Shown: one piece after another, positions 1 through 64,000 of the stretch
Position numbering within the stretch: the first letter of the stretch is position 1
Layout: each line of letters begins with the position of its first letter
From: an uncultured virus (IMG/VR IMGVR_UViG_3300027782_000069)
Lineage: Duplodnaviria > Heunggongvirae > Uroviricota > Caudoviricetes
IMG/VR virus record: IMGVR_UViG_3300027782_000069
Reading direction: 5' to 3' (one strand)
Length of the DNA stretch: 64,000 nucleotides
Notes under the pieces: model-generated
Databases searched by the model: none
Seen by the model: only the letters and a program-made list of their open reading frames with translations
Told to the model about the DNA's origin: nothing
Translations under genes and position numbers: made by a program

Positions 1-2
1 CC

Positions 3-356
3 ATGACTGCCACCTTCGCTGACTACGCTGCCCAGCAAACCGCCCGCAACACCATTCAGTTGAATGTTGTTAAGTATGGTCTGATGTTGTGTGATGCTCT
101 CATTCAAAATGCTCCTGATGGTTATGGTTACGAACTGAATTCTTCGGGCACAAAGTATCACAAAATCTTTATGTGCATCGATGGTCGTCGTGATAGTATT
201 CATGCTTTCATTGATAAGAAAACTGGTGAAGTTTACAAACCCGCCAGCATCAAAGCACCCGCTAAAGGTGTTCGTTATGATCTTCGTTTGATTGAGCAAC
301 GTGAATGGTTGTTTCAACACGCTGACTGGGCAGGTTCCTATCTTTACGCAAAATGA
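3..356 (+). CDS. conserved phage hypothetical protein
   Basis: 117-aa ORF; HAFIDKKTGEVYKPASxKAPAKGVRY motif resembles conserved unknown proteins of large myophages. Confidence 0.75.
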   Translation: MTATFADYAAQQTARNTIQLNVVKYGLMLCDALIQNAPDGYGYELNSSGTKYHKIFMCIDGRRDSIHAFIDKKTGEVYKPASIKAPAKGVRYDLRLIEQREWLFQHADWAGSYLYAK

Positions 357-448
357 TTACTTTTCTTTCCTGGTGGTTTGTTGCATCAATCGTTGCAACT
401 GGTATTAACTATGTTCTGATGCAATTTACTGATGATGACGACGACTGA
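353..448 (+). CDS. 31-aa membrane peptide with acidic tail (not in ORF track)
   Basis: ATGA overlap with upstream stop; MITFLSWWFVASIVATGINYVLMQFTDDDDD. Confidence 0.5.
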   Translation: MITFLSWWFVASIVATGINYVLMQFTDDDDD

Positions 449-493
449 CAAACTGATCTTTATTTCATCATTCATTTGGTTCTTACATTGGTC

Positions 494-973
494 ATGCAAT
501 CTGTCATTGAAATTAATGGTTATGGTTATCGCAAGCGGATCTGTGAGGATGTTACCTCTTGGTTTCTGAATCAGTTTTTTCCACGACATAAACTCTATGT
601 TGAAATATTGCATCGTGGTCTGAAACGTGAAGGTGTGTATGGTTATTGTGATTATACAGGTGAATCCTATCGTCCACGGGAGTTTCTGATTGAATTGGAT
701 ACTTGGATGAATGAGGAACTGTATATAAAAACTCTGTTGCACGAACTGGTTCATTTACAACAGTGGGTGACTGGAACTCTTCGCAGCAAACGTGGTAAGA
801 GGTATTATAATTCCATTAATGTAGATGACATTGAATACTGGGATCAACCCCATGAAATAGAGGCACGGGAACAAGAAGGAAAGTTATATCTGAAATATTT
901 GAGTGCAAGGACTCCTGTGCCAGTTTTTCAAGTGGCGCACTGGTTTCCGAATCGCTTGTGCTCTGCCCTATAA
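494..973 (+). CDS. putative zinc metallopeptidase (HExxH)
   Basis: TLLHELVHLQQ zincin motif with downstream PHEIEA; ATG at 494 preferred over TTG at 476. Confidence 0.7.
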   Translation: MQSVIEINGYGYRKRICEDVTSWFLNQFFPRHKLYVEILHRGLKREGVYGYCDYTGESYRPREFLIELDTWMNEELYIKTLLHELVHLQQWVTGTLRSKRGKRYYNSINVDDIEYWDQPHEIEAREQEGKLYLKYLSARTPVPVFQVAHWFPNRLCSAL

Positions 974-974
974 T
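916..974 (+). promoter_or_regulatory. palindrome-type early promoter element
   Basis: TGTGCCA-N10-TGGCGCA (916-939), 29 nt, TATAAT (969-974). Confidence 0.7.
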
Positions 975-1049
975 AAGAAGGTAATCGAGGCACTGCTTTT
1001 CACAATGAAACTTCAATCCACGACTGGCACACTGACTAAGGAAACTCAA

Positions 1050-1232
1050 ATGACTTCATCTTCTGGACGCATTGGTTTTACTGGTGCTCTGACTCTTCTG
1101 TTTATTGGACTCAAACTGTGTAATGTGATTCATTGGTCCTGGTTGTGGGTATTATCTCCCATCTGGATTGATATATTGCTTGCTCTTGCTATTCTTTCTG
1201 TTGCCGCCCTTATTACTCTTCTTCTCAAATGA
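1050..1232 (+). CDS. small two-helix membrane protein
   Basis: LTLLFIGLKLCNVIHWSWLWVLSPIW hydrophobic motif common in phage membrane proteins; AGGA upstream. Confidence 0.7.
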   Translation: MTSSSGRIGFTGALTLLFIGLKLCNVIHWSWLWVLSPIWIDILLALAILSVAALITLLLK

Positions 1233-1387
1233 AAATCACTCATCTATATCTACTTGCGATTGGTCTTCTGATGTATATGTCTTATTCACAACGTCATAGT
1301 GATCAGAGGCAAAGGCAACAAGAAGCAGAGGTTCATCGCCAGTTCTGTGCATCATATACTTTTCATCCCGATTGTTCTTCAAAGTAA
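1229..1387 (+). CDS. 52-aa hypothetical protein with N-terminal hydrophobic segment (not in ORF track)
   Basis: ATGA overlap; MKITHLYLLAIGLLMYMSYS...FCASYTFHPDCSSK fills the gap between neighbours. Confidence 0.55.
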   Translation: MKITHLYLLAIGLLMYMSYSQRHSDQRQRQQEAEVHRQFCASYTFHPDCSSK

Positions 1388-1388
1388 C

Positions 1389-1598
1389 ATGACACTTTCT
1401 AACGCCACAATCATCAAACTTGCAGATGCTCTCAGTGATGATGTTGCATCTTATATTACTCAAGATGAACGTTTCTTTGATCTGATGGTAGAGTTGATTC
1501 CTGATGCGATTCATGCTAAATTGGGTGATGTAGATGTTCAGATTGCCGCAGAACTTTCGATGTGTATATCCGAACGGATTGCGCTCAAATCTTATTAG
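1389..1598 (+). CDS. hypothetical protein
   Basis: ATG 1 nt after previous stop; MTLSNATIIKLADAL... Confidence 0.65.
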   Translation: MTLSNATIIKLADALSDDVASYITQDERFFDLMVELIPDAIHAKLGDVDVQIAAELSMCISERIALKSY

Positions 1599-1601
1599 AT
1601 T

Positions 1602-1805
1602 ATGAATAACGAAGATCTACAATCATTCATCACTGCATTTGACGATTTTATGAAACACTTTGAAACTGAAGAACTTTACTATGAAGGACGTAAGGTTTAT
1701 GAGAATCATCGTGCCGAAGCACGTAGGATTCAAGAACAAGAGATTGAATCCAAGGCAGCAGAGTTGGAGGTCACCTGCGACTATTATATGATGGAGTTTA
1801 TGTAA
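1602..1805 (+). CDS. acidic hypothetical protein
   Basis: tightly packed ORF ending KAAELEVTCDYYMMEFM. Confidence 0.7.
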   Translation: MNNEDLQSFITAFDDFMKHFETEELYYEGRKVYENHRAEARRIQEQEIESKAAELEVTCDYYMMEFM

Positions 1806-2041
1806 TGAATCTCTACATTCTCAATGACGTTCTCTCCGATTACACTTCTGGAATGTGTGTAATCGCTGGCGAATCTATGCTTCAGTGCAAAGACCTCTTT
1901 ATGAAAGAGTTTGGATCCGAATTTGATTCTGAATGGATCAATCAGAATAGACAACAAGAGTTTGATAATGCTAGCATCAAGGTGATTGAAGGTGTGAATC
2001 ATCCTGCTGGTGTTGTTGATTATGTGCATGGTGGAGGTTGA
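1805..2041 (+). CDS. hypothetical protein
   Basis: TAATG coupling, GGAG upstream. Confidence 0.7.
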   Translation: MNLYILNDVLSDYTSGMCVIAGESMLQCKDLFMKEFGSEFDSEWINQNRQQEFDNASIKVIEGVNHPAGVVDYVHGGG

Positions 2042-2042
2042 A

Positions 2043-2213
2043 ATGAATCAAAGAACCAAACTTCTCTTTACACTGCAACAAGTCGAAGATATTATCAAAC
2101 TCATCAAGAATAATGAGTTTGAGGAATATTTTACTTCACATCTGATTCCAGTTCAAGTTGAACTCAATCGACAGTTGACAAATCTCAAACAATCTATTAC
2201 AATACAGAAGTAA
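2043..2213 (+). CDS. hypothetical protein
   Basis: GGAGG upstream of ATG 2043. Confidence 0.65.
   Translation: MNQRTKLLFTLQQVEDIIKLIKNNEFEEYFTSHLIPVQVELNRQLTNLKQSITIQK
2175..2203 (+). promoter_or_regulatory. sigma70-type promoter
   Basis: TTGACA-17 nt-TACAAT upstream of ORF 2227. Confidence 0.75.
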
Positions 2214-2226
2214 CTTATCCAAAGAA

Positions 2227-2457
2227 ATGAAATCGCTTTACATTGTTGATTACTGGGTTCCTTTTCCATCTTCCGAATATGGTGGAGTGATTAATCTGAT
2301 TGCAGAGAATGATACCGAGGCATTTAGACTTTTATCTCAAGAGGAATCATATGATGGCAGGTATGTGGATCGGATTATGCCCAATGTAATCAGTGCTCAG
2401 AAGTTTGTTCTTCAGGATGATTATGAGTCTGGTATTATTGATTCCTTTACGACATGA
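2227..2457 (+). CDS. hypothetical protein
   Basis: 76-aa ORF directly after promoter; YIVDYWVPFPSSEYGG. Confidence 0.7.
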   Translation: MKSLYIVDYWVPFPSSEYGGVINLIAENDTEAFRLLSQEESYDGRYVDRIMPNVISAQKFVLQDDYESGIIDSFTT

Positions 2458-2735
2458 TTATAGAGTTTCCACACAAGGCACCTCAGGGTTATAGTTATGA
2501 GTTTGAAGTTTTTAATACTCGCACTATTGCTATATGGTTGCGCTGCCATCGTGAGTTTGATTATAATATGGGAAAATCAACTCGGACGATCTGGGGATTC
2601 TATGCACCAAAGAAGAACTGCTACTATGCTCCTATTAATTCAACCAAGCAAGGAGATCAAGTAGATATTCAGGATACTCGACCTTATAGTGCAATGCAAA
2701 TTCATCAAACACCATTAGAGGCAGCATTTGGATGA
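2454..2735 (+). CDS. hypothetical protein
   Basis: ATGA-coupled 93-aa ORF. Confidence 0.7.
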   Translation: MIIEFPHKAPQGYSYEFEVFNTRTIAIWLRCHREFDYNMGKSTRTIWGFYAPKKNCYYAPINSTKQGDQVDIQDTRPYSAMQIHQTPLEAAFG

Positions 2736-2914
2736 CTTTCTATCGTGGTTTAGGTGTGACTTATAATGAGCACATTGGTAAGGTTGATTTTGTTTCTACT
2801 CAGTATATTACGGTGTGTATTCAACAGTCCGAGGAAAGATCAAGAGATGTGTGTATTTTAGTTTATCCTCATCAATGGAAAGATGTTCGCTTGTTGAAGG
2901 AATCTGAAAAATGA
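2732..2914 (+). CDS. hypothetical protein
   Basis: ATGA-coupled 60-aa ORF. Confidence 0.65.
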   Translation: MTFYRGLGVTYNEHIGKVDFVSTQYITVCIQQSEERSRDVCILVYPHQWKDVRLLKESEK

Positions 2915-3120
2915 AACATCAGACAATGTGGAGATGGTGGTCAAAAGCGTTAGGTGAGAAAGCATCCAAGTGTGATAGGGAGAGTGATAAGATCTCCATC
3001 ATACGAACCTTTATCTTTCTCACTTATCTAATCACTAATCTCTTTATTGTTGCTGGTGTTATTCGACACTGGAATGATAATCAACCTATTCATTATGAAG
3101 TATCAAGTAGTCTATCTTAA
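2911..3120 (+). CDS. small membrane protein
   Basis: ATGA-coupled; WRWWSKALGEKA followed by one TM segment. Confidence 0.65.
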   Translation: MKHQTMWRWWSKALGEKASKCDRESDKISIIRTFIFLTYLITNLFIVAGVIRHWNDNQPIHYEVSSSLS

Positions 3121-3247
3121 ACCAAAGAAGAAAGGAGTTTATTCTAAACAAGTGGCGACGTTTCTTACTATTGAGGATGCAAGTTTCTGGGAACAGGTGA
3201 TTCGGAGGCAGGGATGTAAGGAGAGTGAGATTGTGCCAGTTTTGTAG
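3095..3247 (+). CDS. hypothetical protein
   Basis: MKYQVVYLKPKKKG...; last ORF before the non-coding tract. Confidence 0.6.
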   Translation: MKYQVVYLKPKKKGVYSKQVATFLTIEDASFWEQVIRRQGCKESEIVPVL

Positions 3248-3368
3248 CGATTTATACCAAAAAAAGGTTAAATTGTATTAATAAATGTATTAAAAAACAT
3301 TATGTTGTGTTTTTCATGTGTTCTCAATAGTGTTATATTATTGAGAATCAATAGTGTCTTTATTGAGA

Positions 3369-3466
3369 ATAAATGCCTCTGAGTCTTCTTATAAATGCCT
3401 CTGAGTCTTGTATCTTTTAAACCCTATAAATGCCTCTGAGTCTTCTTATAAATGCCTCTGAGTCTT
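3369..3466 (+). repeat. four exact 19-bp direct repeats ATAAATGCCTCTGAGTCTT (iteron-like)
   Basis: copies start at 3369, 3391, 3426 and 3448 (spacing 22, 35, 22). Confidence 0.95.
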
Positions 3467-3478
3467 GTGACCTAAGCG

Positions 3479-3507
3479 AGCGTAGCATAAGACGCGCAGT
3501 TTGTCAA
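3479..3507 (-). promoter_or_regulatory. minus-strand sigma70-type promoter pointing into the repeats
   Basis: reverse complement reads TTGACA-17 nt-TACGCT with an extended TG. Confidence 0.6.
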
Positions 3508-3544
3508 GTCTCACCGCCGCGAAAATCTCCCAGAACCCACACAG

Positions 3545-3826
3545 ATCTCGACGAGACATTATGAACCTATAATAAGATCATTATGTGAGAATCTCGACGA
3601 GAATACACACAAAAACACATAAATCTCGACGAGAGCACATATATACACATAACAATCTCGACGAGACGCTAGGTTTTATGCTTGCATCTAGTCGAGATCT
3701 GTGCTATACTTAAACCGAACATTCAATCTCGACGAGGATTATGTACGACGACTACGATCTCGACTACACAGTCTCATACGATTACGGACAGGATCTCGAA
3801 GAGTACTCACAGGATCTCGACGAGGA
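3545..3826. repeat. cluster 1 of the ATCTCG-A-CGAGA(T) palindrome
   Basis: copies at 3545, 3591, 3623, 3655, 3686 (ATCTAGTCGAGAT), 3726, and further copies inside ORF 3741. Confidence 0.9.
3682..3710 (+). promoter_or_regulatory. sigma70-type promoter with a palindrome in its spacer
   Basis: TTGCAT-17 nt-TATACT with extended TG; spacer carries ATCTAGTCGAGAT. Confidence 0.65.
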
Positions 3827-3881
3827 TTATACACGAGATGCACACGATTATGAATCGCTTGCATATCGCCACTACGCATGA
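3741..3881 (+). CDS. 46-aa Asp/Tyr-rich acidic protein (not in ORF track)
   Basis: GAGG SD; MYDDYDLDYTVSYDYGQDLEEYSQDLDEDYTRDAHDYESLAYRHYA. Confidence 0.65.
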   Translation: MYDDYDLDYTVSYDYGQDLEEYSQDLDEDYTRDAHDYESLAYRHYA

Positions 3882-3910
3882 TAGAATCTAGACACATCGC
3901 ACGAGACACC

Positions 3911-4060
3911 ATGATCGCACAAAAGCGCCTTGTACAAGTTACACTAGACATCATGTGCTATGATGATCTAGATGTGGAGTATATCAATTGGCGAGACCTA
4001 TTGAAACTCGAAGGTGATGAGGATATTCATTGTAGCGTTAAGGAATACGATCCTTTTTGA
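3911..4060 (+). CDS. acidic hypothetical protein
   Basis: MIAQKRLVQVTLDIMCYDDLD...; alternative start at 3878. Confidence 0.6.
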   Translation: MIAQKRLVQVTLDIMCYDDLDVEYINWRDLLKLEGDEDIHCSVKEYDPF

Positions 4061-4063
4061 TTT

Positions 4064-4101
4064 TGTGCCAGTTCAAAAATTGGCACAAAGTTATATAAAT
4101 A
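4064..4101 (+). promoter_or_regulatory. perfect TGTGCCA-N10-TGGCACA palindrome plus T4 late promoter
   Basis: palindrome 4064-4087; TATAAATA 4094-4101. Confidence 0.7.
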
Positions 4102-4102
4102 A

Positions 4103-4304
4103 TAGCACTTAAGATCTTATAACATAGGGCAGCTCTTGAATTCTCCTACGGGATCCAGAATCAATCTGACAGATATAAGAACTGAGTGCTAGAGTTTAAT
4201 AGGTTAACAGGGTTTAACTATAGGTTTCCCGATATACCAAATGCGGTCGGAATAGAATATCACTAACTCTTGTTTTTGAAGTGTCAAAAATAGGAGGGTT
4301 TTTT
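4103..4304 (+). ncRNA. candidate structured non-coding RNA
   Basis: ORF-free; nested stems, a cUACGg tetraloop, and a terminal hairpin (4267-4296) followed by a U-run. Confidence 0.45.
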
Positions 4305-4323
4305 GGTGTCTGGATATTATCGA

Positions 4324-4400
4324 TGTGCCAGTTGTAGGAGTGGCACAAACATTCACCGCTGGGGTTTGTTTGCGGTTATGTTGGTTTCGTTCCTGAGAAA
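4324..4400 (+). promoter_or_regulatory. palindrome-type early promoter element (family A, degenerate)
   Basis: TGTGCCA-N10-TGGCACA 4324-4347, 29 nt, TATGTT, then TTCGTTCCTGAGA leader. Confidence 0.7.
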
Positions 4401-4408
4401 AGCACCAA

Positions 4409-4645
4409 ATGCGCTCCGTTAAGGTTCATCCTGAGAAGAGCATTCGTTTCACCAAAGATGCTGCATTCTGGTGTGAGATGATTAATCTTTACAAGAAAAT
4501 TTATCCCACCCATTCTTTCAAACAAATCTCAGAACATTTCAAGTTGAGTGAGACAAATACCCGTAGATATTACTATGGGATTCATCACTATAATTGCAAT
4601 AATGGATATACTCAACTGCGCCGAGGTGCCTGTGTGACAATCTGA
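4409..4645 (+). CDS. hypothetical protein, possible helix-turn-helix
   Basis: SFKQISEHFKLSETNTRRYY resembles an HTH pattern. Confidence 0.55.
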   Translation: MRSVKVHPEKSIRFTKDAAFWCEMINLYKKIYPTHSFKQISEHFKLSETNTRRYYYGIHHYNCNNGYTQLRRGACVTI

Positions 4646-4708
4646 TAACTGGCACAAGGGGTGTTGATTAATCCCCCGATCCGTTCTACATTACCTTTGT
4701 TCCTGAGA
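4633..4708 (+). promoter_or_regulatory. palindrome-type early promoter element (family A)
   Basis: TGTGACA-N10-TGGCACA, 30 nt, TACATT 4687-4692, leader with 2 mismatches to the family A consensus. Confidence 0.75.
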
Positions 4709-4714
4709 AATCCA

Positions 4715-4921
4715 ATGACTTTTGTCATCTCCAAACTCAACAATTGCACCTACAAACTGGATGCAAACAATCAACGGGTTTTGATGTATGCTCCCCTGCT
4801 GCCTGATGGTTCATATGAAACCGCAGGATCTGCCTATGATTGGGTAGAATGGGATCGCCTGGATGGTGATATCCTGGCAGAGGCAGATCGCATTCACAAA
4901 CTATTGCTGGAGGCAGTTTGA
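4715..4921 (+). CDS. hypothetical protein
   Basis: ATG follows the repeated leader; MTFVISKLNNCTYKLD... Confidence 0.65.
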   Translation: MTFVISKLNNCTYKLDANNQRVLMYAPLLPDGSYETAGSAYDWVEWDRLDGDILAEADRIHKLLLEAV

Positions 4922-5118
4922 TGGAATTCATTAATTACGTTCGTTCTTTCTATGGACCTGGTGGCATTTATGATATGAATGTTACTGATGCTATGATCAT
5001 CGATGCCACCATACAATACCTTACTACAGAAGGCATATGTTGGTGTAACGGTGATAGTACCGATCGTGAGATGGTACGTGACATTTTGATCGAACGCTTC
5101 GGGTGTGTGCCAACCTGA
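4921..5118 (+). CDS. hypothetical protein
   Basis: TGATG coupling, GGAGG SD; FINYVRSFYGPGGIY...GDSTDREMVRDIL. Confidence 0.7.
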   Translation: MEFINYVRSFYGPGGIYDMNVTDAMIIDATIQYLTTEGICWCNGDSTDREMVRDILIERFGCVPT

Positions 5119-5181
5119 GAACTGGCACAGACCCGCTAGACTTCCTGCCCAATCCGTTCTACATTACATTCGTTCCTGAGA
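5106..5181 (+). promoter_or_regulatory. palindrome-type early promoter element (family A)
   Basis: TGTGCCA-N10-TGGCACA 5106-5129; TAGACT-17 nt-TACATT; exact 30-mer ATCCGTTCTACATTACATTCGTTCCTGAGA. Confidence 0.8.
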
Positions 5182-5190
5182 GACAAACCA

Positions 5191-5661
5191 ATGCTGACTG
5201 GCAACTCCCTTCTGACCCTGGTTGATGAAATGCAGGCACAAGAACCTCCTGTTAAGATGTCTGATATCGTTCGTGCCTGTGGGTATGAGATCGAAGGTAA
5301 ACTGAAGTATACTGAATTCTACACGGAGTTGCTGACTGTGAAAGGTTTGATTGACAAGAAAGAATCTGCAGATATCTCTGATGAGAATCAGGAACTGTAT
5401 GATGAACTTTCTAATCGTTATGGTGAGGATGCCATTGATGCATTCCTGGAGATCTATGATGAGGATGACCTGGGTAACTTTGAAGATGCCTATCAGGGTG
5501 GTTATGAATCGGAGGCAGATTTTGCCGAACAGTTTACCACTGACTGCTACGGTTTGGATATCCCTTCGTTCGTAATCGTTGATTGGGAAGCAACCTGGTA
5601 TCAGGGACTTCGTTATGATTACGATTTCCAGGATGGGTTCGTGTTCGGTAAGAACTGGTAG
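5191..5661 (+). CDS. AbrB-like N-terminus fused to an ArdA-like antirestriction domain
   Basis: LTGxxLL...SDIVRACGY...YTEFYTELL..KG resembles cyanobacterial AbrB-like N-termini; FEDAYQGxYESEADFAE...VDWEATW...DGFVF resembles the ArdA C-terminus; very acidic. Confidence 0.6.
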   Translation: MLTGNSLLTLVDEMQAQEPPVKMSDIVRACGYEIEGKLKYTEFYTELLTVKGLIDKKESADISDENQELYDELSNRYGEDAIDAFLEIYDEDDLGNFEDAYQGGYESEADFAEQFTTDCYGLDIPSFVIVDWEATWYQGLRYDYDFQDGFVFGKNW

Positions 5662-5850
5662 ATCTCGACGAGATGTGTGTGTGATCTCGACTAGATTGCA
5701 CACACATTTATCATAACTCGACGAGATACATACGATATCATACATCTCGACGCACATCTGACGAGATCACATCATACACACACATCTCGATATACTACAC
5801 GAAGACATACATATGTGCTAGAATGTGTGTGTATGATGTGATCTCGTCAG
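5662..5850. repeat. cluster 2 of the ATCTCG-A-CGAGAT palindrome, including a perfect 28-bp inverted repeat
   Basis: copies at 5662, 5684, 5717, 5744; IR arms 5758-5785 and 5823-5850. Confidence 0.9.
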
Positions 5851-6093
5851 GCACCCACCTGAGCCCGCCTTATGTGCAAGAATATGTGCTTCACCCCACT
5901 CACCCCTCCCCACACCATCTAGATGTGCTTTAATTATTATTCTCAATAACAACTCCTTATTGAGAATACAATATACCTTATAGAGGAAAGGGTTTGCCTA
6001 CAGGTTGGAAACACTGATTATCGCAATCCGACCGACAAAGTTACCCAGGTTGAGTGAGATATAATATTAAACTTAAGTGTAGAGTGGGTGACT

Positions 6094-6127
6094 ATAGGGG
6101 AGGGGTGGTGCCCTTCCCTATTTTTTT
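6094..6127 (+). terminator. intrinsic terminator
   Basis: ATAGGGGAGGG...CCCTTCCCTAT followed by a T-run. Confidence 0.7.
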
Positions 6128-6254
6128 ATCTAATGAGTCTTATAAGGACCTCTGATGTTAAGCATTGCAACAATTCCTTGACCTAGGTGCCTGCTGCCGT
6201 ATGATGGATCCGTGGCGGGACATTCTCTACATTTTCCCTCGCCACCAAAGAATA

Positions 6255-6515
6255 ATGAAACTGTTCGCTTTCAAGTTCACTCAAACTCTGATTCTGAATG
6301 TTGCTACCATCGCTGCAATTGTTGTGGGTTTGTATCAGTTTGCTGTTCGTGCCTACAATGACAACAATGGTGCAGAAAAAACACGTAAGGTGATGCAAAC
6401 CGTGCTGATGTTCGTTGACACTCTGCTGCAGTATGGTAAGGTATATTTTGCCGAACCTGCTCCCGCTCCTGTGCCAATCCGTAAGGTGGCACAGCGCCGC
6501 ACTAAAGTTGCCTGA
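6255..6515 (+). CDS. membrane-anchored hypothetical protein
   Basis: TM segment LILNVATIAAIVVGLY; possible promoter TTGACC-16-TATGAT at 6178-6205. Confidence 0.6.
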   Translation: MKLFAFKFTQTLILNVATIAAIVVGLYQFAVRAYNDNNGAEKTRKVMQTVLMFVDTLLQYGKVYFAEPAPAPVPIRKVAQRRTKVA

Positions 6516-6544
6516 TCCGTTCTACATTACATTCGTTCCTGAGA
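6470..6544 (+). promoter_or_regulatory. palindrome-type early promoter element (family A)
   Basis: TGTGCCA-N10-TGGCACA 6470-6493, 29 nt, TACATT; exact family A 30-mer at 6515. Confidence 0.8.
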
Positions 6545-6553
6545 CACCCCACT

Positions 6554-6682
6554 ATGTTTGACGAACTCTGGCAGGAGATTCAAGACTCCCCTGGTGAGAT
6601 CTTTGATATTCCTGAACTTCGTGATCTGGAAGAAGAGAAGTTCAATGTTAATGAATATCTAAACTCTGATTACGATTATTGA
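6554..6682 (+). CDS. 42-aa acidic protein (not in ORF track)
   Basis: MFDELWQEIQDSPGEIFDIPELRDLEEEKFNVNEYLNSDYDY directly after the leader. Confidence 0.65.
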   Translation: MFDELWQEIQDSPGEIFDIPELRDLEEEKFNVNEYLNSDYDY

Positions 6683-6686
6683 AACT

Positions 6687-6833
6687 ATGGAAGTTCTAGA
6701 ACTAAACCAAGCAGAGATTCGTGCCCTGCTGGACCTCATTGAGTTTCACGATGATTGGGATGAATGCAGTGAACAACTGGGGGTGAACGTTGCCCTGCTT
6801 TATGACAAAGTTTCCGCACTTGTAACCTACTGA
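6687..6833 (+). CDS. 48-aa acidic protein (not in ORF track)
   Basis: MEVLELNQAEIRALLDLIEFHDDWDE...; tightly packed. Confidence 0.6.
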   Translation: MEVLELNQAEIRALLDLIEFHDDWDECSEQLGVNVALLYDKVSALVTY

Positions 6834-6961
6834 TGACACCTGAAACATACACTTTCACTGGCGACACTGTTACCTTCCTTGGGTTGGTTGGTGTCATCTC
6901 CACTGCTATTATCGTGGTTACAGTGTTCCGTTCCTATTACAATTCACCCCTAAGAAAATGA
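6833..6961 (+). CDS. 42-aa single-TM protein (not in ORF track)
   Basis: TGATG coupling; MTPETYTFTGDTVTFLGLVGVISTAIIVVTVFRSYYNSPLRK. Confidence 0.6.
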   Translation: MTPETYTFTGDTVTFLGLVGVISTAIIVVTVFRSYYNSPLRK

Positions 6962-7167
6962 CACTTACCACCGAACAATTCAACAAGTTTGTTGAGAACT
7001 ACGTTTCACTTATCATGGAGGGAATGGATTCAGAATCCATTGAAATGATGGTCTATGATTTACTTGTTAAAGAGTACAAGACTTATACTGAAGAGGAGAT
7101 TGTTGGTGAGATTAAAGAACTTTATAGTGATGAACTTGCTGCTGATTTAATGGAGGGTAACTGGTGA
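6958..7167 (+). CDS. acidic hypothetical protein
   Basis: ATGA-coupled 69-aa ORF. Confidence 0.65.
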   Translation: MTLTTEQFNKFVENYVSLIMEGMDSESIEMMVYDLLVKEYKTYTEEEIVGEIKELYSDELAADLMEGNW

Positions 7168-7310
7168 ACTTTCTGACTCCTGATGATCTCCATGCTCTCA
7201 TTGAATTGGTTGAGTCTAACAATCAATACAATGACGATGATGATAAAGAGTTCTGGGATGATGTGCTGATCAGGTTACAACAAACCTATCGGCACTGCCT
7301 GGACGTGTGA
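7164..7310 (+). CDS. 48-aa acidic protein (not in ORF track)
   Basis: GTGA overlap, GGAGG SD; (M)NFLTPDDLHALIELVESNNQYNDDDDKEFWDD... Confidence 0.55.
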   Translation: MNFLTPDDLHALIELVESNNQYNDDDDKEFWDDVLIRLQQTYRHCLDV

Positions 7311-7381
7311 CAGTCACCAAAGTGGCACAAGACCCCTAGACCTGCTCCCTGATCCGTTCTACATTACATTCGTTCCTGAGA
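7306..7381 (+). promoter_or_regulatory. palindrome-type early promoter element (family A)
   Basis: TGTGACA-N10-TGGCACA 7306-7329, 30 nt, TACATT; exact family A 30-mer at 7352. Confidence 0.8.
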
Positions 7382-7390
7382 GACAGACCG

Positions 7391-7570
7391 ATGCAAGTTT
7401 ACGCCGTGATCGCTGGCACATCCTATGAGGGCGAGGACTTCAAGACCCTGCGCCTCTTTGATTGCAAGTCCTCCGCTGTTGCCTACGTTGCCCACCTTGA
7501 GGACCACTTCGATTATGCTGAGATGGAACTCCTCGACGTCTGTATGGACTCTGCCCTGGCAACCGCCTGA
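7391..7570 (+). CDS. 59-aa hypothetical protein (not in ORF track)
   Basis: MQVYAVIAGTSYEGEDFKTLRLFDCKS...; exactly fills the space between two repeat elements. Confidence 0.7.
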   Translation: MQVYAVIAGTSYEGEDFKTLRLFDCKSSAVAYVAHLEDHFDYAEMELLDVCMDSALATA

Positions 7571-7641
7571 GGCACTGGCACACTAAGGGGGCGCAATGCC
7601 CCCTCTGATCCCCTACACTAACCTCAGTTCAATCAACCGCC

Positions 7642-7782
7642 ATGATTCGCTACGAAGTTCGCTATCAGGTGCCCTACAACGCTTGCGAGTGGCGCTCTCA
7701 GTTCTTCCGCACCCTTGCGGAGGCAGAGAGCATGGTCGCCTTCTACCGCTCCTGCGGATCGCCTGCTCACCTGGCACCCTGA
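7642..7782 (+). CDS. 46-aa hypothetical protein (not in ORF track)
   Basis: MIRYEVRYQVPYNACEWRSQFFRTLAEAESMVAFYRSCGSPAHLAP after a family B leader. Confidence 0.7.
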   Translation: MIRYEVRYQVPYNACEWRSQFFRTLAEAESMVAFYRSCGSPAHLAP

Positions 7783-7843
7783 ACCAATGGGAACGGCAGC
7801 GCCCTAAAGACTGCCACCTATCCAAACTATCCAAACCATTCGA

Positions 7844-7942
7844 ATGACCTTTGACCTTGCTGTTGCCCTGCTGAACCGTGCTAGCACTGCTGCCGAACTG
7901 CTGGCGATCCTGGACTCCATTGCTGCTGATCAGGACGCCTGA
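7844..7942 (+). CDS. 32-aa helical peptide (not in ORF track)
   Basis: MTFDLAVALLNRASTAAELLAILDSIAADQDA; stop lies inside the repeat. Confidence 0.55.
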   Translation: MTFDLAVALLNRASTAAELLAILDSIAADQDA

Positions 7943-8012
7943 GGCACTGGCACACTAGGGGGAGGCACGTGCCCCCGACCGACTACACTAACCTCAGTTC
8001 ACAAGACGTCAA

Positions 8013-8252
8013 ATGAAAGTCCAACCCATCGGCAGCAACCAGACCGAAGTCTCTCTGGCGGACGGGACTGAGGTCCTGATCTCCTACCAGACCCCCGTTG
8101 CCGCCCTGGTGCCTGGTAAGGGGTGGATCCGCACCGCGACGAAGTGGAGCGCCACGACAACTAAGCACGTTAATGCCTGGTTGCGGAAGAACTGCGGCGG
8201 CACTGTGACCGAAGTTGATCAATGGGAACTGGATCAATTGATCGCTTTCTAG
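8013..8252 (+). CDS. conserved phage hypothetical protein
   Basis: SYQTPVAA...WSATTTKHVNAWL motif; cassette position. Confidence 0.75.
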   Translation: MKVQPIGSNQTEVSLADGTEVLISYQTPVAALVPGKGWIRTATKWSATTTKHVNAWLRKNCGGTVTEVDQWELDQLIAF

Positions 8253-8335
8253 GACGGTTGAGGGGGTGGCACACCGCCGCCCCCTGATCCCCTCCCCGAC
8301 CGACTACACTAACCTCAGTTCACTCAAACGAACCG

Positions 8336-8527
8336 ATGACCGTTCGCACCCACGTCCTGCCCCTGGACCTCTGCACCGTGACCCTCACTGAGGCACAGTG
8401 GAGCACCATCCGCACCGCTGTCCTCAGCATCGCTTGCGACTGCCGCATCGCTGGCAAGGGCACCGACGCAGACTATTACCTGAAGGCATACAACGACCTG
8501 AAAGCAGCGATGGGGATGGACGCCTGA
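8336..8527 (+). CDS. hypothetical protein
   Basis: fills one cassette; stop lies inside the repeat. Confidence 0.7.
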   Translation: MTVRTHVLPLDLCTVTLTEAQWSTIRTAVLSIACDCRIAGKGTDADYYLKAYNDLKAAMGMDA

Positions 8528-8601
8528 GGCACTGGCACAAGGGGGGCAGGGATGCCCCTCTGACCCTGTAGACTAACCATATCAACCAAAGGAGAGGGAC
8601 C

Positions 8602-8829
8602 ATGAGCAACGGATTCAACGGATGGGCAAACTGGGAGACCTGGAACGTCGCCCTCTGGATTCAAAACGACGAAGGTCTCTATGCTGCTGCCCGCCAGTGC
8701 CAAGGATCCTATGCTGCCCTGCTGGAGATGCTCTGGGAGTGTGGCAGCAAAGAGACCCCTGACGGGTGCCGCTGGAACGACCTTAAGGTTGACGCTGAGG
8801 CGATCTGTGAAATGATGACCGATCTCTGA
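8602..8829 (+). CDS. conserved phage hypothetical protein
   Basis: NGWANWETWNVALWIQNDEGLY motif; AGGAG SD. Confidence 0.75.
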   Translation: MSNGFNGWANWETWNVALWIQNDEGLYAAARQCQGSYAALLEMLWECGSKETPDGCRWNDLKVDAEAICEMMTDL

Positions 8830-8896
8830 ACCGCACACTGGGGGGGCACTGCTCCCCCTTTCTGCGTCTACAATGACCTCAGTTCACACGACCCCG

Positions 8897-9094
8897 ATGC
8901 CTGCCACCGCTACCCTAAACACCTCTGAGGTCCGCCTTGCCCTGGTGGGGTGGAGGACCGAACTGCTGACCCTGGGTTCCCAGTTCCCTGACGTCTTCCC
9001 TGCCCCCACCATCACCGACCGCATCGCTGCCTTGGACGCTGCCCTGCTTGCTATCGACTGCAGCAGCACCGTCACCCTGATGCCAGACGCCTAG
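8897..9094 (+). CDS. hypothetical protein
   Basis: ATG after the variant family B leader; ends PDA-stop like its neighbours. Confidence 0.65.
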   Translation: MPATATLNTSEVRLALVGWRTELLTLGSQFPDVFPAPTITDRIAALDAALLAIDCSSTVTLMPDA

Positions 9095-9167
9095 GTGGCA
9101 CAATGGGGGGCAGAGACCCCCCACTCCATCGACTACACTAACCTCAGTTCACAAGACAAGACACCTC

Positions 9168-9344
9168 ATGACCTTCAACCCCTACGTTGCCACCCTGATT
9201 GAAATGGGATACGACGAACAGGACTGCCGCAACGTTGCCGCTGCTGGTTTGGATGCCACGTATCCCCGAACCATCCATGGGCGGACCTTTCAAACCAAGG
9301 CAGAATATGACGACGCTCTGGCGGAATTCCTGAACGGGATCTGA
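9168..9344 (+). CDS. 58-aa hypothetical protein (not in ORF track)
   Basis: MTFNPYVATLIEMGYDEQDCRNVAAAG... fills one cassette. Confidence 0.7.
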   Translation: MTFNPYVATLIEMGYDEQDCRNVAAAGLDATYPRTIHGRTFQTKAEYDDALAEFLNGI

Positions 9345-9392
9345 GGGGGCCCCCCCGATCTGCTACAATACTCTCAACCGCAACCGACTCCC

Positions 9393-9584
9393 ATGGCACT
9401 GACCGTCTTTGCAATTTTCACCTGCGGCACCGACTATTATGATCGGGAAGAACTGGACTCCCTCTATGCCTCAGAGGAGGACGCAGAGCGCCATGCTGCT
9501 AACCTTCGTCTGATGATCGACGAATATGTGGAGGGGTCCCCCCGCTTCGCTAGCGTTCGGATCAGACCTCAGACCGTTCGCTGA
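9393..9584 (+). CDS. hypothetical protein
   Basis: fills one cassette. Confidence 0.7.
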   Translation: MALTVFAIFTCGTDYYDREELDSLYASEEDAERHAANLRLMIDEYVEGSPRFASVRIRPQTVR

Positions 9585-9619
9585 TCTGCTACAATACTCT
9601 CAACCGACACCCCCCTCCA

Positions 9620-9841
9620 ATGATCGGAATCCCCATCACCACCCACGGCAGCACTGCCATCGACACCCTGACGGTTGACCCCATCACGGGGCGGGTTGCG
9701 GTTCGCTTCCTTTCTCACTGGACCCGCCGCCCTTACATCTTTAAGGTCTCCCGCCGTGCTGCCCTTGCTCTGACCCTCAACACCGACGTCTCCCTAGGGA
9801 AGTGGGTTAACCTTCACTGCCGCCCGAACGCTGCCCGCTGA
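9620..9841 (+). CDS. hypothetical protein (weak KTSC-like pattern)
   Basis: STAI...VRF...YIF.V...SLGKWVN resembles KTSC-type proteins. Confidence 0.6.
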   Translation: MIGIPITTHGSTAIDTLTVDPITGRVAVRFLSHWTRRPYIFKVSRRAALALTLNTDVSLGKWVNLHCRPNAAR

Positions 9842-9879
9842 TCTGCTACAATATCAAAGCAACCGAACCGAACCGAACC

Positions 9880-10032
9880 ATGATCCTGCAGTTCCGCATC
9901 CTCTCCCTCGATTCCAAAGGCACGTGCCGCATTGAGGGTCTCTATGATGACCTCCCTTCTGCCGAACGTTGCCTGCAGGATTTCGTCGCTTGCTTCCCCT
10001 CATGCAAGTTTACGATCGTGCCAAATACCTGA
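9880..10032 (+). CDS. 50-aa hypothetical protein (not in ORF track)
   Basis: MILQFRILSLDSKGTCRIEGLYDDLPSAERC... fills one cassette. Confidence 0.65.
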   Translation: MILQFRILSLDSKGTCRIEGLYDDLPSAERCLQDFVACFPSCKFTIVPNT

Positions 10033-10089
10033 GGGGTCGCCCCCCCCCGACCTGCTGCAATATCAAAGCAACCAACCGAACCGAATCAA

Positions 10090-10278
10090 ATGGCACTCTT
10101 CAACATAGCATCGGACCTCAAGACCCGCCAGACCATATGGGTAGGCACCAACGTAGCAAAGGGTATGGGTCAGGCAAATTCCCATACCAGAAAATGGAAA
10201 GGATGGGATGGTGACGGGTTGCCCGCTGCTGAACTGGCAGATCTGCACACTGACTACCGTGGACCTCAGGATCGGTAG
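10090..10278 (+). CDS. hypothetical protein
   Basis: follows the family C leader. Confidence 0.65.
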   Translation: MALFNIASDLKTRQTIWVGTNVAKGMGQANSHTRKWKGWDGDGLPAAELADLHTDYRGPQDR

Positions 10279-10357
10279 GGGTCAATCCCCCACCTATTCG
10301 TGACCGTTCGTGCGTAACTCTCCCCCCCCTTCGTGGGGGATTGACCCCTACCGATCC
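10269..10357. repeat. perfect 25-bp inverted repeat with a 39-nt loop
   Basis: GGATCGGTAGGGGTCAATCCCCCAC (10269-10293) and its reverse complement (10333-10357). Confidence 0.95.
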
Positions 10358-10390
10358 CTTCGTAACCAACCCACCCCAATCTCCTTCGTT

Positions 10391-10588
10391 ATGAACTCCA
10401 CCCTCACTACCATTGACGGCGTTCAATTCAAGATCACCCGACTGCCTGTTGCTCATGGTCCCTCAGCACTCCGTTGGGCAGATCGGATCAAAGGCGGCAG
10501 CAGCAGGGTCCGCACTCATGGCGGTGCCGCTGGCAGCAGGGGGACCAGCATGAGCACCAGCGCCAGTGCCCTGGGCGACGTGCGCTGA
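10391..10588 (+). CDS. basic Gly/Ser-rich hypothetical protein
   Basis: MNSTLTTIDGVQFKITRLPVA...; last ORF of the GC-rich block. Confidence 0.55.
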   Translation: MNSTLTTIDGVQFKITRLPVAHGPSALRWADRIKGGSSRVRTHGGAAGSRGTSMSTSASALGDVR

Positions 10589-10802
10589 GGCAGTGCCGCC
10601 ATTCGTGTGTTCGTGAGAGGCAGTGCCCCCGCCCTTGGGGGGCGTGGCGGCGGGCGCCGTATTTGAAAACCCAACACTACCCTAACCTACAAAGTGTTAC
10701 CCAAGCGATCATTATATAACACTCAAAAACAAAAAAATCCGCCCATAAAAAAATACGCCCACAACCCACACATATTATAAAAGTTTACATTACTATATAA
10801 AA

Positions 10803-11006
10803 ATGAAAAGGAAAAAAACAATACAGAGAATGAAAAAAAATTCCGAAAATAATATTCAACCTATACAAGTCGATCCGATTAGTGGTGAATATTATCTTGT
10901 GATTCCAGAGTGGATCGCCAATGAATTATCTTGGTATGAGGACACGGGAATTAAGTTTTCCGTTGAATGTGGCGAAGTTATTCTAAGTGAGAATGAAAAT
11001 GACTGA
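10803..11006 (+). CDS. AbrB/MazE/SpoVT-like DNA-binding protein
   Basis: YYLVIPEWIANELSWYEDTGIKFSV...VIL swapped-hairpin pattern; the start may be 10830. Confidence 0.6.
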   Translation: MKRKKTIQRMKKNSENNIQPIQVDPISGEYYLVIPEWIANELSWYEDTGIKFSVECGEVILSENEND

Positions 11007-11196
11007 GAGTAAAATTTATCACATATACGCAAAAGACCGATGCCTATTTCATTCAATCAATGAAGAAGAGTTTGAAGTAACATGGAAGACCATCAGAAAT
11101 ATGGTGGGTTTGATGAAAACTGATTATAATATTGAAGATCTCACTTATGAGGAACTGTCAATTTCAAAAGAAACATCCTTAAATTCTTCCCATTGA
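10999..11196 (+). CDS. conserved cyanophage hypothetical protein
   Basis: YHIYAKDRCLFHSINEEEF; resembles ORF 11999. Confidence 0.65.
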   Translation: MTESKIYHIYAKDRCLFHSINEEEFEVTWKTIRNMVGLMKTDYNIEDLTYEELSISKETSLNSSH

Positions 11197-11221
11197 CAAA
11201 CCATACATAATGATGTATGAT
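11193..11221 (+). promoter_or_regulatory. sigma70-type promoter
   Basis: TTGACA-17 nt-TATGAT. Confidence 0.75.
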
Positions 11222-11243
11222 ACTGATGTAAATTAATCAACTT

Positions 11244-11999
11244 ATGACTAAAGGATTTACTGTAAAAGCAAAAACCCCCGTGGTAGCAAAAGAACCCGAA
11301 TGGGATTATAATCTTGCAAAAGAAATGGTAAAAGGTAAGTCAGTAGTATTCTGCTTACCTGGAAGAGGTGTCTCTTACACTTACTTGAAGAACTTTGTGC
11401 AACTCTGCTTTGATCTAGTTCAGGCAGGAGCAAGTATTCAAATTTCTCAAGATTATTCATCAATGGTAAACTTTGCCCGATGCAAGTGTCTAGGCGCAAA
11501 TGTTCTACGTGGACCTGATCAGATTCCCTGGGATGGAAAACTGAATTATGACTGGCAACTATGGATTGATAGTGACATTGTTTTCAATACTGAAAAGTTT
11601 TGGCAACTTGTCCTAATGGATCAAAATATTGCATCTGGATGGTATTGCACTGAAGATGGTCACACCACTTCTGTTGCCCACTGGATGGAAGAAGATGATT
11701 TCCGCAACAATGGTGGTGTGATGAATCATGAGACAATCGAAAGTATCTCAAAGCGGCGCAAACCTTTCACCGTTGATTATGCTGGATTTGGGTGGTTGCT
11801 CATCAAGCACGGTGTCTTTGAGAACTCCGAAATGAAGTATCCTTGGTTTGCGCCGAAGATGCAAGTTTTCGAATCTGGAGAAGTTCAGGACATGTGTGGA
11901 GAAGACGTTTCTTTCTGTTTGGATGCGAAGGAAGCAGGATTTGAGATTTGGTGTGATCCTCGCATTCGCGTTGGGCACGAAAAAACTCGCGTTATCTGA
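11244..11999 (+). CDS. GT-A fold glycosyltransferase-like protein
   Basis: WIDSDIVF DxD motif, GFGWLLI, GEDVSFC...DPRIRVGHEK. Confidence 0.75.
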   Translation: MTKGFTVKAKTPVVAKEPEWDYNLAKEMVKGKSVVFCLPGRGVSYTYLKNFVQLCFDLVQAGASIQISQDYSSMVNFARCKCLGANVLRGPDQIPWDGKLNYDWQLWIDSDIVFNTEKFWQLVLMDQNIASGWYCTEDGHTTSVAHWMEEDDFRNNGGVMNHETIESISKRRKPFTVDYAGFGWLLIKHGVFENSEMKYPWFAPKMQVFESGEVQDMCGEDVSFCLDAKEAGFEIWCDPRIRVGHEKTRVI

Positions 12000-12160
12000 T
12001 GAGCATCGAAATGTATAACATACTCTGTAATGGACGTAGGATTTACACAAGTCTTACAGAAGAAGAGTATTTCAATACTATGGAGGATCTGGCAGTAGAA
12101 TTCTATCAGACAGGTTCTCCAAATCCTGAAGATCTTACTACTGAAATTATTGAAGAATAA
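11999..12160 (+). CDS. 53-aa hypothetical protein (not in ORF track)
   Basis: TGATG coupling; MSIEMYNILCNGRRIYTSLTEEEYF... Confidence 0.65.
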   Translation: MSIEMYNILCNGRRIYTSLTEEEYFNTMEDLAVEFYQTGSPNPEDLTTEIIEE

Positions 12161-12165
12161 CCATT

Positions 12166-12309
12166 ATGTCAAAGCATTCCTCATCGAATGGTAAAGTTAT
12201 CATTCAGTCAAAGCCCAAAAAGTCTTGTCAAGGCAATGGTTCTAATACCAAATATGCCGCGTCATCCCGTAACTCTGCTCGTAAGAAGTACAGAGGTCAA
12301 GGTAGATAA
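12166..12309 (+). CDS. 47-aa basic protein (not in ORF track)
   Basis: ...PKKSCQGNGSNTKYAASSRNSARKKYRGQGR. Confidence 0.65.
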   Translation: MSKHSSSNGKVIIQSKPKKSCQGNGSNTKYAASSRNSARKKYRGQGR

Positions 12310-12312
12310 TAA

Positions 12313-12912
12313 ATGTATTTGTTAGAGTGTGATGATGAATGGAATCATATACATTCTGAAGATCTCTGGGTATATAATAAATTATTTTTAGGTCGGCGTT
12401 TAGGTTATACTTGTGGTCCTGCAGGAACCACAGTTCCTAAACCCGACTTTTATATTGTGCGTCCATCTTTTAATTTATTTGGAATGAGTCGTTTTGCTCG
12501 TAAAGAATGGATAGAAAAAAGAACCGATAATATGCATCCATCAGAATTTTGGTGTGAAATCTTCGAAGGAGAACATTTAAGTGTTGATTATCACTATCAA
12601 GAACAGGATTTAATTATTTTAGGAACAAAAGATTTGGAAGATCCTATTCATCAATGGAAAAAATGGGAGAAAATAGAAAGAAGAATTGAATTTCCCGAAA
12701 TTTTAAAAAATTTAAACAAAGATTATGAATGGATTAATTGTGAATTTATTGGAGGTCATCTAATTGAAGTCCAATTTCGCAGAAATCCTAACTTTAGATA
12801 TCAAAATACGGTAGCAATACCAGTTTGGGGTGAAAAAATAGATAAAAATTTTGAAGGATACACATTTATTGCGGATTTAAGTTATGAGCGCCAGGGATTT
12901 TGGGTTAAATAA
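12313..12912 (+). CDS. ATP-grasp-like protein
   Basis: YIVRPSFNLFGM, CEIFEGEHLSVD and INCEFIGGHLIEVQFR parallel ATP-grasp motifs. Confidence 0.5.
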   Translation: MYLLECDDEWNHIHSEDLWVYNKLFLGRRLGYTCGPAGTTVPKPDFYIVRPSFNLFGMSRFARKEWIEKRTDNMHPSEFWCEIFEGEHLSVDYHYQEQDLIILGTKDLEDPIHQWKKWEKIERRIEFPEILKNLNKDYEWINCEFIGGHLIEVQFRRNPNFRYQNTVAIPVWGEKIDKNFEGYTFIADLSYERQGFWVK

Positions 12913-12951
12913 ATAGATTTTTTGGTGCAAATTGATTTGAAACGCTTTTCA

Positions 12952-13278
12952 ATGGGTAAGCACCTTTTGTTGGAGGTGTATAACGTCAATTACAATCTAA
13001 TCAATGATGCAATTGCCCTTGAAGAAGTGATGGTTGCTGGAATTCAACGTGCTGGAATGACGATTCTAAACATTTTTCGGCACTGTTTTACACCTCAGGG
13101 ATGTACAATCGTGATTGCGCTTTCAGAAAGTCACGTTTCGTGTCATACTTGGCCAGAAGAAGGATCAATTGCAATCGATGTCTATACTTGTGGTGAAGGA
13201 AATCCAAAATTAATTGCACTAGAGTTGTTAAAATATTTAAATTCTGATGATTATTCAATTCGTGAAATAGATCGTTAA
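12952..13278 (+). CDS. speD: S-adenosylmethionine decarboxylase proenzyme
   Basis: MGKHLLLEVY, LSESHVSCHTWPE (E/SH self-cleavage site), DVYTCG. Confidence 0.92.
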   Translation: MGKHLLLEVYNVNYNLINDAIALEEVMVAGIQRAGMTILNIFRHCFTPQGCTIVIALSESHVSCHTWPEEGSIAIDVYTCGEGNPKLIALELLKYLNSDDYSIREIDR

Positions 13279-13346
13279 ATAGAAACAAGGAGATAGCAAC
13301 CTCCTACCAAAAAAGTTCTGTTTTATTCATTAAAACAGGAGATAAA

Positions 13347-13601
13347 ATGTCCAATTTGCCCGTAGATAGAGATTCAAACTACATGCATGATATGTGGGGA
13401 ACCACAAAACTAGTGACTGATTATGATTGTAAGTGTAAAAAACCAAAAAGAGTGATTCAAGAAATCATGCATGATCTTGCACCAAAGCACGATTTTAAAA
13501 AGCAAATTGAACTGCATGAAAAAATTCGTAATGATGAAGACTATGATGATTGGGAATATGGAACTGAACCAAACTATGGTTCTCCCTGGAGTCAGGTATA
13601 A
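13347..13601 (+). CDS. conserved hypothetical protein
   Basis: AGGAG SD; 84 aa. Confidence 0.7.
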   Translation: MSNLPVDRDSNYMHDMWGTTKLVTDYDCKCKKPKRVIQEIMHDLAPKHDFKKQIELHEKIRNDEDYDDWEYGTEPNYGSPWSQV

Positions 13602-13604
13602 ATA
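13597..13604 (+). promoter_or_regulatory. T4-type late promoter
   Basis: TATAAATA upstream of gp25. Confidence 0.8.
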
Positions 13605-13626
13605 AATCAAAGAATTCTTTCGTTCA

Positions 13627-14028
13627 ATGGCAGTCAAGCGAATATCCAAACCATTTAAGGATATTAGTCTATCTTTTGATCCACATCCTGTGACAAAAGA
13701 TCTGCCTATTTTGACAAATGAGCGTGCAATCATCAGATCCGTTAGAAATCTGGTTGAAACCATTCCCACTGAAAGGTTTTTCAACTCTCTTCTGGGATCT
13801 GATGTTCGCAGAAGCTTATTTAATTTTGTTGATTATGGAACTGCATCAATTGTTGAAAATCAGATTAAAACAACAGTTAATAACTTCGAACCTAGAGTTA
13901 ATAATTTGATTGTTGAGGCGATTCCTCGTCCCGACGACAACAGTTTTGAAGTTACAGTTATATTTGATATTATTGGTCAAGAGTTTCCAACACAACAATT
14001 TACATTTTTACTAGAGGCAACAAGATAA
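13627..14028 (+). CDS. gp25: baseplate wedge subunit gp25
   Basis: SVRNLVET.PTERFFNSLLGS...FEPRV. Confidence 0.9.
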   Translation: MAVKRISKPFKDISLSFDPHPVTKDLPILTNERAIIRSVRNLVETIPTERFFNSLLGSDVRRSLFNFVDYGTASIVENQIKTTVNNFEPRVNNLIVEAIPRPDDNSFEVTVIFDIIGQEFPTQQFTFLLEATR

Positions 14029-14032
14029 TAAA

Positions 14033-15958
14033 ATGCCTTTTACACAATTTACAAATCTAGATTTCGATCAGATCAAGGCTTCGATTAAGGATTATCTCCG
14101 CGCAAACTCCAACTTCACGGATTTTGACTTTGAGGGATCTAACTTTTCAGCACTCATCGATACTCTAGCATATAATACGTATATTACAGCATTTAACTCC
14201 AATATGATTGTGAACGAATCCTTTCTGGATTCGGCAACTCTCAGAGAAAATGTTGTCTCATTAGCAAGAAATATTGGTTACGTACCACGCTCCAGAACCG
14301 CCGCCAAGGCGGCAATTACCTTCGAAGTTCCAACCACAAGCACAAGTCCTTTACTTACGCTTGAAGCGGGTTTAGTGTGTGTTGGAGCATCAGAAAATAC
14401 AAGTTATAGATTCTCAATATCCGAAAATATTACGACAACTATCAATAATGGTATCGCTAAGTTTGGATCTTCTTCGGCACCAGTATATATTTACCAGGGT
14501 TCATTATTAACGAAAGAGTGGACTGTAGATACTTCAATTACACAAAGATTTATTCTCGATAACCCATACATTGATACAAGTACGATTGTTGTGTATATTA
14601 AAGGTATCAATGACAGTGGATTGGGTAGAGAATATTTTAAAGCAAATAATATTTTAAATCTTAGATCAACATCTGAGGTTTATTTGATACAAGAGGTTCA
14701 GGATGAAAAATATGAGATACTTTTTGGTGATGGAATTTTTGGTAAAAAGTTAGAAAACGGAACTGTTATTACAGTCAAATATATTATAACTGATGGTGAA
14801 AGGGGAAATGGACCATCTGTTTTTGATTTTAAAGGAAACTTTTTAAACGCCGCAAATATTAGAGTAATTCCATCTGGATCAATTACAGTAACTACAATTT
14901 CTTCAGCATCAAATGGTGCCGAGATTGAAAATCTTGCATCAATTAAGTATTATGCACCTCGCCTATATTCTGCACAATATAGATCTGTAACTTCCAGAGA
15001 TTATGAGGCAATCATTAAACAAATTTATCCGAATACGGAATCAGTTTCTGTTGTTGGTGGAGAAGAATTAAATCCACCAAAGTTTGGAACAGTTGTGATT
15101 AGTATTAAACCAAAAAATGGTAGTTATGTATCAGATTTTGATAAAAATAATATCTTAAATCAACTAAAGAATTATTCAATCACAGGAATCAATCAGGAAA
15201 TTATTGACCTTAAAGTTCTTTATGTTGAGATTGATTCTTCTGTTTATTATAATTCGGCACAAGTTTCAAATGTCGATAATTTAAAAACATCAATTACCAA
15301 TAGTTTAGTTGATTATTCTAAAAATGTAGACATTAATAAGTTTGGTGGACGATTTAAGTATAGTAAAATTGTTCAGTTAATTGATAGAATTGATAGTGCC
15401 ATTTCTTCCAATATAACCAAGGTGATTATTCGAAGAGATATGAAGGCACTTGTAAATCAGTTTGCTCAATATGAAATTTGTTTTGGTAATAGATTTCATA
15501 TTGATCCTAAGGGATATAATATTAAGAGCACTGGATTTTATATTCAGGGAGAGAAAGGTAAAGTATATTTGACTGATGTTCCAAACAAAGATGCATATGG
15601 CAATCTTGATGGAAGTAATATGGGTATAATTAGTGCAATTACAAAGACGACTGATGATAATTATCGTATTGTATTGAAATCTGTTGGAACTGTTGATTAT
15701 TCGAATGGTGAAATTAAACTTACAACTGTCAATATCACTTCAACAGATGTTGAAAATAATATAATTGAAATTCAAGCATATCCAGATTCAAATGATATTG
15801 TTGGACTTAAAGATCTTTATTTGAGTTTTGATGTTTCAAATAGTAAGATAAATATGGTAAGAGATGTTATTGCTTCTGGAGAGGACGTTTCTGGAGTGGT
15901 GTTTACACGAGATTACTATACTTCAAGTTATTCTAACGGAAAAATAGAGAGGGAATAA
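14033..15958 (+). CDS. gp6: baseplate wedge subunit gp6
   Basis: LDFDQIK...DFDFEGS...ESFLDSATLRENVVSLARNIGYVP; RSVTSRDY. Confidence 0.92.
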   Translation: MPFTQFTNLDFDQIKASIKDYLRANSNFTDFDFEGSNFSALIDTLAYNTYITAFNSNMIVNESFLDSATLRENVVSLARNIGYVPRSRTAAKAAITFEVPTTSTSPLLTLEAGLVCVGASENTSYRFSISENITTTINNGIAKFGSSSAPVYIYQGSLLTKEWTVDTSITQRFILDNPYIDTSTIVVYIKGINDSGLGREYFKANNILNLRSTSEVYLIQEVQDEKYEILFGDGIFGKKLENGTVITVKYIITDGERGNGPSVFDFKGNFLNAANIRVIPSGSITVTTISSASNGAEIENLASIKYYAPRLYSAQYRSVTSRDYEAIIKQIYPNTESVSVVGGEELNPPKFGTVVISIKPKNGSYVSDFDKNNILNQLKNYSITGINQEIIDLKVLYVEIDSSVYYNSAQVSNVDNLKTSITNSLVDYSKNVDINKFGGRFKYSKIVQLIDRIDSAISSNITKVIIRRDMKALVNQFAQYEICFGNRFHIDPKGYNIKSTGFYIQGEKGKVYLTDVPNKDAYGNLDGSNMGIISAITKTTDDNYRIVLKSVGTVDYSNGEIKLTTVNITSTDVENNIIEIQAYPDSNDIVGLKDLYLSFDVSNSKINMVRDVIASGEDVSGVVFTRDYYTSSYSNGKIERE

Positions 15959-15961
15959 AAT

Positions 15962-18900
15962 ATGTTTGAATCTGATTTTGAGAAGAGAGTACAGATTAAT
16001 GAAATCATTGAAAATCAACTTCCAGAGTTCATTCTTGAAGAATCACCAAAAACTGCAGATTTCTTAAAACAATATTATATCTCGCAAGAATATCAAGGTG
16101 GTTCTGTAGATATTGCAGAAAATCTAGATCAATATTTGAAGTTAGATAATCTGACTCCAGAAGTTATCACAGGATCAACAACTTTATCCTATGATATTTC
16201 ATCTTCTGCTGGAGTTGTTACTGTAACTTCTACGAAAGGATTTCCTGCACAATATGGTCTTTTAAAGATCAATGATGAAATTATTACATATACTGGAGTT
16301 ACGACTAATACTTTCACTGGATGTGTTCGTGGATTTAGTGGTATCACCAATTATTCTTCTGGAATCAGTAGTTACACAGATTCAGTAAATAATAATGACT
16401 TAGTTTTTTCAACTTCTTCTAGTGATTCCCATTCTAAAAATGAAAAGGTAACTAATTTAAGTTCTCTTTTTCTGCAAGAGTTTTATAAAAAACTCAAGTA
16501 TTTCTTAACTCCAGGATTAGAGAATAGTGATTTCGTCTCCGATCTTGATGTAAGCAACTTCATAAAAGAAGCAAGAAGTTTTTATCAAGCAAAAGGTATT
16601 CAAGAATCATTTCGAATATTATTTAATGTTCTTTATGGAGAAGATGCTCGCGTTATTGATTTAGAAAGTTTTTTAATCAAACCATCAACTGCTAAGTTTA
16701 TTCGCAGAGAAGTTCTAATTACCGAATTAATTTCTGGTGATGATCCAACAAGACTTGTTGGGCAAACAATTAAGAAATCTACAGATGAAAGAACACAGGC
16801 ATCAGTATCGGAAGTTGAAATTCTTACAAGAACAAATAAAACTTATTATAAAGTTTCATTGTTTGTTGGATATAATGAGAAAGATCTGATCGAAGGAACA
16901 TTTACAATCCCAGGAAAAACAAAAGCATTAGAAACGGTTTCAATCGGATCTTCAATTATTTCAGTTGATTCAACAATTGGATTTGGGCAAACTGGTAATA
17001 TTATTTCTGGGAATAATAAAATTTACTATACATCTAAGAGTGTTAATCAGTTTTTTGGATGTTCTGGAGTTACTGAGCAGATATCTCAAATTTCGGATAT
17101 AAAATCTGATGAAGTAATCTATGGTTATGAGGGTGGAGATACTAGTAAAAAAGTTGAACTTAGAATTACTGGAGTTCTTTCTAAGTTTACTTCAACATCG
17201 GACATTTATTTGGCAGATGAAAAGGAATTAATTTCTATCAAGAATATTGGAAAGGTCATTAAAAATCCATCTGTTGATAGAACTTATGAAGAAATATTTG
17301 CAAATTCCTGGATTTATAACACAAGTTCTAGGTATCAAGTTTTCACTATTTCTGGATCAACTTTTACTCTTTTAAGTGTAATTGATAAATCAAGTTTGAA
17401 AGTTGGAGATACTGTTGATATTTTAAAAAGAGGATCGAATATAGTTGTTGCTTCTAATGCAACTGTTTCAACTGTCAATTTACCTCTCAATCAGGTTATT
17501 CTATCAAACATTTATGGATTTGTATATGATCCATATGCAGATTATGACATAAGAAGAAATATTAAAAAGGCAACTAGTTTGGGGGCTGAGTTGCAGTATG
17601 GAAACTCTAAGATTATTTCTGACGTATTAAATGTATACACCGAAAATAATGATTATGGATATGTGGCATCAAATTCCCTACCAAGTTATACAATAACTCA
17701 AAATATTTCAGAATCTGTCTTAGCAGAAGCAAATGGGTCTTATTTGCAGGGATATAATACTCAGACATATAGATATTCAATTCTTTCATTCACTTCAAAT
17801 GTTCCATTTTTAAATGGCGATGCAATTATTTACAAACCATCTAATCTTACAATACCAGGATTGATATCTGGTGAGAGATATTTTGTAAAACTTGTAGGAA
17901 CATATCCAACAAATCAAATTAAATTATACATTTCACCATCTTTTCTTTCTGGTGATAGTTATGTTGAGTTTGATACTCTTCCAACTGGATCAGGATCTCA
18001 TAGTTTTATTTTGGAAAAAGATGCCGCAAGATTTGTTGGATCTAAAAATATTTTAAGGAAATTTCCATTAAATCAATCACTATCAGTTTCTGGACACGTT
18101 CCATCAAATACCACAAGATTAGGTCTCTTATGCAATGGAGTTGAGATTGTTAGTTCAAAATCTGATGACAAGATCTATTACGGACCATTAAGTGAGTTTA
18201 ATGTTTTAAATTCGGGTAAAGATTATGATGTTGTAAATCCACCAAATATTACAATATCTTCTCCAAGCATAGGAACAACAGCGTTAGTTGTTCCAGTTAT
18301 TAGTGGTATTGTAACTGCTGTTTTAGTGGATCCCCAAGATTTTGATGTGGATCAAATTTTATCAGTTTCTTTAACTGGTGGCAATGGTAGTGGATGTTTG
18401 CTTCAACCCGTTGTTGGTCAAAGATACAGAGAACTTCAATTTGATAGTAGAGATATTTTCTTTGGTGGTGGTATAGATTTTAGTGACGAGACTATTACCT
18501 TTACATCCAATCACAACTTGAAGGATGGTGAACCAATTATCTATAGTCAGAATGGAAACAATCCAATAGGTGTTGGAACTTTTAAAGGATCTAATAATTT
18601 TACATCAACATCAACGTTAATAAGTGGTTCAAAATATTATGCAAAGGTCATTAATACCAAGACCATTAGATTGTATAATAAATTATCCGACTATAGTGCA
18701 GGTATTAATACTATTGGAATAACAACTAGCAATACTTCAGGTATTCATAAATTCAGAACCATTTCAAAGAAAACTTTAAGGTCTATTACGGTTTTAAATT
18801 CTGGAGAGGGATATCAATTTAGAAAACTGTATGTCAAGTCCTCAGGTATTTCAACATATTACGATACAGTTTCATTTAAAAACCACGGATTTAATACTGG

Positions 18901-21900
18901 AGATCTTGTCGAATACTCAACAACTGGAACTTCAGTTTCTGGATTATCAACCTCCAATCAATATTATATTTTAAAGTCCGATGAAAATTCGTTTAAACTG
19001 GTAGATGCTGGTATTGGAGCTAGTATTACTTCAAACTACATTAGAAGTAAAGTAGTCAATCTAACTTCCACTGGATCTGGATATCATATCTTCAAGTATC
19101 CAGATATCAGTGTCAATATTAATGTTTCTTATGGTAGTACATATTCTGGAAACTTTACACTAACTCCCGTTATTTCTGGAAAAATAATTGATGCATATCT
19201 TTATGAATCTGGTTCTGATTATGGTTCCAATATTTTAAATTTACAAAGAAAACCAGTAATAACACTCAAAAATGGTAAAGATGCGGAATTAAAACCAATT
19301 ATTGTTGATGGGAGAATTTCTTCTGTCCAGGTTATGAGTAAAGGTAGTGAATATTACTCCACACCCGATATTATTGTTACTGGAAGTGGATCTGGTGCTA
19401 TTTTAAGACCTGTTATTGAAAACAATAAATTAGTCAACGTTGTTGTAATAAACTCTGGTATTGGATATACTGCAACAAATACTTCACTTCAAGTTAATCC
19501 AAAGGGAAGCGGTGCATTATTTGATTGTAGGATTAGATCTTTGACTTTGAATAGGCAGTTTAAATATCAGACAGAATATTTTTCAGATTTTGGAGATACT
19601 TTATCTTACAACCTATTGGGATATTCTCAAGATTTTGGAGAATCCGTATTTTCAGACAATGGATTAAATCACTCCCCGATCATTGGATGGTCTTATGATG
19701 GAAATCCAATATATGGACCTTATGGTTATTCTACACCAAATGATAACTCATCTGCATTAAAAATTCTAAAAACTTCCTATACTTTAGATGCAAATAATAT
19801 TAATAATAGGCCATCTGGGTTTGATGCTGGATTCTTTATTGAAGATTATGTATATACTAATTCTGGAGACTTGGATATCTGTAATGGAAGATTTGCCAAA
19901 ACTCCAGAATTTCCCAATGGAGTGTATGCATATTTTGCTGGTGTAAGCACTAGTGTAATCACAAATAAGCTGGAACCAGCATATCCATACTTTATTGGAG
20001 ATTTTTATAGATCATCTCTTATAGATGAAAACTTTATTTTAGATCAATCTTTTGATTTCAATAATTCTGGATTGGCAAGAAATACTTTTCCATATAAAGT
20101 TCAAGATGAATATGCAGATAACGATTTTATCATTGAATCCAATGAAATTATTAAACAACTTTCATCTATTGAATCTGTAACTAAAGGTTCTGTAGATTCT
20201 TTGGAAGTTTTGGGTGGTGGTGATGGATATAAGATTGGTGATTATACCGTATTTGATGATAATAATACAAATGGAACAGGAATTAAGGCAGTAGTATCGA
20301 CATTGGTTGGTAAAGATATTTTGAGTATCGACACCAATTTGCAACGTTATGAAAATTGCATTTTTATCTTTGATGGTACTAGTTCAATTGCAGTATACCA
20401 ATCAACTTACAATCAATTAAATGATGGTGATAATGTTATTATTTCTGGATTAAGCAGTTCAATCTTGAATTTAAATGGGACGTTTAAAGTTGGTGTTTCA
20501 ACAGAAAAAATTAAATTATTTAAAGAAATTCCATCAAATGTTATTCCTACTGGAGATGTTGAAGATATTTACGTATCTCAAATACCAAATAGTATTTCTA
20601 TAGGAAGTTCTCTCAGTGTAGATGGTGAGATTTTAAAAGTGCTCAACACTTATTCTGAAGGATCAATATTAAGAGTTAAAAGATTTGGTGTGGGTTCTGC
20701 ACATACCTTAGGTTCTTTTGTAAATATTTTAAGTAATAGATTTTCAATCAATACTCAAACTCCACAATTTGATTCCACATTAAATGATAAAATATATTTT
20801 AATGGTCAACAGTCTGTTGGACTTGGAACAACTTCTGGAATGGCAATTCAAGTAACTTACACTATTGGTGAAACTTCTAAACAGATTTCAATTCCAACAC
20901 AATCAATATATCTACCAAATCACCCCTTCAAGAATGGGCAAAGACTAACTCTAACTAAGAATCCCTCTGTCGATTCATTTATTGTTGGAAATGCTCCAAG
21001 TGGATCAACTTACTTTTTACCAGATAACTTTACTGCTACCAGCACTGTTTATGTAATTGCCAAATCTAAAGATTATATTGGATTAACTACCGTTGTTGGA
21101 TTAACAACTAATACAAATGGACTATATTTTTATAGTAATGGTAGCAATGATTATGAGTATCTACTACAGTCAAACTTCAATCAGGTTACTGGAAATGTTG
21201 ATAGAATAATATCATCGATAAGAACTTCCGAACCTCACGGACTTCAAAATGGTGATACTATAAAACTTGAAGTAACTCCAAATACTTCAGTTGGAATAGG
21301 AACTTCAACTTCAATTAAAGTCAAATATAATTCCGAGTTTGCTAAACTTATATTAAATCCGGTAGGATTTACATCTTCACAGATTAATAATGTAACTAAC
21401 AAGATTACTCTCACATCACACAATTTTAAAACTGGCGACAAAGTCTTATATTCATCAACCGATAAGATTGCTTCAGGTTTGAATACTGGAATATATTATG
21501 TTTATAAGATTGATTCAAATACAATTCATCTTACAGAAACTTATTATGATACACAATTAGATTCTCCAAATATTGTAAGTATTATTGGTATTGGTGGAAG
21601 TCAACATTCTCTTGGATTAGTTAATCCACCTATAGAAGTTATCAGAAAATCAAATCTTGTATTTGATCTATCAGATTCTTCACTTATCAATTCCAAGTTT
21701 AAATTATTTTACGACAAAGATTTCAATAATGAGTTTCTTTCTACAAAAGAAAATAGTTCATTCAATATTGTTGGATTTGGAACTGTTGGTGTCACTCAAA
21801 CATCATCATTAACATTAAACTATTCTGATGGATTTCCATCAAAACTATACTATAATCTAGAAAGATCGGGATATATCAGTACATCTGACAGTGATGTAAA

Positions 21901-24900
21901 AGATTCTTCAGAAATTATATTTAAAAATAGTACTTATAATGGAACATACAATGTATTTGGAATTGGATCAACAACATTTAATATTTCATTAACAAATGTT
22001 CCAGAATCTTATTCATATACTCCATCAAATTGTGATAAAATTGAATACTCTGCGTCTTCGGAAAATATTGTCGGTAGTGTAAAATCACTTAGACTCTTAT
22101 CCAAAGGATTTAATTATAAAAAACTTCCAAAATTTGTAAAAATTCAATCTGAAAATGGTAATAATGCAAACATTCTTCCCCTTTCTAATAGTATTGGAAG
22201 AATAAAGGACGTTAGAATATTGGATATTGGGTATGAATATCCATCAGATAAAACTTTAAGACCAGAAGCATTTATTTCACCAATAATAACTTTAGAAAAA
22301 TCAGACACCATAAAAGAGGTTAATGTTCTATATGGAGGTAGAAACTACTTAAGTCCACCCAATCTTATTGTTTTTGACCCAGTTTCAAATACTGTGGTTG
22401 ATTCAAGTTCTTTAGGTTGTGAAGTGCCAAATAGCACTATTTTTAAAGTTAATATTCTTGGTCCAATATATGGGTTAGAATCAACAAATCAAAGAATTAT
22501 TGCCATCAACAATTCAAATGGTGTTGGCATTAGTTCTATGATAACTTCTGCTTCTGGTATTGTTACGTGCATACTTTCAACTCCACTCAATGGATTTACC
22601 AAACAACCATTTGTAATTGGAGATGAAATTTTTGTAGAGGGAGTTGAAAGATATACGTCTGACGGAACTGGATTTAATTCTTCAGATTATAATTATCAAT
22701 TTTTTAATATTTCTTTGTATGAAAATACAAATCCTGCAAAATTAGAATTTAATATTTCTGGTTTAACTACCAATCCTGGATTTGCGAAAACATATCAATC
22801 TGGATATGCAACTATCATCAACAAAAACATATATCCAATTTTTGAAAATATTCAAACAAGGTCCTCATTCGAACTTGGTGAGCAATTATATACTGATATT
22901 GGATCAGGATTTGTTGAAAAAGACATTTATATAACCGATTCTAGAAAGGATTATATCAAAATAAAGGGAACTTATGATCTTTCTAAAGGAGAAAGAATTA
23001 AGGGAAGAAAATCTGGTGTTATTGCTTCAATTAAAGACATTTCATCAAATAGTGGAAAATTTGAAATCGACTATTCAAGTCGTCAAGATTATGGATGGGA
23101 AGATAATATTGGCAAATTAAATGAGGATTATCAAGTAACTACTGATAATGATTATTACCAAAATCTTTCATATACTATAAAAAGTTCTATTGAATATGAT
23201 AAATTTATTGATCCTGTTAACAGACTTTTACATCCTGCAGGACTTAAAAATTTTGCAGATACTTCCATCGAATCTACTGTTAATGGGTCAGTTTCATATG
23301 CATCAACGACAAATGATGTTGTCATTTTAGATATTTCGGAAGAGAAGAGGGTTGATAATATCAATAACTTTGATTTTGGATTAGATTATGATATTCGCCA
23401 AGATAAATCAAAATATTTAAAATTTAAAAACAGAAAATTAACAGATTATACTAAATGTAAAACAAATAGAGTATTAATAATTGATGATATCAGCTCTAGA
23501 TTTTCCAGTAAAGGATATCAAGATTTATTTACTGATATTTGCACAATTGATGATAACTTTGAAAAGTATCTCGTTCAAATTATCAATCCAGATAACTTTG
23601 AAACTCAGTTAACAGAGTTAATTGTTCTCTCAACCGAAAATGATGTCTTAACTTTGGAAAAAGGATCTATCTATAGCAAAAATAAACTTGGAGATCTTGA
23701 AGCTCAGATCGATACTTTTGATAGAAAAACTTTAAGATTTACTCCATATGAACTTTATGATAGCGATCATGATATTAAAGTTTTAAAATTAAACTTTAAT
23801 ACTGACCTTTCTGGTATAGGAACACAGAGTATTGGATTTATCAGTTTGACGGGATCAAATAATATTATTTCTAGTGGAACAACTTCAACAATTGCAAGTT
23901 ATTCATTATCAACTTTCGATTCTATATTTGCAAATATTCAAATATTCAACACAATTACTAGAAAAATTAATTATTTGGAAGTGCTTTTAGATTATGATGG
24001 AACCAATACTTATATTTCGGAATATTATTTTGATAGTGGATCTGAAAGTTCTAGTCAAAGATATGTTGGTATTCTCACCGCAACAGCAAATCCAATTACA
24101 AATCGAATTTCTCTAGATTTTACCAATGATCAGGCAGAATCTTTACTTATTAGATCAAACGTTGTTGGATTTGGATCAACTGTAAGTGGAATTGGTACAT
24201 ATAGATTCAGAATTCCTGGGCAACTTGATGAATTAGAACGAAGTGCTCGTTTAGAAAGCACTTACAGTGTAGGAATTTCAACAAGAACAGTATGTAACTT
24301 AAAATATGATCTTGATAGCGGACTTAAATCTCTAGTCAAAGTTTCTTGTGGAAAAACTAGCTCATTGCATCAAGTTATGCTGATCAATGACAAATCCGAT
24401 TCTTACATTTTACAATATCCATTTGTTTCAACAGGATCAACATCTGGTATTGGAACATTTGGTAGTGAAAGATCTGGAAATGTACTTTCTCTCAAGTTTT
24501 ATCCAGATCCAATTTTTAACTCAAATATTGAAGTTCAATCATATAATGAAATTCTTTATACTGAAAATGATTTTGTCAATGAAAATCCACCAATTTTATA
24601 TGGATCTGCAACACAATCACTATTTTTATCATCATACGATGGCATTAATGGGAATAGAGCAAATAAAACAGATTTCGATTTGAAATTCAACGGAACTTCA
24701 ATTTACTTCAAAACTTTTGATCCAACAAATTCTTTACAATTGCAAGCATCAACTGGAATATTTACCATACCAAATCATTTCTTTAATACTGGCGAAGAAA
24801 TCAATTACACCCCAGAATCATCTTATGCTAGTATTGGTGCAAGTGCTGTCGGTATAGGATCTACTGCAAATTATCTTGGAATAGTTACCAACAGACTTCC

Positions 24901-27895
24901 ACAATTTGTTTATCCTATAGTACTTAATTCAAATCAATTCAAACTTGCAACCAAACAAGAATATGCAAATGCCGGAGTTTTTGTTACCTTTACTTCTTAT
25001 GGATCTGGAAATGCACATAAGTTGGAGATGAATAAAAAAGTTGAGAGAAGTATTATTTCTCTTGATGGCATTATTCAACAACCAATTACATATACTCCCG
25101 TTAGACATACTTTAGCAAATAATACTGGACAAATTAGTATTGGATCTAGTATGTTCAGTTTGAGTGGTATTTCAACTTTACAACCAAGAGATGTTTTAAA
25201 AATTGATAACGAATATATGAAGGTTGTTTCAGTTGGATTTGGATCTACTGCAAGTGGACCAATTACTGGAATAGGGACATTTCCACTTGTTAAGGTTATT
25301 AGAGGATCTGTTGGATCTTCGGCAACTTCTCACACTGATGGTTCTACAGCTCAAATTTATAGAGGATCATTTAATATTGTTGGTAGTAAGGTTTACTTCT
25401 TAGATCCACCAAAAGGAAACACTCGTTCCAGAAGAGATACTAGTAACCTACCATATACAAAGGCAGAGTTTTCTGGAAGAGTTTTCCTTAGAAAAAATTA
25501 CTCAACAAATATTCTTTTTGATGATATTTCCGATCAGTTTACTGGTATTGGAAAGACCTATACATTATCTGTTCAGGGTGCTAATACTACTGGTATTACC
25601 ATTGGTAATGGTATTCTGTTTATTAATGGAGTTTTTCAAACCCCAACAACTACAAATAATGCAGGAAATAACTACACATTAACTGAAAATGCAGGTATTT
25701 CTAGTGTCATATTCAGTGGTATTACTTCAGCAAATGGACAATATATTCAATCAGAGTTTGATATTAATCAAAACCAACTTCCACGTGGAGGACTAATCGT
25801 TTCTCTTGGATCTACTCCAGGATTAGGATATGCACCATTGGTTGGATCTTCTGTTACCGCAGTCATCAATCCAGCAACTGGAAGTATTGTATCCGTTGGT
25901 CTTGGATCTACAGATATTCTTGGATCTGGATATAGAGGAATTGTCTCTATTGGTGTTACTCAATATGGTGGATTTATTGGTTCTGCTGCCACTATCACAG
26001 CAACAGTTGGTGCTGGTGGAACATTAAGTTTCAATGTTTCTTATGGTGGAACAGGATATACAAATCCATACATTCAAATTCCCCAACCTTCATATCAAAA
26101 TCTAGAAGTTATCGGAGTTTCCAGATTGGGAATTGGAACAACAACTAATACAGGAAAAAATCTACTAGTAACAGTAGATATTGGTTCAAGTAAAACAACA
26201 GGAATAGGATCAACATTATTCCAAGTTTCTTCTTTTAGTATTGCAAGATCTGGACATTCTTTCAAAGTTGGAGATGTATTCAAACCCGTTGGTCTTGTGA
26301 CTGCAAAAGGATTAAGTTCACCCATTAATGATTTTGAATTAACTGTTGTAGAAACGTTTAATGATTATTTTTCTGCTTGGCAGTTTGGTGAAATGGATTA
26401 TATTGACTCGGTTAGATTTTTACAAGATGGGTCGAGAAAAAGATTCCCATTATACTACAATGGTCAATTATTGAGTTTTGAAGTTGATCCTGCAGATTCA
26501 GTTTCAGCAGAGATTGATCTAAATGCAGTTCTCATTATCTTCATTGATGGCGTTCTTCAAGTTCCAGGAACAGCATATCAGTTTGAAGGTGGAACTTCAT
26601 TCACATTCACTCAACCACCAAAGGAAAGTGATAAGATTGATATTTTCTTCTATCTGGGAACCAGAGGTGTTGATATTGAGATTATTGATGTCAATGAAAC
26701 AATTAAATTTGGCGACAATCTCACCGTATATAAAAATCCAAATTATCTTAATTCAATTTCTCAAGACAATTCAAGAATCATTTTAGATATTATTGGATCA
26801 GATCTTGTAGAAACTGATGTCTATGTTGGTAGGGGAGTTGATGCAGATAACTATAAACCTATGGAATGGGAAAAACAAAAAGTTGATAAAATTATTAAAG
26901 GAGATTATATCTACAAAACTAGGGATTCTATAGAATCTCAAATTTATCCAACTGCAAAGATTATTAAAGATCTTAATAGTTCTTCATCTGAAATATTTGT
27001 AGATAATGCAGAGTTCTTCAATTATGAAGAAAATAATTATGGTATTACAATTAATACTTTTGATAGTTTGATTGTTGCTGGAAATGATCCTGTTGCCGCA
27101 GCAATGAGTGCAACCGTTTCTGTTGGGGGAACTATTCAGTCTATTATAGTAACTAATCCTGGATATGGATATAGCACTTCTCCAGTTACTGTTAAAATCT
27201 CAAATCCTAAAAAAATTGGAGTTGGTATTGGAACAACTGCTACAGCATCTGCAACAATTGTTAATGGTGGAGTTACTTCAGTAACTATCACAAATCCTGG
27301 TTTTGGATATACAATTGCTCCACAAATTATTATTGAAACTCCAAAATATAGTCATGAACTTGTAACTGATATTGCATATGTTCAAGGATTCTCGGGTATT
27401 ATTACAGGAATAACTACATCAGTAGGAGCAGGTGGACACCCATTAGCACTCAAGTTTTTCTTTAGAGCAAATGCTGCCACTGCAAGTGATCTTATTGCAA
27501 ATTATCCCGTTCTTATTGTTGATACAAAGGTTGGAAGTGGTGTTACTTCAGTTGGAACTTCAGACTCTTCTATTGTTGGTATCGGTACATTATTCCTCGA
27601 TAACGTCTATAATGTAAGTAGTATTAGTAATTTGGGTCCAGATGCTGTAATGGTATGTAATGTAAAAACTTCAAGTAACATTATTGGCATTAATACGTAT
27701 GGATCTCTAACTAATCCTTTAGGAAGAATATCTTGGGGACGTTTATATGACCTAAAACGTTCATCTTCGCCAGTTTCTATTGGAGTTACTGGACTTGTAG
27801 TAGATGCTGGATTATCAACGTTCCCAACAATTCAAAGAAGAAAGTTTGGATTGAGGAATAGTGGAGCGATTAGAAAGATTTCAAATACGATATAA
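15962..27895 (+). CDS. gp7: giant baseplate wedge initiator, gp7-like (3977 aa)
   Basis: lies between gp6 and gp8; FYQAKG..SFRILFNVLYG, DNDYYQNLSY...LHPAG; repeated beta-rich modules. Confidence 0.75.
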   Translation: MFESDFEKRVQINEIIENQLPEFILEESPKTADFLKQYYISQEYQGGSVDIAENLDQYLKLDNLTPEVITGSTTLSYDISSSAGVVTVTSTKGFPAQYGLLKINDEIITYTGVTTNTFTGCVRGFSGITNYSSGISSYTDSVNNNDLVFSTSSSDSHSKNEKVTNLSSLFLQEFYKKLKYFLTPGLENSDFVSDLDVSNFIKEARSFYQAKGIQESFRILFNVLYGEDARVIDLESFLIKPSTAKFIRREVLITELISGDDPTRLVGQTIKKSTDERTQASVSEVEILTRTNKTYYKVSLFVGYNEKDLIEGTFTIPGKTKALETVSIGSSIISVDSTIGFGQTGNIISGNNKIYYTSKSVNQFFGCSGVTEQISQISDIKSDEVIYGYEGGDTSKKVELRITGVLSKFTSTSDIYLADEKELISIKNIGKVIKNPSVDRTYEEIFANSWIYNTSSRYQVFTISGSTFTLLSVIDKSSLKVGDTVDILKRGSNIVVASNATVSTVNLPLNQVILSNIYGFVYDPYADYDIRRNIKKATSLGAELQYGNSKIISDVLNVYTENNDYGYVASNSLPSYTITQNISESVLAEANGSYLQGYNTQTYRYSILSFTSNVPFLNGDAIIYKPSNLTIPGLISGERYFVKLVGTYPTNQIKLYISPSFLSGDSYVEFDTLPTGSGSHSFILEKDAARFVGSKNILRKFPLNQSLSVSGHVPSNTTRLGLLCNGVEIVSSKSDDKIYYGPLSEFNVLNSGKDYDVVNPPNITISSPSIGTTALVVPVISGIVTAVLVDPQDFDVDQILSVSLTGGNGSGCLLQPVVGQRYRELQFDSRDIFFGGGIDFSDETITFTSNHNLKDGEPIIYSQNGNNPIGVGTFKGSNNFTSTSTLISGSKYYAKVINTKTIRLYNKLSDYSAGINTIGITTSNTSGIHKFRTISKKTLRSITVLNSGEGYQFRKLYVKSSGISTYYDTVSFKNHGFNTGDLVEYSTTGTSVSGLSTSNQYYILKSDENSFKLVDAGIGASITSNYIRSKVVNLTSTGSGYHIFKYPDISVNINVSYGSTYSGNFTLTPVISGKIIDAYLYESGSDYGSNILNLQRKPVITLKNGKDAELKPIIVDGRISSVQVMSKGSEYYSTPDIIVTGSGSGAILRPVIENNKLVNVVVINSGIGYTATNTSLQVNPKGSGALFDCRIRSLTLNRQFKYQTEYFSDFGDTLSYNLLGYSQDFGESVFSDNGLNHSPIIGWSYDGNPIYGPYGYSTPNDNSSALKILKTSYTLDANNINNRPSGFDAGFFIEDYVYTNSGDLDICNGRFAKTPEFPNGVYAYFAGVSTSVITNKLEPAYPYFIGDFYRSSLIDENFILDQSFDFNNSGLARNTFPYKVQDEYADNDFIIESNEIIKQLSSIESVTKGSVDSLEVLGGGDGYKIGDYTVFDDNNTNGTGIKAVVSTLVGKDILSIDTNLQRYENCIFIFDGTSSIAVYQSTYNQLNDGDNVIISGLSSSILNLNGTFKVGVSTEKIKLFKEIPSNVIPTGDVEDIYVSQIPNSISIGSSLSVDGEILKVLNTYSEGSILRVKRFGVGSAHTLGSFVNILSNRFSINTQTPQFDSTLNDKIYFNGQQSVGLGTTSGMAIQVTYTIGETSKQISIPTQSIYLPNHPFKNGQRLTLTKNPSVDSFIVGNAPSGSTYFLPDNFTATSTVYVIAKSKDYIGLTTVVGLTTNTNGLYFYSNGSNDYEYLLQSNFNQVTGNVDRIISSIRTSEPHGLQNGDTIKLEVTPNTSVGIGTSTSIKVKYNSEFAKLILNPVGFTSSQINNVTNKITLTSHNFKTGDKVLYSSTDKIASGLNTGIYYVYKIDSNTIHLTETYYDTQLDSPNIVSIIGIGGSQHSLGLVNPPIEVIRKSNLVFDLSDSSLINSKFKLFYDKDFNNEFLSTKENSSFNIVGFGTVGVTQTSSLTLNYSDGFPSKLYYNLERSGYISTSDSDVKDSSEIIFKNSTYNGTYNVFGIGSTTFNISLTNVPESYSYTPSNCDKIEYSASSENIVGSVKSLRLLSKGFNYKKLPKFVKIQSENGNNANILPLSNSIGRIKDVRILDIGYEYPSDKTLRPEAFISPIITLEKSDTIKEVNVLYGGRNYLSPPNLIVFDPVSNTVVDSSSLGCEVPNSTIFKVNILGPIYGLESTNQRIIAINNSNGVGISSMITSASGIVTCILSTPLNGFTKQPFVIGDEIFVEGVERYTSDGTGFNSSDYNYQFFNISLYENTNPAKLEFNISGLTTNPGFAKTYQSGYATIINKNIYPIFENIQTRSSFELGEQLYTDIGSGFVEKDIYITDSRKDYIKIKGTYDLSKGERIKGRKSGVIASIKDISSNSGKFEIDYSSRQDYGWEDNIGKLNEDYQVTTDNDYYQNLSYTIKSSIEYDKFIDPVNRLLHPAGLKNFADTSIESTVNGSVSYASTTNDVVILDISEEKRVDNINNFDFGLDYDIRQDKSKYLKFKNRKLTDYTKCKTNRVLIIDDISSRFSSKGYQDLFTDICTIDDNFEKYLVQIINPDNFETQLTELIVLSTENDVLTLEKGSIYSKNKLGDLEAQIDTFDRKTLRFTPYELYDSDHDIKVLKLNFNTDLSGIGTQSIGFISLTGSNNIISSGTTSTIASYSLSTFDSIFANIQIFNTITRKINYLEVLLDYDGTNTYISEYYFDSGSESSSQRYVGILTATANPITNRISLDFTNDQAESLLIRSNVVGFGSTVSGIGTYRFRIPGQLDELERSARLESTYSVGISTRTVCNLKYDLDSGLKSLVKVSCGKTSSLHQVMLINDKSDSYILQYPFVSTGSTSGIGTFGSERSGNVLSLKFYPDPIFNSNIEVQSYNEILYTENDFVNENPPILYGSATQSLFLSSYDGINGNRANKTDFDLKFNGTSIYFKTFDPTNSLQLQASTGIFTIPNHFFNTGEEINYTPESSYASIGASAVGIGSTANYLGIVTNRLPQFVYPIVLNSNQFKLATKQEYANAGVFVTFTSYGSGNAHKLEMNKKVERSIISLDGIIQQPITYTPVRHTLANNTGQISIGSSMFSLSGISTLQPRDVLKIDNEYMKVVSVGFGSTASGPITGIGTFPLVKVIRGSVGSSATSHTDGSTAQIYRGSFNIVGSKVYFLDPPKGNTRSRRDTSNLPYTKAEFSGRVFLRKNYSTNILFDDISDQFTGIGKTYTLSVQGANTTGITIGNGILFINGVFQTPTTTNNAGNNYTLTENAGISSVIFSGITSANGQYIQSEFDINQNQLPRGGLIVSLGSTPGLGYAPLVGSSVTAVINPATGSIVSVGLGSTDILGSGYRGIVSIGVTQYGGFIGSAATITATVGAGGTLSFNVSYGGTGYTNPYIQIPQPSYQNLEVIGVSRLGIGTTTNTGKNLLVTVDIGSSKTTGIGSTLFQVSSFSIARSGHSFKVGDVFKPVGLVTAKGLSSPINDFELTVVETFNDYFSAWQFGEMDYIDSVRFLQDGSRKRFPLYYNGQLLSFEVDPADSVSAEIDLNAVLIIFIDGVLQVPGTAYQFEGGTSFTFTQPPKESDKIDIFFYLGTRGVDIEIIDVNETIKFGDNLTVYKNPNYLNSISQDNSRIILDIIGSDLVETDVYVGRGVDADNYKPMEWEKQKVDKIIKGDYIYKTRDSIESQIYPTAKIIKDLNSSSSEIFVDNAEFFNYEENNYGITINTFDSLIVAGNDPVAAAMSATVSVGGTIQSIIVTNPGYGYSTSPVTVKISNPKKIGVGIGTTATASATIVNGGVTSVTITNPGFGYTIAPQIIIETPKYSHELVTDIAYVQGFSGIITGITTSVGAGGHPLALKFFFRANAATASDLIANYPVLIVDTKVGSGVTSVGTSDSSIVGIGTLFLDNVYNVSSISNLGPDAVMVCNVKTSSNIIGINTYGSLTNPLGRISWGRLYDLKRSSSPVSIGVTGLVVDAGLSTFPTIQRRKFGLRNSGAIRKISNTI

Positions 27896-27898
27896 ATA
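27891..27898 (+). promoter_or_regulatory. T4-type late promoter
   Basis: TATAAATA upstream of gp8. Confidence 0.8.
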
Positions 27899-27916
27899 TA
27901 AAAAAAAGATCTTAAG

Positions 27917-29470
27917 ATGTCAGCAATTGTTACTGATCAATTTAGAATTTTAAATGCTAATAATTTTGTCGAGTCTATCGAAAACTCTGCAAATTCTTAT
28001 TACGTATTTTTGAGTCTACCAAATCCAACTATAGTCGGTTTTGGTAGATCTGATGATTGGAATACCAATACTCCAGCACCAATTGATAATTTTTCATATA
28101 ATTCTCATGCTGGTGATGTGATGATGTTTGGTAAGAAAGTTTCTTCTGCCAATGTCAAAAGAATCGTGAGGAGGATTGATTGGACCAGTGGAACAAGATA
28201 TGAAATGTATCGCCATGATTATAGTATTTTAAATCCAACACCATTAACAAAGGCTGCAAGATTGTATGATGCAAACTATTATGTAATGAACTCTGACTAT
28301 AGAGTTTATATTTGCATCGATAATGGATCATCAGGAATCGGCACAGTTGGGAATGTTTCTCAAGATGAACCAAAATTTACTGATTTGGAACCATCCAGAG
28401 CAGGAGATAGTGGAGATGGTTATATTTGGAAATATTTGTTTAGCATATCACCAAGTGATATTATTAAATTCGATTCTACCGAATATCTCACTGTTCCAAA
28501 TAATTGGTTATACACTACAGATTCACAAATTAGGGCAATTAGAGAAAATGGTGATTCTACGGTAAATGAAAATCAAATAAAAAAAGTTTATATTGAAAAT
28601 TCTGGGGCAAATTACGCTAATGGTTTGGGTCAAGAATTGAATATTCTTGGAGATGGAACTGGTGCTAAAGTAAGTGTTGATGTTGTAAGTGGTAGAATAT
28701 CAAATACTGTAGTATCTTCTGGCGGTAAGGGATATAGTTATGGTATGGTTGATTTGGGATCACTCAATTCCAATGCTGCAGGAAGTTATGCAACATTAGT
28801 TCCTATTATTCCACCATCAAGAGGTCACGGATACGACATATATAAAGAACTTGGAACTGATAAAGTTTTAATCTATGCAAGATTTGATGATTCTACTAAA
28901 GATTTTCCAATTGATACCAAATTTGCTCAAGTTGGAATTGTAAAAAATCCAACTTCAATTGGATCAACTCAAATTTATACTGATAATACATTTTCTTCGG
29001 TGTATTCACTAAAATTAACTTCTGTTAGTGGAACTCCATCAGTGGGAGAAAAAATTTCACAAATAGTAACTGATGGAAAGGCATTTGGATATGTTGCTTC
29101 TTATGATACCGAAACGAAAGTTCTAAAATATTTTAGAGATAGATCATTATATTGGAATCAGACAACTCTAAATCAAAAAGATTACATTGGAATTTCGACA
29201 AATGGTAAAATATTTGATTTTCAAACATCTTCAGCGTTGATTATTGGATCAAACTCTGGATTTACTGGTTCTATTGATACTTCATTTAGTGGAATTACAA
29301 CAAATCCAACTGGAACAAAATTAATCAATCTTGGAGTTAATTTCACAAATGGGGTAGCAAGTCCCGAAATAAATAAAGGATCGGGAGAAATTGTCTATAT
29401 CGACAATAGACCAATAATCAGCAGAAACTCTCGCCAAAAAGAAGATATTAAAATCATCCTGGAATTCTAA
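27917..29470 (+). CDS. gp8: baseplate wedge subunit gp8
   Basis: MSAIVTDQFRILNA, YRVYICIDN, DGYIWKYLF, C-terminal RQKEDIKIILEF. Confidence 0.9.
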   Translation: MSAIVTDQFRILNANNFVESIENSANSYYVFLSLPNPTIVGFGRSDDWNTNTPAPIDNFSYNSHAGDVMMFGKKVSSANVKRIVRRIDWTSGTRYEMYRHDYSILNPTPLTKAARLYDANYYVMNSDYRVYICIDNGSSGIGTVGNVSQDEPKFTDLEPSRAGDSGDGYIWKYLFSISPSDIIKFDSTEYLTVPNNWLYTTDSQIRAIRENGDSTVNENQIKKVYIENSGANYANGLGQELNILGDGTGAKVSVDVVSGRISNTVVSSGGKGYSYGMVDLGSLNSNAAGSYATLVPIIPPSRGHGYDIYKELGTDKVLIYARFDDSTKDFPIDTKFAQVGIVKNPTSIGSTQIYTDNTFSSVYSLKLTSVSGTPSVGEKISQIVTDGKAFGYVASYDTETKVLKYFRDRSLYWNQTTLNQKDYIGISTNGKIFDFQTSSALIIGSNSGFTGSIDTSFSGITTNPTGTKLINLGVNFTNGVASPEINKGSGEIVYIDNRPIISRNSRQKEDIKIILEF

Positions 29471-29472
29471 AA

Positions 29473-32400
29473 ATGCCACAAAAAACTAACTTAAATATCA
29501 GTCCATATTTTGATGATTTTGACAAGAATGATAATTTTTATAGGGTTTTATTTAAACCTGGATATCCTGTCCAAGCAAGAGAATTAACAAATCTTCAATC
29601 TATCTTACAGAATCAGATAGAATCGTTTGGAAGTCATATATTTAAAGAGGGATCGATGGTGATCCCGGGATCAGTAACTTATGACAATAGATATTTTTGT
29701 GTCAAAGTTAATCCAGATCATTTGGGTATTGATATCACAGTTTATTTGAAAGATCTTATCGGCAAAAGGGTTAAGGGACAAGATTCTGGTATTATAGCTT
29801 CTATTAAGAACTATACTTTACCACCAGATGAAGGTATTGAAGATATAACCATTTATATAAAATATTTGGATTCTGGAAATGATTTCCAAATCTCCCAGTT
29901 TCCCGATGGCGAAATTTTAATCTTAGAAGAAAATATTACTTACGGAAACACAACTATCAATTCTGGAGATACCATACTTACAGTATTATCTCAAAATGCA
30001 ACCGCAGTTGGATCTGCAGTTGGTTTAGATCAAGGTGTATATTTTATTAGAGGAACATTTGTTGATGTACAGAAAGATCAAATTGTTCTAGAACCATATT
30101 CAACAACTCCATCTTATAGGGTTGGTTTGAATATCTTAGAGGAAATTGTTACTGCAAATGATGACACTACTCTAAATGATAACGCTAGAGGATTTTCAAA
30201 CTATGCTGCACCAGGAGCAGATAGATTTAAAATTAGCGTAAATTTAACAAAAAAATCTTTAGATGACTTTGAAGATACTAATTTTGTTGAGCTTGTAAGA
30301 GTTGATCGTGGTGAAATTAAAAAACTCCAAAATGCAACAACTTATTCGGAGATTCAAAAGTATCTTGCTAAAAGAACATTTGAAGAATCTGGAAATTATG
30401 CTATTGATCCATTTACGGTTGATGTTTTAAACTCTTTAAATGATGAGATTTCTTCCCAGGGCGTTTATGTAGAATCACAAAAAACGGAAGAAGGAAATAC
30501 ACCATCAGATGATTTGATGTGTGTGAGAGTTTCTCCAGGGAGAGCATACGTTAAAGGATTTGATGTTAGTCTTGATGGATCTAGAATTATTGATGTTCCA
30601 AAACCAAGAACTACCAAAACCATAAATGAAGCCCTAATCCCATTTGAAATGGGAAATCGTTTAAAAGTTAACAATGTCTATGGAACTCCCATCATAGGAT
30701 TGTCAAATACAAATACAATTAAACTATACAATAAAAGAAGAAATACATCAACTACAAACGCAGGAACTGGAACTCAGATTGGTGAGGCAAGAATATATTC
30801 ATTTGGTGTCTCTGATGCGCCATATTCAAATGCCACCACCGAATGGGACCTATATTTGTTTGATGTGCAGACATATACTGCATTAACATTATCATTGGGA
30901 ATAACCGGAACTGAATGTCCAGCAACTTCTTATGTTCGTGGTCTAAGTAGCGGGGCTTCTGGATATGTTGTTAGTGATCCAAGTTCAACGTTGGTAACTT
31001 TAACACAAACTTCTGGAAACTTTCTTGTTGGGGAACAGATTATCATTAATGAAAATCTAGAAACTACCAGAAATATTCAATCAGTAACAGCATATACTAC
31101 TTCAGACATCAAATCCGTTTATCAAGACTCTAACGGAATAAATGCGTCGATGGGATGTGATTTTATCGCAGATACTGTTTTATACCGCACAATTCCTAGT
31201 GGATTTAATTTAACTGACAGAATTAGTGTCACTACTGGAGGAATAGTTACTTGCCCCGGTAGAACTTTCTTAGGAATCAAAATAGATTCTATTATTAGAT
31301 ATCAAAAAGCTGGATCTTCAACAGAAACTTTTAATAGAGTATCGGCAGTTGCTGGAGATGGACTGTCGATGACTGTTGTAGCACTAGATTCTGATGTTTC
31401 TGGAATATGTGATAAAACTCTTCCATCGTCAGCAACAGAAACTACAACATTTTCAATCGGCAATCCACAACTATTGAATGTTGATAAAGCATCTTTATAT
31501 ACTCCATTACCAAAGAAAAATATATCAAGTGTTGGTTTAGATAATTCTAACCTACTTATAAGTTCTCAAGTTACAGGCAAATCCACAAATGCAAATGGTC
31601 AACTCACAGTTAACCTTTCGGATGTAACAGGAATTACGAGTGCATTTTTCGAGGCATATGATGCAGAAAAATATTCCATTCATTATTCCAACGGTACTAT
31701 AGCAGCAAATACTTCATCACAGTTTAGTTTGGGATCTAATGGAGGATCTGTAACTTTTACCGGATTAACCGCAAGTCAATCGAATGTTAGTGTTAATGTA
31801 ACTCTGAAGAAAAGTAGGATTAGTTCGAAATCAAAGAATTATATTCGTAGTGAAAAACTTGTAATTGATAAAACTAGTGGAGTTTCAACAGTAACAAGTG
31901 GACTGACCACAAGTAAGTATTATGGTCTAAGGGTTGAAGATGCAGAAATTTCATTAAATCTTCCAGATGTTGCAAATGTTATAGCAATTTATCAGTCGGT
32001 TGATACAAATCAACCAATCTTAGATAAACTAACTTTTGTTAGTGGATTGGCATTGGATACAAATACAATTGTTGGTGAAAAAATCATTGGTTCTAAGAGT
32101 AGAGCAATTGGTCAATTAGTAACTAGAAGTTCTCCAACAGAAATTGAATTTGTATACTTAAATTCTAGATTATTTGAAGTTGGAGAAACTGTTACATTTA
32201 AAGAATCCAATATTGAAACGAATATTCAAGGTATTACAAAAGGATCATATCTAAGTTTAACAAGTAATTATACTCTAGATAAAGGGCAAAAAGATCAGTA
32301 TTGTGATTATTCTAAACTTGTAAGAACTCAAGGTGGAATAGTGCCATCAAAGCAACTTCTCGCAATCTTTAATTATTATCAAATTCAAAGTGGTAATAGT

Positions 32401-35400
32401 GGAGATATTTTTACGGTAAATTCATATACTAAAGATAGATTTACAAATGATATTCCACTTTTATCAAATAATCTAAGAGCAACTGATACTCTCGATTTTA
32501 GACCAAGAGTTAGCAAATTCACTTCAACTTCAGCATCACCATTTGCATTTTCAAGTCGCAGTTTTGAATCGACTGTTAACTATATCATAACCCCAAATGA
32601 AAGTTCATTAGTTGGATATAGTTATTATTTGCCAAGAATTGATAAGGTAACGCTCAATAAACTTGGTCAGGTATCAGTTATTGTTGGAGCTCCAGCAGAA
32701 GTTCCTGCTCCACCTGTAGATGTTGATGATGCAATGGATCTCGCAGAAATTACTCTGCCAGCATATCTTTATGATCCTAAAGTTGGTGTTAACTACAAAC
32801 TTTATGATAATAGAAGATTTACAATGAGAGATATTGCTGCTCTCGAATCTAGAATTAAAAATATAGAAATCAATACGAGTTTGAATCTTCTCGAATTGGA
32901 TACTCAATCTCTTCAAATTCAAGATGCTGATGGTTTAAGTAGATTTAAAACTGGATTTATTGCTGATGACTTTAAAAATTTGGATTTAATAGATACAAAA
33001 AATGCGGATGTCAAGTGTGATGTTGACACTTCTAAAGGAGAATTAATTTCTCCAGTTGATTTTTGGTCTATCAATTCTGAACTAGCTCTTGATTCTGGAA
33101 TAGACAGAACAACTGCAGATTACAGCACAAATCTAAAACTTTTAGATCCAAATACAAGAAAAACAGGAGATCTAATCACACTTAACTATGAAGAAGTTGG
33201 TTGGTTAGAACAACCACAAGCATCAAATGTGGAAAATGTGAACCCATTTAACGTTATTGAGTATGTTGGTGGCATTTTCTTAGATCCAGCAGCAGATAAC
33301 TGGGTTAGAACCATTTATGTAGATGATGTTAGAACGGAATCTACTGGTGCTCAATGGGTAGAAAAGTCGAATACTGCTACAGATGTGAATGTTGATGTTC
33401 AAAATATAGGTGGCGATATAGCAACAACAACTACAACAACAAGAACAACATCATTTACAAATGTTCTGGAAGGTCCTTCCAGAGAGTTTACTTATGTTGA
33501 AAGTGTTAAAATATCTGGGGATACAGATCCTTGGATGAGATCTAGAAACGTTTATTTTGCTACTAGTGGATTAAAACCATTTACACAACACTATCACTAT
33601 CTTGATAAAATTGCAAATGTGGATTTTGTTCCTAAACTTATGGAGATTGAAATGATCTCAGGAACATTCCAAGTTGATGAGATTGTAAGAGGTCATTTGG
33701 GAAGTGAAGGTTTAGTTATTAGATTTATCTGTAGGGCACCAAATCACAAACAATCGATTGTTCCCGAACTTTCAACTTCAACATATACTGTCAGTCCATA
33801 TGACAGAACTTCAACTCTAGGAACTTCTTATTCACCATCCTCTACGGTTTTAAATGTTGGTGCAAGACTTCTTGCAACTGATATGACGAATTATGGTGGA
33901 TTTGTCGTTCCTGGCGTAATATTGAGTGGTGAAAGTAGTGGAGCAGTTGCTAGAGTTACTAATGTAAGATTAATTACTGATAATTATGGTGATCTAGTTG
34001 GAACCTTCTTTATTAGAGATGCAAATCTTACTCCACCACCACCGATTAAGATACAAAGTGGACAGAGAGAGTTTAAGATTACTGCGGCACCTCCAGGTAT
34101 CACTCCATTACCAGGAAGCACAACTTATGCAAGTAATGCCTCAACAACTTATAGTGGTAGTGGAGTTATTTTACATCAAAATACAAACACCGTTAATGTT
34201 AGAAATCCACCCAAACCTTCAGATAGACCATCTGAGGTTGATGTAAATGTTGATGTTAGTGTTGAAAGAAGAAGAGCAGGAAAAGATCCTCTAGCACAAT
34301 CATTTACGGTTGATGAAACTGGTGCATTCTTAACAGGAATGGATGTTTATTTTGCTACTAAGGATCCAAATGCAAAACTTTTTGTTGAAATAAGAACTGT
34401 TGAACTTGGGACACCGACCAATCAACTTGTTCAGGACTATGCAAGAACTGCTCTTGAACCAAATCAAATAAATGTTTCAAGTGATGCTTCGGTTCCGACA
34501 AGAATAACTTTCCCATCACCAATTTACTTGGAGTCTGGCAGAGAATATGCTGCAGTATTCTTAGCACCAACTTCCGATTTATTTGAAATGTGGGTTGGAA
34601 CAATGGGCAAGAAGACTGTAAGAACTTCGAATCTTCCAGATGTTCAAAGTGTAGTTGTAACTAAACAGTATAGTGGTGGAAGTTTGTTCAAGTCCCAAAA
34701 TGGTACTATTTGGACTGCTAGCCAATATCAAGATCTCACATTTAAACTTTATAAAGCTAAATTTGTAAAAACGGGTGATGTAGTCTTTTATAATGGTGGT
34801 GTTGATGCTGGAAGTAAAAATGTTTCAAATATCCCAAATAATGGCATTAAAACGCTTCCAAAGAAACTTAAAGTTGGTATTACAAACACATCTTCTTTGG
34901 GTGCAATACTGACTCCAGGTAGAAAAGTTGGTGAAGGTGCAACCAATGCCACTAGCACAACTGGTATTATTGAAAAAATTGGTGGACCTATAAACACTTT
35001 AGGTGTTACAACAGGAATTGGTTACTCTGGTTCTTCAGCAACATACTCAAGTGTTCCCCTATATTCTATTAGTGGAAATGGTTCTGGTGCATTAGCAGAC
35101 ATTACTACAAACTCTAGTGGAACAATTACTGGGGTCTCTATTGTTTCAGCATCAAAAGGAAATGGATATGCACTTGGTGATTCTCTTGGTGTCACAACTA
35201 GTTATTTTGGTAAGGGATCTGGTGCTGTTCTTACAGTTTCTGCTGTTAATGGTATCGATACTTTGTATCTTACCAATGTTCAGGGTGAATCATTTACAAA
35301 TGCTCAAGATCTAATATATTATGCAGGAACTACTAGAACAACTTCAGGTACAACTATTAGAGGATCTTCTTCGCAAGTAAATGATTTATATTCTGGAAAG

Positions 35401-36720
35401 GTTTTTGAAGTTAATCAATATAATCACGGAATGCACGGTGCCAATAATTTAGTTAAAATCCAAAATATTTTACCCGATACAGCACCAATTGCATTGACCG
35501 CCAATCTTGGCACTAGTGATACTACAATATCTGTTGCAAGTACAACAACTTTTGGAACCTTTGAAGGTATTTCAACTGCTCGGGGTTATGTTTTAGTAGA
35601 AAATGAGGTTATTGAATATACAAATATTTCTGGTGGAGTTTTAACTATTGGAACAAGAGGTGTTAATGGTGCTGGAAATATTATCCCACATCCATCTGGA
35701 TCAGTGGCATATAGTTATCAAGCAAATGGTGTTTCACTGACTAGAATTAATACTACGCACACATTACCATCGAATGCAACTTTAGTTAGTGCAAAATCTC
35801 TAGACAGATATTATTTGGAAATTGATAGGGGAAGTAGAGCATCTGGAACTGGGCAATTGAGTTTTGCTGATGAAAAAGCATTAGGTGGAAATAAGATTCA
35901 AATTTCACAAAATCATCAATTTAGTAATATAGAACCTAGATTCAATATTATTACACCAGGAAAGGGAACAACAATTTCTTCAAAAATTAGAACCGTAAGT
36001 GGTACTAGTGCTGGTGGATCCGAAGTTTCATTCATTGATCAAGGATATGAGACAGTTACATTAAATAAAACTTCTTTCTTAAGCACGCCAAGAATGGTTT
36101 GCTCACAAATAAATGAAACTACAAGATTGACTACATTACCTCTCAATAAATCATTAACTCTGAGAATTAGTCTTTCATCTCAAGATTCCAATCTTTCTCC
36201 GGTTCTTGATATGCAAAATACTACATTCATTTTGGGTAGGAATAGAATAAATCGACCAATTGCAGATTATACTATCGATAGTAGGTGCAAGTTGAACTCT
36301 GGTGACCCACATAGTGCCGTTTACATTACCAATAGAATTGATTTGCAGCAACCTGCAACTTCACTTAAAGTTCTTCTTTCTGCCTGTAGATTGCCAGAAT
36401 CAGATTTCAGAGTTTTATATAAACTCTTTAAGGGTGATTCTAGTGAAGTTGAACAATCATATATTTTATTCCCAGGTTATGATAATATGAGAGATACCAA
36501 TGGTGATGGATATGGTGATCTTGTTATTGATGCTGCTAAAAATACTGGTAGAGCAGATAAGATTGTTAATGCAAGTAATAGAGATCAATTCTTAGAATAT
36601 CAGTTTACTGCACAAAATCTAGATCCATTTACAGGATTTGTTGTTAAAGTCGTAATGACCTCTTCTAGCGAATCTTCTCCAATGAGATTCAAAGATTTCA
36701 GAGCAATTGCACTTGCATAA
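29473..36720 (+). CDS. large virion structural protein (VrlC/DUF4815-like)
   Basis: SPYFDDFD...LFKPGYPVQARELT, APGADR, DPLAQSF; usual position after gp8 in cyanomyoviruses. Confidence 0.8.
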   Translation: MPQKTNLNISPYFDDFDKNDNFYRVLFKPGYPVQARELTNLQSILQNQIESFGSHIFKEGSMVIPGSVTYDNRYFCVKVNPDHLGIDITVYLKDLIGKRVKGQDSGIIASIKNYTLPPDEGIEDITIYIKYLDSGNDFQISQFPDGEILILEENITYGNTTINSGDTILTVLSQNATAVGSAVGLDQGVYFIRGTFVDVQKDQIVLEPYSTTPSYRVGLNILEEIVTANDDTTLNDNARGFSNYAAPGADRFKISVNLTKKSLDDFEDTNFVELVRVDRGEIKKLQNATTYSEIQKYLAKRTFEESGNYAIDPFTVDVLNSLNDEISSQGVYVESQKTEEGNTPSDDLMCVRVSPGRAYVKGFDVSLDGSRIIDVPKPRTTKTINEALIPFEMGNRLKVNNVYGTPIIGLSNTNTIKLYNKRRNTSTTNAGTGTQIGEARIYSFGVSDAPYSNATTEWDLYLFDVQTYTALTLSLGITGTECPATSYVRGLSSGASGYVVSDPSSTLVTLTQTSGNFLVGEQIIINENLETTRNIQSVTAYTTSDIKSVYQDSNGINASMGCDFIADTVLYRTIPSGFNLTDRISVTTGGIVTCPGRTFLGIKIDSIIRYQKAGSSTETFNRVSAVAGDGLSMTVVALDSDVSGICDKTLPSSATETTTFSIGNPQLLNVDKASLYTPLPKKNISSVGLDNSNLLISSQVTGKSTNANGQLTVNLSDVTGITSAFFEAYDAEKYSIHYSNGTIAANTSSQFSLGSNGGSVTFTGLTASQSNVSVNVTLKKSRISSKSKNYIRSEKLVIDKTSGVSTVTSGLTTSKYYGLRVEDAEISLNLPDVANVIAIYQSVDTNQPILDKLTFVSGLALDTNTIVGEKIIGSKSRAIGQLVTRSSPTEIEFVYLNSRLFEVGETVTFKESNIETNIQGITKGSYLSLTSNYTLDKGQKDQYCDYSKLVRTQGGIVPSKQLLAIFNYYQIQSGNSGDIFTVNSYTKDRFTNDIPLLSNNLRATDTLDFRPRVSKFTSTSASPFAFSSRSFESTVNYIITPNESSLVGYSYYLPRIDKVTLNKLGQVSVIVGAPAEVPAPPVDVDDAMDLAEITLPAYLYDPKVGVNYKLYDNRRFTMRDIAALESRIKNIEINTSLNLLELDTQSLQIQDADGLSRFKTGFIADDFKNLDLIDTKNADVKCDVDTSKGELISPVDFWSINSELALDSGIDRTTADYSTNLKLLDPNTRKTGDLITLNYEEVGWLEQPQASNVENVNPFNVIEYVGGIFLDPAADNWVRTIYVDDVRTESTGAQWVEKSNTATDVNVDVQNIGGDIATTTTTTRTTSFTNVLEGPSREFTYVESVKISGDTDPWMRSRNVYFATSGLKPFTQHYHYLDKIANVDFVPKLMEIEMISGTFQVDEIVRGHLGSEGLVIRFICRAPNHKQSIVPELSTSTYTVSPYDRTSTLGTSYSPSSTVLNVGARLLATDMTNYGGFVVPGVILSGESSGAVARVTNVRLITDNYGDLVGTFFIRDANLTPPPPIKIQSGQREFKITAAPPGITPLPGSTTYASNASTTYSGSGVILHQNTNTVNVRNPPKPSDRPSEVDVNVDVSVERRRAGKDPLAQSFTVDETGAFLTGMDVYFATKDPNAKLFVEIRTVELGTPTNQLVQDYARTALEPNQINVSSDASVPTRITFPSPIYLESGREYAAVFLAPTSDLFEMWVGTMGKKTVRTSNLPDVQSVVVTKQYSGGSLFKSQNGTIWTASQYQDLTFKLYKAKFVKTGDVVFYNGGVDAGSKNVSNIPNNGIKTLPKKLKVGITNTSSLGAILTPGRKVGEGATNATSTTGIIEKIGGPINTLGVTTGIGYSGSSATYSSVPLYSISGNGSGALADITTNSSGTITGVSIVSASKGNGYALGDSLGVTTSYFGKGSGAVLTVSAVNGIDTLYLTNVQGESFTNAQDLIYYAGTTRTTSGTTIRGSSSQVNDLYSGKVFEVNQYNHGMHGANNLVKIQNILPDTAPIALTANLGTSDTTISVASTTTFGTFEGISTARGYVLVENEVIEYTNISGGVLTIGTRGVNGAGNIIPHPSGSVAYSYQANGVSLTRINTTHTLPSNATLVSAKSLDRYYLEIDRGSRASGTGQLSFADEKALGGNKIQISQNHQFSNIEPRFNIITPGKGTTISSKIRTVSGTSAGGSEVSFIDQGYETVTLNKTSFLSTPRMVCSQINETTRLTTLPLNKSLTLRISLSSQDSNLSPVLDMQNTTFILGRNRINRPIADYTIDSRCKLNSGDPHSAVYITNRIDLQQPATSLKVLLSACRLPESDFRVLYKLFKGDSSEVEQSYILFPGYDNMRDTNGDGYGDLVIDAAKNTGRADKIVNASNRDQFLEYQFTAQNLDPFTGFVVKVVMTSSSESSPMRFKDFRAIALA

Positions 36721-36724
36721 TATT

Positions 36725-36931
36725 ATGATTCCAGTAGAAGGACATAAAAATCTCTATAGGGATGAAAAAAGCGGAGCCATTATTAATAATGACTCCGCAG
36801 GTTATGCCCAATATATGAGATTAAAGAATGAAAAGAAAAAACAACGTGAAGAAATAGATCAGATAAAAACTGATATTGCAGAAATAAAATTTTTATTACA
36901 GGAGATGCTAAATGGATCCAAAAGAGATTGA
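36725..36931 (+). CDS. small coiled-coil hypothetical protein
   Basis: VEGHKNLYRDEKSGAIIN. Confidence 0.7.
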   Translation: MIPVEGHKNLYRDEKSGAIINNDSAGYAQYMRLKNEKKKQREEIDQIKTDIAEIKFLLQEMLNGSKRD

Positions 36932-37082
36932 ACTTGAAAGTATTGGCAAACTATTTGAATATGAAAAGCACTCTAGATTTATTGATGATTTAGATATTGG
37001 AGAGTTAAGAACCTTTGCCAAACTTTACTGTAAAATGTATCTAAAACAGCAAGAGGTTATTTCCAGTATTGGAATTGCGTGA
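36912..37082 (+). CDS. 56-aa protein, possible NblA-like (not in ORF track)
   Basis: GGAG SD; MDPKEIELESIGKLFEYEKHSRFIDDLDIGELRTFAKLYCKMYLKQQEVISSIGIA. Confidence 0.6.
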   Translation: MDPKEIELESIGKLFEYEKHSRFIDDLDIGELRTFAKLYCKMYLKQQEVISSIGIA

Positions 37083-37083
37083 G

Positions 37084-37091
37084 TATAAATA
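37084..37091 (+). promoter_or_regulatory. T4-type late promoter
   Basis: TATAAATA. Confidence 0.8.
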
Positions 37092-37121
37092 TATTTTAGA
37101 TCCTGACACTATTTTTTATAA

Positions 37122-37349
37122 ATGGCGGATATTAAGGTCAGAATAGGGCAACAAAACGCTGTAAAGGTTATATCTTCACTTGCGGGAGCTCAAGGTCTGT
37201 CTTTAAGTGAACTTAGTGATGTAAATGCAACCAATCTGTTGGATGGAATGGTTCTTGTTTATAATGCAGCGACTAGAAAATGGGATGCTACATTAACATT
37301 AACCCCAGGCGCTACGCAGAATTTAGACATCAACGGAGGAAATTTCTAA
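37122..37349 (+). CDS. small virion-associated protein
   Basis: LSELSDV..DGMVLVYN..W motif; ends INGGNF. Confidence 0.7.
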   Translation: MADIKVRIGQQNAVKVISSLAGAQGLSLSELSDVNATNLLDGMVLVYNAATRKWDATLTLTPGATQNLDINGGNF

Positions 37350-37350
37350 A

Positions 37351-39015
37351 ATGGCAAGTATTATCAGGATCAAAAGATCTGCTGGTACTAATAAACCTTC
37401 TAGTCTAAATTGGGGTGAATTAGCATACGTAACTGGTATAGGTAGTTACGGTGGAAGTAACCAATATAAAGATAGAATTTTTGTTGGTGATGACGGCACT
37501 AACGCAAATCCAGTTGGAGGTTATTATTACACCTCCATGATGGAGCACCAGCCTGGTATTATTGCTGGTGTTACGAATACAAGAAACTCGGACGGTGGAA
37601 TTGTTGCAGTCCTAGATAGCAACAGAAAAGTTGATCAATGGAATGTAGATAATTTACGTTTAGATGGAAATACGTTCTCATCACAAAATACTGATGGTGA
37701 TATTGTTCTAGATCCAAATGGAACTGGTGAAATTAATATTATTGATGACACATATCTAAGTTTTGGTAATGATAAGGATGTAAAACTAAGATATGATGAA
37801 GCAACCGATAATAGATTTGAAATTGAAGGTGCTGATTGGGCATTTGCTGATGGAGTAGCAATTAATATTGGTGATATAACCGAATCCACCAATAAGGACA
37901 ATGGTGCTCTTGTAGTTGAGGGTGGTGTTGGAATTGAGAAAAACTTAAATGTTGGTGGATCAATAAACATTAGTGGAACATCAATATTTGATTCTATTAA
38001 AATTGAAAATAATGTAATATCAACATTACCTGGTAGTGGTGATACTCTATACATTGATCCATATCCCGATGGATTAAGTGGCGATGGAACAGTTGTTATT
38101 AAAGGCAATCTTCATGTTGACGGAACAACTACTTCCGTAAATTCAACTGTTTTATCAATTAATGACCCAATAATTGTTATTGGTGATGTAACAAGCACTA
38201 GAACTGTTATGTCGCCAGTGGCATCTGGCGTTTCAACAATTACCATTGATTCAATAGTTGGTATCAATACTGGAGATGTCATTCAGGGTAGTGCATCATT
38301 ACCTAATAGTGGTATAACAACTATTACAGCATATAATAGTGCCACAAAAATTATTACAATTCAAGGAACCACAACTGCTGGAATTACTACAACTACACAA
38401 TTAACAATTACACACGCATTTGATACTAATACTGATCGTGGTGTTGCCTTTGATTATAATACTGGTGTAGGTACAGCAAACAATAAGACTGGATTTTTTG
38501 GTTATATTGATGGTACAAATGTTGGTAGTGCTGCAACAGCAAGATCATGGACTTACATTCCAGATTCCACAATTACATCTCCTGGAAATGTAACTGGAAC
38601 AAGAGGATATCTTGATGTTAAAGGTATTTACTACCAAACTGGTGATTTTAATACTAATGGTATTGTATATTTTGATTCTAATGGACTACAAACATCAACA
38701 AATAATCCATCATCCACAACATTAACATCTAAACAGGTATTAACTGCTATTACTGAAATTAACTTAGTTTTTGCAAGTCCAGTTTCAGTAACTCAAGGTG
38801 ATCTTATTCTTCAAGATACCAGTTCTGCTTATGGTGTGGTAAAAACAACAGCAACATCATCAACTATTACCTTAGTTGGAGTTGAGGGAACCTTTACAAA
38901 TACTTATAATGTACAAAAAAATAGTGTAAGTCTTGGAGCAACTCCCTCAACAGTTACCACCATATATACTAACAAACCTACTTGGACTTCTACATTAGAC
39001 GGGGGAACATTCTAA
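37351..39015 (+). CDS. tail fibre-like structural protein
   Basis: IRIKRS...LNWGELA, GALVVEGGVGIEKNLNVGG repeat, ends LDGGTF. Confidence 0.75.
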   Translation: MASIIRIKRSAGTNKPSSLNWGELAYVTGIGSYGGSNQYKDRIFVGDDGTNANPVGGYYYTSMMEHQPGIIAGVTNTRNSDGGIVAVLDSNRKVDQWNVDNLRLDGNTFSSQNTDGDIVLDPNGTGEINIIDDTYLSFGNDKDVKLRYDEATDNRFEIEGADWAFADGVAINIGDITESTNKDNGALVVEGGVGIEKNLNVGGSINISGTSIFDSIKIENNVISTLPGSGDTLYIDPYPDGLSGDGTVVIKGNLHVDGTTTSVNSTVLSINDPIIVIGDVTSTRTVMSPVASGVSTITIDSIVGINTGDVIQGSASLPNSGITTITAYNSATKIITIQGTTTAGITTTTQLTITHAFDTNTDRGVAFDYNTGVGTANNKTGFFGYIDGTNVGSAATARSWTYIPDSTITSPGNVTGTRGYLDVKGIYYQTGDFNTNGIVYFDSNGLQTSTNNPSSTTLTSKQVLTAITEINLVFASPVSVTQGDLILQDTSSAYGVVKTTATSSTITLVGVEGTFTNTYNVQKNSVSLGATPSTVTTIYTNKPTWTSTLDGGTF

Positions 39016-39018
39016 TTC

Positions 39019-39234
39019 ATGCAAAATAATAGTGAAGTTGATGTTAATTTATTGGTCAATTTATATCATCAAAAAATAGCACAGTTATCAAATCAAAATA
39101 TTTTACTAGAAGCAAAATTACAAACTTTGACTAAAGATTTTGCAGAAGAAAAAAATGCATTATTGGAAGAAAACTTGGAAATACAAGAAAAATATAATGC
39201 TCTAGTAAAATCCAACAATAACGAATCTGAGTAA
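39019..39234 (+). CDS. coiled-coil hypothetical protein
   Basis: heptad-rich 71-aa ORF. Confidence 0.7.
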   Translation: MQNNSEVDVNLLVNLYHQKIAQLSNQNILLEAKLQTLTKDFAEEKNALLEENLEIQEKYNALVKSNNNESE

Positions 39235-39240
39235 AAGAAA

Positions 39241-40077
39241 ATGGCACAACCAGCAAGTAGACAACAACTTATAGATTACTGTCTAAGAAGGCTGGGTGCT
39301 CCTGTATTGGAGATTAACGTTGATGACGACCAAATAGATGATTTGGTTGATGACGCCCTACAATACTTCCAGGAGCGCCATTTTGATGGCGTTGAAAGAA
39401 TGTATCTTAAGCACCAGATAACTCAGGATGACATTAATAGGGGTAAGGCAAGTTCTAAGGCACCGGTTGGTCCTGGTATCGTAACTACAACCGCAACCTC
39501 AACCACCAATATAGTATCAAGTTGGACAGAAGCTTCAAATTATATTCAAGTTCCAGATTCTGTTATTGGTATTGAAAATGTATTCAAATTTGATACTAGT
39601 TCTATTTCTGGTGGTATGTTTAGTATAAAATATCAGTTATTTTTGAATGATTTGTATTACTTCAACTCTGTTGAACTTTTACAATATTCAATGGTTAAAT
39701 CATATCTATCGGATATTGATTTCTTATTGACAACAGACAAGCAACTAAGATTTAATAAGAGGCAGAATAGATTGTATATGGATATTGATTGGGGAGCACA
39801 GACTGCAGGAAACTTTCTTATTTTGGATTGTTATAGAATCTTAAATCCAAATGACTTCACAAAAGTTTATAATGATAGTTTTTTAAAGAAATATTTAACT
39901 TCCCTAATCAAAAAACAGTGGGGACAAAACTTAATTAAATTTAGAGGAGTTAAACTTCCAGGAGGAATTGAACTCAATGGTAGGGAAATATATGAAGATG
40001 CTGAAAGAGAACTAGATAAACTCAAAGAGATAATGGCATTAGAGCACGAACTTCCACCATATGATTTTATTGGATAA
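39241..40077 (+). CDS. gp13: neck protein gp13
   Basis: YCLRRLGAPVLEINV, QWGQNLIKF.GVKLPGGIELNG. Confidence 0.92.
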   Translation: MAQPASRQQLIDYCLRRLGAPVLEINVDDDQIDDLVDDALQYFQERHFDGVERMYLKHQITQDDINRGKASSKAPVGPGIVTTTATSTTNIVSSWTEASNYIQVPDSVIGIENVFKFDTSSISGGMFSIKYQLFLNDLYYFNSVELLQYSMVKSYLSDIDFLLTTDKQLRFNKRQNRLYMDIDWGAQTAGNFLILDCYRILNPNDFTKVYNDSFLKKYLTSLIKKQWGQNLIKFRGVKLPGGIELNGREIYEDAERELDKLKEIMALEHELPPYDFIG

Positions 40078-41489
40078 TGGCACTTAATCCCTTTTTTCTT
40101 CAAGGATCATCATCGGAGCAAAGACTTGTTCAGGATTTAATCAATGAACAGTTGAAGATTTATGGTGTTGAAGTAACATATATTCCAAGAAAGTTTGTCA
40201 ATAGAAAAACAGTAATAGAAGAAGTTCAATCTTCAAAATTTGATGACAATTATTCTATAGAAGCATATGTAAATACTTACGAAGGATATTCTGGTGCTGG
40301 AGATATCCTCACAAAATTTGGAATGAGTCTGAGAGATGAGTTAACTTTAACTATTTCAAAAGAAAGATTTGAAGATTTTATAGCGCCATTTATGGGTGCT
40401 TTAGATGATGGAACGGGAACAGGTGAAATAGTTCTATCATCCAGACCAAGAGAAGGTGATCTCATCTATTTTCCTTTAGGTGAAAGACTTTTTGAAGTTA
40501 AATTCGTTGAGCATGAGCAACCATTTTATCAACTTGGAAGAAATTATGTTTATGAACTTAAGTGTGAACTCTTTGAATATGAAGATGAAGTTATCGATAC
40601 TTCCCTAGAAGAAATTGATACTCAGGTAGTGGATCAAGGTTATATCTCAACATTAAATCTAGTTGCGCTTGGAAGAACATCAACATATTCAGCATCTATT
40701 GCATCCGGATATATTAGAAAAATATTTTTAAATAATGATGGATATAGTTACAGTTCTCCGCCTAAAATTGCAATAACACCATCGCCAACAGGACAAATTG
40801 GTGATAACGCAGTTGCTGTTGCGATTGGAACTTATAAAGGAAGATCTTTTGCAATACAAGACTTATATCTAACAAATGCTGGATCTGGATATACTGTTGC
40901 ACCATCAATCACATTTTTGGGTGGAGGTGGAACAGGTGCTGCAGCAACTTGTTCTATAGAAACAACACAAAATGGTATAATCAGATTCAATATGGTTGAT
41001 GGAGGATCTGGATATACAACAGTTCCTACTATTTCCATTAGTGGATCTGTTGGAACTGGACAAACTGCAGTAGGTATTGCATCTCTAGGAACAGATAATA
41101 ATATTAGATCTATCAACATTGCAAATCCTGGCATAGGGTATACTTCAAGTCCAACAGTCGTTGTATCCAATCCAACAATATTTACTGGTATTGGAACCTA
41201 TCAATTTAATGAAATTGTTAGGGGATCTCAGTCACAAACAAGAGCAAGAGTTAAGCAATGGGATAAAGATACTAATGTGCTTAAGATTTCTTTTGTCGGA
41301 ATTGGTGAGACAACTGGTGGATTTATTCCAGGAGAAACTATCATAGGAACAAAGTCTGGAGCACTATATTCTGTTGACGATTTTAATCAAATGGATTTAT
41401 ACGATAAATATAGTCAAAATGATGAGATTGAGGGCGAAGCCGATCTCATTATAGATTTTTCAGAATCAAATCCATTTGGCAATTACTGA
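40077..41489 (+). CDS. gp14: neck protein gp14 with internal extension
   Basis: EQRLVQDLINE, RPREGDLIYFP, PFYQLG, C-terminal DFSESNPFG. Confidence 0.9.
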   Translation: MALNPFFLQGSSSEQRLVQDLINEQLKIYGVEVTYIPRKFVNRKTVIEEVQSSKFDDNYSIEAYVNTYEGYSGAGDILTKFGMSLRDELTLTISKERFEDFIAPFMGALDDGTGTGEIVLSSRPREGDLIYFPLGERLFEVKFVEHEQPFYQLGRNYVYELKCELFEYEDEVIDTSLEEIDTQVVDQGYISTLNLVALGRTSTYSASIASGYIRKIFLNNDGYSYSSPPKIAITPSPTGQIGDNAVAVAIGTYKGRSFAIQDLYLTNAGSGYTVAPSITFLGGGGTGAAATCSIETTQNGIIRFNMVDGGSGYTTVPTISISGSVGTGQTAVGIASLGTDNNIRSINIANPGIGYTSSPTVVVSNPTIFTGIGTYQFNEIVRGSQSQTRARVKQWDKDTNVLKISFVGIGETTGGFIPGETIIGTKSGALYSVDDFNQMDLYDKYSQNDEIEGEADLIIDFSESNPFGNY

Positions 41490-42289
41490 TGTTAGGAACT
41501 TATTTTTATCACGAAATCATAAGAAAAACTATTGTTTCTTTTGGTACTCTATTCAATCAAATTCACATTAGGCATCAAGATTCTAATGATACTAGCATCA
41601 GTGACATAAGGGTTCCTTTGGCATATGGACCTACTCAAAAGTTTCTTGCAAGAATAGATCAACAACCAGAGTTAAATAAACCCATTGCGATGACATTACC
41701 TAGAATGTCATTTGAGATGACTTCTATTCAATATGATTCCACAAGAAAGGCAAATATTACTCAAACATTTAAAACTTTAGATAGTGGCGGAAACTTGAAA
41801 AAAGTTTTTATGCCAGTTCCATACAATATTGGATTTGAACTAAGCATTCTAACAAAGTTAAATGATGATGCTCTTCAAATTGTAGAGCAAATTTTACCAT
41901 TCTTTCAACCATCTTTTAATTTAACAATTGATTTAGTCGATTCTATTGGCGAAAAAAGAGATATTCCTATCACCCTGAATAATATATCATTTCAAGACGA
42001 TTATGAGGGAGATTTTTCAACAAGAAGAGCATTAATTTACACTTTAGGATTTACTGCCAAAACTTACTTATTTGGTCCAATCTCAGATACTACAGATGGA
42101 CTTATCCGTAAGGTACAGGTTGATATATATGCCGGAACAGATACTGCCATTGCTAAGAGGGAAATGAGATATACAGTAACTCCAGATCCAATTGATGCAA
42201 ATGCAGATGACAACTTTGGATTTAATGAGGAATGGAGTTTCTTTGATGATTCTAAAAATTATAGCCCGACTCAACAGAAAGATATCTAA
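41489..42289 (+). CDS. gp15: tail sheath stabiliser/completion gp15
   Basis: YFYHEIIRK...FGTLFN, VPLAYGP.QKFLAR, PVPYN. Confidence 0.92.
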   Translation: MLGTYFYHEIIRKTIVSFGTLFNQIHIRHQDSNDTSISDIRVPLAYGPTQKFLARIDQQPELNKPIAMTLPRMSFEMTSIQYDSTRKANITQTFKTLDSGGNLKKVFMPVPYNIGFELSILTKLNDDALQIVEQILPFFQPSFNLTIDLVDSIGEKRDIPITLNNISFQDDYEGDFSTRRALIYTLGFTAKTYLFGPISDTTDGLIRKVQVDIYAGTDTAIAKREMRYTVTPDPIDANADDNFGFNEEWSFFDDSKNYSPTQQKDI

Positions 42290-42300
42290 TATAAAACAAT

Positions 42301-42720
42301 ATGGCAAATTATGATAGTATCAATAAAGCATTGAATACTGAAAGTAGTATAGTTGAAGTCGAAAAAATTGAGACTCAGATACAGATTCCCCCAATAAAAC
42401 AAGATGATATTAAAAAAGATTATGAATACACAAGAGCAAATTTATATTCTTTGATTGAAAAGGGTCAAGAAGCAATTAATGGAATTATGGAACTTGCGGG
42501 AGAGGGAGGGAGCGCAAGGGCATATGAAGTTGCTGGACAACTCATTAAGAGTGTTGCGGATACAACTGATAAGTTGATTGACTTGCAGAAAAAACTAAAA
42601 GATATTGAAGAAGACAGTCCGAAGACAACAAATAATGTCACCAATAATGCACTGTTTGTTGGGTCAACCTCAGAGTTATCAAAAATACTTAAACAAGGTT
42701 TTCTAAATAATAAAGAGTAA
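42301..42720 (+). CDS. gp16: terminase small subunit gp16
   Basis: DYEYTRANL...RAYEVAGQLIK...NNALFVGSTSEL. Confidence 0.9.
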   Translation: MANYDSINKALNTESSIVEVEKIETQIQIPPIKQDDIKKDYEYTRANLYSLIEKGQEAINGIMELAGEGGSARAYEVAGQLIKSVADTTDKLIDLQKKLKDIEEDSPKTTNNVTNNALFVGSTSELSKILKQGFLNNKE

Positions 42721-42736
42721 AAAAAATAATAGCATT

Positions 42737-44341
42737 TTGAATCATTTAAAACCCCATAAATCAGTAGAGCAGATTGCTAAGAAGCATCGTCTTGACGTGT
42801 CTTTTATTGCACATCAACTCGCTATGGGGGAACCAATTGAGCACGAGCACACTAAAGATCATAAACTTGCTATGGACATTGCTCTACAGCATTTAGATGA
42901 AATACCAGATTATTATACTCGTTTGAAAAAAATGGAAGCATCTGCCAAAAAAGAACATAAAAAGTTCAAAGATGTGAAAGAAGCACTTGATGGTAAGTCT
43001 GCGAGAGATCCTGACTATTCATTAAAGGATTGGTTTAATGACGAATGGGTACAAACTGGTGGAAAGTATGATGGGAAACCTTGTGCCAAACAACCAGGAC
43101 AAACAACAAAACCATATTGTAGAGATCCTGATGATCGTGCTGCGATGAGTAAGGAAGAAAGAAATAAAAGATCTACTAAAAAACGTAAAGAAGATCCAAA
43201 CCCAAATAGATCAGGTAAAGCAAAAATGGTAACTCAAGAATCTGCTGGTGAAAAAGATGCTTGCTATAAAAAGGTGAAATCTAGATATAAAGTTTGGCCA
43301 AGTGCATATGCATCTGGAGCACTGGTCAAATGCCGCAAAGTAGGTGCAGATAGTTGGGGAACAAAAAGTGAAAGTACAGATTCACTTGATTATGATTGGA
43401 ATACTCCAATTCGTGAAAGAGCAGATAGGTATTGTCCAAAATGTGAAAAACTTGAGACAAGAAGTGATTGTAAATATGGTCCAAGATATTGGGATATGTT
43501 TTCTTTACCAGCGGAGTTAGTTACTTCAAAAAAGGAGTATAATACAATAATGCCACATCCAGCAAATGAATCCAAAGAGTATGATCACGAACATTCAATG
43601 GCACGCTCCGAAATCTCCACAATTATTGGTGCGGCAAAGAGATTGAAGAAAAAAATTGGTAAAGGAGAAGGTAATATTGAGGCGTGGGTTCAATCCAAGA
43701 TTACAAAAGCAGCAGATTATATTGATGCTGCTGCAGATTATGTTGATAGTGGTGAGATGAAGAAGGAATCTGTAAATATTGAAGATGCTAATGGAAATCA
43801 TTATGCAGAGTTTATTGATATTATAAAAACCCAACCACTAAAAGCAAGTAGAGGTATTGGAAGTAGATTAGTTGGAGAAAGTATTTCTAGTGAACCAAAG
43901 TTAAAACCACTATCTGGTCTTGGTGGTGGAAAACCAGTTTATGAGAAAGGAAAAGAACCAAAACCAACAGGTGCAGAATTACCAAAACTTCCATTAGCAC
44001 AGAAGAAAACTAAATTGCAGGTTGCACATTACGAACCAAAAATAAAATCATTCACCGAATTTATGAGTGAAGCAAAAAAATCAGAGATGAAGTGCAACTC
44101 CCCAAAGGCCGAACCCGTGGGTGATTCTCTCACAGGAAAATCTCACGTAGTTAAAGCGTGTGAGGATGGGAAAGAAAAACTCATTCGTTTTGGTCAAAGA
44201 GGTGTAAAGGGTTCTCCAAAGAAAAAAGGTGAATCAAAGGAATATGCAAGTCGTCGTCATAGATTTCAAACTAGACACGCAAAAAATATTGCTAAAGGTA
44301 AAATGTCTGCAGCCTTTTGGTCGAATAAAGTGAAGTGGTAA
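42737..44341 (+). CDS. mosaic, highly charged late protein (possible internal head protein)
   Basis: EHEHTKD..AMDIALQHLDEIPDYYTRL, WPSAYASGALVKCRK and KLIRFGQ...SAAFWSNKVKW modules; TTG start after CTAAATA. Confidence 0.65.
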   Translation: MNHLKPHKSVEQIAKKHRLDVSFIAHQLAMGEPIEHEHTKDHKLAMDIALQHLDEIPDYYTRLKKMEASAKKEHKKFKDVKEALDGKSARDPDYSLKDWFNDEWVQTGGKYDGKPCAKQPGQTTKPYCRDPDDRAAMSKEERNKRSTKKRKEDPNPNRSGKAKMVTQESAGEKDACYKKVKSRYKVWPSAYASGALVKCRKVGADSWGTKSESTDSLDYDWNTPIRERADRYCPKCEKLETRSDCKYGPRYWDMFSLPAELVTSKKEYNTIMPHPANESKEYDHEHSMARSEISTIIGAAKRLKKKIGKGEGNIEAWVQSKITKAADYIDAAADYVDSGEMKKESVNIEDANGNHYAEFIDIIKTQPLKASRGIGSRLVGESISSEPKLKPLSGLGGGKPVYEKGKEPKPTGAELPKLPLAQKKTKLQVAHYEPKIKSFTEFMSEAKKSEMKCNSPKAEPVGDSLTGKSHVVKACEDGKEKLIRFGQRGVKGSPKKKGESKEYASRRHRFQTRHAKNIAKGKMSAAFWSNKVKW

Positions 44342-44348
44342 AAATTAA

Positions 44349-45218
44349 ATGAACGAACTATCAGAACTTTTTAAATTAGTAGCACAAGAAAAGAAACAAA
44401 AAAGAGAAGAATATGAATCTTTAGTCTGTGACTTGGGATTAGATTCTGTTTTTGAAGAAGTTTCTATTCTGAAAACTAAAAGTAAAATAAAAAATAAAAA
44501 AGGTGATAAGGCACTCAAAGTATTTGAGGATTTACTATCATCTAGAGAGATGGAACCAAATATTGAAGAAGAAATTGAAGAAATTTTTGAAGTATTGATG
44601 GATCATAAAGAAGAACCTAAAACAGAACTGATTGAAAGATCATTAGGTCTTCTTGCAGAACCTTCAAATGTTAAACAAAATAATGATCCATTAACTCCAT
44701 TAGACCAAAAGTTTGCAACACTTGATGATTTACAGAAACATTACAGTACTTTCCTTTCTCGTATTCAACAACAACTCTCCACATTAGGTGGAGGAGGAGA
44801 AACCAGATTAAGATACTTAGATGATATTGTAGGTATTGCAACGAATTCTGGTGTTTATAATAATAAATTTTTACAATGGAATTCTACAACAAATAAAGCA
44901 GAGTTTGTTGATCCAAATGATGTTGGTGGAACAACGATTGTTAATATTTCCGGTATTACCACTTACTATCAGGTATCAAATGCTGATGATTATATTGGTG
45001 TAAATGCAAATGTTCCAGTAACAATAGTCCTTCCAACATCTCCAAATACTGGTAAAAAACTTATCGTAAAAGACGAGGGTAATAAGATTGCTACATACAA
45101 TATAACAGTCCAGGCAGGTGCTGGAACAAGTGTAGAGAATGATAGTTCAGTTATTATGACTATCAATCATCAAAGTTTTACTTATTTTTACAATGGTTCT
45201 AATTGGTTCTTAATCTAA
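44349..45218 (+). CDS. hypothetical virion-associated protein
   Basis: STLGGGGETRL.YLDD; C-terminal ADDYIGVN...LP...VKDEG beta domain. Confidence 0.7.
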   Translation: MNELSELFKLVAQEKKQKREEYESLVCDLGLDSVFEEVSILKTKSKIKNKKGDKALKVFEDLLSSREMEPNIEEEIEEIFEVLMDHKEEPKTELIERSLGLLAEPSNVKQNNDPLTPLDQKFATLDDLQKHYSTFLSRIQQQLSTLGGGGETRLRYLDDIVGIATNSGVYNNKFLQWNSTTNKAEFVDPNDVGGTTIVNISGITTYYQVSNADDYIGVNANVPVTIVLPTSPNTGKKLIVKDEGNKIATYNITVQAGAGTSVENDSSVIMTINHQSFTYFYNGSNWFLI

Positions 45219-45219
45219 T

Positions 45220-45996
45220 ATGTCTTATAATCCACTTCCCCAACCAGCACAATCCGTAGTTTTTACTGGGGCAGGAAATACAGTAGTAAGTTTTTCCAAT
45301 CCATTTCCAGTATCGTTGGGTTCTTCCAATATTACGATTACTGGTAATGTAAATGTTGGAACCACAGTATCAGTCACAAGTTCTCCACAAAATCCAAATC
45401 ATGTACATCTTACAGAAGTTGGAACATCAGGAATTCTAACAACACCATACCTTCCAGTAGGTATATCAACTTTTAATAATACTATAATTATTGAAGAACC
45501 TGCAGGAAGTTTATATGCCTTTAACAATCACGCAACAAATACAAATCGTGGTTGGACTATGGATGATACAATGAGACCTGTAATGAGTATTAGAGTGAAT
45601 AGTTCTGGAACTACTACATCAGACTTGGCAGAAATTGTTGATTATCAACTTGGAAATAATAATGCAAATCAAAGCACTATCATCTATGAGTGGTATGAAG
45701 GTAATATTAATATTGCTGGAGCAGCAATTCCTGATTGGACTTCATTAGGAACAAAATTACAATATAGAATATATCAAGATAAGTATAGTAGTAATGCGGG
45801 AAATACCTTCACACAAAATAGTTCTATTTTAAGACATACTGGAATTGTTATTGGAAAAAATGCTGATAGTGATGAGGGCCCGTCAACTTTATATGGAGGA
45901 GCAACTCCAAATATGCTCACTCTTTGTATAAGAAGAGTTGATAATGCAACAAAATTGGATATTTGGTTTGCTTTTACTTGTAAGGAATTATCGTAA
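45220..45996 (+). CDS. hypothetical protein
   Basis: 258-aa T/S/N-rich ORF. Confidence 0.7.
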   Translation: MSYNPLPQPAQSVVFTGAGNTVVSFSNPFPVSLGSSNITITGNVNVGTTVSVTSSPQNPNHVHLTEVGTSGILTTPYLPVGISTFNNTIIIEEPAGSLYAFNNHATNTNRGWTMDDTMRPVMSIRVNSSGTTTSDLAEIVDYQLGNNNANQSTIIYEWYEGNINIAGAAIPDWTSLGTKLQYRIYQDKYSSNAGNTFTQNSSILRHTGIVIGKNADSDEGPSTLYGGATPNMLTLCIRRVDNATKLDIWFAFTCKELS

Positions 45997-46043
45997 ATAG
46001 TAATAATTACTTCTATGAATGTTATTAAAAACTGGTAAAAATT

Positions 46044-47693
46044 ATGGCTGATAATATTTACTTAGGTAACCCAAACCTGAAAAGGGCAAATACCCAGATT
46101 GAGTTTACGGAAGAACAAATCTATGAGTTCTTAAAGTGTAAGGAAGATCCAGTATATTTTGCACGAAATTATATTAAGATTGTTACTCTTGATCACGGAC
46201 TACAACCTTTTAGAATGTATCCGTTCCAAGAGAAGTTAATTAGTAATTTCCACGAGCACAGATTCAATATCTGCAAGATGCCTCGTCAGACAGGTAAATC
46301 TACAACTTGTGTATCATACCTATTACATTATGCAGTCTTTAATGATAATGTAAATATTGCTATTCTGGCAAACAAGGCATCCACGGCAAGAGATCTTCTC
46401 AATAGATTGCAACTTGCTTATGAGAACTTACCCAAGTGGATGCAGCAGGGTGTGATATCCTGGAACAAAGGTTCTTTGGAACTTGAGAATGGTTCTAAAA
46501 TATCATCAAACTCCACATCATCATCTGCCGTTCGTGGTGGTTCATACAACATCATTTTCTTGGACGAATTTGCATTCATTCCAAATCACATCGCTGATGA
46601 CTTCTTTGCATCGGTTTATCCTACAATTTCTTCTGGTCAAAGCACGAAGGTAATTATTGTTTCTACCCCACGTGGTATGAATCACTTCTACCGTATGTGG
46701 CACGATGCTGAACGGGGTAAAAATAGTTATGTTCCAACAGATGTTCATTGGTCAGAGGTTCCAGGTAGAGATGAAAAATGGAAGCAGCAGACGATTGATA
46801 ATACTAGCGAACAGCAGTTTAAGGTTGAGTTTGAGTGCGAATTTTTAGGTTCTGTAAATACACTCATCAATCCAGCAAAACTTAGAAATCTTGTATATGA
46901 AGACCCAATCAAGAAAAATGCAGGATTGGATGTTTATGAAGAAGCAAAGGAAGAAAATAACTATCTAATCACCGTTGACGTGGCAAGGGGAATTGGTAAT
47001 GATTACTCGGCATTTATTGTTTTTGATATTACAAACTTTCCATACAAGATTGTAGCAAAGTATAGAAATAATGAAATTAAACCAATGATGTTCCCAAGTG
47101 TCATTCACCAAGTGGCAAAGGGTTATAATGATGCCTGGTTATTGGTTGAAGTCAATGATATTGGTGACCAGGTTGCGAGCATTCTACAATATGATCTTGA
47201 GTATGATAATGTGCTGATGTGTGCGATGAGAGGTCGTGCAGGGCAGATTGTGGGTTCTGGTTTTTCTGGTAAGAAGTCCCAACTTGGAGTCAGAACAACT
47301 GCGGCAGTTAAAAAATTAGGATGCTCCAATTTAAAGACATTATTGGAGGATGATAAATTACTTGTATGTGATTATGATATCATCGCAGAACTCACAACAT
47401 TCGCTCAAAGGGGCAATTCATTTGAGGCAGAGGAAGGTTGTAACGATGACCTTGCAATGTGCCTGGTTATATTCTCTTGGTTAGTCGCACAAGACTACTT
47501 TAAGGAAATGACGGATAACGATGTTCGTAAGAGAATTTATGAGGAACAAAAGAATCAAATTGACCAAGATATGGCTCCATTTGGATTTATCTCTGATGGT
47601 ATTGATGAAATGACAAGTTTTGTAGATCATTCAGGAGATCGTTGGCATTTGGACGAGTATGGTGATCGCTCATATATGTGGGACTATTTGTAA
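46044..47693 (+). CDS. gp17: terminase large subunit gp17
   Basis: PRQTGKST Walker A, FLDEFAF Walker B, STPRG, DVARG, NDDLAM. Confidence 0.96.
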   Translation: MADNIYLGNPNLKRANTQIEFTEEQIYEFLKCKEDPVYFARNYIKIVTLDHGLQPFRMYPFQEKLISNFHEHRFNICKMPRQTGKSTTCVSYLLHYAVFNDNVNIAILANKASTARDLLNRLQLAYENLPKWMQQGVISWNKGSLELENGSKISSNSTSSSAVRGGSYNIIFLDEFAFIPNHIADDFFASVYPTISSGQSTKVIIVSTPRGMNHFYRMWHDAERGKNSYVPTDVHWSEVPGRDEKWKQQTIDNTSEQQFKVEFECEFLGSVNTLINPAKLRNLVYEDPIKKNAGLDVYEEAKEENNYLITVDVARGIGNDYSAFIVFDITNFPYKIVAKYRNNEIKPMMFPSVIHQVAKGYNDAWLLVEVNDIGDQVASILQYDLEYDNVLMCAMRGRAGQIVGSGFSGKKSQLGVRTTAAVKKLGCSNLKTLLEDDKLLVCDYDIIAELTTFAQRGNSFEAEEGCNDDLAMCLVIFSWLVAQDYFKEMTDNDVRKRIYEEQKNQIDQDMAPFGFISDGIDEMTSFVDHSGDRWHLDEYGDRSYMWDYL

Positions 47694-47704
47694 TACAGGT
47701 AATT

Positions 47705-47712
47705 TATAAATA
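47705..47712 (+). promoter_or_regulatory. T4-type late promoter
   Basis: TATAAATA upstream of gp18. Confidence 0.8.
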
Positions 47713-47749
47713 TTTCTAGAATACATTGGCCTTGTAGGGGAGAATAAAG

Positions 47750-49918
47750 ATGCCGCTTAATTTAGCATCTCCTGGAATTGTAGTAAGAGAGGTTGATTTA
47801 ACTATTGGTAGAGTTGATCCAGCTTCTGGTTCAATTGGCGCGATTGTAGCACCTTTTGCAAAGGGACCAGTCGACTACCCCCAACTCATTGAAAATGAGG
47901 ATGATCTTTATAAAACTTTTGGACAACCATACTCGACAGATAAACATTATGAGCATTGGATGGTGGCTTCATCATATCTTGCATATGGTGGAACATTGAG
48001 AGTAGTTAGAGCAGATGACGATTCACTTAAGAACGCATTTGTTGGAGCAGCATCAAGCATCAAAATTAAGAGTGAAGAGCATTATAACCAGTTAGGATAT
48101 GATGAAAATACCATCACGAATGTAACATTTGCCGCAAGCAATCCTGGTTCTTGGGCAAATGATATTAAAGTTGCTATTATTGATGCTAAGGCAGACCAGA
48201 TTATCACTGGTGTTAGCACATCTAGTGTTTTAGTTGGATATGGATTTACTCAAGCAGTTCCAACAGGAACCGTTCTTCCAGGTGCTGGATCAACTTCAGT
48301 AATTGGTGGATACTTTAAAGGAGTTATTACTGAGATTGGATCTGGTAGACTCGGAGCAAAGATAGTAAGTCACGTTTCCACAGCAGGAACTGTAACAGCA
48401 GTTGATTATCAACCATCTGGTGTTTATACACTTTCAAATACTGGAAACGTTGCAATTCACACTAATGGAGTTGGAACTGCATTTACTACAAGATCATATA
48501 CTGGACAACTTGATTGGTTTGAAGAGCAGTATATTACTTTAACTACAGGAACAATTGAATGGGATTCTATTGCAAATAGACCATCAACTTCAACATATGC
48601 TGCATCTAGAGGATCCAGATTTGATGAAGTTCACGTTGTTCTGATTGATGATAAAGGAACTGTTACTGGAAATGCTGGAACAATTCTAGAGAAGCACCTT
48701 TCACTATCTAAGGCAAAGGATGGGGAGTATTCTGTAGGAAGTCCTTCATACTGGAGAAAGTATCTAGCAACTAACTCTCAGTTTATTTTTGGAGGTTCTC
48801 AACCTGTTGGTGTTGTAACAACTGGATTTAGTGCCGCTGGAAATGCCACTTTTACTCTCACAGCAGATGGTGGATGGGATCAAAATGCAGATAATGTAAT
48901 CTTCAATTCTTCTGGATCAAATACTTATACACTATCTGGTGGCAAAAACTATGATGGTGGAACAAATCTAACAACTTCTGGGGCATTATCCTCAGGTCTT
49001 GATGATATCATCACTGGTTATACACTATTTGAAAATACAGAAAGTTATGTTGTTGATTTCATCCTAATGGGATCTGCCAACTATCCAAAAGAAACAGCTC
49101 AAGCACTTGCAAATAAAGTAATTGCTGTTGCCGAAACAAGAAAAGATGCAATCGCATTTGTTTCTCCATACAGACAGGCATTCATAAATGATTCATCGGT
49201 TGGAACGGTAACAGTTAATAACATTGACACGATTACAAATAATGTAATCAGTTTCTTTGCTCCTATCACATCAACAACTTATGGAGTTTTTGATAGTGGT
49301 TATAAGTATATGTACGATAGATTCAATGATACATTTAGATATGTTCCATTGAATGGTGACATTGCAGGAACCTGCGCTAGAAATGATATCAACCAATTCC
49401 CATGGTTCTCACCAGCAGGAACCTCTAGGGGTGCTATCTTAAATGCGGTTAAACTTGCATACAATCCAGGTAGAGTTCAAAGAGATAAATTATATTCGAA
49501 TAGAATTAACCCAGTAATTTTCTCACCAGGATCTGGTATTATTCTGTTTGGTGATAAGACTGGTTATGGCAAATCTTCAGCATTTGATAGAATAAACGTT
49601 AGACGTTTGTTCATCTATCTTGAAGATGCTATCAGTTTTGCGGCAAAGGATCAACTTTTCGAGTTCAACGATGAGATCACAAGAACTAACTTTGTAAATA
49701 TCATTGAACCATTCCTCCGCGATGTTCAATCTAAGAGGGGTATTTTTGATTATGTTGTTATTTGCGATGAAACAAACAATACCGCTGCAGTTATTGACAG
49801 TAACGAATTTGTTGCTGATATTTACATTAAACCTGCAAGATCGATCAACTTCATCGGTCTAACCTTCATTGCCACCAGAACTGGTGTTGCTTTTGAAGAA
49901 GTAATCGGATCAGTTTAA
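47750..49918 (+). CDS. gp18: tail sheath protein gp18
   Basis: SPGIVVREVDLT, PWFSPAG..RG, FDRINVRRLF, IKPARSINFI. Confidence 0.96.
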   Translation: MPLNLASPGIVVREVDLTIGRVDPASGSIGAIVAPFAKGPVDYPQLIENEDDLYKTFGQPYSTDKHYEHWMVASSYLAYGGTLRVVRADDDSLKNAFVGAASSIKIKSEEHYNQLGYDENTITNVTFAASNPGSWANDIKVAIIDAKADQIITGVSTSSVLVGYGFTQAVPTGTVLPGAGSTSVIGGYFKGVITEIGSGRLGAKIVSHVSTAGTVTAVDYQPSGVYTLSNTGNVAIHTNGVGTAFTTRSYTGQLDWFEEQYITLTTGTIEWDSIANRPSTSTYAASRGSRFDEVHVVLIDDKGTVTGNAGTILEKHLSLSKAKDGEYSVGSPSYWRKYLATNSQFIFGGSQPVGVVTTGFSAAGNATFTLTADGGWDQNADNVIFNSSGSNTYTLSGGKNYDGGTNLTTSGALSSGLDDIITGYTLFENTESYVVDFILMGSANYPKETAQALANKVIAVAETRKDAIAFVSPYRQAFINDSSVGTVTVNNIDTITNNVISFFAPITSTTYGVFDSGYKYMYDRFNDTFRYVPLNGDIAGTCARNDINQFPWFSPAGTSRGAILNAVKLAYNPGRVQRDKLYSNRINPVIFSPGSGIILFGDKTGYGKSSAFDRINVRRLFIYLEDAISFAAKDQLFEFNDEITRTNFVNIIEPFLRDVQSKRGIFDYVVICDETNNTAAVIDSNEFVADIYIKPARSINFIGLTFIATRTGVAFEEVIGSV

Positions 49919-49941
49919 TTAACTTAGAGGTTTAAACAACT

Positions 49942-50532
49942 ATGGCAACTAGAAATCAACTAAATCCACCCCCTTTAAGAAAGATTACCGACTTCAAGAG
50001 TAAGCTTACTGGTGGTGGTGCTCGCTCAAACCTCTTTGAGGTTGTACTTTCATTTCCAGATGCTGCTCAGGCAGATGCTGCAGTTCTTGATAAAGCAAGG
50101 TTTTTGGTAAAAGGTGCAAATCTTCCCGCTTCCAACGTTGCTCAGATCGAAGTTCCTTTTAGAGGAAGAGTTCTAAAAATTGCTGGAGATAGAACCTTTG
50201 ATTCTTGGACCGTAACTGTTATTAATGATACTGATTTTGCAATCCGTTCCGCATTTGAGAACTGGATGAATAAAATCAATAGAGTTTCTGATAACACTGG
50301 TTTAACAAACCCAGCATCATATCAGGCAGACGCATACGTTTACCAACTTGATCGTACTGGAGAAACTTTGAGAGCATATCATTTCTATGATGTATTCCCA
50401 ACTCAGGTTGCACCAATCGATCTTTCATATGATTCTCAAGGTATTCAAGAATTTACCGTAGAACTTCAAGTTCAATGGTGGGAAGCAGTTAAAGGAAATG
50501 CTGCTAATGCAGGTGGTCAAGACATCAACTAA
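49942..50532 (+). CDS. gp19: tail tube protein gp19
   Basis: GGARSNLFEV, PFRGR.LKIAGDRTF..WTVT. Confidence 0.95.
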   Translation: MATRNQLNPPPLRKITDFKSKLTGGGARSNLFEVVLSFPDAAQADAAVLDKARFLVKGANLPASNVAQIEVPFRGRVLKIAGDRTFDSWTVTVINDTDFAIRSAFENWMNKINRVSDNTGLTNPASYQADAYVYQLDRTGETLRAYHFYDVFPTQVAPIDLSYDSQGIQEFTVELQVQWWEAVKGNAANAGGQDIN

Positions 50533-50564
50533 ATAGAATATAACAAGAGTTCACAGATTATACT

Positions 50565-52262
50565 ATGGCAAAACTTTTTGGGTTTTCTATTGACGAACCA
50601 AAAAAATCACCATCAATAGTATCCCCCGTCCCACCTAACAATGACGACGGGGTTGATAACTATATTGCTAGTGGTTTTTATGGACAATATGTTGACATTG
50701 AGGGAGTATATCGCACAGAACACGATCTGATTAAGAGATATCGTGAAATGGCAATTCATCCAGAGTGTGATGGTGCCATTGAGGATGTTGTAAATGAGGC
50801 ATTGGTAAGTGATTTATATGATTCTCCAGTAGAAATCGAACTATCCAATCTTAACGCAAGCGATAGTTTAAAAAAAGTTATTAGAAACGAATTTAAATAT
50901 ATAAAAGAAATCATGGACTTTGACAGAAAGTGCCATGAGATTTTTAGAAACTGGTATATTGATGGAAGAGTTTATTATTTGAAAGTTATTGATACCAAAA
51001 ATCCTCAATTTGGAATTCAAGAATTGAGGTATATTGATCCGATGAAGATGCGATATATTCGCCAAGAGAAGAAACCTTCCAAAAAAGATTTAGTCACACT
51101 CAACACTATTCATCAAAATGAGAAATCTATAAATGTTGAGATTGATGAGTATTTTATGTACACACCAACTCCAAATTATCCAACAGGGATGATATCTGGT
51201 GCAGGTGGACAAAAGGCAATTAAGATAGCAAAGGATTCCATTTCTTATTGCACTTCTGGACTAGTCGATAGAAATAAAGGAACTATACTCTCATATCTCC
51301 ATAAAGCAATTAAAGCACTCAATCAACTTAGAATGATTGAAGATTCTTTGGTTATCTATAGATTATCGAGAGCACCAGAACGACGTATTTTTTACATTGA
51401 TGTAGGTAATCTACCCAAGGTAAAGGCGGAGCAATACCTTAAAGAGGTTATGAACCGTTATCGCAATAAACTTGTATATGATGCAAACACTGGTGAAGTA
51501 CGTGATGATCGCAAGTTTATGTCGATGCTAGAGGATTTCTGGCTTCCACGTAGAGAAGGTGGTCGTGGCACAGAAATTACCACTCTTCCGGGAGGACAGA
51601 ATCTTGGAGAACTTGCTGATATTGAATATTTCCAAAAGAAACTTTACAGAGCACTTGGAGTTCCAGAATCTAGAATTGCTTCCGATGGTGGATTCAATTT
51701 AGGTCGTTCTTCCGAAATTCTTAGGGATGAACTTAAGTTTTCAAAATTTGTTGGACGTTTGAGGAAAAGATTTTCTCAAATGTTTAATGATATGCTTCGT
51801 ACTCAACTTATTTTGAAGAATATTATTTCTCCAGAAGACTGGGATATGATGTCGGACCATATACAATATGATTTTCTTTATGATAATCAGTTTGCAGAAC
51901 TAAAAGAATCTGAACTAGTAAATGGAAGATTAGCAACTCTTGCAACTATTGAACCATATATTGGAAAATATTTTTCTCAAGAATATGTTCGCAAAAGAAT
52001 TCTTCGTCAAACTGATTCTGAAATTATTGAGATTGATGAACAGATTGAAAAAGAGATTAAAGATGGCACTTTACCAGATCCATCTACGATTGATCCGATT
52101 ACAGGTCAACCACTTCCTCCAGCAGCACCAGAAGGAACTGGATATGGAACGGAAGGAATGGGTCAAAATGGTATGGATATGGGACAAATTCCACAAGAAC
52201 CAACGATTGACCAACAATCTGATGCTGATATGCAAAAAGATGCCAAGAAAGCTGAAATATAA
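50565..52262 (+). CDS. gp20: portal vertex protein gp20
   Basis: IYRLSRAPERRIFYIDVGNLP, EDFWLPRREGGRGTEI. Confidence 0.97.
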   Translation: MAKLFGFSIDEPKKSPSIVSPVPPNNDDGVDNYIASGFYGQYVDIEGVYRTEHDLIKRYREMAIHPECDGAIEDVVNEALVSDLYDSPVEIELSNLNASDSLKKVIRNEFKYIKEIMDFDRKCHEIFRNWYIDGRVYYLKVIDTKNPQFGIQELRYIDPMKMRYIRQEKKPSKKDLVTLNTIHQNEKSINVEIDEYFMYTPTPNYPTGMISGAGGQKAIKIAKDSISYCTSGLVDRNKGTILSYLHKAIKALNQLRMIEDSLVIYRLSRAPERRIFYIDVGNLPKVKAEQYLKEVMNRYRNKLVYDANTGEVRDDRKFMSMLEDFWLPRREGGRGTEITTLPGGQNLGELADIEYFQKKLYRALGVPESRIASDGGFNLGRSSEILRDELKFSKFVGRLRKRFSQMFNDMLRTQLILKNIISPEDWDMMSDHIQYDFLYDNQFAELKESELVNGRLATLATIEPYIGKYFSQEYVRKRILRQTDSEIIEIDEQIEKEIKDGTLPDPSTIDPITGQPLPPAAPEGTGYGTEGMGQNGMDMGQIPQEPTIDQQSDADMQKDAKKAEI

Positions 52263-52289
52263 ATAGAAGATAGACATATACCTAATTTT

Positions 52290-52460
52290 ATGGAAGAAAT
52301 CATCGATTTGATTGCAACAGATTCTTCAGCCTCAGATGTTAGCGATAAAATTAAACAAGTTTTATTTGCTAAAGCTGCGGAGAGAATTGAGACTGCAAGA
52401 CCTTTAGTATCTTCAACAATGTTTGATGAAACTGAAGACACCTCAGAGGATCAAGAATAA
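52290..52460 (+). CDS. 56-aa acidic protein (prohead core position; not in ORF track)
   Basis: follows TATAAATA at 52258-52265; MEEIIDLIATDSSASDVSDKIKQVLFAKAAERIE. Confidence 0.7.
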   Translation: MEEIIDLIATDSSASDVSDKIKQVLFAKAAERIETARPLVSSTMFDETEDTSEDQE

Positions 52461-52726
52461 TGCAAATTACTAAGATTATTCTTACTGAAGAAACAACAGG
52501 AACTTCATCTGGTGCAGCAACAAGTATTAGTTCTGCAACTTGTGTTCGTTTATGTAATGCAACCAGCGGTTCTATTACCGTTGGAATCAATACAAGAGTG
52601 GGAGCAGCAACGACTAATTTTTTCACTATTCCCCAATACTCTGTTGAATTTTTACAAAAACTTCCAACAGATGTTATTTGGACAAACAGTGCAATTAAAG
52701 CAAATCAAGTAGCATTCACAAACTAA
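52460..52726 (+). CDS. hypothetical protein
   Basis: TAATG-coupled, between gp20 and gp21. Confidence 0.7.
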   Translation: MQITKIILTEETTGTSSGAATSISSATCVRLCNATSGSITVGINTRVGAATTNFFTIPQYSVEFLQKLPTDVIWTNSAIKANQVAFTN

Positions 52727-52727
52727 A

Positions 52728-53378
52728 ATGAAACTCATCACAGAAGAAGTATCCCAGGTTAAGTTCATCACCGAGGGAAGAGGTACTCAAAAGAAAATGT
52801 TCATTGAAGGAGTTTTCCTTCAAGGTGATATCTGCAATCGTAATGGCAGAATGTATCCAATGCAAACTCTTGCTCGTGAAGTAGCAAGATATAATGAATC
52901 ATTTATTTGCAAAGGTCGTGCTCTTGGAGAACTCGGTCATCCTGATGGACCTACCGTCAATCTTGATCGTGTTTCTCATAAAATTGTTTCCCTCGAACAA
53001 AAAGGATGCAATTTCATTGGTAAGGCACAACTTCTTGAAACACCAATGGGTAAGATTGCAAAATCTCTCATTGGTGAGGGTGTTTGCCTTGGTGTTTCTT
53101 CTCGTGGTGTTGGTTCTCTTCGTATGACCAATGAAGGTCATAAAATTGTTGGCGAAGATTTCATGTTAGCAACTGCTGCTGATATTGTTGCCGATCCTTC
53201 CGCTCCTGATGCTTTTGTTCAGGGAATTATGGAAGGTAAGGAGTGGGTTTGGGAAGGCGGAATCCTTCGTGAAAAGATTGCCGAACAAACTCAACGTAGA
53301 ATTAATACATTAGTTGATGAAAGAACACTTCAGGAACATAAAGTTGAATTGTTCCAAGATTTTCTTTCAAATCTTTAA
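52728..53378 (+). CDS. gp21: prohead protease gp21
   Basis: NRNGRMYP, ALGELGHP, GVSSRGVGS, DIVADPSAPDA. Confidence 0.96.
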   Translation: MKLITEEVSQVKFITEGRGTQKKMFIEGVFLQGDICNRNGRMYPMQTLAREVARYNESFICKGRALGELGHPDGPTVNLDRVSHKIVSLEQKGCNFIGKAQLLETPMGKIAKSLIGEGVCLGVSSRGVGSLRMTNEGHKIVGEDFMLATAADIVADPSAPDAFVQGIMEGKEWVWEGGILREKIAEQTQRRINTLVDERTLQEHKVELFQDFLSNL

Positions 53379-53415
53379 ATTATAAATAAATATAGATTAT
53401 AACACAATCAAACAA

Positions 53416-54591
53416 ATGTCCGTTGGTAGCAATTTACAAGAAATGGAAAACGTAGTAACCAAAGGCGCTGCACAATCTGAACCAATGCAAAAGTTGTCCA
53501 CGGGTATTGCTCCTGGGCAAACTGGAGGTTGGGAAGATTTGGGTGGTCCTACTCCAGATAATTATCGCCCAGACGATGATTCCGCAAAACTTAACACTCC
53601 TGGAGCAACTCTTGCACAAGTCAAGAATGTTGTTAATGCAAAAGCTGCTGCAGCAGAAGAAATGAAGTGTGTTGCAAAGGAAGAAGTTGAAACCGACGAG
53701 GAAGTTCTAGAAGAAGAAGAAATCCTCGAAGCGGCTAAAGAAGAAGATGATGAGGAAGAAGACGCACCCAAGAAAAAGAAGAAGAAAAAGGGTGAAGATG
53801 ATGAGAAAGATGAGGATAAAGAAGAAGATGAAGATGATTGTGGAATGAAGGAAGAGTATGATATCGAAGAAGATGTCAATGCTCTCCTTTCAGGTGAGGA
53901 GCTTTCTGAGGAATTCCAAGAGAAAGCACGCACCATCTTTGAGGCAGCAATCAAATCTAAGGTTGCTGAAATTAAAGAAGATCTACAGGCAGCATATGAA
54001 GTTGCACTTGTAGAAGAAATCGAAGCAATCAAAGAAGGTCTTACTGACCGTGTTGATGCTTATCTTGAGTATGTTGCTGACGAGTGGATTCAAGAGAATG
54101 CACTCGCAGTTGAGCACGGTCTTAAGACCGAAATGACCGAATCATTCCTTGCTGGAATGAAGGGTCTTTTTGAAGATCATTATGTTTCAATCCCTGAAGA
54201 TAGATATGATGTAATCGAGAGTATGGTAGATAAACTAGATGAAATGGAGTCAAAACTCAACGAGCAAATTCAAAGAAATGTTGCTCTGAATAGAAGATTA
54301 GCAGAGTCGGTTGCTGATGTAATTTTTGCAGATGTCGCTGAGGGTCTTGCACTTTCTCAGAAGGACAAACTCGCTTCTCTCGCTGAAAATGTTGAGTTTG
54401 AAAGTGAAGCAGAATATCGTGAGAAACTGGCAACTTTAAGGGAATCTTATTTCCCATCTAGAGGTACTAGTGCTCAAAGAGATTACTCAGAGAATTTATC
54501 TGAAAGCACAGATGTGCAACTCCAACAACCAGAAGTTTCTGGAATTATGGGAGCATATTTACAAACTCTGAGTAGAGTTTCTAAAAAGTGA
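53416..54591 (+). CDS. gp22: prohead core scaffold gp22
   Basis: LSEEFQEKARTIFEAA, YLEYVADEW; TATAAATA at 53381. Confidence 0.9.
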   Translation: MSVGSNLQEMENVVTKGAAQSEPMQKLSTGIAPGQTGGWEDLGGPTPDNYRPDDDSAKLNTPGATLAQVKNVVNAKAAAAEEMKCVAKEEVETDEEVLEEEEILEAAKEEDDEEEDAPKKKKKKKGEDDEKDEDKEEDEDDCGMKEEYDIEEDVNALLSGEELSEEFQEKARTIFEAAIKSKVAEIKEDLQAAYEVALVEEIEAIKEGLTDRVDAYLEYVADEWIQENALAVEHGLKTEMTESFLAGMKGLFEDHYVSIPEDRYDVIESMVDKLDEMESKLNEQIQRNVALNRRLAESVADVIFADVAEGLALSQKDKLASLAENVEFESEAEYREKLATLRESYFPSRGTSAQRDYSENLSESTDVQLQQPEVSGIMGAYLQTLSRVSKK

Positions 54592-54644
54592 TTTTTAGAT
54601 TATAAACACTCAAACAACAACAATTTTTAAAGAGGTAAAATCAA

Positions 54645-56039
54645 ATGCAAATGTTCAATGCGGAACAATTGCAGGAGAAGTGGGCACCAATCCTTGATTA
54701 TCAAGGAATGGATCCGATCCAAGATTCACATCGCAGATCAGTAACCGCTATCCTGCTCGAAAACCAAGAAAGAGAGCTCCGTGAAGAGCACACTTTCCTT
54801 TCAGAAGCTCCAACCAACTTCACTAGCACCAGCACTGCATCTGGCACTGGTCTTAGTGGTAGCAGCACTGGCGCTATGCAAGGTTTCGACCCTGTTTTGA
54901 TCTCCTTGATCAGACGCGCAATGCCTAACTTGGTCGCTTATGACCTCGCAGGCGTTCAACCAATGAACGGTCCTACTGGACTCATCTTCGCAATGCGTTC
55001 AAGATACAACAACCAAACCGGCACTGAATCTCTGTTCAACGAAGCAGATTCAGCATTCTCTGGTCAGGACAGCGGATTCAATCTTACTAACGGATTCACC
55101 AGTGGTTCTGTTGGTCTTGGTACTACTACTCAACGTAATTCAAACCCAGGTCTTCTAAATCCTGAGTCGGGTCAAACTGCAACTACCTACAACGTAGGTC
55201 AGGGCATGAGAACTGATGATGCAGAAAACCTTGGTCAAGGTGCTGGTGACTACTTCAACGAAATGGCATTCTCAATTGAGAAAGTCACCGTTACTGCGAA
55301 GTCACGTGCTCTGAAAGCTGAGTATTCACTCGAACTCGCTCAAGACCTCAAGGCAATCCACGGTCTGAATGCAGAAGCTGAGTTGGCAAACATTCTCTCA
55401 ACAGAGATTCTTGCCGAAATCAACCGTGAAGTTATCCGTACCATCTATGGCGTTGCTGAGTCTGGTGCTCAAGCAAACGTTGCTACCGCTGGTACTTTTG
55501 ACCTTGACGTTGACTCCAACGGTCGTTGGTCAGTTGAGAAGTTCAAAGGACTTATCTTCCAAATCGAGCGTGATGCTAACGCAATCGCACAAAGAACTCG
55601 TAGAGGAAAGGGTAACATGATCCTCTGCTCGGCAGACGTTGCTTCGGCACTCACCATGGCAGGTGTTCTTGATTACACCCCAGCTCTTAACGCTAACCTC
55701 AACGTTGATGACACTGGCAATACTTTTGCTGGTATCCTCCAAGGTAAGTATCGTGTTTATATCGATCCTTATTCGGCAAACGTTGCTTCTAACCAATACT
55801 ACGTTGTTGGTTATAAGGGTTCTTCCCCTTATGATGCTGGTTTATTCTACTGCCCATATGTTCCTCTCCAAATGGTTCGTGCCGTTGGTCAGGACACCTT
55901 CCAGCCCAAGATTGGCTTCAAGACCAGATATGGTATTGTTGCTAACCCATTCGCTGAAGGAACTACTGCTGGTGCAGGTCGCATCCAGATGAACTCTAAT
56001 CGTTACTACAGAAGAGTTCGTGTTGACAACCTAATGTGA
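54645..56039 (+). CDS. gp23: major capsid protein gp23
   Basis: LIRRAMPNLVAYDLAGVQPM.GPTG, ELAQDLKAIHGL, FQPKIGFKTRYG. Confidence 0.98.
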   Translation: MQMFNAEQLQEKWAPILDYQGMDPIQDSHRRSVTAILLENQERELREEHTFLSEAPTNFTSTSTASGTGLSGSSTGAMQGFDPVLISLIRRAMPNLVAYDLAGVQPMNGPTGLIFAMRSRYNNQTGTESLFNEADSAFSGQDSGFNLTNGFTSGSVGLGTTTQRNSNPGLLNPESGQTATTYNVGQGMRTDDAENLGQGAGDYFNEMAFSIEKVTVTAKSRALKAEYSLELAQDLKAIHGLNAEAELANILSTEILAEINREVIRTIYGVAESGAQANVATAGTFDLDVDSNGRWSVEKFKGLIFQIERDANAIAQRTRRGKGNMILCSADVASALTMAGVLDYTPALNANLNVDDTGNTFAGILQGKYRVYIDPYSANVASNQYYVVGYKGSSPYDAGLFYCPYVPLQMVRAVGQDTFQPKIGFKTRYGIVANPFAEGTTAGAGRIQMNSNRYYRRVRVDNLM

Positions 56040-56060
56040 TCTCGGTTCACATATCTTCTC

Positions 56061-56088
56061 AGACCTCCCGCAAGGGGGGTCTTTTTTT
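56061..56088 (+). terminator. intrinsic terminator after gp23
   Basis: AGACCTCCC-GCAA-GGGGGGTCT followed by a T-run. Confidence 0.85.
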
Positions 56089-56115
56089 ATCTAAATACTA
56101 AAAAACCTCAGATAA

Positions 56116-56703
56116 ATGAAATCTTATAGGGAATTTTGTAGAGATGCAAATATTATAGAGAATTTGAATTTAGTTGCAAAATCTAATAAACCAAAATCTT
56201 CTAGTGAAGTTCTTGCATATAAAAACTATCAACCAGGATCTCTTGATAAATCTACTGGGAAGTTTACGCAAAGAGCACATAGTGATGCAGAGCAAAGTAG
56301 ATATGGTTGGAAACCAGTTAATGTAAGTTCCTACAGTAAGGCAGATACTCCAGGACCATTAACTGCAAGTGGAGATAAGTTTCACGATAAAGCAAAACTG
56401 GTTGCGGTTCCTTATGCTTCCAAAACCAGTTCCAAACCATCTATACCATTTGGGACAAATTTGCAAATGACTAGGGCACCAGGAACAAAGGCTCCTGTGG
56501 CAACTACTAAGGTTTCAGATACTGGAAACTTTGGTGCCGCTGGTGATTATAATAAATCAACAAGTTTTGATCTTGCAAGACAAACTGCAGCAGATGTTTC
56601 GGGTAAACCAAACATTACTTCACAAGAGTTTGGTAAACAGAAAGTTTACGTTAGAAATTCACCTGCACCTACAGTATCTACAAAAACTAAACCAACAAAA
56701 TAA
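56116..56703 (+). CDS. RlpA/DPBB-like protein with a capsid-targeting-like N-terminus
   Basis: SSYS...TASGDKF...IPFGT...VSDTGNF...FDLARQTA parallels RlpA; starts MKSYREF. Confidence 0.55.
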   Translation: MKSYREFCRDANIIENLNLVAKSNKPKSSSEVLAYKNYQPGSLDKSTGKFTQRAHSDAEQSRYGWKPVNVSSYSKADTPGPLTASGDKFHDKAKLVAVPYASKTSSKPSIPFGTNLQMTRAPGTKAPVATTKVSDTGNFGAAGDYNKSTSFDLARQTAADVSGKPNITSQEFGKQKVYVRNSPAPTVSTKTKPTK

Positions 56704-56715
56704 GAGGATTAAGTG

Positions 56716-57258
56716 ATGGCATCTTCATTAGCAAATCAAATACAAAATAGAAACTTCTTATCTCCGGTTGGATTTAAGTTTAGTTTAGCAAAAGAACCAA
56801 AGGTAGTATTTTTTTGCAATTCTACAAGAATACCAGAGATTACTTTGCAAACCAATATTCAACCATCGTATCTTAAAGATCTAGATGTTCCTGGTGAAAA
56901 ACTTTCTTATGGAGATTTGAATTTAAGATTTCTTGTTGATGAAAATTTAGAAAACTATATGGCAATTCATAATTGGTTAACTGGTCTTGGATATCCAGAA
57001 ACAACAGGACAATATGCAGATTTAATTATTGAGAATGGAATTAGGGATCCAAAAGATGCTTTTAGTGATGGGACATTGCACATTTTAAATAGTAACTATA
57101 AAGATAATGCTGTTGTAAAGTTTAAAGACTTATTTCCCGTTTCCTTATCTTCACTTGATTTTGATTCTACACTTACAGATATTCAGTACTTTACAGCAGA
57201 GGTATCTTTCAAGTATACTGTCTATAATATCCTAGGAACCAATAACCAACCTCTATGA
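56716..57258 (+). CDS. gp3: tail tube terminator/completion gp3
   Basis: NFLSPVGFKF, PGEKLSYGDL.LRFLVDENLENY, FKDLFPVSLS. Confidence 0.85.
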   Translation: MASSLANQIQNRNFLSPVGFKFSLAKEPKVVFFCNSTRIPEITLQTNIQPSYLKDLDVPGEKLSYGDLNLRFLVDENLENYMAIHNWLTGLGYPETTGQYADLIIENGIRDPKDAFSDGTLHILNSNYKDNAVVKFKDLFPVSLSSLDFDSTLTDIQYFTAEVSFKYTVYNILGTNNQPL

Positions 57259-57686
57259 ATCTTGATGAAATTCAGGAGATGTGGCAGAGAGATTCTGTCA
57301 TCGATCCAGACAACCTACACGATGAATCACTAAAAATTCCTCAACTACATTCCAAATACTATACCATCTACAATACAATTACTCTTCTTCGTGAGAAGGC
57401 ACGAGAAACCTATAATAGAGTGCGTCTAGAACGCTACAACTACTACACAGGAAAGGCACCAGCAGAGGTCTACGTAGAGGACCCATTTCCGTATAAGGTG
57501 AGGGAGAAGGACGCAATAGAGAGGTATATGAGTGCCGATGAAAGACTTTCTAAAATTGATTTGAAGATAAAATATTATGATATTATGCTTAAGTTCTTAG
57601 AAGAAATTATTAAGACAGTTTCTAATAGAACTTATCAAATAAAAAATGCTATTGAGTTTATGAGATTTACTGCTGGATATAATTAA
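57255..57686 (+). CDS. uvsY: recombination mediator UvsY
   Basis: ESLKIPQLHSKY, YYTGKA, RTYQIKNAIEF. Confidence 0.9.
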   Translation: MNLDEIQEMWQRDSVIDPDNLHDESLKIPQLHSKYYTIYNTITLLREKARETYNRVRLERYNYYTGKAPAEVYVEDPFPYKVREKDAIERYMSADERLSKIDLKIKYYDIMLKFLEEIIKTVSNRTYQIKNAIEFMRFTAGYN

Positions 57687-57691
57687 TTGGG

Positions 57692-57713
57692 GAGGCAGAA
57701 ATGCCTCTTTTTT
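57692..57713 (+). terminator. intrinsic terminator
   Basis: GAGGCA-GAAA-TGCCTC followed by a T-run. Confidence 0.8.
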
Positions 57714-57748
57714 ATTGCCAATAAATACCTATAACTGATATTATATGA

Positions 57749-59212
57749 ATGTCACATTTGATTATATCAAAAAAGAATGAGGTGTATTTAACTATTCAAG
57801 CAGAACCTCATATCTATTATGAATTAAGAGACGCATTTCAATTTGAAGTTCCAAATGCTAAATTTTCCCCATCTTATAAAAATAAATGGTGGGATGGTCG
57901 CATATATTTGTTTAATGTAGATACAAGAGAAATTTATATTGGACTCTTAGACAGAATTATCAGATTCTGTGAAGATCACGAATACACATACGAGTTTGCA
58001 GACAATAAGTTCTATGGACTTCCTTTTGAGATAAATGAGAACATCTCAAAGGAAGGTGTGAAAGATTATATGACTGCAATCAGTAGACACGCCCCACGCG
58101 ACTACCAAGTCGAGGGAGTATACGACGCCTTGCGACATAATCGAAAATTATTGATATCTCCAACTGCTTCTGGAAAGTCGTTGATGATATATTCTGTTGT
58201 GAGATATTACGTTGAGAGACAACAAAATATTCTGATAGTTGTCCCAACGACTTCCCTTGTAGAACAAATGTATAAAGATTTTGCAGATTATGGATGGGAT
58301 GTTGGTTCATACTGCCACAAGATATACGCTGGTAAGGAACGAGAAACTGATTCCCAAGTTATTATTACTACCTGGCAAAGTATTTACAAATTGCCCAAGC
58401 AGTATTTTTCCAGATTTAATGTAGTCGTAGGAGATGAGGCACACCAATTTAAATCCAAGTCATTAATATCTATAATGACGAAACTTTGTGATGCAAAATA
58501 TCGCTTTGGATTCACTGGAACACTAGATGGATCCCAAACTCATAAGTGGGTCCTAGAAGGATTATTTGGTCCTTCATATAAAATCATCAATACTGATGAA
58601 CTGATGAAAAAGGGACATCTTGCCAAATTAGACATCAAAATACTTCTATTGAAACATCCTCCAAATAAGTTTGATATTTTTGAAGATGAGATTCAATATA
58701 TCATCAATCATCAAAAGAGAAATAATTTTATCAAAAATCTTGCTCTAGATTTAAAGGGAAATACTCTTGTTTTATTTTCAAGAGTCGAAGGTCATGGACA
58801 ACCTTTATATGAACTCATAAATAATGATAAGATTGATGATAGACATGTTTTCTTTGTCCATGGTGGTGTAGAAACTGAAGAACGGGAAAAAGTTAGAGAA
58901 ATAACCGAAAAGGAGAATAATGCAATCATCGTTGCTTCTTATGGCACTTTTTCTACTGGTGTTAATATTCGAAATCTTCACAATGTTATCTTTGCTTCTC
59001 CCAGTAAATCGAGAATCAGAAATCTTCAATCAATCGGTAGAGTTCTTAGAAAAGGTGAAAACAAAGTAAAAGCAACTCTATATGACATTGCCGATGATAT
59101 TAGTTATAAATCAAGAAAGAATTATACATTAAATCATCTTATTGAGAGAATTAAAATTTATAATGAAGAGAACTTCAATTATGAGATTGTAAACGTCGCT
59201 CTTAAAAACTAA
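57749..59212 (+). CDS. uvsW: SF2 helicase UvsW
   Basis: SPTASGKS, DEAH, TGT, QSIGRVLR. Confidence 0.95.
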   Translation: MSHLIISKKNEVYLTIQAEPHIYYELRDAFQFEVPNAKFSPSYKNKWWDGRIYLFNVDTREIYIGLLDRIIRFCEDHEYTYEFADNKFYGLPFEINENISKEGVKDYMTAISRHAPRDYQVEGVYDALRHNRKLLISPTASGKSLMIYSVVRYYVERQQNILIVVPTTSLVEQMYKDFADYGWDVGSYCHKIYAGKERETDSQVIITTWQSIYKLPKQYFSRFNVVVGDEAHQFKSKSLISIMTKLCDAKYRFGFTGTLDGSQTHKWVLEGLFGPSYKIINTDELMKKGHLAKLDIKILLLKHPPNKFDIFEDEIQYIINHQKRNNFIKNLALDLKGNTLVLFSRVEGHGQPLYELINNDKIDDRHVFFVHGGVETEEREKVREITEKENNAIIVASYGTFSTGVNIRNLHNVIFASPSKSRIRNLQSIGRVLRKGENKVKATLYDIADDISYKSRKNYTLNHLIERIKIYNEENFNYEIVNVALKN

Positions 59213-59607
59213 TGGGAGAAGAATTTTATAGTGTAATTAAATTGGTAACGGGTGAAGAAATATTTTCTTTAGTATGCGTTGATGAAAATGATGGAGATCC
59301 TATTATTATTCTTCACAATCCTGTTATCATGAAGATAGTCAGTAATCATATCGGTCAATATGTTAAGGTAAAACCTTGGTTGGAAATTCCGGATGATGAT
59401 ATGTTTGTAATTAAATACGATAAGATCGTAACTATGACAGAAGTTAAAGAAGGATCAATGATTAACTTCTATAAGAGATATCTGGACAATGAAGATGTTG
59501 ATATTGAATTAGATGGAAAAGTGAATATTTCCGATAAAATGGGATATATCTCTACTGTAGAAGATGCTCGTAAGAATCTAGAAAAGATCTTTAAAGATCT
59601 CAATTAA
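59212..59607 (+). CDS. conserved hypothetical protein (Sm-like pattern)
   Basis: IKLVTGEEI...NP...KPW. Confidence 0.7.
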   Translation: MGEEFYSVIKLVTGEEIFSLVCVDENDGDPIIILHNPVIMKIVSNHIGQYVKVKPWLEIPDDDMFVIKYDKIVTMTEVKEGSMINFYKRYLDNEDVDIELDGKVNISDKMGYISTVEDARKNLEKIFKDLN

Positions 59608-59641
59608 TATCTAAATTATTATCTTCAAACCTAACAAAGGT

Positions 59642-59670
59642 ATTATACACATATTTCACATACTTGTCAA
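59642..59670 (-). promoter_or_regulatory. consensus sigma70 promoter on the minus strand
   Basis: reverse complement reads TTGACA-17 nt-TATAAT. Confidence 0.7.
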
Positions 59671-59737
59671 GCTATTAAAGTTATGTAAAGTATGTTATAA
59701 TATACATAATATTTTTTTATCCATAGAGATCAATGTT

Positions 59738-60256
59738 ATGTCCAAAAAAAAATCAGAGCATTATGTAAACAATAAAGAGTTATTAGAGGCATTGATATTA
59801 TATCGAAGCAAAGTTGCAAAAGCACGGGAAAAGTTCGTTGAGAAATACGATACAGAACCACCAAAGTCAGGACCTTGGGAAGGAAAACCTAGAATTCCCA
59901 ACTACCTAGGCGAATGCTTCTTAAAGATTGCAACACATCTTTCATATAAACCCAATTTTGTTAACTATATGTTCAGGGACGATATGATCTCTGATGGTAT
60001 TGAAAACTGCGTCCAATATATTCATAATTTTAATCCAGAAAGATCTCAAAATCCTTTTGCTTACTTTACTCAGATTATTCACTATGCGTTTCTGAGAAGA
60101 ATACAAAAAGAAAAGAAACAACTGGAAATCAAGACTAAGATTATTGAAAGAACTGGTTTTGATGAGGTTATGATGATTGACGACAGCTTGCTTTCTGGCA
60201 GCAGTTCGGAGTATAATGCGATGAAGGACAACATCCAATATCGAAGCAATCGATGA
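59738..60256 (+). CDS. gp55: late-transcription sigma factor gp55
   Basis: HYVNNKE, LSYKPNFVNY, DMISDGIENC, NPFAYFTQI..AFLRRIQKEK. Confidence 0.95.
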   Translation: MSKKKSEHYVNNKELLEALILYRSKVAKAREKFVEKYDTEPPKSGPWEGKPRIPNYLGECFLKIATHLSYKPNFVNYMFRDDMISDGIENCVQYIHNFNPERSQNPFAYFTQIIHYAFLRRIQKEKKQLEIKTKIIERTGFDEVMMIDDSLLSGSSSEYNAMKDNIQYRSNR

Positions 60257-61290
60257 AAATCGCAATTTTAACAGACAGTCATTTCGGTGCCCGCAAAGGT
60301 TCCAAACATCTTCACGATCACTTTGAACTCTTCTATAAGAATGTTTTCTTTCCTGCCCTAGAAGAGCACGGAGTAGAGACAGTCATTCATATGGGTGATG
60401 CCTTTGATAGTCGTAAGTCAATTGATTATCAAAGTTTAGAGTGGGCAAAGCGTGTAGTATTTGAACCTCTTAAAAACTATGAAGTTCATATGATTATAGG
60501 TAATCACGATTGTTATTATAAGAATACCAATAGTGTAAACTCTCCTAGTCTTTTACTTCAGACGTATTCAAATATTCGTACCTATAGTTCTCCACAAACC
60601 ATTAAAGTTTGTGGTCTAGACATTATGATGGTTCCCTGGATTTGTAGTGAGAACTATGATGAAACCTTAAATCAAATCAAAAAGTCCAAAGCAAAGATTG
60701 CAATGGGGCATTTGGAACTTCAAGGTTTCCGTGTTAATCGCAATCTTGTGATGGAAGAACACGGAATGAATGCAAATATTTTTGATAAGTTTACTAAAGT
60801 ATTCTCTGGACATTATCATACTCGTTCTGATAATGGAAAAATCTTTTATCTTGGAAATACTTATGAGATGTATTGGAATGATGTGAATGATCCTCGTGGA
60901 TTTCATATCTTTGATACCGAAACTCTCACTCATACTCCAGTAAATAATCCTCATAAATTATTTTATAATATTTACTATGAGGATACTCCTTATCAAATGT
61001 TTGATGCAACTGAGTATGAAAACAAGATTGTTAAGGTTATTGTTCGTAAAAAATCAAATTCAAAATCTTTTGAAAAGTTTATTGATAAACTTTATACTGC
61101 AGGTGTCCAAGAACTCAAGATTATTGAAAACTTTGATATTCAGGAAAGTGCGGAGTTTGAAGTTGATGAAGAAGAAAATACTATTTCAATTCTAAATCGT
61201 TATATTGATGAAGCAGAATTTGAATATGATAAAAATATCATCAAAGGAATTTTTCAAGATCTTTATAGGCAAGCTTGCGAAGTTGAGTAA
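60253..61290 (+). CDS. gp47: recombination endonuclease subunit gp47 (Mre11/SbcD-like)
   Basis: DSHFG, GDAFD, GNHD, SGHYH. Confidence 0.95.
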   Translation: MKIAILTDSHFGARKGSKHLHDHFELFYKNVFFPALEEHGVETVIHMGDAFDSRKSIDYQSLEWAKRVVFEPLKNYEVHMIIGNHDCYYKNTNSVNSPSLLLQTYSNIRTYSSPQTIKVCGLDIMMVPWICSENYDETLNQIKKSKAKIAMGHLELQGFRVNRNLVMEEHGMNANIFDKFTKVFSGHYHTRSDNGKIFYLGNTYEMYWNDVNDPRGFHIFDTETLTHTPVNNPHKLFYNIYYEDTPYQMFDATEYENKIVKVIVRKKSNSKSFEKFIDKLYTAGVQELKIIENFDIQESAEFEVDEEENTISILNRYIDEAEFEYDKNIIKGIFQDLYRQACEVE

Positions 61291-61559
61291 TGTTTCTTCT
61301 CACTCTTAAAGATAAAAAGGACGATGGAGCATATGCCGTTCAGAATAGATACGGTGAAAAAGTTCTTTTTCTCTTTGAGGAAGAGGATGATGCCTTTAGA
61401 TATGCTCTAATGCTTGAAGATCAAGATGAGAAAGAAATGGAAGTTGTGGAAGTGGATGGCGCACTTGCCATAATGACTTGTAGACGCTATAATTACAAAT
61501 ATGCAGTGATTACTTCAAACGACATTGTTATTCCTCCTAATCTGAATGATAACCTTTAA
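61290..61559 (+). CDS. DUF3110-like protein
   Basis: LFEEEDDAFRYALMLEDQD resembles the cyanobacterial DUF3110 core. Confidence 0.55.
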   Translation: MFLLTLKDKKDDGAYAVQNRYGEKVLFLFEEEDDAFRYALMLEDQDEKEMEVVEVDGALAIMTCRRYNYKYAVITSNDIVIPPNLNDNL

Positions 61560-63261
61560 GACGATAAAATGGAAGAACTTTTTAAGTACTGGTAATAACT
61601 GGACTGAAATAGATTTCCAAAAACATAATACAAATCTAATTATCGGAACAAATGGTGCAGGCAAATCCACTGTATTGGATGCGCTTACTTTTGTGCTGTT
61701 CAATCGCCCGTTTCGTAAAATCAATAAACCACAACTTCCCAATAGTACCAACGAAAAGGATTGTTTGGTTGAGATTGAGTTCTCGGTAAACAATAAAGAA
61801 TATCTTGTTCGTCGTGGAATTAAACCGAATATTTTTGATATTGAGGTTAATGGTAATCAACTTCATAAGGAAGCAGATGATCGTGCGAATCAAAAAATTC
61901 TAGAAGAAAATATTCTCAAGGTCAATTATAAGTCTTTTACACAGATTGTGATTCTGGGTTCTAGTAATTTTGTACCTTTTATGCAATTGGCTACGGCAAA
62001 TCGTCGTGAAGTTATTGAAGATCTGTTGGATATTCGTATCTTCTCTGCAATGAACGCTCTTATCAAAGATAAGATTCGTATAGAGAAAGAACAGATCAAA
62101 TCTTTAGAGTCTCGTAAAGAAAATCTCAAAGATAAGGAGAAAATGCAGAAAAACTTTATCGAAGAGTTGGAAAATCGCGGTAAAGAAAATATCGAAAATC
62201 GTAAGGTAAAGGTATCTCAACTTATGGGTGAAGTTGATATCCATATGCGTGAGAATTCTATTACTGAAGAGGATATCTTTAAGTTTACGAAAGAACTTGA
62301 AGAAGTAAATGGTGCTGCTGATAAACTTAAAAAACTTGGAAATCTGAAAGGTAAAATTTCTCAGAAAGTATCTGCTATCACTACAGAACATAAATTTTTT
62401 ACAGAAAATACGGTATGCCCTACCTGCACTCAGGATATTGATGAAAGATTCCGCCTAGATAGAATTGCAGATGCTCAAAATAAAGCAAAGGAATTGCAAT
62501 CTGGTTATAAAGACCTTGAAGATACCATCAAGATGGAAGAAGAGAGGGAGCGTCAATTCACCTTACTTTCAAAGGAGATAACGAAACTCAATCATGAGAT
62601 TTCTCAAAACAATACTAGGATTTCACTCAATCAGCGACAGATCAGAGATCTTGAATCTGAAATTCAAACTATTACCGAACAACTTGAAAATCGAAATACT
62701 GAGCATGAAAAGTTAGAGGAGTTTAGAGAAAATCTGCAAAAAACATTTGAGAGTCTTTCAAAGAAGAAGGATGAGGTTGTTTATTATGATTTTGCATACT
62801 CTCTTCTTAAAGATGATGGGGTAAAGACGAAGATCATCAAAAAATATCTTCCCTTCATCAATCAGCAAGTTAACCGTTATCTTCAGATGATGGACTTCTA
62901 TATTAACTTTAATCTTGATGAGGAATTCAATGAATCTATTCAATCTCCTATTCACGAAAACTTCTCATATTCCTCATTCTCTGAGGGAGAGAAAATGCGA
63001 GTAGACTTATCTCTACTCTTTACTTGGAGAGAAGTTGCAAGATTGAAGAACTCTGTAAATACAAATCTATTGATTATGGATGAGGTATTTGATAGTTCTC
63101 TTGATGGATTTGGAACTGATGAGTTTCTTAAGATCATTCGTTATGTGATTAAAGATGCTAACATCTTTGTGATATCTCATAAGTCTGAACTTCACGATAA
63201 GTTTGATAATGTTATTAGATTTGATAAGAAAGGTGGATTTTCTTATAAAACTGAATCATAG
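61546..63261 (+). CDS. gp46: recombination endonuclease subunit gp46 (Rad50/SbcC-like)
   Basis: GTNGAGKST, CPTC zinc hook, FSEGEK, MDEVFDSSLD. Confidence 0.96.
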   Translation: MITFKTIKWKNFLSTGNNWTEIDFQKHNTNLIIGTNGAGKSTVLDALTFVLFNRPFRKINKPQLPNSTNEKDCLVEIEFSVNNKEYLVRRGIKPNIFDIEVNGNQLHKEADDRANQKILEENILKVNYKSFTQIVILGSSNFVPFMQLATANRREVIEDLLDIRIFSAMNALIKDKIRIEKEQIKSLESRKENLKDKEKMQKNFIEELENRGKENIENRKVKVSQLMGEVDIHMRENSITEEDIFKFTKELEEVNGAADKLKKLGNLKGKISQKVSAITTEHKFFTENTVCPTCTQDIDERFRLDRIADAQNKAKELQSGYKDLEDTIKMEEERERQFTLLSKEITKLNHEISQNNTRISLNQRQIRDLESEIQTITEQLENRNTEHEKLEEFRENLQKTFESLSKKKDEVVYYDFAYSLLKDDGVKTKIIKKYLPFINQQVNRYLQMMDFYINFNLDEEFNESIQSPIHENFSYSSFSEGEKMRVDLSLLFTWREVARLKNSVNTNLLIMDEVFDSSLDGFGTDEFLKIIRYVIKDANIFVISHKSELHDKFDNVIRFDKKGGFSYKTES

Positions 63262-63319
63262 GGACGATTTTTAAAGTGGCACACGAACCCGATAGGATTG
63301 ATATTTTTATAGATAGAAT
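63260..63319 (+). promoter_or_regulatory. isolated copy of the early promoter element
   Basis: GGACG-N10-TGGCACA (63277-63283), 30 nt, TAGAAT (63314-63319). Confidence 0.6.
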
Positions 63320-63345
63320 GCTGTCTAAACTAGACCGTTGGATCT

Positions 63346-63504
63346 ATGGCCCACCACAAAATCTGGGAAAGTGGACGCCACCCGTCGCGTCGTCCCGACA
63401 AGGGGAAGAAGAAACCTCAGGCAATTCGCCAAGCGAAAAAAAGAATGAAGAATCTTAAGAAGCGTCTCAATCAAAGAGATGCTTCTTTTTTTATAAATAC
63501 CTAA
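63346..63504 (+). CDS. 52-aa very basic protein (frame differs from the ORF track call)
   Basis: MAHHKIWESGRHPSRRPDKGKKKPQAIRQAKKRMKNLKKRLNQRDASFFINT; starts about 27 nt after the -10 box. Confidence 0.55.
   Translation: MAHHKIWESGRHPSRRPDKGKKKPQAIRQAKKRMKNLKKRLNQRDASFFINT
63457..63492 (+). terminator. intrinsic terminator
   Basis: AAGAAGCGTCTC...GAGATGCTTCTT followed by a T-run. Confidence 0.7.
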
Positions 63505-63519
63505 AAAAGTAGTTTTAAG

Positions 63520-64000
63520 ATGAATTCCCAAGAACTTCGTGCTATTCAAAAAGCTTATACTCAAGTTTATGCTCCCCAAGAACTTGATGAAGCAGAAGTC
63601 CTTGCACAAAAAGGTGGTGTTCCTGGTTCTGTAAAAGTAAAACCAACATTGTCTATACCTGGAACTGATATTGGTGTTGGACCAAACAAACCTGTTCCTG
63701 GAACATTTACGACTACTACTCCAGCGCAAAGAGAAAAAATTTCTAAAGGTGATACAACGATTGATCGTGGTCTTTATAAGCAATCTAGAGTTGGAGCAGG
63801 TCCTACTGCAGATGAAAGATCTAGGTACAATACTGCAAAAGTTCAACAAGGATCTGCAGATAGAATGAAGATTGAGGAAGTTGACCTCTATGATGTAATC
63901 CTTTCACATCTTCTTGATGAAGGATATGCTGATACCGAAGAGGCAGCAACTGCTATTATGGTCAATATGAGTGAAGAGTGGAGAGATAGTATTGTTGAAA
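63520..64000 (+). CDS. late protein, truncated by the window end
   Basis: TATAAATA at 63492; MNSQELRAIQKAYTQVY...DLYDVILSHLLDEGYADTEEAATAIMVNMSEEWRDSI. Confidence 0.7.
   Translation, partial: MNSQELRAIQKAYTQVYAPQELDEAEVLAQKGGVPGSVKVKPTLSIPGTDIGVGPNKPVPGTFTTTTPAQREKISKGDTTIDRGLYKQSRVGAGPTADERSRYNTAKVQQGSADRMKIEEVDLYDVILSHLLDEGYADTEEAATAIMVNMSEEWRDSIVE

Follow-up and report, generated by a model that had tools for sequence, protein, structure and literature searches.

Repeated intergenic elements in front of very small genes raise the question of whether they serve the expression of these genes, their exchange between genomes, or both. In the window (the whole 64,000-nucleotide stretch analysed here), about two dozen tiny genes lie just upstream of the baseplate module, most of them behind their own copy of a repeated unit with a predicted promoter. 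The units have a conserved composite anatomy, and natural variants have joints inside them. From the sequences, we consider it probable that this is a hyperplastic early-gene region whose repeats are composite regulatory cassettes like PeSLs (promoter-early stem-loops), recombining by homology. The initial annotation had proposed an integrase-free, integron-like system akin to PeSLs. Its likeness to PeSLs holds, as does, for several events, its placing of breakpoints in the repeats; its integron-like character does not, nor, across the lineage, does the mutual likeness of neighbouring elements.

The phage and its repeat families

Judged by its genes, the window is that of a freshwater T4-like cyanomyovirus. 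P-SSM2, P-SSM5 and S-SRM01 are the nearest named relatives, and the public runs containing the stretch are freshwater or lake metagenomes, with no RNA run among those listed. A PHROGs scan of 30 large ORFs revealed baseplate, neck, terminase, sheath, portal, capsid, UvsY, gp55 and gp46/47 families; homologues of UvsY, UvsW and gp46/47 are encoded within the window. None of these 30 ORFs matches an integrase and six further ORFs gave no Pfam match, in agreement with the "integrase-free" label.

The three proposed repeat families were all found where they had been placed, with practically no chance copies in shuffled sequence. The family A 30-mer is exact at 5152-5181, 6515-6544 and 7352-7381 and has two mismatches at 4679-4708 (four matches when up to 3 mismatches are allowed; 100 shuffles gave 0.00); a variant proposed at about 4385 has only the leader half in common (TTCGTTCCTGAGA, 4386-4398). 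The family B 19-mer is exact at 7613-7631, 7983-8001, 8304-8322 and 9133-9151, with two mismatches at 8868-8886 (five matches, 0.02 expected), and the copy at 8569 is a looser variant, TGTAGACTAACC. The family C 14-mer is exact at 9357, 9583 and 9840, with two mismatches at 10049 (six matches in total, 0.69 expected). Of these six, the two minus-strand matches (26791 and 53183, two mismatches each) appear fortuitous. About 15 elements had been claimed and we count 16, between 4324 and 10089. To these come a non-coding unit headed by a dyad at 4064, a weak variant around 6178-6254 and, 5' of ORF 10391, a unit of another kind. The B and C cassettes are carried by a GC-rich block (7391-10660, + strand; 52-60% GC, against about 33% for the phage overall), and element 6 (7306-7390) is its boundary with the AT-richer block.

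The cargo ORFs are mutually unrelated, as had been noted: 28 proteins compared all against all gave no pair at E < 0.01. Their proposed role as host-takeover genes has one ArdA-like protein as its basis.

Anatomy of the composite unit

The composite unit begins with a 24-bp dyad (consensus TGTG(C/A)CA-N10-TGGCACA), which contains or adjoins the upstream gene's stop codon. Often a G/C hairpin around a -35-like TTGNNN follows, then a TACAnT -10 box starting 28-34 nt 5' of the ATG, an A/C-rich leader of 16-21 nt and a small unrelated ORF. No Shine-Dalgarno site is present in 15 of the 16 leaders. The TGGCACA box has 23 copies in the window (6.1 expected), 16 of them within 4064-9102, and its distance to the -10 box is 29-31 nt at all 11 box-bearing + strand sites (4081-9096). 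In a 52-copy alignment TGGCACA is at least 90% conserved, although it was not a selection criterion. A G/C hairpin, or a G-run and C-run, was read from sequences and folds at 10 of 16 elements, a count that takes in the C elements at 9357 and 10049 by runs left unpaired in the minimum-energy fold; six elements lack a hairpin. Five of six hairpin pairs are changed on both sides, and alternative stems occur (GGGTGCC/GGCACCC, GGCAC/GTGCC). By their sequence, the three families differ in architecture: A combines the box with a -35-like hexamer and TACATT, B combines it with the hairpin and TACACT, and C lacks it but has a TGn-extended -10.

A promoter scan with the E. coli consensus called none of the 16 repeated elements. 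Among its 17 matches, only that at 6178 lies near an array gene. Box-to-(-10) modules are strand-biased genome-wide in relatives and in the marine isolate Sf-CH11 (18/5, 21/2, 12/1 and 9/2), while the reversed pattern, used as control, gave counts of 0-1.

All units described below are on the + strand. The first, at 4064-4303, is non-coding. It has a dyad at 4064-4087 (TGTGCCAGTT-N4-AATTGGCACA), a -10-like TATAAC 30 nt on and, at its end, a canonical terminator (4267-4296 plus a T-run). We found no + strand ORF of at least 30 aa in 4128-4300, and the fold z is only -1.1; the unit looks like a cassette with a small RNA as cargo instead of an ORF. Element 1 (4324-4408) joins a dyad (4324-4347), a -10-like TATGTT at 4377 and the A-type leader, and precedes a 78-aa ORF (4409-4645). 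In element 2 (family A, 4633-4714) the upstream stop codon is at the centre of the dyad (4633-4656), a G4/C5 hairpin surrounds TTGATT, and ORFs 4715-4921 and 4921-5118 follow. Element 3 (family A, 5106-5190; dyad 5106-5129, TAGACT-17 bp-TACATT) precedes the ArdA-like gene (5191-5661, 156 aa). A non-coding gap within the array (5661-6254) then holds ATCTCGNCGAGAT palindromes (5661-5728), an inverted repeat with a 30-bp stem (5757-5851), a structured unit with a terminator (6094-6121) at its end, and a sigma-70-like TTGACC-16-TATGAT (6178-6205) 5' of ORF 6255-6515. The dyad of element 5 (family A, 6470-6553) lies at 6470-6493, within the coding end of that ORF, and its cargo is a run of five ORFs (6554-7310) with no elements between them. 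Element 6, also of family A, has the upstream TGA in the left arm of its dyad (7306-7329) and precedes ORF 7391-7570.

Family B begins with element 7 (7564-7641; box 7576-7582, G5/C5 hairpin), before ORFs 7642-7782 and 7844-7942. Element 8 (7936-8012; box 7948-7954, hairpin) precedes ORF 8013-8252, and element 9 (8255-8335), whose box (8267-8273) lies inside a G5/C5 hairpin, precedes ORF 8336-8527. The B variant element 10 (8521-8601; box 8533-8539, hairpin, TAGACT) has the sole leader with a Shine-Dalgarno site (AGGAG) and a DUF7249 gene as cargo (8602-8829). Another B variant, element 11 (8830-8896), has a G7/C5 hairpin without an exact box and precedes ORF 8897-9094, and element 12 (family B, 9081-9167; dyad-like 9081-9102, G6/C6 hairpin) precedes ORF 9168-9344. 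In family C, element 13 (9342-9392) has a G5C7 run, the extended -10 (TGCTACAAT) and no TGGCACA box, and its cargo is ORF 9393-9584. In elements 14 (9580-9619; ORF 9620-9841) and 15 (9837-9879; ORF 9880-10032) the repeat reaches into the upstream gene and takes in its final codon and stop (CGC TGA), and element 14 has neither hairpin nor box. The C variant element 16 (10030-10089; TGCTGCAAT, G4/C9 run) precedes ORF 10090-10278. Beyond it, at 10269-10390, an inverted repeat with a 25-bp stem (10269-10357, fold z -8.7) and a different leader (CCTTCGTAACCAACC...) stand before ORF 10391-10588.

Joints and gene turnover in natural variants

The initial annotation had proposed testing whether gain and loss breakpoints in relatives and metagenomes fall inside the repeats, and for several events they do. 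In an X10 contig, 97% like the window, 7972 is joined to 8294. The 321 bp skipped are exactly the cassette of ORF 8013-8252, and the joint, between elements 8 and 9, has 30 shared letters inside a 30-nt repeat. L100 (99.9% identical) lacks ORF 9880-10032 and has a hybrid of elements 15 and 16, with its upstream half from 9840 and its leader from 10049. In L085 (98.5% identical, in a block beginning at 7359) an unrelated gene replaces ORF 9168-9344, with joints in the B element at 9133 (left) and the C element at 9357 (right). ORF 4921-5118 is replaced in L095 and L096 (flanks 100% and 99.97%), with the right joint at 5148 in an A element and the left one at a plain gene boundary. In an X11 contig, 4661 is joined to 6516, A element to A element. 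Position 10353, inside the inverted repeat beyond the array, is a recurrent right-hand breakpoint: two joints end there and the L085 match resumes there. These variants, seen in assembled contigs rather than single molecules, support recombination at the repeats.

Since every variant comes from contigs, short repeats might have confused metagenome assemblers and created the cassette variants. The B repeat, at 30 nt, has the k-1 length of a 31-mer graph, and the L100 joint lies 41 nt from a contig end. However, 16 of 617 and 5 of 356 positions of the X10 contig do not match the window, so that it belongs to another strain, and the depth of X10 over the skipped cassette is almost nil (0.32). At the L100 crossover, exact identity extends over only 12-16 nt, not enough to deceive an assembler. 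Moreover, the L085 and L096 swaps bring new coding sequence, and the same ORF 4921-5118 variant is present in two IMG contigs and an X5 Logan contig. We regard an assembly artefact as very improbable.

More weight is due to a purely regulatory reading. Selection would keep the repeats alike as early promoters, with or without terminators, genes would be turned over by general illegitimate or gene-boundary recombination, and joints would fall in the repeats because these occupy most of the intergenic DNA. An exact copy of the A-type 24-mer is present in 82 IMG/VR stretches, where it precedes at least four different genes, and A-type copies are no closer within a genome than between genomes (7.37 against 7.84 differences; permutation p 0.14). 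This lack of within-genome homogenisation points to selection on function and not to frequent conversion. Box-to-(-10) modules also extend beyond the array. Furthermore, L015 lacks precisely ORF 6687-6833 with no element nearby, one joint of the ORF 4921-5118 swap is at a plain gene boundary, and element-less junctions are broken in 70% of cases. As element-less junctions also break, the repeats are not required for cassette turnover. Nevertheless, the 30 letters shared at the 321-bp deletion and the fusion of two C elements in L100 bear the marks of crossover guided by homology. Breakage is commoner at element-bearing junctions (90%), tight adjacency being kept at 18 of 179 of them against 49 of 163 element-less ones, as tallied from the gap lists of related loci. 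Elements make up 16.9% of the stretch and hold 11 of 26 joint ends, a 2.5-fold enrichment (binomial 0.002, the ends not being independent). A purely regulatory role is unlikely in our opinion, though less so than an artefact.

Across the lineage, 79 related loci (not phylogenetically independent) show 62 gene orders. The same gene can stand behind different element types: g12 has an A element here and a B-type one elsewhere, g13 a B here and a C elsewhere, and g15 an A-like one in L040. The claim that the families are not interleaved is true of the window but not of relatives, where B and C types interleave. Together with the distances between A-type copies, this contradicts the view that neighbouring elements are most alike.

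Returning to recombining regulatory cassettes, we propose that each unit closes the upstream small gene, with its stop codon in or adjoining the dyad. The G/C hairpin, carrying the -35-like TTGNNN in its loop, would stop or damp read-through, and the unit would then supply a predicted host-RNA-polymerase promoter (-10 TACAnT) and an A/C-rich leader for the next small gene. The units, near-identical over 20-40 bp and in direct orientation, may offer homology for crossover. The phage's own homologous-recombination machinery could sometimes cross over between them, within a genome or between co-infecting relatives, so that one-gene cassettes would be deleted, inserted or swapped. The anatomy, its conservation and the variants joined within the repeats are observed, whereas we infer that the promoters and terminators are active, that expression is early and which enzymes take part.

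Comparison with known systems

Doron et al. (2016, ISME J 10:1437) reportedly described an early-gene regulatory element in T4-like cyanophages; cassette shuffling is not known to form part of that description. The unit of the window is probably of the same box-plus-(-10) promoter class; the same layout is found in Sf-CH11.

CGRE1, a palindrome of the yfr2 promoters of marine picocyanobacteria that is bound by PlmA (PMM1637), is described in the text of its source paper as 21-22 nt long, flanked by GTTG or GTTA and starting at -55 to -57 (PMC6191309). Both are palindromic boxes well upstream of the -10, in cyanobacterial-type promoters without a good -35. The phage dyad differs in its 24 nt, its TGTG/CACA flanks and its position, at about -66 to -43 relative to the predicted start. 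Among 185,579 species genomes the dyad in strict form was matched 15 times, never in a cyanobacterium.

Like integron cassettes, which depend on attC and the IntI integrase, the units hold one gene, are bounded by repeats and are gained, lost and reordered. In a true integron-like system a dedicated site-specific recombinase would act on a defined core site within the repeats, for which the 24-bp dyad is a candidate, and cassettes would move as circles. The dyad is highly conserved, lies at the 3' end of every cassette and is not maintained as an RNA helix, and Arbiol et al. speculate that a protein might target PeSL stem-loops (PMC2839356). However, none of the ORFs scanned (30 + 6) was found to be an integrase or recombinase, every cassette brings a predicted promoter of its own, C elements recombine without a dyad, and there is no attC-like folded site. 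Crossovers vary in place (-10/leader region, hairpin, C leader), as expected for homologous or microhomology recombination. As no integrase was found among the scanned ORFs and crossover points vary, the array is not integron-like in mechanism; the term is an analogy, and such a recombinase seems to us highly unlikely.

The repeats best fit the PeSLs of the T4-type phages RB49/phi1, T4/PST and KVP40/nt-1 (Arbiol et al. 2010, PMC2839356; Comeau et al. 2014, PMC4122927). PeSLs combine a sigma-70-like early promoter with polyG/polyC stem-loops, which may coincide in part with the -35 box, adjoin upstream stop codons and flank indels. Our units differ in having a TGGCACA-ending 24-bp dyad, fixed 29-31 nt before the -10, in place of an AT-rich upstream region, TACAnT instead of TATAAT, no Shine-Dalgarno site in 15 of 16 leaders and no stem-loop in six of 16 units. 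Moreover, the host here is a cyanobacterium, a GC-rich block makes up half of the array while the genome is AT-rich, and promoters, terminators and any mini-circles are putative here. The window shares with PeSLs the repetition of intergenic units within a T4-like phage's hyperplastic region, the host-type promoter (predicted here) whose -35 box may lie within a polyG/polyC stem-loop, the upstream stop codon within the unit, the one or few small ORFan genes per unit, and the indels and swaps between close relatives with joints in the units.

The repeat units and the genes behind them

The phage is a T4-like cyanomyovirus. Its PHROGs matches, all on the plus strand, comprise baseplate wedge, neck, terminase, sheath, tube, portal, prohead protease, scaffold, major capsid, UvsY, helicase, a gp55-like late sigma factor and gp47/46 homologues, and the closest named phages (P-SSM2, P-SSM5 and S-SRM01) show 73-79% identity across the structural genes. 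Public runs matching the stretch are freshwater or lake metagenomes, and no RNA run among the public runs on record matches 4300-10300. The array of small-gene cassettes lies directly upstream of the baseplate genes.

We counted 16 repeat elements within 4324-10089. The copies described in the initial annotation were recovered for all three families. Family A has its 30-mer without mismatch at 5152, 6515 and 7352, and with two mismatches at 4679 (0 matches in 100 shuffles). The 19-mer of family B is exact at 7613, 7983, 8304 and 9133, with two mismatches at 8868 (expected 0.02). The 14-mer of family C is exact at 9357, 9583 and 9840, with two mismatches at 10049; it has 6 matches against 0.69 expected, two of which, with 2 mismatches on the minus strand outside the array, look like chance. 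The looser copies placed near 4385 and 8569 are present, but only part of the unit is common to them. Three more units were grouped with the 16 elements: a non-coding one at 4064 that is headed by a dyad, a weak variant ahead of ORF 6255-6515 and a unit of a different kind ahead of ORF 10391-10588. The exact B 19-mer also occurs, probably by chance, in three near-identical AT-rich metagenome contigs (L093, L094 and L099), which have no other similarity to the window and were set aside as unrelated.

Small ORFan genes follow these intergenic units in a hyperplastic region, the upstream stop codon being inside the unit. The cargo ORFs encode 32-156 aa and are mutually unrelated, as previously proposed: an all-against-all comparison of 28 proteins gave no pair at E < 0.01. 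The largest cargo protein (ORF 5191-5661, 156 aa) matches an anti-restriction PHROG at E 9.5e-16, and scores 23.2 bits against Pfam ArdA, under the 27-bit cut-off. The most widely kept cargo gene, ORF 6554-6682, encodes a very acidic 42-aa peptide (MFDELWQEIQ...) with no family match; it is found in nearly all related loci, usually as the first gene behind an A element.

A and B units open with a 24-bp dyad, TGTG(C/A)CA-N10-TGGCACA, which in the best copies is TGTGCCAGTT-N4-AACTGGCACA. The upstream stop codon usually lies within the dyad centre or left arm; inspection by eye showed stops in no more than one or two frames, and a role of the dyad as stop supplier in all three frames was rejected. 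The closing box, TGGCACA, has 23 copies in the window where 6.1 would be expected, with 16 of the 23 within 4064-9102. From the end of the box to a -10-like hexamer there are 29-31 nt at all 11 box-bearing plus-strand sites (4081-9096). Many copies hold a G/C hairpin between the two, with a -35-like TTGNNN in its loop, and in most A copies a TTGNNN or TAGACN hexamer stands 17 bp upstream of the -10. A G/C hairpin or a G-run/C-run was read by eye from sequences and folds in 10 of the 16 elements and is absent in 6, the C elements at 9357 and 10049 being counted as hairpin-bearing from G-/C-runs that the minimum-energy fold left unpaired.

A TACAnT -10-like hexamer accompanies 15 of the 16 elements (TACATT in A, TACACT in B, TACAAT in C), and the 8569 copy has TAGACT instead. 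From the start of this box to the ATG the distance is 28-34 nt, so that a transcription start about 7 nt beyond the hexamer would give an A/C-rich leader of 16-21 nt. Fifteen of the 16 leaders are A/C-rich without a Shine-Dalgarno site, the only site (AGGAG) being in the 8602 leader; leaders of this kind are common in cyanobacteria. C units are without the box and have TGCTACAAT, a TGn-extended -10; the C repeats at 9583 and 9840 take in the last codon and stop of the upstream gene (CGC TGA). An E. coli-consensus promoter scan called none of the 16 elements. They are not textbook sigma-70 promoters, and we infer their promoter function from sequence.

The A-type 24-mer, with two free positions, is exact in 82 IMG/VR stretches (54 distinct contexts) and precedes at least four different genes. 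Over 52 aligned copies chosen by this 24-mer, TGGCACA, which was not part of the selection, is at least 90% conserved. The hairpin shows both-side changes at 5 of 6 pairs over the 52 copies, with alternative stems such as GGGTGCC/GGCACCC. The dyad is not maintained as a helix, its fifth pair being unpaired in 34 of the 52 copies, a pattern more in keeping with a DNA site than with an RNA stem. Three related contigs and a marine isolate, Synechococcus phage Sf-CH11, contain box-to-(-10) modules throughout the genome, with a strand bias (18/5, 21/2, 12/1 and 9/2, against 0-1 in a reversed-pattern control), which points to a promoter class used by these phages in general and not to an array-specific one. 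The A element itself is absent from all isolates in a 50,697-record phage collection, where 6 weak partial matches had E values of 0.07-0.9.

In Sf-CH11, at 3018-4900, the arrangement of box, 29-31 nt and TATAAT stands ahead of small genes, and one module aimed into 3585-4145, annotated on the opposite strand only, suggests a missed small gene. A second box-to-(-10) cluster lies at 111-120 kb of a related contig (G003, the source of locus L016); its modules belong to a different sub-type (...GCCTTATAAT) and frequently have a hairpin and T-run, so that several such arrays exist in these phages. At 7080-6950 of the closely related locus L085 (minus strand as read), about 85 bp containing a long imperfect hairpin (GTTGAGGGAAGCGG...CCGCTCTCAAC) interrupt the A element that precedes the homologue of ORF 7391-7570, and stand between the first TACATT and a second TACACTACATTCG box.

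Recombination joints and gene order

The initial annotation had proposed that gain and loss of genes proceed by recombination between the repeats, and several joints were indeed found inside them in natural variants, all of which are assembled contigs. A contig from metagenome run X10 joins 7972 to 8294, skipping 321 bp that are exactly the cassette of ORF 8013-8252; 30 letters are common at the joint, 16 of 617 and 5 of 356 positions differ from the window, and depth over the skipped part is almost nil. L100, a 99.9% identical relative, is without ORF 9880-10032 and holds a hybrid element composed of the upstream half of 9840 and the leader of 10049, with the crossover within 12-16 nt of identity. 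In L085 (98.5% identical over 7359-9143) an unrelated gene replaces ORF 9168-9344, the joints being in the B element at 9133 and in the leader of the C element at 9357; its high-identity block begins at 7359, within an A leader. L095 and L096, with flanks of 100% and 99.97% identity, carry an unrelated 62-codon ORF with its own dyad and hairpin in place of ORF 4921-5118. The right joint of this swap (5148) is in an A element and the left one is a plain gene boundary; a contig from run X5 has the same replacement. In a contig from run X11, position 4661 is followed, after 18 other letters, by 6516, both ends being in A elements. In the L085 match and in two other joints, homology resumes at 10353, the right end of a 25-bp-stem inverted repeat, and these three variants are independent.

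Of 13 listed joints, 7 touch an element with one end or more, and in 4 of them both ends do so. None of the joints listed leads backwards, although circles would in any case be invisible in contigs. Elements cover 16.9% of the stretch and hold 11 of the 26 joint ends (binomial 0.002, for ends that are not independent, in contigs that tend to break at repeats). Recombination at the repeats is seen in these natural variants.

Among more distant relatives, 79 related loci show 62 gene orders, most loci being colinear with gains and losses and some having moved genes. By tallies taken by hand from the gap lists of these loci, with element status as in the window, the next window gene is directly adjacent (gap < 120 nt) at 18 of 179 element-bearing against 49 of 163 element-less junctions; the raw figures for the next gene being the following one are 35/179 and 61/163. 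The same gene stands behind different element types in different phages. Breaks also occur at element-less junctions, and the related locus L015 is precisely without ORF 6687-6833. A scan with the ORF 9393-9584 protein for relatives of the C block gave only two contigs, both already found.

It had also been stated that neighbouring elements are most alike. This does not hold among the relatives, in which B and C types are interleaved (e.g. BBBCBCBC); the only general arrangement is an A block to the left and a B/C block to the right, and in 24 of 75 loci one B- or C-type match stands by itself to the left of the A block. A copies differ at 7.37 positions over 38 nt within genomes and at 7.84 between genomes (permutation p 0.14). 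Concerted evolution of the A copies is unsupported by this comparison and, since they are not more alike within a genome, their identity is put down to selection on function and not to local conversion.

Base composition, non-coding features and possible regulatory classes

The genome has about 33% GC, against 52-60% at 7000-10600; the GC-rich block extends over 7391-10660 (52-60% GC, GC3 up to 0.81), and the related locus L043 has such a block too. In 16 core genes the GC content of codon positions 1/2/3 is 0.46/0.36/0.25, compared with 0.53/0.32/0.44 for ORFs of the A block and 0.58/0.48/0.69 for those of the B/C block; the DNA between genes has 0.44 in the former block and 0.59 in the latter. 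As the high GC includes codon position 2 and the intergenic DNA, codon adaptation alone does not explain the block. Its candidate origins are foreign DNA, a match of codons to those of a GC-rich host, and recombination-linked bias.

Nine copies of a 13-nt palindrome, ATCTCGNCGAGAT, lie in CA-rich non-coding DNA at 3544-3827 and 5661-5728, and may represent a protein-binding array or an origin-like region. The motif is also found upstream of the homologues of ORF 7642-7782 in four related loci (L007, L016, L047 and L049). The non-coding gap of the array contains an almost perfect inverted repeat (5757-5851; stem about 30 bp long, -51.8 kcal/mol, z -8.4), and the 25-bp-stem inverted repeat at 10269-10357 (z -8.7) begins in the last codons of ORF 10090-10278. 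MicroRNA-model matches on the two long inverted repeats, obtained at a loose threshold and, for 5757-5851, far below the cut-offs, were rejected as hairpin artefacts; Rfam gave nothing at gathering scores, and no tRNA was detected. The non-coding units 4118-4303 and 5985-6128 each close with a canonical hairpin and T-run terminator, the former headed by a dyad and a TATAAC box and the latter with a good fold (z -3.0). They are regarded as candidate small RNAs of the phage, and Rfam has no match to either.

It is conceivable, although we think it rather doubtful when all its parts are taken jointly, that the three sub-families are regulatory classes and do not record past recombination. In that case a putative trans-acting factor of host or virion origin, reading the 24-bp dyad 29-31 nt ahead of the -10 box, would be needed at A and B promoters, and C promoters would do without it by means of their extended -10. 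On early mRNAs the invariant A leader (ACATTYGTTCCTGAGA) would act as a further control site, for instance for translational shut-off. The dyad would have a triple role as gene end, operator and homology patch, and the GC content of the B/C block would come from foreign origin or recombination-linked bias and not from codon adaptation.

Comparison with known systems

The dyad was compared with CGRE1, the PlmA-bound palindrome of the yfr2 promoter; in the passages of PMC6191309 that describe it, CGRE1 has another length, other flanks and another position, and these do not confirm that the two sites are the same. Species genomes scanned for a strict form of the dyad yielded 15 hits, with no cyanobacterium among them, the pattern being perhaps too strict.

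Integrons do not serve as a model for the array. Their cassettes are promoterless, carry attC and are served by one common promoter, whereas each unit here has its own promoter-like -10 box and leader; moreover, the crossover points vary, and no IntI-type tyrosine recombinase was found in 30 large ORFs (PHROGs) and 6 further ORFs (Pfam). Hence the integron-like character proposed earlier is not retained. The earlier interpretation is supported in part: it stands as to recombination at the repeats and fails in its integron analogy and in the likeness of neighbours.

The best-supported reading of these sequences is that the units would be a cyanophage version of the promoter-early stem-loops (PeSLs) of T4-type phages. 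PeSL-type shuffling is documented in enterobacterial and vibrio T4 relatives, and part of PMC4503421 argues that phage S-PM2 is without dense PeSLs. If the PeSL reading holds, a simple shuffling mechanism extends to abundant T4-like cyanophages of lakes. Promoter repeats would double as recombination patches, which would explain the fast turnover of small early genes, anti-defence ones such as the ArdA-like gene included, and a defined promoter module would be available for testing which factor reads it. The gain is modest, as the shuffling concept is already known.

According to the sections of PMC2839356 dealing with RB49 and phi1, PeSLs there consist of an early promoter of sigma-70-like type and a polyG/polyC stem-loop, for whose position five subclasses are distinguished, the -35 box being overlapped in some; the stem-loops adjoin upstream stop codons, have been shown to terminate, and flank indels and mini-circles. 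PeSL variants in T4/PST and KVP40/nt-1 are mentioned in part of PMC4122927. The units described here differ from PeSLs in having a fixed-distance dyad, in missing the Shine-Dalgarno site at the 3' end in 15 of 16 units, in often being without the stem-loop (6 of 16) and in standing partly within a GC-rich block. They resemble PeSLs in the stem-loop at or over the promoter (10 of 16 units), in their intergenic position in a hyperplastic region with small ORFans downstream and the upstream stop codon within the unit, and in the indel or replacement joints between close relatives that fall in or beside the units.
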